Below, piece after piece: positions 1-32,000 of a DNA stretch of 32,000 nucleotides. The DNA is taken from contig SUPR01000009.1 in NCBI GenBank assembly GCA_005191425.1, forward strand, positions 21,502 through 53,501, written 5' to 3'. The position numbers were made by a program, and so were the translations under genes. The DNA is from Candidatus Helarchaeota ASGARD archaeon Hel_GB_B. GTDB lineage: Archaea > Asgardarchaeota > Lokiarchaeia > Helarchaeales > HEL-GB-B. The notes under the pieces were generated by a model. It saw only the letters and a program-made list of their open reading frames with translations, was not told where the DNA came from and made no database searches. Each line of letters opens with the position of its first letter. The first letter of the stretch is position 1.

Positions 1-872
1 TCTAAATGCTCGGTTTTTTGTTTATCTAAAATTTCGCCCAAGATAGATTGGACACCCATAATAGCTCCTGCAGCTAATTGACGGTCGAAATCATTTTCTA
101 TGCTTTCAGTAAATTTGTAGTGATATAAACAGATACCGCCATTATTAATTATTAAAAGATTGTTAATGGCATTTTTCCATTTAAGTTCAGCGAAATCTAA
201 TGTATAAAAGCCCAAGGAAATAAGTAGCATCCCAAGAATATCTATAGATTTTCCTAAATTTAAGGTGAATAAATCATTAAGAGGACATATATGTAATGTT
301 TCGGTGATAATAGGGTATAGGTTTTTTCTTATATATGAAGTTGAAAAAATAAGAAAACCAATGCTAATTGGAATTAATCGTTTTTTTGTAATTCCTTGGA
401 CAATTTTATTTGTTTTATATATAAAATAAATAATGACCACGAAAATAATACTGGACAGAATTGAATAGTACCAGATATAATTTATTGGACTTTGAGAAAC
501 GAGAACAAAAATAATGGACGCAATTAAAATTGTGAGATAAAACTTTTTATGTTGAATTTCTAGAATTTTCATAATAGTGTATATTAAAGAAAATGCTCCA
601 ACTATAAAAAACAATAAATCTACCTTTAATACAAAAAATCTAGCCTCAACTCTTCCAAGATCGAATGGTAGACTTACTATGTTTGAGAATCCCCAAAACA
701 TGAAGAAGAAAGACATTGAAAGGTTGATCACTTGATCTTTAAGACGCAACTTTGCATCATATTTACGCCATTTTATAAAAAAATAAACCCCCATTTGAAT
801 TAATAGAGTGGCTAAAACAGTCGTTAAAATCAGATATAAATCACTTGGACTAAATAATTTAATATATGCCAT
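1..872 (-). CDS. 7TM membrane protein with C-terminal longin/roadblock-like domain (partial; runs off the window; absent from the ORF track)
   Basis: Manual translation from ATG at 872 stays open to the window edge: MAYIKLFSPSDLYLILTTVLATLLIQMGVYFFIKW...LGMLLISLGFYTLDFAELKWKNAINNLLIINNGGICLYHYKFTESIENDFDRQLAAGAIMGVQSILGEILDKQKTEHL. About seven hydrophobic segments precede a soluble beta-beta-alpha segment (W..AI..LLII..GG.CLY..F...D.QL..G...GVQSIL.EI) of the kind seen in Asgard longin-like domains. Confidence 0.85.
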   Translation of the reverse strand, partial: MAYIKLFSPSDLYLILTTVLATLLIQMGVYFFIKWRKYDAKLRLKDQVINLSMSFFFMFWGFSNIVSLPFDLGRVEARFFVLKVDLLFFIVGAFSLIYTIMKILEIQHKKFYLTILIASIIFVLVSQSPINYIWYYSILSSIIFVVIIYFIYKTNKIVQGITKKRLIPISIGFLIFSTSYIRKNLYPIITETLHICPLNDLFTLNLGKSIDILGMLLISLGFYTLDFAELKWKNAINNLLIINNGGICLYHYKFTESIENDFDRQLAAGAIMGVQSILGEILDKQKTEHL

Positions 873-1476
873 AATATTTTTACCTTGAAATAATTGCTAA
901 TATTTAATTTCAAATTGTACATAGATTATTCTAATTTTATATATCTTAGGATATTAAAGTTCCTAAAAATAATATAAATTTTTTTTATATTTTAAAATAA
1001 AAATGTTTTTTCATTCAAAATCTAAAATTCTAATTTGAAAAATATTATCAGTGCAAAAAAAAGTTTAACGCATTATTGAATATAAAAATAGATAAGATAA
1101 ATTTAAAATTATTATTTAATATAATAGATCAATAAAAAATCTTGTTTTTAAAAATAATTTGATGTTTGAAAAAATACGAATTGAGTCATAAACTAAAATT
1201 AAACTAAGTAGAAGAATCCAAATATCGTATTCGACATTTTTAAATTTAATCGAATAAAGTTCCATAAATTATAAATAGAATTAGGTCTTTTTTTAGACAA
1301 AAATTTTCGGAGTATTAACCATTAAAAACATAAAATAATGCAAAAAAATTTAGAGTATTTCAAAAAAAAAGAAGTAAATTGAAATTCCAGATAAAAATTA
1401 ATCAAAAAAAGAAAATTATGGTTTTATTAAAGAAACACAATAATTATTCTTTATAATAAAAGAGGTTATTAGTGAT

Positions 1477-2190
1477 ATGATTTGGTCTTCTATAATTCTA
1501 TTTGAATTTATTCTCTGGATTATCGATGAAACGTTAGTGATGTTAAATTTTATTGTATTAGTTATAGAAGCATATAAAAAACATAAGGCAAATATTCCGG
1601 CAGCCTATGATGCGGGATTGGCAGGGTTTTTTCTTATAAATTTTATTGCATATTCAATATTAGTATTAAGGCATTTTTTTTATCAAGCGCTATGGGAATC
1701 TATGAATATTTTTTTGATATCTCGAGAAATTACTCAAGTTTTAACATTACTTTCATTAGTTGCAATTATGATAGGGATTGAACGAGATATTATAAAAAGA
1801 ACCCGGTATATTTTAAGTATTTTGATGTCGATATACATTGTAGTTATTACAATTTTAATGGCATCTGGATTATCTATAAATATACTAGCATTTCCGTTTA
1901 ATTTGATAAATTTAGGATTGCTAGCCGTTCTACCAGCGATTTTTATTTATATTGCAGTCAAATATTCGGGAAAACTACGTAAAAATTCATTAATTATGCT
2001 TGTTGCTTTGCTATTATTATTTTGGGGTGGAATTACAAGTTATGAGAACTTCGAAGATATTTTTCCCACTTTATTAGCGGACCCAACTTTAAATATAATA
2101 GTCCGTATTTCATCGGTTTTATATATAATTGTAGGACTATTAATTTTAGCAATTTACTTTATTAAAACGAGAATGAAATCAAATTCCTAA
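1477..2190 (+). CDS. Polytopic (about 7TM) membrane protein, function unknown
   Basis: 237 aa with about seven hydrophobic stretches and no soluble domain. GAGGT Shine-Dalgarno-like element upstream of the ATG. Confidence 0.85.
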   Translation: MIWSSIILFEFILWIIDETLVMLNFIVLVIEAYKKHKANIPAAYDAGLAGFFLINFIAYSILVLRHFFYQALWESMNIFLISREITQVLTLLSLVAIMIGIERDIIKRTRYILSILMSIYIVVITILMASGLSINILAFPFNLINLGLLAVLPAIFIYIAVKYSGKLRKNSLIMLVALLLLFWGGITSYENFEDIFPTLLADPTLNIIVRISSVLYIIVGLLILAIYFIKTRMKSNS

Positions 2191-2319
2191 AGAAAAGCTA
2201 CTAAAAATAACAAACTTTTTATTTTTTTCTTTTTAGAATTAAATGTAATGAGATAATAAATTAAATATCTGCATATCAATTTAAAAATAGGATAAAAATA
2301 AAAAATTATTAATGAAAAT

Positions 2320-3438
2320 TTATCTATAATAAGTAAGGTTAAATTCTTTAATCTTTTTATATCGATTTAAGATCTCATTGGCTTTATCCGTTAGTGGTTT
2401 GACCATTAAAAAATATTTAGATTGATCGTCTGTAAATTTTAAATCTTTAAATACTTTTAATTCGTGATGAAATGTTGTGATCTGGCATGTAAAAATTTCA
2501 GGATATTTTTTACGAATATCACGTAAAATTTCGGCTATAAAACCCAATTTCTGTTCGTGAGTTAGCGATTCATCAAAACCGAGATTTCCTAATAGACCTA
2601 CAGGGGCGCTTCCTCTTTCAAAAGTAGTCAATTCAATTCTACAGGTCATTGTAGCCATTATTTTATTGTTGAGTTCAAGGATATACCAAATCAAGCCCCA
2701 TGGATCACCAAATGCGTCATTCAATTTTTTGGTGTTTTCTAAATCGATCTGAAAGGTTTTATTGTCATAAATTCTTGATAGTGGGACACGTGATGAATAT
2801 GAATTAATAATTTCAACACATCTTGAGATATCATCAGGGATTTTCCCGGTTCTTAAATTACCATCGAGAGGGTCATGAGGTAACTTGCTATAAAGAGATT
2901 CAGCAAGTTTTGCTAGGACGGAATTAAGTCCACGATATTCTTTTAAAATTTGGACGCCATATTTCTCCATTATTTTTATATAATGTTCATGCTTTGAAAT
3001 ATTAACAAAATCAAACTTTTTTAATATATTATCGCCGTATTTTCCTTTTTGTACCATCCTGAATACAAGGTCATAACCTAATTTTTTTGCTTCTTCAATT
3101 AGATTAGAGACCATATTGGTCGCGATACCATTTCTTCGATATTGAGAATCGACTGCTGTGAGTCCTATATTAGTACCTATAATTTCAATTTCATTGTCAA
3201 GTTTTATAATTTCCTTATGCCCGACTGCAAGTCCAATTAATTTATCATCATCCCAAGCGGAGAAAATTAGTTCGTTAGATTTTGGGAGTACCCAAGCATT
3301 AAAATATATTTCAGCATATTTAGAGTTCCAATGTAATGCACCATCTTCTTTATAGCTCGTGAAATAGGTATTATATAATAAATTTCCGATCTTATCATAA
3401 GGCAAAGGCTCGGTTAGTTTTTTAATTTCAATTGTCAT
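2320..3438 (-). CDS. Tandem-GNAT acyltransferase (N-myristoyltransferase-like architecture)
   Basis: N-terminal GNAT motif A (LTAVDSQYRRNGIATNMVSNLIEEAKKLGYD). The second half looks like a degenerate GNAT fold. 372 aa. Confidence 0.8.
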   Translation of the reverse strand: MTIEIKKLTEPLPYDKIGNLLYNTYFTSYKEDGALHWNSKYAEIYFNAWVLPKSNELIFSAWDDDKLIGLAVGHKEIIKLDNEIEIIGTNIGLTAVDSQYRRNGIATNMVSNLIEEAKKLGYDLVFRMVQKGKYGDNILKKFDFVNISKHEHYIKIMEKYGVQILKEYRGLNSVLAKLAESLYSKLPHDPLDGNLRTGKIPDDISRCVEIINSYSSRVPLSRIYDNKTFQIDLENTKKLNDAFGDPWGLIWYILELNNKIMATMTCRIELTTFERGSAPVGLLGNLGFDESLTHEQKLGFIAEILRDIRKKYPEIFTCQITTFHHELKVFKDLKFTDDQSKYFLMVKPLTDKANEILNRYKKIKEFNLTYYR

Positions 3439-3585
3439 ACCTAAAAATCTCCCTTTTATTATATTTATGAAAAAATGACCTTTATTTTATATTATTATAT
3501 ACGTATTAATTTTAAATAGATTTCTAAATGTTTTCCAAAAATAAATATTTAAGACGAAGAAATAAAAGAAATGAACGATTAAAAT

Positions 3586-4299
3586 TTAAACACTTTTTAA
3601 GATAGCAAATATAGTACTTTTTTCTGTTTTTGTACCCCCAATTTTGAATTGACAAATATCAAATGAAGCATTATTAACTAACATTTTAAATTCGTCAATT
3701 GAAAATAAATGATAAAATCTTTTTGCAATAACATTTTTATTTTCATCATGCCATGGGACAAAAATATCACCGAATTCCCCATCCCATTTGTTATAATTTT
3801 TTATTTCGAGGTCATTTAAAAAATATTTATAGAACCTCTTTTGCCACAGCATCCAAACAGATATCAATAAAGAACCATTATTCAGTAAAATCCGTTTTAT
3901 TTCTAGAAGACTATCTTTCCTTGCTTTATAACTGGGTATATGATGAATTGCAGCTATAAATAGAATTTTATTAAAACATTTTGATTTTAGTGGTAAAAAA
4001 TTGGCATCCGCATTGATAAAATGAATATATTTATTGGATTTCCTGGCTATTTTTAATAAATTAAGTGAAATATCAATTCCAACTATAAAAAGAGTCCTAT
4101 CATCTGGTTTATTATTCCATATATAATTTCCATGTCGACCGTTTCCACACCCTAAGTCTAAAACAAATCCTAAATTCTCATCAGATATGAAATGCGTATC
4201 ATTAATAAATTTTACTAAATCGTGCCAAGGTACTTTCCTGACCCGGTCAAATCTGTCTGCAATCAATTCGAATGTTTTTTTTACATTTTGTTTAATCAT
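3586..4299 (-). CDS. Class I SAM-dependent methyltransferase, Trm9/ALKBH8-like (tRNA cm5U34 methyltransferase-like)
   Basis: VLDLGCGNGRH (motif I), GIDIS, DANFLP, IAAIHHI, LISVW, DIFVPW, RFYHLF and N-terminal FELIADRFDRVRKVPW match the Trm9-family motif order. Confidence 0.8.
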   Translation of the reverse strand: MIKQNVKKTFELIADRFDRVRKVPWHDLVKFINDTHFISDENLGFVLDLGCGNGRHGNYIWNNKPDDRTLFIVGIDISLNLLKIARKSNKYIHFINADANFLPLKSKCFNKILFIAAIHHIPSYKARKDSLLEIKRILLNNGSLLISVWMLWQKRFYKYFLNDLEIKNYNKWDGEFGDIFVPWHDENKNVIAKRFYHLFSIDEFKMLVNNASFDICQFKIGGTKTEKSTIFAILKSV

Positions 4300-4640
4300 C
4301 AGGTTGCCTCAATTATTAAAAAATCAGCAATGAAAAATTTCATATTTTGAATAATAAGATTTTTACATTTTATTATCTTACTTTATTAATAAATAGAATT
4401 TGGATAATAAATTTTATTTAAATTATATTAAAATAATTAAAATCAGTGTAAAAAGTATAAATTAGAAGTTAGATATTATTTTAAATTAAAAATTTTATAT
4501 ATAAAAATACTATTAAATGCCATTATATAATCACTAATGGTATGGAAAAAAATGAGATATTGAATTGATTGATATAATTTTTAAAAGAAAAAAATCGAAT
4601 TACATTTATAATAAGATTAATTAATTATCAAAAATTATTA

Positions 4641-5186
4641 TTATAAAGGAGTTTTTATTTGCTCTAGATTTATGTTAAAATATCTAATTCCTGCTTCGTC
4701 TTTATAATCATAATTATAACCAGTTTTTTTAATAAAATTTAACATTTTAGAATTTTCGAGTAATATTTCCCCATGAAAATATTTAATATTATTTTCTTTT
4801 GCCATATCTATTAAAATACTTAACATTTGATGAGCTAGTCCTAGCCGCTGATAGGCGTCTTGGACAATAATTGCAACAGTTGCTTTATCTGGTGGAGAAT
4901 CTAGTACATATCGCCCATCTGCTATAATACAATCTTTATTATTACATTTAATTACAGCAACAATGGCAAAATTTTCTCTAGATGATTTTAAAAAAGGTTC
5001 CAATTCTGCCATATCAATTTTTTTTCTGAACTTCATAAATCTTGTATATTTGGTTTCATCACTTAAACGGTCAAACATCTCGACCAAACTTTTACTATCT
5101 TCTTGTTTGATTTCTCTTATTAAGACATCTAGGCCATTTTTTAGTTTGATATTTATTCCCTGGAATTTAGACATTTTATTTAACAT
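4641..5186 (-). CDS. GNAT N-acetyltransferase (stand-alone homolog of the Pat/acyl-CoA synthetase-associated GNAT domain)
   Basis: LKNGLDVLIREIKQED...LSDETKYTRF, IIADGRY, VAIIVQDAYQRLGLA. The start overlaps the GTPase stop; an alternative ATG lies at 5174. Confidence 0.85.
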   Translation of the reverse strand: MLNKMSKFQGINIKLKNGLDVLIREIKQEDSKSLVEMFDRLSDETKYTRFMKFRKKIDMAELEPFLKSSRENFAIVAVIKCNNKDCIIADGRYVLDSPPDKATVAIIVQDAYQRLGLAHQMLSILIDMAKENNIKYFHGEILLENSKMLNFIKKTGYNYDYKDEAGIRYFNINLEQIKTPL

Positions 5187-6102
5187 CCGATATATCGTGA
5201 ATTGATCTGAGACCGTTAATAACTTTATCTACTCCTTCTATTTTGAAGTCATTATTGTCTTCAATAAAACCAAGTAAGAATAACCGAACATTTTTATCTA
5301 ATTGAATAGAGATTAATAAAGCTATTCCACTTAATAAATTAATTTTTATTTGATTTCCTAGGGATTTTTCGGTAGCAATATCATATAAAGTATTTAATGT
5401 TAATGCTAAACTATTTATAACTTCAGATGAAAAAGAATCTGCAGAATATTCATTAATAATTATATTTTTTTCGTTCATCAATAATACAGAATTGAAATTA
5501 TTGGTTAAAGCAAACTCTTCTAGTATTTTTCTAATTTTTTGTTCCTTACTTTCAGGCATTAAAATCATAAATGCTTTTGAAAAAGCAAAAAAAATAGTCC
5601 ATCTATCGTAAATTGTCGTATTAAAAAATTTGATATTACTATTAGGAATAATTGAATTAATTTTTTCCCGGACATATCTAATATTGGACAAACAAGCTTC
5701 ATCTTCTACTAAATCCGGGTCAAATTTATGACAGAATACAAAAATTTGTATATTATTTAAGTTATTTTCATGAAGCTTTTTTATAATTTTCTTAAAAAAA
5801 GTTATAGATTCGAGGATTCTTCGGTAATCTTGAATATCAATTACATATATTATTAAATCGGTGTCTAAAAGAGTGCATTCAATGTCATTTAAATATTTTT
5901 CACGCAATTTTCTTTGGCCAGGTACGTCCCAATTAATTATATTGCAACCAAAAATATTTTCCATTTTATGTCTTTCAATTTTAACTGTGGGAGTTTGATT
6001 ACTTATTAAACTATATTTCTCTTCTAGAATATTCAATATAGTGGATTTTCCACCATTATCTAGACCAAGAAACGCTATTTTTTTAATTTTCAATTTTTCC
6101 AC
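5176..6102 (-). CDS. Small GTPase of the Rag/Arf-like Asgard group with C-terminal roadblock/longin-like domain
   Basis: G1 GLDNGGKST, G2 QTPTV, G3 WDVPGQ, G4 HKFD, G5 TTIYD, then an ~120-aa alpha-beta domain (EEFALTNNFNSVLLMNEKNIIINEY...LFLLGFI). GTG start. Confidence 0.9.
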   Translation of the reverse strand: MEKLKIKKIAFLGLDNGGKSTILNILEEKYSLISNQTPTVKIERHKMENIFGCNIINWDVPGQRKLREKYLNDIECTLLDTDLIIYVIDIQDYRRILESITFFKKIIKKLHENNLNNIQIFVFCHKFDPDLVEDEACLSNIRYVREKINSIIPNSNIKFFNTTIYDRWTIFFAFSKAFMILMPESKEQKIRKILEEFALTNNFNSVLLMNEKNIIINEYSADSFSSEVINSLALTLNTLYDIATEKSLGNQIKINLLSGIALLISIQLDKNVRLFLLGFIEDNNDFKIEGVDKVINGLRSIHDISDVK

Positions 6103-6426
6103 TTTATTTTGAAAATTATTTCGTTATAGATATTTGTAATCATTACATTTTTGTCTTATTAGTATTTCATTTTTTTTTATATTTTAAAATATTATGATAG
6201 ACACTTAATTGTAGTAAAAATTGGGATTTTTTTTTCAACATCACTAATCTAATTTAGAAAAACATTAATGTCAAAAAAATAACAAGGAAAATACTTTAAT
6301 TTTGTATCATTAATTTATATATAAACGAACAACGAATTTTTAACAAAATTCATATCCAATCAAAATCTTTTATTTACATAGTAAAAAAGAATATAAATAA
6401 ATAAAATTTATATTGGTAAAAATAAA

Positions 6427-6918
6427 ATGCAGAATAAAGACAAAGATGAGGCGGATAAAGTAAAATATAATGTTAATGAGAGCAAAACTAATTCAAAGAT
6501 ATATATAATTTGTCCAAAATGTGGGACAAAAATAGAATTAGAGGGGTGGAATTGTCCGTTTTGTAATAGTTTTAATACATTTGATTCCTTCTTTTGTAAA
6601 AAATGCGGTAAGAGAATAAAAAAACCAGATGGAACATTTATTCAAAAATATTCTGAGATAAAGGTAGGACTTGATGATAAAAGAAAAATGGTATATTCAA
6701 TAAAAATCTGGGGAAAAAATAAATTCAAGTTTAATGACCAGGATAAGAAAAATGAAGAAGAAAATATTGAAAAGTTATCTTTTGATAAATTCAGACATTG
6801 GAAAATAAGTGAAGGAAGATGTGAGAAATGTTTCGCAAAAATTCCGGAAAGACTCAAAAAATTAATGGAAAAAGGTTATAAAGTTAGGTGTGAAGTTTGC
6901 GATAATCCATTAAATTAA
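6427..6918 (+). CDS. Multi-zinc-ribbon protein
   Basis: Five CxxC pairs: CPKC, CPFC, CKKC, CEKC, CEVC. Confidence 0.8.
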   Translation: MQNKDKDEADKVKYNVNESKTNSKIYIICPKCGTKIELEGWNCPFCNSFNTFDSFFCKKCGKRIKKPDGTFIQKYSEIKVGLDDKRKMVYSIKIWGKNKFKFNDQDKKNEEENIEKLSFDKFRHWKISEGRCEKCFAKIPERLKKLMEKGYKVRCEVCDNPLN

Positions 6919-7010
6919 TTTGTTTTATATTTATAAAATAGAAATTTATAAACAATTCTTTTTTTTTACTATATTAAATTTTAATTAAATTAAATAGTTA
7001 GGCGGTTTTT

Positions 7011-8099
7011 TTGATCGATATTGAAATTGATGAGATGATTTTAACCTTAAAAAATTTAAATAAAGCAATTATTGGAATATTTCCACATATGATGGTACCA
7101 CTTGAATTAATTTATGCTACATTAAAATGTCATCCAGTTATATTATGTTTAGGTGGAAATGATGATATGGCAAATATTGGGACGGAGTACCTAACTCAAG
7201 CCACATGTCCTTTTGCAAGAGGTGCGATTGGGTATTTCAATACAGACGAGCCATTATATTCGCAAATAAAATATATAGTAGGCGGGAATTATTGTAATGG
7301 AGATTTAACAGCAAGTGAAATGATAACTTATTATTTTGACAGAGATATGATACCAATAGTTTTTCCAACTACCTCAAAATCATCTGCAGTTAAATTTTAT
7401 TATGAAGAATTAAAAAAATTTAAATCTCATTTAGAAAAAAAGTTTGATGTAATAATTAAAAATGACCAAATATATGATGCAATTGACAAATTTAATGAAA
7501 TGCGCCAATTATTTAGAAGAATTAATGAAGAAAAGATTAACAATTCAATAATAAATCATTTAGAATTACAAAATTTGCTATATGAAGCAATGATAGCTGG
7601 TCCAGACTATATAATCCCTAAGCTCCGCACAATACTTGAAAGTTCATCACAAGGTCAAATTGGACAGCATAAAGTGCTGCTTATTGGGTCAGTTATTGCT
7701 CTTGGTGATAAATTTTTGGAAATATTATTAGATCTAGATATTGACGTTGTAATAAATGATACAGAATTTGGTTTTGGATTTTTTGAAAAAGATATTGAAA
7801 AGAAGCATGATGACCCTTTAATGGATTTAACAGACTATTATTTAAAAAATACAATAGCAGCAAGAATGTACCCAAATAGTACTACAGTCCCTCGAGCTAT
7901 AAATTTTTATAAGAAATATGGAGCTAAAGGTGTTATTAACCATGTGCTCAAATTTTGTGATCCATATGTAGCTCATAAAGCATTATTTAAATCTAAAATG
8001 CAAGAAGCAGGAATACCTTCCCTTGAAATTGAAAGGGATTATTCTGTTAATATAGGTCAATTAAAAACTAGAATTGAAGCTTTTATCGAGATGATTTAA
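7011..8099 (+). CDS. 2-hydroxyacyl-CoA dehydratase / benzoyl-CoA reductase family subunit (HgdB/HadC/BcrB-like)
   Basis: Three [4Fe-4S] Cys motifs (ATCPF, NYCNG, KFCDP) and the family C-terminus IERDYSVNIGQLKTRIEAFIEMI. TTG start. Confidence 0.9.
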   Translation: MIDIEIDEMILTLKNLNKAIIGIFPHMMVPLELIYATLKCHPVILCLGGNDDMANIGTEYLTQATCPFARGAIGYFNTDEPLYSQIKYIVGGNYCNGDLTASEMITYYFDRDMIPIVFPTTSKSSAVKFYYEELKKFKSHLEKKFDVIIKNDQIYDAIDKFNEMRQLFRRINEEKINNSIINHLELQNLLYEAMIAGPDYIIPKLRTILESSSQGQIGQHKVLLIGSVIALGDKFLEILLDLDIDVVINDTEFGFGFFEKDIEKKHDDPLMDLTDYYLKNTIAARMYPNSTTVPRAINFYKKYGAKGVINHVLKFCDPYVAHKALFKSKMQEAGIPSLEIERDYSVNIGQLKTRIEAFIEMI

Positions 8100-9475
8100 T
8101 GACGCAATCAAGTGATGAAAATTATATCCCACAATATCGACCAATGATTAATGGGATTTTGATAGAGAATTATTTAAAATTAGTAATGGCATTTTTATCT
8201 TCAAAATCACAGATGCAATACTTTAGAAAGAGTGGTAAAAAAATTGGGATGATCTCTTTACCTTGGGGAAGAGAGTTTATTTTCGCATCTAAAGCTGTCC
8301 CAATTCATTTTCCAAGAGTCGGTAATTTTGAATCGCACCCAATCCTAAAGGCGTTAAATTTGGGTAAAAGTTTTGGCTGGACCAATTTAATGAATGTTGT
8401 CAGATCCTTAAAATATTTAACTGGTGATAAATTTTATGTAAAACTTATTTATGACTTTGTACACGCTATATTTTGGAATTATGATAGATATATAAAAATT
8501 GGTGAAGAATCAGGTATATTTCCGTTAGATTCTTGTTTTGGTACCAGAATGTTGTATGGAAATATTGTAGATAATTCAGCAAATATTGATTTTAACTTAG
8601 GACTTGGTACCAGGTGTAATTGGTTTAGTAAATATTTTGAGATAGTAGAGGATTTTCCGAAACCAAGAAATAAAGGTAAAGTCCCATTATTATTACTGGA
8701 AATTCCCAATACATTTGATGACAATGGCTTTAATACTTTAAAAGAAAATATAAATCAACTTCTTGGAAATTTAGAAAAAATAACAGGGAATACAATTACC
8801 AATAACGACCTTTATAAAAGCGCCGTAATATCAAATTCTATTAAAAAATATTTTAAAAAATTAATGATAATGTGGTCGGGTAATAATATAAAATTACCAC
8901 CATTAGCATATACTAACCTTTTTGCCTTATTGCATATTGCATTTACTGATTATCTTGGAGATGATAAATTTTTTGCTGATACACTAAAAAACTTAATTAC
9001 TGAACTGAAAAGTCCCTATAAGCAAAGTTATGACGTTTCAAATGTCCCGAAAATCGCTTTAATTAATCATTTTGGTGGTTATGAACCAGAATTACCATAT
9101 ATAATTGATGAATTGGGTGGAAGATTAATAATTCCAGATTGGCACAGCCTTGGACTGCTTGAAGACACAAAAACTACAGGAGATATGATAGATAATTTTA
9201 CCCAAGATATTCTACATGTATCGTTTTGTTGGTGTAATAATTTAATAATGAGTAAAAATTGGGTGGATACAGTTGACAAGTTAAATGTTGACGGTGTAAT
9301 TTTTAATGCAACATATGGTTGTAAGTCGCTTACTCCAGCCCTTAAATTATTCCAAGATAAATTAAAAGAATTAGATAGACCAATACCTGCAACCTTTATA
9401 AATTTTCAAAATATTGGAGATAATCTCGGACAAATAAAGACAAGAGTTGGTGCTTTAATTGAAATGATCAAGTAA
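8099..9475 (+). CDS. 2-hydroxyacyl-CoA dehydratase family subunit (partner subunit)
   Basis: Cys motifs DSCFG, TRCNW, YGCKS; DGVIF; C-terminal GQIKTRVGALIEMIK. TAATG stop/start overlap with the upstream subunit. Confidence 0.85.
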   Translation: MTQSSDENYIPQYRPMINGILIENYLKLVMAFLSSKSQMQYFRKSGKKIGMISLPWGREFIFASKAVPIHFPRVGNFESHPILKALNLGKSFGWTNLMNVVRSLKYLTGDKFYVKLIYDFVHAIFWNYDRYIKIGEESGIFPLDSCFGTRMLYGNIVDNSANIDFNLGLGTRCNWFSKYFEIVEDFPKPRNKGKVPLLLLEIPNTFDDNGFNTLKENINQLLGNLEKITGNTITNNDLYKSAVISNSIKKYFKKLMIMWSGNNIKLPPLAYTNLFALLHIAFTDYLGDDKFFADTLKNLITELKSPYKQSYDVSNVPKIALINHFGGYEPELPYIIDELGGRLIIPDWHSLGLLEDTKTTGDMIDNFTQDILHVSFCWCNNLIMSKNWVDTVDKLNVDGVIFNATYGCKSLTPALKLFQDKLKELDRPIPATFINFQNIGDNLGQIKTRVGALIEMIK

Positions 9476-9491
9476 TAGTCGTGAAATTTTT

Positions 9492-10826
9492 ATGGAATTT
9501 TTAAGTGAAGACTTATTATCTCTTGCATTTATTAATCTGAGTTTAAAATATTTTAGTACCTTAGACCAAACCAAAAAAGCAAGGCGAAAAAAATACAAAT
9601 TAATCAGTACAATGTTTCCAATTCTTAATGAAGTAATTTTCTCTACCAAGGCTCTTCCATTATTTTTACCAAGAGTACCAATTTCTGGAGAAAAATATGA
9701 TGATATATCAAGAATATTAGGGGACATTAATTAGCCGAAGATATTTTGGGGTCAAATGTACTTACAAAAGGCATTGGTGTAGCTTCAAAAGTAATATCAT
9801 TAGATTCAATTGTTTTAAAGCAATTAGACCAAGTATATGCTAGCTATAAAAAATATGTAGATATCTGTGAACGGTCAAATAAATATTTTATATCTTGTTT
9901 TGGGACAGAATTATTTTATGGAGCTGTTCTCGATCACCATAAAAATCTAATTGATGCTAATCTTTCTTTTGGCACGCGATGTGTGAGTTTAAATAAAAGT
10001 TTTGAGTTAATTTCTCAAGTCGGAATAAAAGAGCTATTTATAGACATACCAAATTATGAGACTGAAACACCACATAGTCTTTATTATTTATATGACCAAA
10101 TTCAAGAATTCGCAATTAATCTTGAAGAGTTAGCTGGACCTATTGACGAAGAAAAAGTTATTAAATATACTGAGTTAATTAACAATATAAAAAATTTATA
10201 TTTAGAGTTCTATTCATTCTTTAAAGAAAAATATCTTCCGATGAGGCCTACATCATTTCAGCACTTATTCTCAATGATTAATTTAAGTTATATTGATTTA
10301 ATTTGTGCTCCAAAATATTTATACAGAAATTTAAAATCATTAATTCAAGAATTAAAGAGTAGAATTGTAGAAGGAAAAGGATTCGATTCCCCTGATTCTG
10401 TGAATTTGCTATTACTCCCAAGTTTCGGCGGTTATGATGGTGAATTGTGCAATTATGCTGCAGAAAATAATGCATTTGTATTTTATTCAGATTAGTGGTT
10501 TTTGGGAATGTTAAACCCAGTTGATTTAAAAGGAGATTGGATCAAGAATCAAGCAAAGTTTTGTTTATGTATTGAGAATACATGGGCTTTTTCTGAATCA
10601 ATTGTGAATCAATGGATAAAAATGATTAAAAAATTAAAAATTGATGGCATTATCTTTAATGATATTACAAGGTTGCAATTCTATTTCTGCTGCAGAATTT
10701 CATTTAAGAAAGGAACTACAAAAAATAGATCTGCCAATAGTCAGTACCAATTTTAGAAATATTGGAGAGAATCTTGAACAATTAAGGACATGTATCAGCG
10801 CTTTAATAGAAACTATTAGAAAGTAA
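9492..10826 (+). pseudogene. Disrupted third 2-hydroxyacyl-CoA dehydratase-family subunit (paralog of 8099..9475)
   Basis: ORF fragments 9492-9734, 9746-10495, 10502-10756 and 10641-10826 align collinearly with the 8099 protein (LPLFLPRV vs VPIHFPRV; SCFGT; GTRC; DGIIFN; GENLEQLRT). Lesions: 1-nt deletion near 9730, in-frame TAG at 10493-10495 opposite the paralog's Trp, and 1-nt insertion near 10668. Confidence 0.85.
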
Positions 10827-11206
10827 ATTAGTAATTAATATCATAAATTTATCAATTAATAGAAATTAAATAAATTGAGAAAATAATAATTGCCCTAGAT
10901 TAAAATATCTAATCGATAAAATATTTATACCCAAAAATTTTATTAAGAAATAATCGTTTTTGTTCTTTTTCTTATGATTGTTTATAATAGAATATTAAAT
11001 GTATAGAAAACTGTATTATCAAAGGATATTTGAATTACAATTCTTTTAATTTATTTTTCTTATTTTAAATTTGATTTTCATCCATTAAATTTAAATTTTC
11101 AAAGGATTTTTCATTGATTATTAAAATTTTATTCAATCAAAATTAATATAATTTAAATTGAATAAAAAGTTCTAATTAAAGAATAAATTTGAAGGGAAAT
11201 TAAGAG

Positions 11207-12580
11207 ATGTTTAAGGAGTTTTCTAGCTTTAAACAGAGAATAATTAATGAATGTGTCGAATGTGGCACATGTTTTAAATACTGTTATGCATATAAGAGGA
11301 CAAAATTCCCGATTTGGAAGAATTGGAAAGATTTTTTTGAAAAAGGAGAGAAGAGTAAAGAAGTTAAAAAATTTGTTAAAGCGTGTATATATTGTAAATA
11401 TCATGAATATTCATGTCCAAATGGAATTAAACTTACAGAATTACTTCCAGCATTAAGAAATGACTTGTCAAAAATATATCCAAGGTTTGCGTGGACACCA
11501 CATATAACTCCAGGCATTTTGGGTCGTTTTATGAAATCACCCAGGCTTTATTCATTTTGGAGATATATGAATAATTTACTTATATCTGAAGAAGATAGGG
11601 AGAAATGGGACCACCGACGTGAGCCAAAGAAGCGGGATGTTGTATTTTTTTCAGGATGTGGTATTCAATTATTACCGGATATTTATTTTTCAATGTTGAA
11701 TATTTTAGAAAAATTAGGAATAAATTATGGACTTATTGACGGTCATTATAATAAAGCGATATGCTGCGGAACAGTTCTTTTTTTGTTAGGAAATTATAAA
11801 TATGGAAAAAAAGTGCTGAGCAATTTAATAAAGGAAATTAAAAAATTTGGGACAAAAAAAGTTATAATTCATTGTGCGACTTGTAATTGGGGGTTAACCC
11901 AAATAGCCCCGAATGTGATCGAAGATTTTGATTTAGAAATTATTCATGCAACAACATATATAGGGGAACTCTTACAGAAAAATCCAGAACTAAAGAAAAT
12001 ACTTAAAAAACCCAGTAAAGAACAGGTTATAACAATTCATGATTCATGCCATCTTGTTAGAGGAGGAGACCTTGATGGTGCTAGAAATTTATTGGGTCAA
12101 CTTCCGGGAATTACAATTTCTGAGATGAAACATAACAAATTGAACGCCATTTGTGATATATATTGTATATTACGAGCTTTTCCTCATCGTCCATTGGATA
12201 TAATTTTAAATAACAACAATATCCCTATTTCAAAAGAAGCTATCGAGTCAAATGCTAATACATTAGTAAGTTTATGCTTGGGATGTCATGCCTTGCAATC
12301 AATTTTAGGACAGAATTTTTTGAATACATTTGGCAGAAAAAGCCGTCAAATACCTTTAATTAACTGGACCACTATTTTAGGTGAATATTTAGGACTACCA
12401 AAAAGAAGAGGTCTAGATTTTTGGCTTAAACATGTTATTACATCTCCTTTTAAAGACAGTCTTTTATTTTGGATATTAAATGCAATAAAATCTTTAGTTT
12501 ATGGCTATATATTGAATAGGATTCCACCTATAAGAGTGCCAAATTATTTGAAATTAAGAAATAAAAGTGATCATAAATGA
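11207..12580 (+). CDS. HdrD/GlpC-like (Fe-S)-binding oxidoreductase with CCG domains
   Basis: CVECGTCFKYC and CIYCKYHEYSCP ferredoxin-type motifs. CCG domain 1: FFSGCG..ICCG..HCATC. Domain 2: HDSCH..ICDIYC..LCLGC. Confidence 0.88.
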   Translation: MFKEFSSFKQRIINECVECGTCFKYCYAYKRTKFPIWKNWKDFFEKGEKSKEVKKFVKACIYCKYHEYSCPNGIKLTELLPALRNDLSKIYPRFAWTPHITPGILGRFMKSPRLYSFWRYMNNLLISEEDREKWDHRREPKKRDVVFFSGCGIQLLPDIYFSMLNILEKLGINYGLIDGHYNKAICCGTVLFLLGNYKYGKKVLSNLIKEIKKFGTKKVIIHCATCNWGLTQIAPNVIEDFDLEIIHATTYIGELLQKNPELKKILKKPSKEQVITIHDSCHLVRGGDLDGARNLLGQLPGITISEMKHNKLNAICDIYCILRAFPHRPLDIILNNNNIPISKEAIESNANTLVSLCLGCHALQSILGQNFLNTFGRKSRQIPLINWTTILGEYLGLPKRRGLDFWLKHVITSPFKDSLLFWILNAIKSLVYGYILNRIPPIRVPNYLKLRNKSDHK

Positions 12581-13758
12581 ATAAAAGTAGAAAAAAGAAG
12601 CTGAAAAAACTTGTAAATATTTGCAATAAACATGCAAGATTTTCCTTACCTACATTTACGGGTTCACTAGTTAGAGCATTTGATGCTATATTAAATGATG
12701 ACGAGGTTGATTTTCTATTAGAAATTGGTACAGAACGATTGACAATTGATGAAATAAAAAAACGAGTTGACCTTTCAGAAGTAGAATTTTCAACCATTTT
12801 TGAAAGTTTGATTAAAAAAGGTATTTTATGGTCAAGTACATCCGAATCTGGGGATATTTATTATGAGATTCCACCGATGATGCTCGGATGGTTTGAAATG
12901 AGTTTTGCAGATAATAATATAACTCCTGAAAAAAAGAAATTTTCAAATCATTTATCAAGTTATTTCAATACTTTTAAAAAGTTTAATCTCCCAATCTTAA
13001 GGTCTTTGATAAACTTATGGATTAGGCTTAGGCCACCCATGTCTGAGATTGCCACGGTTGAACCGAAAAAAGCTCCTACAACTGAAAAAGTTATAGATAT
13101 TAATAGTAAAGTTGAATTAACTGATTCTAAAGTCTTCGCGCTTAAAACAGTTAATTTACTCGTGGAAAAATATGGAAATAAAGGTAAAATAGCTGTTACA
13201 AATTGTTTGTGTAGGCAACATTGGGAAATTGAAGGAGAACCATGTAGATTAGAATTACCTTTGGAAGCGCATTTATGGATTGGAAAAGTAGCTGATCATG
13301 TAATTAAATATAATTTGGGGCGAGAAATCTCTGTAGAAGAAGCAATTTCAATAATTGAAGAATGTCACAAAAAAGGTGGGATAAACCATATATGGCACAA
13401 CAGAATGGACTTAAACGAACCTGAAATTTCAATTTGCAATTGTTGCTGGGATTGTTGCGCTTCTATCGGTAATTGGAATAGAGGAATAATGCCAATTCTT
13501 TTAAAAGCATATTATATAGCTACAATACCTGACAAGAACATTTGTATAGGTTGTGGAATATGTATAAAATATTGTCCTACTCAAGCTATTAAATTAAAGG
13601 ATAGAAAGGCAGTACATAATCACAAACTATGTATTGGATGCGGGCAATGTGAATTTCAATGTCCCAATGGGGCAGTTAAACTTATTATAAAAGAGAGAAT
13701 GGTATTATTACCCGCAAGAAGTCCGTCCAAATGGATTAAACGCCTTGAATCGCTTTAA
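12577..13758 (+). CDS. 4Fe-4S dicluster protein with N-terminal wHTH-like region and central Cys-rich domain
   Basis: CLCRQ, ICNCCWDCC and two ferredoxin motifs (CIGCGICIKYCP, CIGCGQCEFQCP). ATGA overlap with the upstream gene. Confidence 0.85.
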   Translation: MNKSRKKKLKKLVNICNKHARFSLPTFTGSLVRAFDAILNDDEVDFLLEIGTERLTIDEIKKRVDLSEVEFSTIFESLIKKGILWSSTSESGDIYYEIPPMMLGWFEMSFADNNITPEKKKFSNHLSSYFNTFKKFNLPILRSLINLWIRLRPPMSEIATVEPKKAPTTEKVIDINSKVELTDSKVFALKTVNLLVEKYGNKGKIAVTNCLCRQHWEIEGEPCRLELPLEAHLWIGKVADHVIKYNLGREISVEEAISIIEECHKKGGINHIWHNRMDLNEPEISICNCCWDCCASIGNWNRGIMPILLKAYYIATIPDKNICIGCGICIKYCPTQAIKLKDRKAVHNHKLCIGCGQCEFQCPNGAVKLIIKERMVLLPARSPSKWIKRLESL

Positions 13759-13802
13759 ATCTTAAAAATAACTTGAAATAAAAATTAAATGATGTAATTG
13801 AA

Positions 13803-15302
13803 ATGGAAGATTTTGATTATAATTTTGAACAAGAAAAGAGAAAAATCATTCCCTTAATGAGACAATTTGCTACACATTGTACTGCGTGCGGAATATGTAT
13901 CGAAAATTGTGTTTTTCATGATTATTCTAGAGAAGACGGAAGACAAATAATGGGTGAAATCAAGAAATTTCTGTTAAGTAAAAAATTAGACAAAAAATTA
14001 AGTAAAAAGACCAAGAAATTTATATGGAACTGCGGTATATGTGAACATTGTAATAATAAATGTCCGTTACCTGACGATAAAAAGATACCTAGGTCTCCAA
14101 TGATTGTACTTCTGAGGGGATTATTAGTTATAAAAAATGAAGCTCCAATTTTAATACGTTTGGTTCGTCTGCTTTTATTTAAAGATGAGAATAACCCCGT
14201 CTTAGAAAGTTTATGGCCAATTGCAGGGAAAATACTTGTACCAGGGTGGTATGATACTAAAGACGAACTTCAAATTAAAGAAAGAAAAGCTATAGAAAAA
14301 GCAAGACGATATTCAGATAAGGGTGCGGAAGTCTGCTTTTTTGGAGGGTGTGGCCATACAAATGCAATACCAGATTCCGTATATGGAACAATTTCAATTC
14401 TTGAACAGGCTGGAATCGACCATATAACCATTGGAAACCCTGCTTTTTGTTGTGGAGTTGTTTATATTTTAATGGGTTATTTTGATATCTGGCTCAAACA
14501 CACATATAAAGTTATGAAAAATTATTTAAAACTGACACCACGCCCGAAACGATTGCTATTACATTGTCCGGGGTGTTATACTATTTATCAATTTGATTTA
14601 TCCCAATATGGACTTATTCTACCTTTAAATTACTTAAGAATTATGAATAACCCAATAAAAATGATGCATGTTAGTGAATATATTCTAGAATTAATTAAAG
14701 AAGAGAAAATTAAATTGAAAGGTGAAGTCCCGCTTGTAGTAACATATCAAGATAATTGTTCTATTGGACGCAGAATGGCAAAAGTGGGAAAATCAGTATA
14801 TGATGAGCCTAGAGAAATCCTTAATAATATTCCAGGAATAAAATTGGTAGAAGCAAATAATATTAGAGAAAATGCATATTGCTGCGGATTGATTGCTACA
14901 AAAACTCAAGGAATGGGCACAAATATAAAATTAATAGGAAAAGACAAAGCCTATACAATCCAAAGAGATTTATATAAATATCTTATCGAACATGAGTCTA
15001 AAAATTTGGTTACTCCTTGTATGGGCTGTGCATTGGTTTACGAAGATTCAGCAAGGTTTTGGAGTAATAAATTAGGTTCTAAAATTAATATTTTAGAATT
15101 ATCAGAACTTGTAAATAGATCGATTGGTATTAATATTCCCCAACGATATTTCGACCTAAACAATGTAATGAGTTTATCGGCACCATTTATTAAACCATCT
15201 ATCATTAAAGTTATTCCAAGAATGATAAAAACTCATGCATTCCGAGATATTTTCAATTTCATAAAGAAGATGATTAATTATAGCTTAAAAAGAAAAAAAT
15301 AA
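13803..15302 (+). CDS. HdrD/GlpC-like (Fe-S)-binding oxidoreductase with CCG domains
   Basis: CTACGICIENC, CGICEHCNNKCP; FFGGCG..FCCG..HCPGC; YQDNC..YCCG..PCMGC. Confidence 0.88.
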   Translation: MEDFDYNFEQEKRKIIPLMRQFATHCTACGICIENCVFHDYSREDGRQIMGEIKKFLLSKKLDKKLSKKTKKFIWNCGICEHCNNKCPLPDDKKIPRSPMIVLLRGLLVIKNEAPILIRLVRLLLFKDENNPVLESLWPIAGKILVPGWYDTKDELQIKERKAIEKARRYSDKGAEVCFFGGCGHTNAIPDSVYGTISILEQAGIDHITIGNPAFCCGVVYILMGYFDIWLKHTYKVMKNYLKLTPRPKRLLLHCPGCYTIYQFDLSQYGLILPLNYLRIMNNPIKMMHVSEYILELIKEEKIKLKGEVPLVVTYQDNCSIGRRMAKVGKSVYDEPREILNNIPGIKLVEANNIRENAYCCGLIATKTQGMGTNIKLIGKDKAYTIQRDLYKYLIEHESKNLVTPCMGCALVYEDSARFWSNKLGSKINILELSELVNRSIGINIPQRYFDLNNVMSLSAPFIKPSIIKVIPRMIKTHAFRDIFNFIKKMINYSLKRKK

Positions 15303-15440
15303 ACACATAACAAATTTTTAGGGAAAATTCATTTCCAATAGAAATCTTTTTTTATCACAAATTTAAATTTTTGAAAAAAAAAGAATATAAAAATAAATTA
15401 ATGTAATCTAAAGAAATATCCAAATAAATTAACCTGTGTT

Positions 15441-16832
15441 TTATTTCACTTTACTTCTTTTTTCTGTATGTAGTTTTTCCCTTGCCATTCTAATCTCTTT
15501 TAATTTATTTCCGTGTAAAGGATAAAAATAAAGAGAAATTATACCAATCACTAACGCAATATCAGGAAAAATAAACATCAAAGACCTTAGACCAAGTTCT
15601 ATTTTTAAACTATAAGCACCCGGGTCATAAACATACCAGCCAGTAGTATTTAAGACCAGACCAATAGTCACAAATATTAGTATAGTAGACAACCTAATAA
15701 TTAATGCATTAATACCATAATAGCCACCTTCTCTTCGGACACCGGTCTTTAGTTCATCCTCATCAATTATATCACTTATAATAAGGTCTATGTAGTATAA
15801 TGACCCAGCAAGTCCGATTCCAACGAAGACCATTGTAATAAGACCAGAAATAAAATTTGAAATGAAATAGAACGGTATCATTGCAATAGCCCAAGTCGAC
15901 ATTGAAAGCATTAGACCTTGTCTAGTACCAATCTTGAATCCAATTATTTTCCAAATATAAATTCCTGGGATTGACATTAAAAAGGCAACCAGTAGTAGAA
16001 CACTTAAAAGAATACTCTCTTTTTCAATATGCAGAACATAGGTACCATAAAACGGGATGATTGTCGGTAGCATACCAAAAACATACCAATTCATTAGACC
16101 AGCTACTACATAAAAAAGAAATGACTTATTCTTAAGAGTATATTTAAATGCTTTAAATATATTAGGAGTATTCAGTGCATCATCTCTAAATTCCTTTTTT
16201 TCTTTTATACCCCATTTTAATAGAATTATTAATCCAATAAATATAATAACACCTAAAACAGCCCCATTAATTTGATATTGATTAATTGTATAAGGTAGAC
16301 CAGACTTATTTGTAAGGTCTTCAATAAATAAAGTTGGTATAACAAATGCCACAATTAGACCGACAACTGTAAAATATCGCCGCATACTACTAACGCTTGC
16401 CCTAGACTTATCATCTATATACATTTCAGGGAACAAACTGGTATGGTTTAATGACATCATAGTGTAAACACCATCAAATACCATAATTATTATTAAAAAA
16501 TAGATAAATTTGCCGAAATCAGTATAACCTAGAGGAGTAAATAGAAAAAACATTACAAGAGACAACGGAATTGTAGCAGCTAATATCCATGGCTTTCTCC
16601 TGCCCCACTTAGTCCTAGTCCTGTCAGATAATAACCCCATTAAAGGATCGTTGAGAGCATTCCAAATTGACCAAATAATAAACCCTAATGTTATCCAATT
16701 CACATTTAATTTGATTACTGAAAAATAAAATGTAAATATTAAATAAGTAAAAGACTGATATGCAACAGTATCTGAAAATTCTCCAACGCTAAAAGCAAAT
16801 TTTTCGATAAATGGATGTTGTTCTTCTGTCAT
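15441..16832 (-). CDS. MFS transporter, GPH/MelB (MFS_2) family
   Basis: WNALNDPLMGLLSDRTRTKWGRRKPW, IISDIIDEDELKTGVRREGGYYG; about 12 TM segments. Confidence 0.92.
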   Translation of the reverse strand: MTEEQHPFIEKFAFSVGEFSDTVAYQSFTYLIFTFYFSVIKLNVNWITLGFIIWSIWNALNDPLMGLLSDRTRTKWGRRKPWILAATIPLSLVMFFLFTPLGYTDFGKFIYFLIIIMVFDGVYTMMSLNHTSLFPEMYIDDKSRASVSSMRRYFTVVGLIVAFVIPTLFIEDLTNKSGLPYTINQYQINGAVLGVIIFIGLIILLKWGIKEKKEFRDDALNTPNIFKAFKYTLKNKSFLFYVVAGLMNWYVFGMLPTIIPFYGTYVLHIEKESILLSVLLLVAFLMSIPGIYIWKIIGFKIGTRQGLMLSMSTWAIAMIPFYFISNFISGLITMVFVGIGLAGSLYYIDLIISDIIDEDELKTGVRREGGYYGINALIIRLSTILIFVTIGLVLNTTGWYVYDPGAYSLKIELGLRSLMFIFPDIALVIGIISLYFYPLHGNKLKEIRMAREKLHTEKRSKVK

Positions 16833-17453
16833 TTTAATTTTTTCCTTTAAATATAATTAATTTTTAATTTTCTCATTTCAATATATTATAGATCTGAATT
16901 ATGCTATGAATTAAGATTATTTTTATGATTTTAACTTTTTCAATACTATATGAAATTTTGTTTTAATTATAAAATTATTTGATTAATAATTCAAGATATT
17001 CAAGTTTAATAAGTCTGGTTTTCAATTTATTTTAAAAAAGAAGCACGAACTTTACATAGAATAAGTTTAAATTAACCAAATTTAATTAATTTTTAAAATT
17101 TATTTTAAAATTTGAGAATAATGACTTTTTTAATCATGAACATTTCTTACAAATTACTTTCGTTGTTAAATTAATCATAATAACGTTAGAAAAAATTTGG
17201 GGGAAATATTTCTATTTTTCGTTAATTTAAATTAAGTTATTTTGGAATGGAATTCAGCAATATTTCTTTAAATAAAAAACCATTTAGGTGCTTAAAATTT
17301 TAAGTCTGTAATTTAATTAAATAGTATTTATAATAAAATCTTAAAGTTTTTATGTCAAATCAAATAGATAAAAAAAATAGATTGAAAAAATTTTAAATAA
17401 AAATTAGATGAGGTTTAAAAAAATTAATTTAAATTAATTTTATGTGGTAGATT

Positions 17454-18068
17454 ATGGTCAGTGAAAGATATTTTTTGTTTGGAATTGAAGAGATGGGTAT
17501 TGCATTAGATTCGATTATAAAAGAAACAAAATTTGATTTAGAATTAGTTGAAAAACTTATTCAAGGAATTAAATCTAATAAATTGCCCACAGATAAGCTT
17601 ATCGATTTTCTTAACAATTTTTTAAATTATAATATATTAAATGTGCTAATCAATGATAAAAAAATAGGAGAACATATAAAAGAACAATTTATTAACAAAA
17701 AAGGTAAAAAAGTAGTCTTAAAATTTGATTTTATGAAACCGGTTCTTATTGAGGTCAAGTCAGATTCTATATTGATAAACATAGAATTTATAGATTCTCT
17801 GTCAAATGTTCCTAATTTATCATTGTCCAGTGAACATTTAATTGCTCTTTTTGAGAATAATTTTAAATTTTTAAAATTTATTTCATTACCGCCAGATAAT
17901 CCACTTTCAATTAATATTCCTGACCATGATCGTGAGTATCTCGCTGATTTAATTGTAAGGATATTTCTTGCTGTTTCAACGGCAATTTTATTACGGGCTG
18001 ATCTACGAAATAAAATAATTAAAAATATAGACAGTTCAATCCAAGCAATTTCAAGTCTTTTAATTTAA
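17454..18068 (+). CDS. Hypothetical protein; C-terminal half weakly SCP2 (sterol/lipid carrier)-like
   Basis: 204-aa ORF ending 13 nt before the flavoprotein gene. The pattern KKVVLKFDF..VLIEVK..I....PNLSLSSEHLIALFE..F.F suggests SCP2, but the match is weak. Confidence 0.6.
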   Translation: MVSERYFLFGIEEMGIALDSIIKETKFDLELVEKLIQGIKSNKLPTDKLIDFLNNFLNYNILNVLINDKKIGEHIKEQFINKKGKKVVLKFDFMKPVLIEVKSDSILINIEFIDSLSNVPNLSLSSEHLIALFENNFKFLKFISLPPDNPLSINIPDHDREYLADLIVRIFLAVSTAILLRADLRNKIIKNIDSSIQAISSLLI

Positions 18069-18081
18069 AGGGGTGTAAAAT

Positions 18082-19521
18082 ATGAGTAATGAGATAATTG
18101 AGCAGCTTATTAAAATTGTTGGAGAGGATAATGTATCAATAGATCCTTATGAATTAGCAATTTATTCAAGAGATTTTAATAATTTTGGATCAACTCCAGA
18201 TTATATAGTTACCTGTCATTCAAAAGAAGAAGTTATGAAAATACTCCAATTTGCTAATGAAAATTATATTCCAATTACTCCAAAATCTTCTAAAATAGAT
18301 TATTTTGGTGCTGCGATTCCAAGTTATGGTGGAATTCTTTTAAACCTCCAAGAAATGAAAAAAATTAAAAAAATTGATACTACACTTAATAGGTACGCTA
18401 CAGTCGAGCCAGGAGTCACATTTGAAGATTTACAAAAAGAATTAGATAAATTAGGATTTCAAGTTATGATGCCTTTGGGCGTATCATGTAAAAATTCAAT
18501 ATTATCTACATATCTTGAGCGCACTCCACTTCTAAGTGGTCCAATACCTATTTTGTCTAATGGGTGGCAATGTATTTTCGATATGGACGTCTTGCTCCCA
18601 AACGGTGATAATTTTCATACTGGGTCTGGAGAAGCTACACCAAAATTTAAAAATTTAACACCTCATGGAGTAACTGGGCCAGATTTCTCCCGAATATTTA
18701 CAGGGGCCCAAGGCACTATGGGTATAATTACTGAGATGACTGTTAAAATCAAACGCAAATATCCCTTTGAATCGATTTTTACATATAATGCTGAGAAAGA
18801 TTCTTTATTAGACATAGTTTCTAAGATTAAAAAATTAGATATCGGTAAAGAATGTCTTATTATTAGTAAATTAAATATGGCTAGTATCCTTGCAGAGGAT
18901 TTTGACCAAGTAGATGAATTAATAGATATTTTACCAGATTGGACAATGGTGCTTCGAGTTGCAGGATACGATGAGGAAGAACTTCAAGTCAATCTTGCAG
19001 ATCTTGAAGATTTTAAACTTTCTAATTCCATTAATACACTGGAAATTCTTACAAATATAAATAATATTGAAGAAATTTTTCTAAATGAATTTAAATTACC
19101 CAATAAATTAATCAATTTTAGGTATTATCAAGGTCATTGTCAAACTATTTCATTCTATACTGAAAAAGATAGGATCAGAGATTTTGATAAACAAGTTGAA
19201 TATGTCGCTAATAACTATAATTATCCGATAGATAATTTGTATGGTTTTATCATGCCTATTGAGCAGGGGCGAACATTTTATTATGAATATAATTTTCATT
19301 CGAACCATAATAATGTGGACGATTACTTTAGAATTCAAAAATTATACCAAGAAGTGTGTGAAATAGTTATTAATCTTGGTGGAATTATTGATCGCCCCTA
19401 TGGAGAATATCTAATAAACCTTATTTATTCCAAAATACCCGAATATTATAATAATATCTTAATAATAAAAAATTGGTTCGATCCAAACAATATTTTAAAC
19501 CCAGGAAAAATCTTTTATTGA
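18082..19521 (+). CDS. FAD-binding oxidoreductase, GlcD/D-LDH/VAO superfamily (FAD_binding_4 + FAD-oxidase_C)
   Basis: PDYIVTCHSKEEV, GGILLNLQEMKKI, ATVEPGVT, FTGAQGTMGIITE, WFDPNNILNPGK. Confidence 0.9.
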   Translation: MSNEIIEQLIKIVGEDNVSIDPYELAIYSRDFNNFGSTPDYIVTCHSKEEVMKILQFANENYIPITPKSSKIDYFGAAIPSYGGILLNLQEMKKIKKIDTTLNRYATVEPGVTFEDLQKELDKLGFQVMMPLGVSCKNSILSTYLERTPLLSGPIPILSNGWQCIFDMDVLLPNGDNFHTGSGEATPKFKNLTPHGVTGPDFSRIFTGAQGTMGIITEMTVKIKRKYPFESIFTYNAEKDSLLDIVSKIKKLDIGKECLIISKLNMASILAEDFDQVDELIDILPDWTMVLRVAGYDEEELQVNLADLEDFKLSNSINTLEILTNINNIEEIFLNEFKLPNKLINFRYYQGHCQTISFYTEKDRIRDFDKQVEYVANNYNYPIDNLYGFIMPIEQGRTFYYEYNFHSNHNNVDDYFRIQKLYQEVCEIVINLGGIIDRPYGEYLINLIYSKIPEYYNNILIIKNWFDPNNILNPGKIFY

Positions 19522-19598
19522 TTATCATTAATTTTTTGACTTGATTTGCTTAAATTAATAAACAATGATTAAGTATGTAGAAATTTAAATTAAAATAG

Positions 19599-20783
19599 AT
19601 GATATTAATGAGTAAAGAACTTAAAGATTTTCATGCAGATGTCTGGCATTGTACAAAATGTTTTTGCTGCGCATATATTAATCCTTATTATCTGACAGAT
19701 GAAAATTATTATGATGGATGCCCAGCAGGAAAATATTTTAAGTTTGATTCCCATCATGCATCAGGACGAATGGAAATTGCTCGAGGTATAATTGAAGAAG
19801 AACTTCCATATCCTTCTGAAAAACTTCTGGAGATAATTTATTCTTGTACTACCTGTGGACTTTGCCAAGCAAATTGCTCATTTTTAAAGGACCTAACACC
19901 TGTAGATGTAATAGAAGCAGTTAGAAGAAAATTAGTCGCCGATGGTATTGGACCTATGCCTCAACATAAAAGATTTGCGGAATCAATTAAAAAAGAGCAT
20001 AATCCATACCGAGAAGAACATTCAAAAAGGTTCAAAAGTTTTAAAGATGCTAAAATAAATCCAGATGCTGAAATTATTTATTATATAGGTTGTACTAGCT
20101 CATATCGAACAAAAGAAATAGCTCAGTCCACCATTGAAATTTTAAATAAATTAAACATTGACTATACTATTTTGGGAGATGATGAATGGTGCTGTGGAAG
20201 TCCATTATTTAGGACTGGCCAGATGAATGAAGGAAAAATGGTCATGGAACATAATATAAAAGTTATTAATAATAAATACCCAAAAGCTAAACAAATCCTA
20301 TTTTCATGTGCAGGGTGTTATCGTGCATTTAAAAAAGATTACGATGAACTGTCTGAATTAAAACTGAAACCTAAAACGGAACACATTTCTGAATTCATAC
20401 AAAAATTGATCAAAAAGGGAAAATTAAATTTCAATAAAAAAGATGTTTCTATAACATATCACGACCCATGTCATTTAGGTAGACATTTGGGAGTCTATGA
20501 ACAGCCAAGGGAAGTAATAAATTCATTTTCTAATTTGGTCGAGATGCCCCGAAACAGGATAAATGCATGGTGTTGTGGCTCTGGAGGTGGAGTCAAGTCT
20601 GCTTTTAATGATATGGCGATGGCTACGGCTATAGATCGCTTGAATGAAGCTATTAGTACCAATTCTGATATTCTAATGTCAACATGCCCATTTTGTAAAT
20701 TAAATTTATCTCAAGCTAATGAAAAAAACACTGAAAAAATAGAAATAATGGATCTTGTTGAATATATTGCAAAAATACTTTAA
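19599..20783 (+). CDS. HdrD/GlcF-like (Fe-S)-binding protein with two CCG domains
   Basis: CTKCFCC...CP, CTTCGLCQANC, YYIGCT..WCCGSP..SCAGCY, YHDPCHLGR..WCCGSGGG..TCPFC. Confidence 0.92.
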   Translation: MILMSKELKDFHADVWHCTKCFCCAYINPYYLTDENYYDGCPAGKYFKFDSHHASGRMEIARGIIEEELPYPSEKLLEIIYSCTTCGLCQANCSFLKDLTPVDVIEAVRRKLVADGIGPMPQHKRFAESIKKEHNPYREEHSKRFKSFKDAKINPDAEIIYYIGCTSSYRTKEIAQSTIEILNKLNIDYTILGDDEWCCGSPLFRTGQMNEGKMVMEHNIKVINNKYPKAKQILFSCAGCYRAFKKDYDELSELKLKPKTEHISEFIQKLIKKGKLNFNKKDVSITYHDPCHLGRHLGVYEQPREVINSFSNLVEMPRNRINAWCCGSGGGVKSAFNDMAMATAIDRLNEAISTNSDILMSTCPFCKLNLSQANEKNTEKIEIMDLVEYIAKIL

Positions 20784-21253
20784 TTATTTTGTTTAATTTA
20801 AATTTCTATTAAATTACTATTCTTATTTTTATAAAAAGTAAACTAGTTAGTTATTTTATTATATTATATTTTCAAATTATTCTAGATTTTCTAGCACATT
20901 TTGTTCTATTTTATCGGTATATAGTAATGTTACTAATAGAATCTTTTTTAAATTGATTTTTAATTATACAATTTTCATTTCTATTAAGCAAAAATTATAT
21001 GTGTAAAAAATTTGATGTAAAATTTAGAATATTACTTTAAAAAAACAATATAAATCAAATATTAAAAAATTTGGGTCAAGATTTTATTTATAGATCAATC
21101 TTCTTATTTATAGAAATTGTTTCTTCATAAAATCCAGAATAAAAATAGTAAAAAATTAATATGTTTTATAATAATAAAATAATTTAAATTTAAATAAAAC
21201 AAATTATTTAATAATTTATTTAGTGCATCGACGTGATAAAGGAAGTGAATTAA

Positions 21254-23011
21254 TTGACTGACGAGAAAAAAGAAAAAATTAAAAGTCGCAAAAAAAAGAA
21301 GAGAGATTCGATAGCAAAACTTAAGCAACAGATGATTGATTATATAAATAATATAAAAACATATGAAGATTGGGACAAATTTGTTCAGATGTTTATGTTA
21401 AGGTTTCCAGAACGAAAAAAGAAATTTTTTACGGACTCAGGAATTGAAATTAAACGGTTATATATACCAGATGATATAAAAGATATTGATTATAATAGAG
21501 ACATTGGATATCCGAGTGTTCCGCCTTTTGTTAGAGGGGTTTATCCTACAATGCATAGAGGCAGATTTTGGACACAAAGATTAATTTGTGGGACGGGTAC
21601 TCCTGAAGATACAAATGAACGGCTTAAATTTTTAATTGATCAAGGGCAAACAGGATTAAATATAATATATGATTTACCATCTCATCGAGGAATTGACCCA
21701 GATGATCCTAGAGCTAAAGGAGAAATTGGAAAAGACGGAGTGAACTGTTGCTGTTTAGAAGATATGCGTGCAATATTTAAAGATATAGATTATAAAAAAT
21801 ATTCAGTTTCTCAAATAACAGCCATTCATGTTTTATGTATGTATATTGCAATGGCAGAATTAGACGGAGTAGATATATCAGAATTAAGAGGAACAGTTCA
21901 AAGTGATATGTTTAATGCAATTCAGGGTTGTGGAGCTTTAGCTTCAGATGTAACCAGACGTGGAAAGGGTGCTATAGATTATTCAGTTGAGATTTGTGTC
22001 GATATTATTGAATTTTGTTCAAAATATATGCCTAAATGGTACCCAATATCCATAGTTGGACGCAATATAAGAGAAGCAGGGGCTGATGCAGTTTCAGAAA
22101 TTGCGCTTGCTTTTTCAAATGGCCTTGCATTTGTTGAAAAAGCTATGGCGAGAGGATTAGATATTAATGAATTTGGAGAACGTTTATCATTTATGTTTTG
22201 TTGTGAAAATGACTTTTTCGAAGAAATAGCGAAATTTAGAGCTGCACGAAGAGTATGGTATAGATTAATGAAAGAAAAAGGTGCAACAAATCCTTTAGCA
22301 ATGTTAGTACGGATGCATGTCCAAAATAGTAGTATAGCTTATACAGCGCAACAACCTCTTAATAATATTATCCGTGGTACTCTTCATACTACAGCTGCTG
22401 TATTAGGTGGTGCACAATCACTCCATACTAATGCTTATGATGAAGCATGGGGACTTCCAACTGAAAAAGCAGCTATGATTGCTTTACGAACACAACAAAT
22501 TATAGCCGAAGAATCAGGTATCATGAATACAATTGACCCACTTGCGGGTTCATATTATATCGAAACTTTAACCAATGAATTAGCTGAAAGAATTTATAAT
22601 ATGGTAAAAGAAATGCAAGAGAAAGGTGGCTCCGTAGAATTAACTGAAAATGGATGGATTGCTAATTTACTGGAAGAAAATGCATATAAATATCAGCAAG
22701 AAATTGAAAGTGGTGAAAGAGTAATTGTTGGGGTTAATAAATATGTTTTAGAAGATGAAGAGTTAGATATTGAAATCCATGAAATTCCTGAAGAGGTAGC
22801 AGAACATCAAATCGCCAGAGTACAAAGAGTTAGAAAAGAGAGAGACCCAGAAAAATGGAAAGCTGCAATAGAAGAATTAAAACGAGTATGTGATGCAAAA
22901 GAAAAAGATCCAAAAGTCAATATTATGCGAGCATTAATTGACGCCTATAAAGCAGGTGCAACTTTAGGAGAATGTTATAAAACTATGTGGTCCGATTATA
23001 GGTTCTTGTGA
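21254..23011 (+). CDS. Adenosylcobalamin-dependent acyl-CoA mutase, large (substrate-binding) subunit, methylmalonyl-CoA mutase family with divergent active site
   Basis: PFVRGVYPTMHRGRFWT, DQGQTGL..YDLP, FEEIAKFRAARRVW, GGAQSLHTNAYDEA, RTQQIIAEESG, DPLAGSYYIE, VIVGVNKY. TTG start. Confidence 0.95.
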   Translation: MTDEKKEKIKSRKKKKRDSIAKLKQQMIDYINNIKTYEDWDKFVQMFMLRFPERKKKFFTDSGIEIKRLYIPDDIKDIDYNRDIGYPSVPPFVRGVYPTMHRGRFWTQRLICGTGTPEDTNERLKFLIDQGQTGLNIIYDLPSHRGIDPDDPRAKGEIGKDGVNCCCLEDMRAIFKDIDYKKYSVSQITAIHVLCMYIAMAELDGVDISELRGTVQSDMFNAIQGCGALASDVTRRGKGAIDYSVEICVDIIEFCSKYMPKWYPISIVGRNIREAGADAVSEIALAFSNGLAFVEKAMARGLDINEFGERLSFMFCCENDFFEEIAKFRAARRVWYRLMKEKGATNPLAMLVRMHVQNSSIAYTAQQPLNNIIRGTLHTTAAVLGGAQSLHTNAYDEAWGLPTEKAAMIALRTQQIIAEESGIMNTIDPLAGSYYIETLTNELAERIYNMVKEMQEKGGSVELTENGWIANLLEENAYKYQQEIESGERVIVGVNKYVLEDEELDIEIHEIPEEVAEHQIARVQRVRKERDPEKWKAAIEELKRVCDAKEKDPKVNIMRALIDAYKAGATLGECYKTMWSDYRFL

Positions 23012-23016
23012 GAGAA

Positions 23017-23022
23017 GGAGGT
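23017..23022 (+). promoter_or_regulatory. Shine-Dalgarno site of the mutase B12-binding subunit
   Basis: GGAGGT 8 nt upstream of ATG 23031, within the 19-nt gap after the large-subunit stop. Confidence 0.7.
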
Positions 23023-23030
23023 CAATTTTT

Positions 23031-23438
23031 ATGAAAAGAAAATTGAAGGTATTAACTGCAAAACCTGGTTTGGACGGACATGATAGAGGAATAAAAATTG
23101 TCAATAGAGTTTTTGTAGAATCTGGAATGGAAGTAGTTTATATTGGAAATAGTACTCCAGAAGAAATAATTAAAGCAAGTATTGATGAGGATGCAGATAT
23201 TATTGGCCTGTCAATTTTATCTTCTAGCTATAAAATTTTAATTCCTGAATTTCTTGATCTTGTGGAAAAAAATGGACTAAAGAACCGAATGCTATTATTG
23301 GGTGGAATTATTTTACCACGAGATAAAAAAAATTATTTAGAGAGAGGATTTGCAGGAGTTTACGGACCTGGTACTAATATTAAAAAAGTCGTGGAATTTA
23401 TCCATTCAAAATTCAATATAAAGGAATCAGATGAGTGA
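23031..23438 (+). CDS. Cobalamin-binding small subunit of acyl-CoA mutase
   Basis: Base-off/His-on motif KPGLDGHDRG, GLSIL, LLGGII. Directly follows the large subunit. Confidence 0.95.
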   Translation: MKRKLKVLTAKPGLDGHDRGIKIVNRVFVESGMEVVYIGNSTPEEIIKASIDEDADIIGLSILSSSYKILIPEFLDLVEKNGLKNRMLLLGGIILPRDKKNYLERGFAGVYGPGTNIKKVVEFIHSKFNIKESDE

Positions 23439-23684
23439 ATCAAAAATCTTTATCCTTTAAAATTTTATTTTATTTTTTTTATTAGTTGGATAAATAGACC
23501 ATTAAAATGATAATTCAGTTTGAATGACTTTTAATTAGAAATTAATGATAAAAAAGTATTGAAATCAAAAATTCACGCTTATTTTTTTCTAATTATACTA
23601 AATCTATTTGAACTAAAATAAATTTCATAAATATAACATTTTATATTATTGAAAGAAATTTTGTTTTAAGTAAGCGAAAAAATC

Positions 23685-25175
23685 TTGGTGAACCCCATGA
23701 AAAAATATGATTATATAATTATAGGTAGTGGTCTTGGAGGCTTAGGAGCAGCAGGAATATTAGTAAAAAATGGGAAAAAAGTATTAATTATTGAAAAAAA
23801 TAATAAACCAGGAGGACGATGCTCTTCGTATCAGAAAGATGGTTTTACAATAGACTATGGGACACATATTATTACTAGATCTGAATATGGGCCAATTGGA
23901 GAAATTACAAGTCAGCTAGGTGTTAAAAATTTATTAAAATTCTTTCATTTACATAGAATGCCATCTTACATCTTAAAAGAAAATTCAGCTTTTGGACCAT
24001 TTGGAATAGATATTAACCAAAAAAGTACATTAAGTATTCCGATTAATGATACAAATTTAAATGAATTAGAAATTTCTAAAGATAATTTTCAAAATATTTT
24101 TGGAAAAATGTCAAAATTGGTACAAAATATTTCAATTCCTAAGACCAGAGAGTTGGATAATGTCCCTTTTCAGACATATATGAAAGAATTAGACCTTGGA
24201 GCGGGAGTAAATCAAATATTATACTTTTTATTTATGGCAGGTCTATGTGTAATGCCCCATGAAGGTTCTGCAGGTGAATTTTTAAGAACTTTATTATATG
24301 TTATGAGTTCTAGCATAAAATCAGTATGGATGGACCATGATGGATTAAGCTTTGGATATCCATATGGAAGTTGTAGCGCAATTCCAGACGTAATATGTAA
24401 GGGTATTAGAAACTTTGGAGGAGAATTTCTGTTCAACACTACCGTAAATGAGATAATTATTAAAGACAATAGGGCTGTGGGTGTTAAAACTTCAAAAGAT
24501 GAAATAATAATGGGCGATAAAATTATAAGTAATGTCGGCCCTAAAGAAACAATATTGCAATTATGTAAAAATGAGATAACTGAAAAATCATATAAAGAAA
24601 AAATTAAAAAATTAAAACCCTCGATCAGGTCATTAGTCCTAAAAATTGCACTTGATAGTCCAATTACAAATGAACCATTTCAATTCTTATTGACAAGTGA
24701 AATGGAAAAAACACTTGAGATGACCTTAAAAAATAAGGTATCTAAAATACCAATAGGAATTTTTATACCAGCTACTTCAATAATGGATCCATCACTTGCA
24801 CCAAAAGGTAAGCAACTTTTACTTCCAGGTACTGTATATGCCCCATATGTAGATACGGGAATTAATATTGAAAAAATTAAAAATAATGTCCTTGGATGTT
24901 TAGAACTCGTATTTCCCCACATCCAAAAGCATATTAAATGGGTAGATATATTTTCACCTGAAACAGCAATGAAATTATGGAATAATGTTGATGGGGCAAT
25001 TAATAGAATTGGACAAACAATTGACCAAGTCGGTAAAAATCAACTTGATTTCTTTACGCCGATTGATGAACTTTATTTGGTGGGATGTGGAATTGGTAAG
25101 AATATCTCAGGAATAGGAACAGAATTTGCACTTTCAAGCGGGATGACACTAGCAAATCAATTATTAAAAAAATAA
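23685..25175 (+). CDS. Phytoene desaturase (CrtI)-family NAD(P)/FAD oxidoreductase
   Basis: YDYIIIGSGLGGL...IEKNNKPGGRCSSYQKDGFTIDYGTH, YPYGSCSAIPDVI, C-terminal LYLVG..G.G. The true start is probably ATG 23697, preceded by GGTGA. Confidence 0.85.
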   Translation: MVNPMKKYDYIIIGSGLGGLGAAGILVKNGKKVLIIEKNNKPGGRCSSYQKDGFTIDYGTHIITRSEYGPIGEITSQLGVKNLLKFFHLHRMPSYILKENSAFGPFGIDINQKSTLSIPINDTNLNELEISKDNFQNIFGKMSKLVQNISIPKTRELDNVPFQTYMKELDLGAGVNQILYFLFMAGLCVMPHEGSAGEFLRTLLYVMSSSIKSVWMDHDGLSFGYPYGSCSAIPDVICKGIRNFGGEFLFNTTVNEIIIKDNRAVGVKTSKDEIIMGDKIISNVGPKETILQLCKNEITEKSYKEKIKKLKPSIRSLVLKIALDSPITNEPFQFLLTSEMEKTLEMTLKNKVSKIPIGIFIPATSIMDPSLAPKGKQLLLPGTVYAPYVDTGINIEKIKNNVLGCLELVFPHIQKHIKWVDIFSPETAMKLWNNVDGAINRIGQTIDQVGKNQLDFFTPIDELYLVGCGIGKNISGIGTEFALSSGMTLANQLLKK

Positions 25176-25317
25176 ACTAAAATATAAAAATTATATAAAA
25201 CCGTCAATTCAATTCAAATTTAAAAAATGTAGTACAATTAAAATTTTTTATTCTTTTAAATAAAATTTTAAATTATTAAAATTATTGATAAAAATAGATG
25301 CAAAAAACTAAAAAAAA

Positions 25318-25959
25318 TTATTTTCTGGAATTTTCAGCGGGAATTGGTTGATTTGGTTTTTCTGGAATTAATTCATCATCAATTTTATTTTCTAAAAATA
25401 ATTTTAAATAACATCCTTTGATCTCTTCATCATATTCCTGAATAAGAGAAATGTTTCCAATCGCGCAATATTGGCTTAAAACGGGGACACATGCAAAGCT
25501 GCATATCCAGGATTCACTTATATCATTAAAATTTAGCTTTTTAATAGTCTTTTTGAACTGTCTACGAACAGGACATTTAGTTATTCTTACAATTTTCATA
25601 TTTTTCTCGTCAGTTTCGACAAAATCTATTTTATCAAGAGGGACTAAATATTGAGCTTGTTCAATAATCATTTCGGCGACTTTATTCATAATTTGCCTTG
25701 GAGCTAAATGACTCAGTGCTTTTACTATTGCTTTTTTTATTTTGCCGACCTTGAGTGTTTCAGCCCATGTTGGGTTATCTTGGAGAAAAAATTTTTCAAC
25801 AGCTTCAATCCCATATTCTTTATATAAAAACTTCATCATTGTAGTCCTTTGTTCGACCATATCTTCAAAAGCTACTTTATAGAGAGTTTTTATATCCCAT
25901 TCTTGACAATTGGACTCGGTGGACTCTTCTTTATCCGCCAAATTATCATCTCTTTTCAA
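25318..25959 (-). CDS. Hypothetical protein, possibly V4R/ATC-hydrolase-like Cys-containing domain
   Basis: ITKCPV...ICSFACVP...YC...GCYL spacing resembles the ligand/metal-binding V4R-like folds. TTG start. Confidence 0.55.
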   Translation of the reverse strand: MKRDDNLADKEESTESNCQEWDIKTLYKVAFEDMVEQRTTMMKFLYKEYGIEAVEKFFLQDNPTWAETLKVGKIKKAIVKALSHLAPRQIMNKVAEMIIEQAQYLVPLDKIDFVETDEKNMKIVRITKCPVRRQFKKTIKKLNFNDISESWICSFACVPVLSQYCAIGNISLIQEYDEEIKGCYLKLFLENKIDDELIPEKPNQPIPAENSRK

Positions 25960-26184
25960 TTTTTAATTATAATTAATTTTTATGTTTATAAAATATTTAG
26001 GTTATTTGAAATAATTCGTTTCAATGATTTTTTGTTTTATTTTTTAACGTCTTTAATGAATTTAAATCTTACTAAGAAAAGTACTCTAAAAGCCAATTTT
26101 TTGTTCCTTAATATATATATAGCTTAACGATAGGGTCGATAAAAAATTGATAAAAATTAAATATGATCATGAAAAAAAATAAAT

Positions 26185-26572
26185 AGATAGGAGTAAAAGA
26201 ATGGTCTACGGGCGTATTGCGCCTGAGGAAAGTCCTCCCTTCCACTTGGCGACAGTGTAGCGGTTTAAAGCTACTAGGCGAGAGCCTACCTCTGAGAGCA
26301 GAAACGACACGTCCATACTCTAAATGATGATGAAGCGGCTGAGAAAGATTTCATCTTTCGAGAAGATTTTGGTGACAAAATTAAGTTAACCCGTTGAAGA
26401 GGAGTATGGGACCGTTGAAACGGCTCATGACTGTGGAAGCAAGCTCAAATAAGTCCCCGATGAAGTGCCAAGATGAGGGGACGGGTAGAGCGCTTAGATC
26501 GATACCATAAAAACATTCTCCAAAATTTCTTGGAGTGTTTTAACAAAAGGAGGCTTACTTTTACACCTATCT
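26185..26572 (+). ncRNA. rnpB: Archaeal RNase P RNA (type A)
   Basis: P1: GATAGGAGTAAAAG (26186-26199) pairs with CTTTTACACCTATC (26558-26571). CR-I GAGGAAAGTCC (26225-26235). CR-V AACAAAAGGAGGCTTAC (26542-26558). GCAGAAAC and TGAAACGG conserved regions. P3, P7 (ACAGT/ACTGT), P8 (GTAGC/GCTAC), P9 (TAGGC-GAGA-GCCTA), P12 (CCATACTC/GAGTATGG), P15 (GCTC/GAGC), P16 (GTCCCC/GGGGAC) and P6 (CTTGGC 26245-50 / GCCAAG 26467-72) all pair. Confidence 0.97.
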
Positions 26573-26600
26573 TTTTTATTTTTTATTTATTTTTTAATTC
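26572..26600 (+). terminator. Oligo-T tract after RNase P RNA (archaeal-type terminator)
   Basis: TTTTTTATTTTTTATTTATTTTTT immediately 3' of helix P1. Confidence 0.55.
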
Positions 26601-26782
26601 AATTTATTATAAAATATTATTTATTGTGGGTGGATATTTAGTTTATTTCTATTTTTATGTTTTTATATCTATTTCATCAATAGTATCATTTATCGCTTGA
26701 TGCTTAGCTGCAGGAAAATTTATATTTGTAAAAAACTCGAAAACTCTATATATTATTCCAATTTTGGACATTTCATCCGATT

Positions 26783-26814
26783 TTACTATATTAATCCGCT
26801 TACTATATTAATCC
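26783..26814. repeat. Perfect 15-bp tandem direct repeat (17-bp period)
   Basis: TTACTATATTAATCC at 26783-26797 and 26800-26814. The second copy contains the wHTH stop codon. Confidence 0.9.
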
Positions 26815-27116
26815 CAATGTGTAAAAAATGTCTGTAATAATTTAATTTTATAATATTCAGTCATTAAGCGATAAATTTTAACTCTACCGAATTTTTTTTC
26901 TTCAATAACTTTATTATTAACAAAATATTTTAAATGAGTATTGACTTGAGTTGAGTTCATTTTAGTCATTTTTACGATTTGGGTAATGTTTAGCTCATTA
27001 TATTTTGCAAGTAAATATAAGATTTTTACTCTACCTTTTGAAGATAAAAGGTCAATGATTGAGACGACATTTTCATTAGAGGGGGAGGTACCATTTTGTA
27101 TTTGCATATATATCAC
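26808..27116 (-). CDS. Small winged-helix (ArsR-like) DNA-binding protein
   Basis: LLSSKGRVKILYLLAKYNELNITQIVKMTKMNSTQVNTHLKYFVNNKVIEEKKFGRVKIYRL. Likely start is ATG 27107 after GGTGA; only a few nt downstream of cdc6. Confidence 0.88.
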   Translation of the reverse strand: MIYMQIQNGTSPSNENVVSIIDLLSSKGRVKILYLLAKYNELNITQIVKMTKMNSTQVNTHLKYFVNNKVIEEKKFGRVKIYRLMTEYYKIKLLQTFFTHWD

Positions 27117-27120
27117 CTTT

Positions 27121-28353
27121 TTAAGATTGTTCCAATAGTTGTGTTAATTCTTCTTCGAGTAGTTCAAGTGGTGCATCATTAATACTAATTAAGGTAGATC
27201 GTCCGCGTTTATTTTTACCTGAGACTTTAGTTTTTATAATGCCAAAAGTCGTTTCTAAATCTTTAATATTATTCCAATTAGTGGTATGTTGAGTAGCTTT
27301 AAAGTTAAATTCTTCACAGATAATTGCATATTGGTCTTCTACATCACTAATTTCAACATAAACAGTTTCTTCTTTTTTGAGTTTTCGTACAATAGCAAGT
27401 AATAATATTTTCTGGTTATAGGTCAGGTCTCTAAGTATTTCGCGCTTGATCATTGGATGAATATTGGACTGAGCTATACGGACATGTTCGGGCGATATTT
27501 TTAAATTGCATTCTTTATTAGCCACGCCCCCAGCTACTCTAAGTAATTCAAGAGCATAACGGGCATCACCAAATTCTGCCGAAGTTTCTGCGATTTGTTC
27601 TAAAATTTCCTTCGAAACAGTACCACTGTAAAATGCTTCTTTACACCGTTCTGCTAAAATATCAAAAAGTTGTTCTGCAGTATATTTCTTCATGGTTATA
27701 CAAGGATTTTGGAGTGTGCTACGTGTGGACTTGTCCAAAAGGTGTAGAAACGATGTATTTCTTGCGATTATTATTAATGAGATATATTGATCAGAGTTAA
27801 ATTCCTCGTCCATTAACCTAGTCAAGTCATATAAGATTGGCGATTTATCGACCATATAATCTAACTCGTCCAGAGTAAGGACTATATATTTTTTCTCCTT
27901 GATTAAAATATCTTTTAGTATATCTAATAACTCTTCTGGAGAATATCCTCTACTAGGAATTGCAGAATAGAAAGATAAGATAATATTTTTTAATATTAAT
28001 GAATATGTCCTATTTCTTCTACAATTGACGTGGTGATAGTAAATATTTAGGTTACGCTTTTTTGCAACACTTTTTAGCATCTGTCCAAACGATTTTGCAA
28101 TTGCAGTTTTGCCAGTACCTACTGGTCCAGTAATAAGCACTTTTCGGTTAGCTTTCATTGGGTGCTCTATAATTACGCGAAATTCATTAATCAAATTTTT
28201 TAATTCATTTTCTCGATGAGGAAGTATTGATGGTATATAATTTATAGATAATTTAGACTCGTCCTTAAATATGGTCGGTTTTTCTAGTTCTTTTTCAAAT
28301 AAGTTGGTACTTTCTATATGGCTTGAAGTGGTCCTTTCATTCATTTTTTTCAC
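27121..28353 (-). CDS. cdc6: Orc1/Cdc6 replication initiator
   Basis: IFKDESKLSINYIPSILPHRE, Walker A GPVGTGKT, HVNCR, Walker B LTLDELD, GDARYALELLR, and a C-terminal winged helix (GKNKRGRST). Confidence 0.97.
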   Translation of the reverse strand: MKKMNERTTSSHIESTNLFEKELEKPTIFKDESKLSINYIPSILPHRENELKNLINEFRVIIEHPMKANRKVLITGPVGTGKTAIAKSFGQMLKSVAKKRNLNIYYHHVNCRRNRTYSLILKNIILSFYSAIPSRGYSPEELLDILKDILIKEKKYIVLTLDELDYMVDKSPILYDLTRLMDEEFNSDQYISLIIIARNTSFLHLLDKSTRSTLQNPCITMKKYTAEQLFDILAERCKEAFYSGTVSKEILEQIAETSAEFGDARYALELLRVAGGVANKECNLKISPEHVRIAQSNIHPMIKREILRDLTYNQKILLLAIVRKLKKEETVYVEISDVEDQYAIICEEFNFKATQHTTNWNNIKDLETTFGIIKTKVSGKNKRGRSTLISINDAPLELLEEELTQLLEQS

Positions 28354-28401
28354 ATTTTAAAGGGTTTTAAACACTTAATTTGTTATTTAAATTTTACTCA
28401 A

Positions 28402-28541
28402 CCCTATATATAACCAGAAATAGGGAGAATGATAAAAGTTAATTTCTTTTTTTTAAGTTTGTATTTAAACACCACGAAATAAAATGAACCGACAAAAAAA
28501 GATAGCAAAGGAGATTTGATGGTATTTCTGGAGTTAGAGGG
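28402..28541. promoter_or_regulatory. Inverted CCAGAAATA pair flanking an AT-rich stretch upstream of cdc6 (candidate ORB-like/origin or autoregulatory site)
   Basis: CCAGAAATA at 28414-28422 and its reverse complement TATTTCTGG at 28523-28531. Each has CCCT/AGGG 6-8 nt on the outer side, with an A/T-run-rich spacer between them. Confidence 0.35.
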
Positions 28542-28610
28542 CAATATATATTTCAAATAAAAATAGCAAATATTATTGTGATAATATATTTATTATTAAA
28601 GCATTAGATT

Positions 28611-29582
28611 TTATTCATTAATTTCAACATAAATTTTATATAATTGCTTAGCTGTAGAGATGATTTGTTCCTTATTTTTTAAATGATTGACTAAAGAGGA
28701 CGGTATTTTTTCTATTCCATTGAAGGTACCGCTTATTGCACCGCATATTGCACCTGTGGTATCAGTATCACCACCACCGCGTACTATTTCTTCGATACTT
28801 TTTTGATAATTGTTAGGAAATAAAATAAATGAATATAGAGAACATAAAACTGTAGGGATAGTGTATCCAGAAATCACGCCTTTACCTTTTATTTCAGGCG
28901 TGTTAAAAATATCGATAAAGGGATGTTCTACACCTTTAAGGCCTAAATCTTTAAGTGCGTCCTTTACAGGTATTTCAAGATAATTTTTAAGTTCCCTTAT
29001 ATATTTAGGAAATGTTCGATATTCAGGGTCATCAATAAAATTTGCTAAAGTATCTATAAAATCATATTCATCTATTTTAGGTTTATTAATTACATAAGCC
29101 ACCGCTCTTGCAACGACTATTGCTCCAGCAGTAGCAGCCCAATGATTATGGGTCAAGAGACTTGATTCTTTAGCATATTTTTTTAATAAATCTAAATCTT
29201 TTTCTTTATGATAAAATAAGCCTATAGGAGATACTCTCATTGCAGTCCCATTTCCACCGGAATTTGATGGACTTCTAATCCCTTTTGCTAAATTAAGTAT
29301 AGCTGATAAACAGCCATAACCTGGCCCTATAGGTGGCTCATTTAACCATTTAATAAAATTGTCTATTAAAATATTTATGTTAAATCCACGTCCTTCAATT
29401 AACGAATTGGCAATTGCTAATGTCAATTGAGTATCATCAGTATATCGTCCGCGGTATCTAGAACTTAGGTCGTATATTTTTTCTAGATCAGACCTTAAAG
29501 ATCCTTCGTATGGCTCTCCAAAAGCATCACCCACAGCACACCCTATAATACACCCTAAAAATTTGGACTCTAAATCGCTCAT
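28611..29582 (-). CDS. ADP-ribosylglycohydrolase (DraG/ARH family)
   Basis: GCAVGDAFG, YTDDTQLT, GNGTAMRVSPIG, THNH, GGDTDTTGAICGAISG. Confidence 0.93.
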   Translation of the reverse strand: MSDLESKFLGCIIGCAVGDAFGEPYEGSLRSDLEKIYDLSSRYRGRYTDDTQLTLAIANSLIEGRGFNINILIDNFIKWLNEPPIGPGYGCLSAILNLAKGIRSPSNSGGNGTAMRVSPIGLFYHKEKDLDLLKKYAKESSLLTHNHWAATAGAIVVARAVAYVINKPKIDEYDFIDTLANFIDDPEYRTFPKYIRELKNYLEIPVKDALKDLGLKGVEHPFIDIFNTPEIKGKGVISGYTIPTVLCSLYSFILFPNNYQKSIEEIVRGGGDTDTTGAICGAISGTFNGIEKIPSSLVNHLKNKEQIISTAKQLYKIYVEINE

Positions 29583-29701
29583 ATATTTAAATTTAAAATT
29601 CTATTTAATAAATCTATTTTTTTAAAAAGAGAAAAAGTATTCAATTATTAATAAAAAAAAGAATTGTTGAAAAACAAATTACGATAATTACAGAATTATT
29701 A

Positions 29702-31021
29702 TTATTTTAAATCATTAATTAACATTTCACAAGCATGGTCAGCCGATTTTATGCTTTCAATTACGGTACTTGGTCCAGTAAAACAATCACCAATAATGAA
29801 GATATTATCAATTTTTGCAAAATCATTTTCAATATGGATATTATTGTTTTTATTTATTCCAAATCTTTCAAATACCATATCAAGACTGGTTTTTTGGCCA
29901 ATAGCTTCAATTACTGTTTCAAATTCCATTTCATATTCAGATCCATCAATAGGTATTGGACGAGGTCTTCCAGATTTATCAGGTTCGCCTAATTTTAGTT
30001 TAATTAATTTAAGCTTTTCTACTCTATTGTTTTTTGTTAAAATTTCAATAGGAGTTGTTAGATAATTAATTTTTATATCTTCTTCAATAACTTTATTAAG
30101 TTCATGTTTACTGCCAGGCATTTCATTTTCGGAACGTCTATAAAGTATTGTAACATCAGCCCCTAATCTTTTAGAAACCCTTGCAGTATCAAAAGCTACA
30201 TTTCCGCCACCAATTACTGCTACTTTTTTTCTAATTTCGATTTTTTTATTAAGATTATAATCTTTAAGAAAATTTAATGCTTGGAGCACATCTGGAGAAT
30301 CTTCGCCCTTAATATTCATTTTTCTGGGTGTGTGAGCCCCTATTGCTATTATAATAGCTGAATACTCTCCTGAATTAATTAATTTTTGGAATGCTCTTTT
30401 GTCCACTTCATAATTATTTTTAAATTTAATCCCTAATTTTTTTAACCTATCAATTTCAGATCTTATTATTTTACGTGGTAATCTAAATTCGGGTATTCCT
30501 AAGACCAGCATCCCACCTAATTCGTTGTATTTTTCAAAAATAGTTACATTATATCCTGATTTAACTGTTGTAAAAGCAGCCTTTAACCCAGCAGGCCCTG
30601 AACCAATTATTGCAATAGATTTTCCATTTCGCTTTTCCAGTTTAAAAAAAGATTTCGGAACTCCAAAATTTGTAGACAATATTCTTTTAATTTTACTAAC
30701 CGGTAATCCTGCACCTTTCTTAGAGAGTACGCACGACTCTTCACATGTATGTGGACAAATTAAGCTCAATGTACTTGGAAATGGTGTAAGTTCAAAATAT
30801 AATTCAAGTGCTTTATTATATTTTTTTTCTTTAATTAGTTTGACAAATCTAGGAATATCAAATTTGTGTGGGCAACCTTCAATGCATTTTGGGATTTTAC
30901 ATTGAAGACATCTATTAGTCAGTTCTTCCAGTTCTTTTATAGCGACCTTTTTATTTTTTTTATTTTTTTCTTTATTCTCGTATTTTTTTAATTCTTCATT
31001 GTTTGACATTGGAACACTCAC
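29702..31021 (-). CDS. GltD/SudA/NfnA-like NAD(P)-dependent Fe-S flavoprotein
   Basis: RCLQCKIPKCIEGCP, ICPHTCEESC, IIGSGPAG, GGMLVLGIPEFRLP, VIGGGNVAFD, IIGDCFTGPSTV. Confidence 0.92.
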   Translation of the reverse strand: MSVPMSNNEELKKYENKEKNKKNKKVAIKELEELTNRCLQCKIPKCIEGCPHKFDIPRFVKLIKEKKYNKALELYFELTPFPSTLSLICPHTCEESCVLSKKGAGLPVSKIKRILSTNFGVPKSFFKLEKRNGKSIAIIGSGPAGLKAAFTTVKSGYNVTIFEKYNELGGMLVLGIPEFRLPRKIIRSEIDRLKKLGIKFKNNYEVDKRAFQKLINSGEYSAIIIAIGAHTPRKMNIKGEDSPDVLQALNFLKDYNLNKKIEIRKKVAVIGGGNVAFDTARVSKRLGADVTILYRRSENEMPGSKHELNKVIEEDIKINYLTTPIEILTKNNRVEKLKLIKLKLGEPDKSGRPRPIPIDGSEYEMEFETVIEAIGQKTSLDMVFERFGINKNNNIHIENDFAKIDNIFIIGDCFTGPSTVIESIKSADHACEMLINDLK

Positions 31022-31223
31022 AATTTCTATGTTTATTTGATTTTGAATGACTTTAAGAAATTCCTTATTAACAGTAATTATAAAAATTTTGAAATTGAGT
31101 TTAAAAGTATAGTTGTAAAGAAAATAATAATTTTTTTAATAAATTGTGCATTAAAAAAAAACAAAAATAAGAAAGATATGACTTATTAATAATAAAATTT
31201 ACTTTCATTAACTATCTAAATAC

Positions 31224-31769
31224 TTATTTTTTAATCAATTTTATTCTTAATTTAGATATCCCTTCTTTAATTTCCACTTCATAACCCATTGATTCAACTA
31301 CTTTTTCAATAAAAATTCTTAGAAATTTTTTAGGAAGATCTGAACCCAGAATTAAGGTAAAATTATTGCCCGATTCAATACTTAAAGAGAAGAAATTACA
31401 TGCCTCTAATCTTTTTAATAGCTCTAACGGTGATTTAAGTTGTCTTGGGAGGGTTTCTGCATGTGCAATAGCAATCTCTTCGTGTACTTTCCAGAATTCA
31501 TCTATATTTTCAACAAGTTTTAACATTATTAGCCAGTGATCAATGTCTAAAATTACATGTTCCCCATTGGGCAACATTTCTAAATATGTTATTAATTGAT
31601 CTGGACTAACTTGTTGAATAATCTCATAATAATCGTTGTAAAATTTAAGTGCTCTTCTAATTAACTCTGATTGTGAAATTTTAAACTTTTCTTTCATCTT
31701 ATTTAAAATTTCTAGCATATCTTCATCTATTGCAATCGTAATTCTTACTGGAACAGGCATTATCTCCAC
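31224..31769 (-). CDS. CopG/ribbon-helix-helix transcriptional regulator with C-terminal domain
   Basis: N-terminal VRITIAIDEDMLEILNKMKEKFKISQSELIRRAL is a typical RHH; about 140 aa of C-terminal domain follow. GTG start. Confidence 0.88.
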   Translation of the reverse strand: MEIMPVPVRITIAIDEDMLEILNKMKEKFKISQSELIRRALKFYNDYYEIIQQVSPDQLITYLEMLPNGEHVILDIDHWLIMLKLVENIDEFWKVHEEIAIAHAETLPRQLKSPLELLKRLEACNFFSLSIESGNNFTLILGSDLPKKFLRIFIEKVVESMGYEVEIKEGISKLRIKLIKK

Positions 31770-31813
31770 AAATTTGGTTTAAAAACTTAGATACAAAATA
31801 TTTAGGACATATG

Positions 31814-31872
31814 TTAAATCAAATATTAAATCAAATATTTAATATCAATTTGGAATAATTGAATATCAAATT
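31814..31872. repeat. Tandem TTAAATCAAATA x2 plus two degenerate ATCAA(A/T)T copies upstream of the RHH gene
   Basis: TTAAATCAAATA at 31814-31825 and 31826-31837; AATATCAATT at 31841-31850; AATATCAAATT at 31862-31872. Confidence 0.6.
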
Positions 31873-32000
31873 GTATTAAATATTTTTTTTTACATTTTGA
31901 GTTTTTACAAAAACCTTTTCCCAACAAAAATATATAAATGAAATTTGTTATAGTCCTTTTTATTATTAGTATCAATTTAAAAAGACTTTTTTGGTTTTAC

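Follow-up and report, generated by a model that had tools for sequence, protein, structure and literature searches.

A split B12-dependent acyl-CoA mutase with a rebuilt substrate pocket and a putatively non-canonical specificity in Helarchaeales

Known acyl-CoA mutase specificities are few: MCM, ICM/IcmF, ECM, HCM and PCM. In the characterised mutases, positions 89, 116 and 207 (P. shermanii MCM numbering) select the acyl group and positions 243/244 polarise the thioester; His244 matters for MCM turnover, and Asp117 of HCM binds the substrate hydroxyl. Each specificity added so far has given access to a pathway or to a route for biocatalysis, and engineered mutases have been used in synthetic CO2-dependent acetyl-CoA assimilation (PMC11599936). 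The top solved relative of the large subunit described here is HCM from Aquincola tertiaricarbonis (HcmAB, 4r3u; E 1e-137, 463 bits, about 43% identity), which, like its orthologue on a plasmid of M. petroleiphilum PM1 (L025), is split into a large and a small subunit. The mutase in the window (the whole 32,000-nucleotide stretch of DNA that was analysed) has the same split organisation:

21254..23011, plus strand: mutase large subunit (P0001), the substrate-binding TIM-barrel of a split AdoCbl acyl-CoA mutase; TTG start, 585 aa; PF01642, TIGR00641
23031..23438, plus strand: B12-binding small subunit (P0002), 135 aa, 19 nt downstream of the large subunit; PF02310, TIGR00640
23073..23090, plus strand: DxHxxG cobalt-ligand motif of the small subunit, D15-G-H17-D-R-G20 (GLDGHDRG), from translation and alignment

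The large subunit scored 582.8 bits against PF01642 (cut-off 22.1, Pfam) and 568.7 bits against TIGR00641 (cut-off 303.8, NCBIfam), and the small subunit scored 64.5 bits against PF02310 and 124.7 bits against TIGR00640 (cut-off 57.45). The large subunit stayed under the cut-offs of the MCM equivalog model NF006944 (478 bits, cut-off 876) and of the IcmF model (243 bits, cut-off 1500). Residue equivalences were taken from HMMER alignments to HCM 4r3u and human MCM 2xij, and MAFFT alignments were also used that included HCM of M. petroleiphilum, MCM of E. coli and S. meliloti, MeaA/ECM of Ruegeria and about 40 archaeal mutases; the characterised types in the pocket comparison were MCM, ICM-type, HCM and ECM. 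A first-pass annotation of this DNA had read Ile, Ile, Cys, Arg and Asn at the equivalents of positions 89, 116, 207, 243 and 244. Its open reading frames, quoted motifs and codon positions (21584, 21929 and 22061-22066) were all borne out by translation, the five equivalences hold in several independent alignments, and the loop that it described as shortened to SVSQIT indeed carries a 3-residue deletion. Its inventory of pocket changes was incomplete, having missed an 8-residue insertion (D232-G239). The pocket, as aligned, comprises the following changes:

21584..21586, plus strand: Ile111 (WTQRLICG) at the position of P. shermanii MCM Tyr89
21659..21667, plus strand: Asn136-Ile137-Ile138 (GLNIIYDL) in place of MCM Ser114-Val-Ala116 and HCM Ser-Thr-Asp117
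21803..21826, plus strand: short loop SVSQI-TAI, with a 3-residue deletion relative to STSMTINxxA and with Thr-to-Val185 and Thr-to-Ile188 changes
21929..21931, plus strand: Cys226 (QSDMFNAIQGC) at MCM Arg207, which is Gln in ICM and HCM
21947..21970, plus strand: clade-specific 8-residue insertion D232-G239 (DVTRRGKG), after the strand bearing position 207
22061..22066, plus strand: Arg270-Asn271 (SIVGRNIREAG) in place of Tyr243-His244, invariant in 18 of 18 clade members

The insertion corresponds to a gap in HCM, MCM and every canonical sequence aligned, and all clade members have R236 and G237 in it; the AF2 model of the large subunit is of only moderate confidence both overall (pLDDT 71) and at the insertion. 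Next to Ile111, Leu110 stands where Gln88 is otherwise conserved. With Ile111 and Cys226, the protein has neither the Tyr89/Arg207 carboxylate clamp of MCM nor the Phe89/Gln207 signature of ICM, and of the HCM signature (Ile90 and Asp117) it has the Ile, with Ile138 in place of the Asp. HCM resembles the clade in having Ile at 89/90 and no Arg at 207, but it differs in Asp117, in Gln at 207/208 (here Cys226) and in keeping Tyr-His at 243/244, and it has neither the 8-residue insertion nor the 3-residue deletion. MCM (P. shermanii 1req, human 2xij and archaeal split MCM) belongs to the same fold family (338-344 bits) and has the CoA-side and adenosyl-side positions and a His-on B12 domain in common with the clade, whereas its Tyr89, Arg207, Tyr243 and His244 are replaced in the clade at all four positions. 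The ICM type, represented by a paralogue from the same genome (L001:1441-3072) and by IcmF (4xc6), likewise has a hydrophobic residue at 89, but it combines Phe89 and Gln207 with Tyr-His where the clade has Ile, Cys plus the insertion, and Arg-Asn. MeaA/ECM from Ruegeria is only 31% identical, distant in trees, and different in its motifs (RTYAG, SRG, SYH). Tyr243-His244 is present in every characterised type aligned (MCM, ICM-type, HCM and ECM) and absent from the clade.

Outside these sites the family scaffold is kept. Alignment confirmed the earlier observation that the DxHxxG motif and the equivalents of P. shermanii MCM Q197, E247, H328/Q330 and N366 (here Q216, E274, H355/Q357 and N393) are retained, and T107, R109, Q216, E274, R310, S312, H355, Q357, Q388 and N393 are common to the clade and other mutases; in MCM, the positions that we take to line the CoA channel and the adenosyl site are T85, R87, Q197, E247, R283, S285, H328, Q330, Q361 and N366. 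Some CoA-channel residues are changed (S114 to Asn136; R104, the R82 equivalent, is variable). Of the positions conserved to 85% or more in other mutases, the clade keeps 130; at 31 positions conserved elsewhere it has fixed a different residue, and these cluster in the active-site motifs. A Lys-rich N-terminal extension of the large subunit is also kept throughout the clade alignment. These comparisons lead us to propose that the two genes probably encode an active AdoCbl acyl-CoA mutase of non-canonical specificity, a member of a Helarchaeales-specific subfamily with a rebuilt first-shell pocket. In such an enzyme the CoA-thioester group would still undergo a radical 1,2-shift, presumably on a substrate other than methylmalonyl-, isobutyryl-, 2-hydroxyisobutyryl- or ethylmalonyl-CoA. 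Arg270 might stand in for His244 in its hydrogen-bond or charge role at the thioester carbonyl or, as a second option, might bind, from a new side, a substituent that is polar or anionic; that Arg-Asn could support catalysis without His244 is an assumption of this proposal. To judge from its residues (Leu110, Ile111, Ile138, Val185 and Ile188), the rest of the pocket is more hydrophobic than that of MCM.

The combination of Ile, Ile, Cys, Arg and Asn does mark a conserved clade: 18 relatives with 66-89% identity, named Helarchaeota or Promethearchaeota, were found, and the pocket pattern is fixed in all of them. All matches with more than 51% identity to the large subunit are from Helarchaeota, and among 301 genomes of the phylum the clade is present only in two genomes of this order. 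The large-subunit gene is under strong purifying selection, with pN of 0.09-0.14 versus pS of 0.72-0.90 (the latter saturated) and a dN/dS of 0.04 in the sole comparison for which it could be calculated. Decay to a pseudogene is ruled out by pN far below pS, and the first-pass reading of the enzyme as intact rather than decaying is upheld by the conserved clade, this selection, the dedicated B12 subunit and the family positions kept. The pairing of large and small subunits is preserved in all six contexts examined, each small subunit having DxHxxG. HCM genes adjoin MeaB and a CoA ligase, whereas the Helarchaeales mutase has no MeaB nearby: as had been noted earlier, none is adjacent, and none was found in the window or in the related loci examined. 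The sole MeaB of the genome lies on another contig (C96) beside canonical small subunits, and the canonical MCM-type copy is located elsewhere in the genome, with MeaB.

The missing chaperone, together with the loss of the catalytic His244 and of Tyr243, would fit a non-catalytic paralogue, either one with a structural or regulatory task, such as the inactive beta chain has in heterodimeric MCM, or one that senses B12 or CoA esters. However, the conserved CoA-side and adenosyl-side positions are kept, unlike in MutA-type beta chains, the protein has its own His-on B12 subunit, the switched residues are invariant rather than drifting, and the 583 bits on the catalytic-domain model contrast with 176 bits on TIGR00642, the model of the MCM small (beta) subunit (cut-off 617); we regard a non-catalytic role as very unlikely.

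The clade is monophyletic (SH-aLRT 100); its stem is long (0.6-1.0 substitutions per site) and its internal branches are short, the pattern of neofunctionalisation. The same genome encodes large-subunit paralogues of the MCM type (Y/R/YH) and of the ICM type (F/Q/YH), and therefore a third, divergent copy is not needed for those two reactions. In the first tree, the clade was placed among archaeal sequences of the Phe89/Gln207 type, and in the trees it nests, apart from MCM, among sequences of the Gln207 type (ICM/HCM-like) and others with a hydrophobic pocket. This placement and the Ile at 89 common to the clade and HCM would, in a comparison that covered MCM, ICM-type, HCM and ECM, be compatible with a divergent but isofunctional mutase that carries out a known rearrangement (isobutyryl/butyryl-CoA, pivalyl/isovaleryl-CoA or a hydroxyacyl-CoA shift) with different pocket residues. 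We consider such isofunctionality unlikely, though still the more credible of the rivals to a new specificity, because an ICM-type paralogue already exists in the genome, Asp117 of HCM is replaced by Ile138, the Tyr243-His244 pair of every characterised type aligned is replaced at both positions, and 31 conserved positions are switched.

A profile search placed the clade inside a large radiation of mutase-like proteins, well supported and so far uncharacterised, and showed many such variants in anaerobic sediment bacteria. Among the best 150 database representatives, Tyr-His is present at 243/244 in only 55, and Asn244 occurs in about 20; the near-invariance attributed to Tyr243 and His244 by the first-pass annotation therefore holds for the characterised enzymes but not across the database. 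Arg-Asn at 243/244 also occurs in two bacterial groups (Thermodesulfobacteriota). The signature is accordingly unlike those of the MCM, ICM-type, HCM and ECM sequences aligned, as had been claimed, but the uniqueness which that claim implied is weakened by the radiation and by the bacterial Arg-Asn proteins. The Helarchaeales clade is one branch of this radiation, where other residues often take the place of His244.

The bacterial Arg-Asn proteins, from Thermodesulfobacteriota MAGs (P0140/P0295 and P0174/P0299), resemble the clade in Arg-Asn at 243/244, in a short SxxQI-type loop and in an RG.G element that follows the 207 strand, and they too have a small B12 subunit encoded next to them. They differ in being only 35-40% identical to it, in a shorter loop after 207, in Val/Cys and Val/Val at 89/116 (Ile/Ile in the clade), and in small subunits with an altered DxHxxG (PGHSTG and YYHQRG), whereas that of Helarchaeales is canonical. 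The best tree places them with the clade, with weak support (SH-aLRT 74).

A broader proposal would be that Arg-Asn mutases represent a new catalytic variant performing an undescribed carbon-skeleton rearrangement, tied in Helarchaeales to alkane or branched-acyl metabolism, e.g., straightening a branched acyl thioester that arises when short alkanes are activated subterminally, or rearranging an acyl-CoA, polar or dicarboxylic, that Arg270 would hold; we offer this as speculation, and rather doubtful speculation. An unknown mutase has been postulated for the conversion of 2-butyl-CoM to 1-butyl-CoM (PMC9118554), and a non-CoA substrate, such as a coenzyme-M thioether of the Helarchaeales alkyl-CoM reductase pathway, could be imagined for the enzyme described here. 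An MCR-alpha-like gene is present in both Helarchaeales genomes searched, no other order has the clade among the 301 genomes of the phylum, and the altered CoA-channel residues (Asn136 and the variable R104) would be in keeping with such a substrate. However, most CoA-contact positions of MCM are kept, other archaea with alkyl-CoM reductases yielded no close homologue, and the nearest relatives come from bacterial lineages that have no such reductases; because the co-occurrence of the mutase and the MCR-alpha-like gene amounts to two genomes of one order, it is not counted as evidence, and a coenzyme-M thioether as substrate is the least probable reading considered here and very unlikely.

As a third paralogue beside the MCM and ICM types that has no Tyr-His dyad, the clade provides a clean and conserved test case for the proposed acyl-CoA mutase of new specificity. 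If the enzyme is active, His244 would be either dispensable or replaceable by Arg-Asn, and a reaction would be added to Asgard and sediment carbon metabolism. Because anaerobic sediment bacteria have many variants of this kind, a single characterised member would annotate many proteins.

The mutase genes are preceded by an AT-rich spacer of 470 nt and, further upstream, by the following genes, assigned with Pfam and NCBIfam:

17454..20783, plus strand: block of upstream neighbours (204-aa protein, flavoprotein and CCG protein)
18082-19521, plus strand: GlcD-like FAD_binding_4 flavoprotein
19599-20783, plus strand: CCG/4Fe-4S protein

The 204-aa protein had no match in Pfam, NCBIfam or the Atlas. 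A block of HGD-D (double-cubane-like), 204-aa, GlcD-like and CCG genes is syntenic with the mutase only in the window and at two related loci (L004 and L006), and is absent at L005, at G294 (L039) and on the P0017 contig. The block was rejected as a sign of a shared pathway, its synteny being confined to one sub-lineage, and for the same reason the substrate is not inferable from the context. No riboswitch or other RNA element was found upstream, the only Rfam match in the window being RNase P RNA, and a literature search found no paper tying Helarchaeota to a special mutase. Downstream of the small subunit lies a CrtI-like gene (23685-25175), which is near the mutase in three of the six contexts.

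The split B12-dependent mutase of the window is encoded by two adjacent genes:

21254-23011, + strand: mutase large subunit P0001, 585 aa (MM_CoA_mutase PF01642, 582.8 bits; TIGR00641, 568.7 bits)
23031-23438, + strand: B12-binding small subunit P0002, 135 aa (TIGR00640, 124.7 bits; motif GLDGHDRG)

Its fold, its cofactor domain and the majority of the conserved positions place it in the known acyl-CoA mutase family. Every motif and codon cited in the first-pass annotation, which had reported substituted substrate and catalytic residues, was found in the P0001 translation, and the proposed residue equivalences were borne out by HMMER alignments to solved structures (HCM 4r3u, 463 bits; human MCM, 344 bits; P. 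shermanii MCM, 338 bits) and by MAFFT alignments that included many archaeal mutases beside annotated MCM, HCM and MeaA sequences. Residues of P. shermanii MCM and their counterparts in P0001 are:

Q88: L110
Y89: I111
S114: N136
A116: I138
R207: C226
Y243: R270
H244: N271

In addition, the STSMTIN loop is shorter by 3 residues, and an 8-residue insertion (D232-G239), overlooked in the first-pass annotation, lies directly behind C226. The N-terminus is extended by a Lys-rich stretch of about 25 residues (KKEKIKSRKKKKRDS...LKxQMI; 21254-21340, + strand) that is kept across the clade sharing the substituted residues and is missing in canonical archaeal mutases; most clade members start with TTG or GTG.

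Of the positions with at least 85% conservation in 46 other mutases, a per-column comparison with 16 clade sequences showed 31 to carry a different, fixed residue in the clade, almost always within active-site motifs. Conservation extends over both sets at 130 further positions, among them the equivalents of T85, R87, Q197, E247, R283, S285, H328, Q330, Q361 and N366, which serve as CoA and adenosyl contacts in MCM. The DxHxxG motif, said to be retained in the small subunit, is indeed present in P0002. The enzyme lacks the Tyr243-His244 feature and displays none of the subtype signatures tested. We consider it most likely to be an active AdoCbl acyl-CoA mutase of not-yet-described specificity, in which Arg270-Asn271 would take the place of the Tyr-His dyad in a more hydrophobic pocket; that it is isofunctional with an enzyme of already known reaction appears rather unlikely, and a non-catalytic paralogue is improbable. 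Action on a substrate without CoA (an alkyl-CoM, for example), which we hold to be very improbable, would fit the unidentified mutase postulated for 2-butyl-CoM (PMC9118554) and the MCR-alpha-like gene present in both Helarchaeales genomes, but the CoA-channel positions are kept.

The substitutions define a conserved clade, a point that the first-pass annotation had suggested testing: the full Ile/Ile/Cys/Arg/Asn signature occurs in all 17 close relatives found in a large database (66-89% identity, followed by an abrupt fall to canonical archaeal MCM at 48-49%) and in the homologue of a second Helarchaeales genome. The names attached to close homologues are Candidatus Helarchaeota or Promethearchaeota, and only 2 of 301 genomes of the same phylum, the window's own and the second Helarchaeales genome, encode a homologue with more than 51% identity. 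For the five clade genes whose DNA was available, pN was 0.09-0.14 per site, pS was saturated (0.72-0.90) and the sole calculable dN/dS was 0.04; the gene is thus maintained and shows no decay, in agreement with the earlier view of an intact enzyme.

In a tree with annotated references the clade was monophyletic (SH-aLRT 100), had a stem as long as 1.04 substitutions per site and was placed among Gln207-type archaeal sequences and HCM, apart from MCM; its pairing with HCM may reflect long-branch attraction. A clade profile searched against 1.84 billion representatives recovered 21,600 family members. Among the best 150 matches, a ranking that favours relatives of the clade, only 55 carry Tyr-His at 243/244, about 20 carry Asn244 (mostly as Tyr-Asn), two groups carry Arg-Asn, and other pairs (Tyr-Asp, His-Cys, His-Ala, Gln-His etc.) are common. 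These matches (P0123-P0272) include a large "dark" diversity of family proteins whose residues at 89/116/243/244 are non-canonical. A 97-sequence tree placed the Helarchaeales clade inside a group of 51 non-canonical sequences (SH-aLRT 99) that lies apart from the groups of MCM, ICM-type and HCM sequences; its named members come from metagenome-assembled Thermodesulfobacteriota and Dehalococcoidia genomes. The enzyme, one among many uncharacterised variants and no singular oddity, lends itself well to biochemical characterisation.

In the best tree, weak support (SH-aLRT 74) links the two bacterial Arg-Asn groups with the Helarchaeales clade. At 35-40% identity, their proteins have the short loop in common with it, as well as an RG.G element past 207; their small subunits differ from P0002. 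A Thermodesulfobacteriota MAG (GCA_040757775.1; L041:9001-13303) encodes two non-canonical large subunits in tandem, and a small subunit of its own comes after each. The first large subunit is of the Arg-Asn type, and in the small subunit belonging to it PGHSTG replaces DxHxxG. Plasmids of Marinobacter (L030:1653-5675) and Paraburkholderia (L032:1595-5705) share one conserved cassette (enoyl-CoA hydratase, mutase large subunit, small subunit, CoA-transferase), whose large subunit has Ala in place of Tyr243 (SIAGAH) and looks like another uncharacterised mutase type.

The pair of large and small subunits was the sole unit kept in all six contexts, and bacterial relatives likewise occur as bare pairs, at times in tandem. 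An upstream block (HGD-D/double-cubane-like genes, a 204-aa orphan, a GlcD-like flavoprotein and a CCG iron-sulfur protein) was set aside as a guide to the substrate, because it is retained only in the window and two related loci (L004, L006) and is separated from the mutase by a valyl-tRNA synthetase gene in L004 and by a 470-nt spacer in the window. A third HGD-D/double-cubane-like gene (9490-10830, + strand) looks broken: its ORF (9746-10495) comprises only 249 aa and ends in an in-frame TAG, homologous-looking coding sequence runs on to about 10826, and the L006 counterpart has 441 aa.

The source genome (3.54 Mb, metagenome-assembled, 94% complete; the window is contig C182) encodes three mutase large subunits, with MCM-type (Y, R, YH; L002), ICM-type (F, Q, YH; L001) and I, C, RN (P0001) signatures, and three small-subunit-like genes, P0002 and two on contig C96 adjoining the genome's only MeaB. 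P0002 shares 47% identity with the genome's canonical small subunit. In the other C96 gene (L033:2086-2520), beside the canonical one and MeaB, GTGNDLN replaces DGHDRG, so that the His that ligates cobalt is missing.

At a GC of about 0.28 the window is AT-rich; it is archaeal and carries, among others:

26189-26568, + strand: archaeal RNase P RNA (RF00373, 164 bits)
26808-27116, - strand: ArsR-type HTH gene, after Orc1/Cdc6
27121-28353, - strand: Orc1/Cdc6 gene

A replication origin may lie near the Orc1/Cdc6 gene, and short ORFs called over the RNase P RNA are likely spurious.
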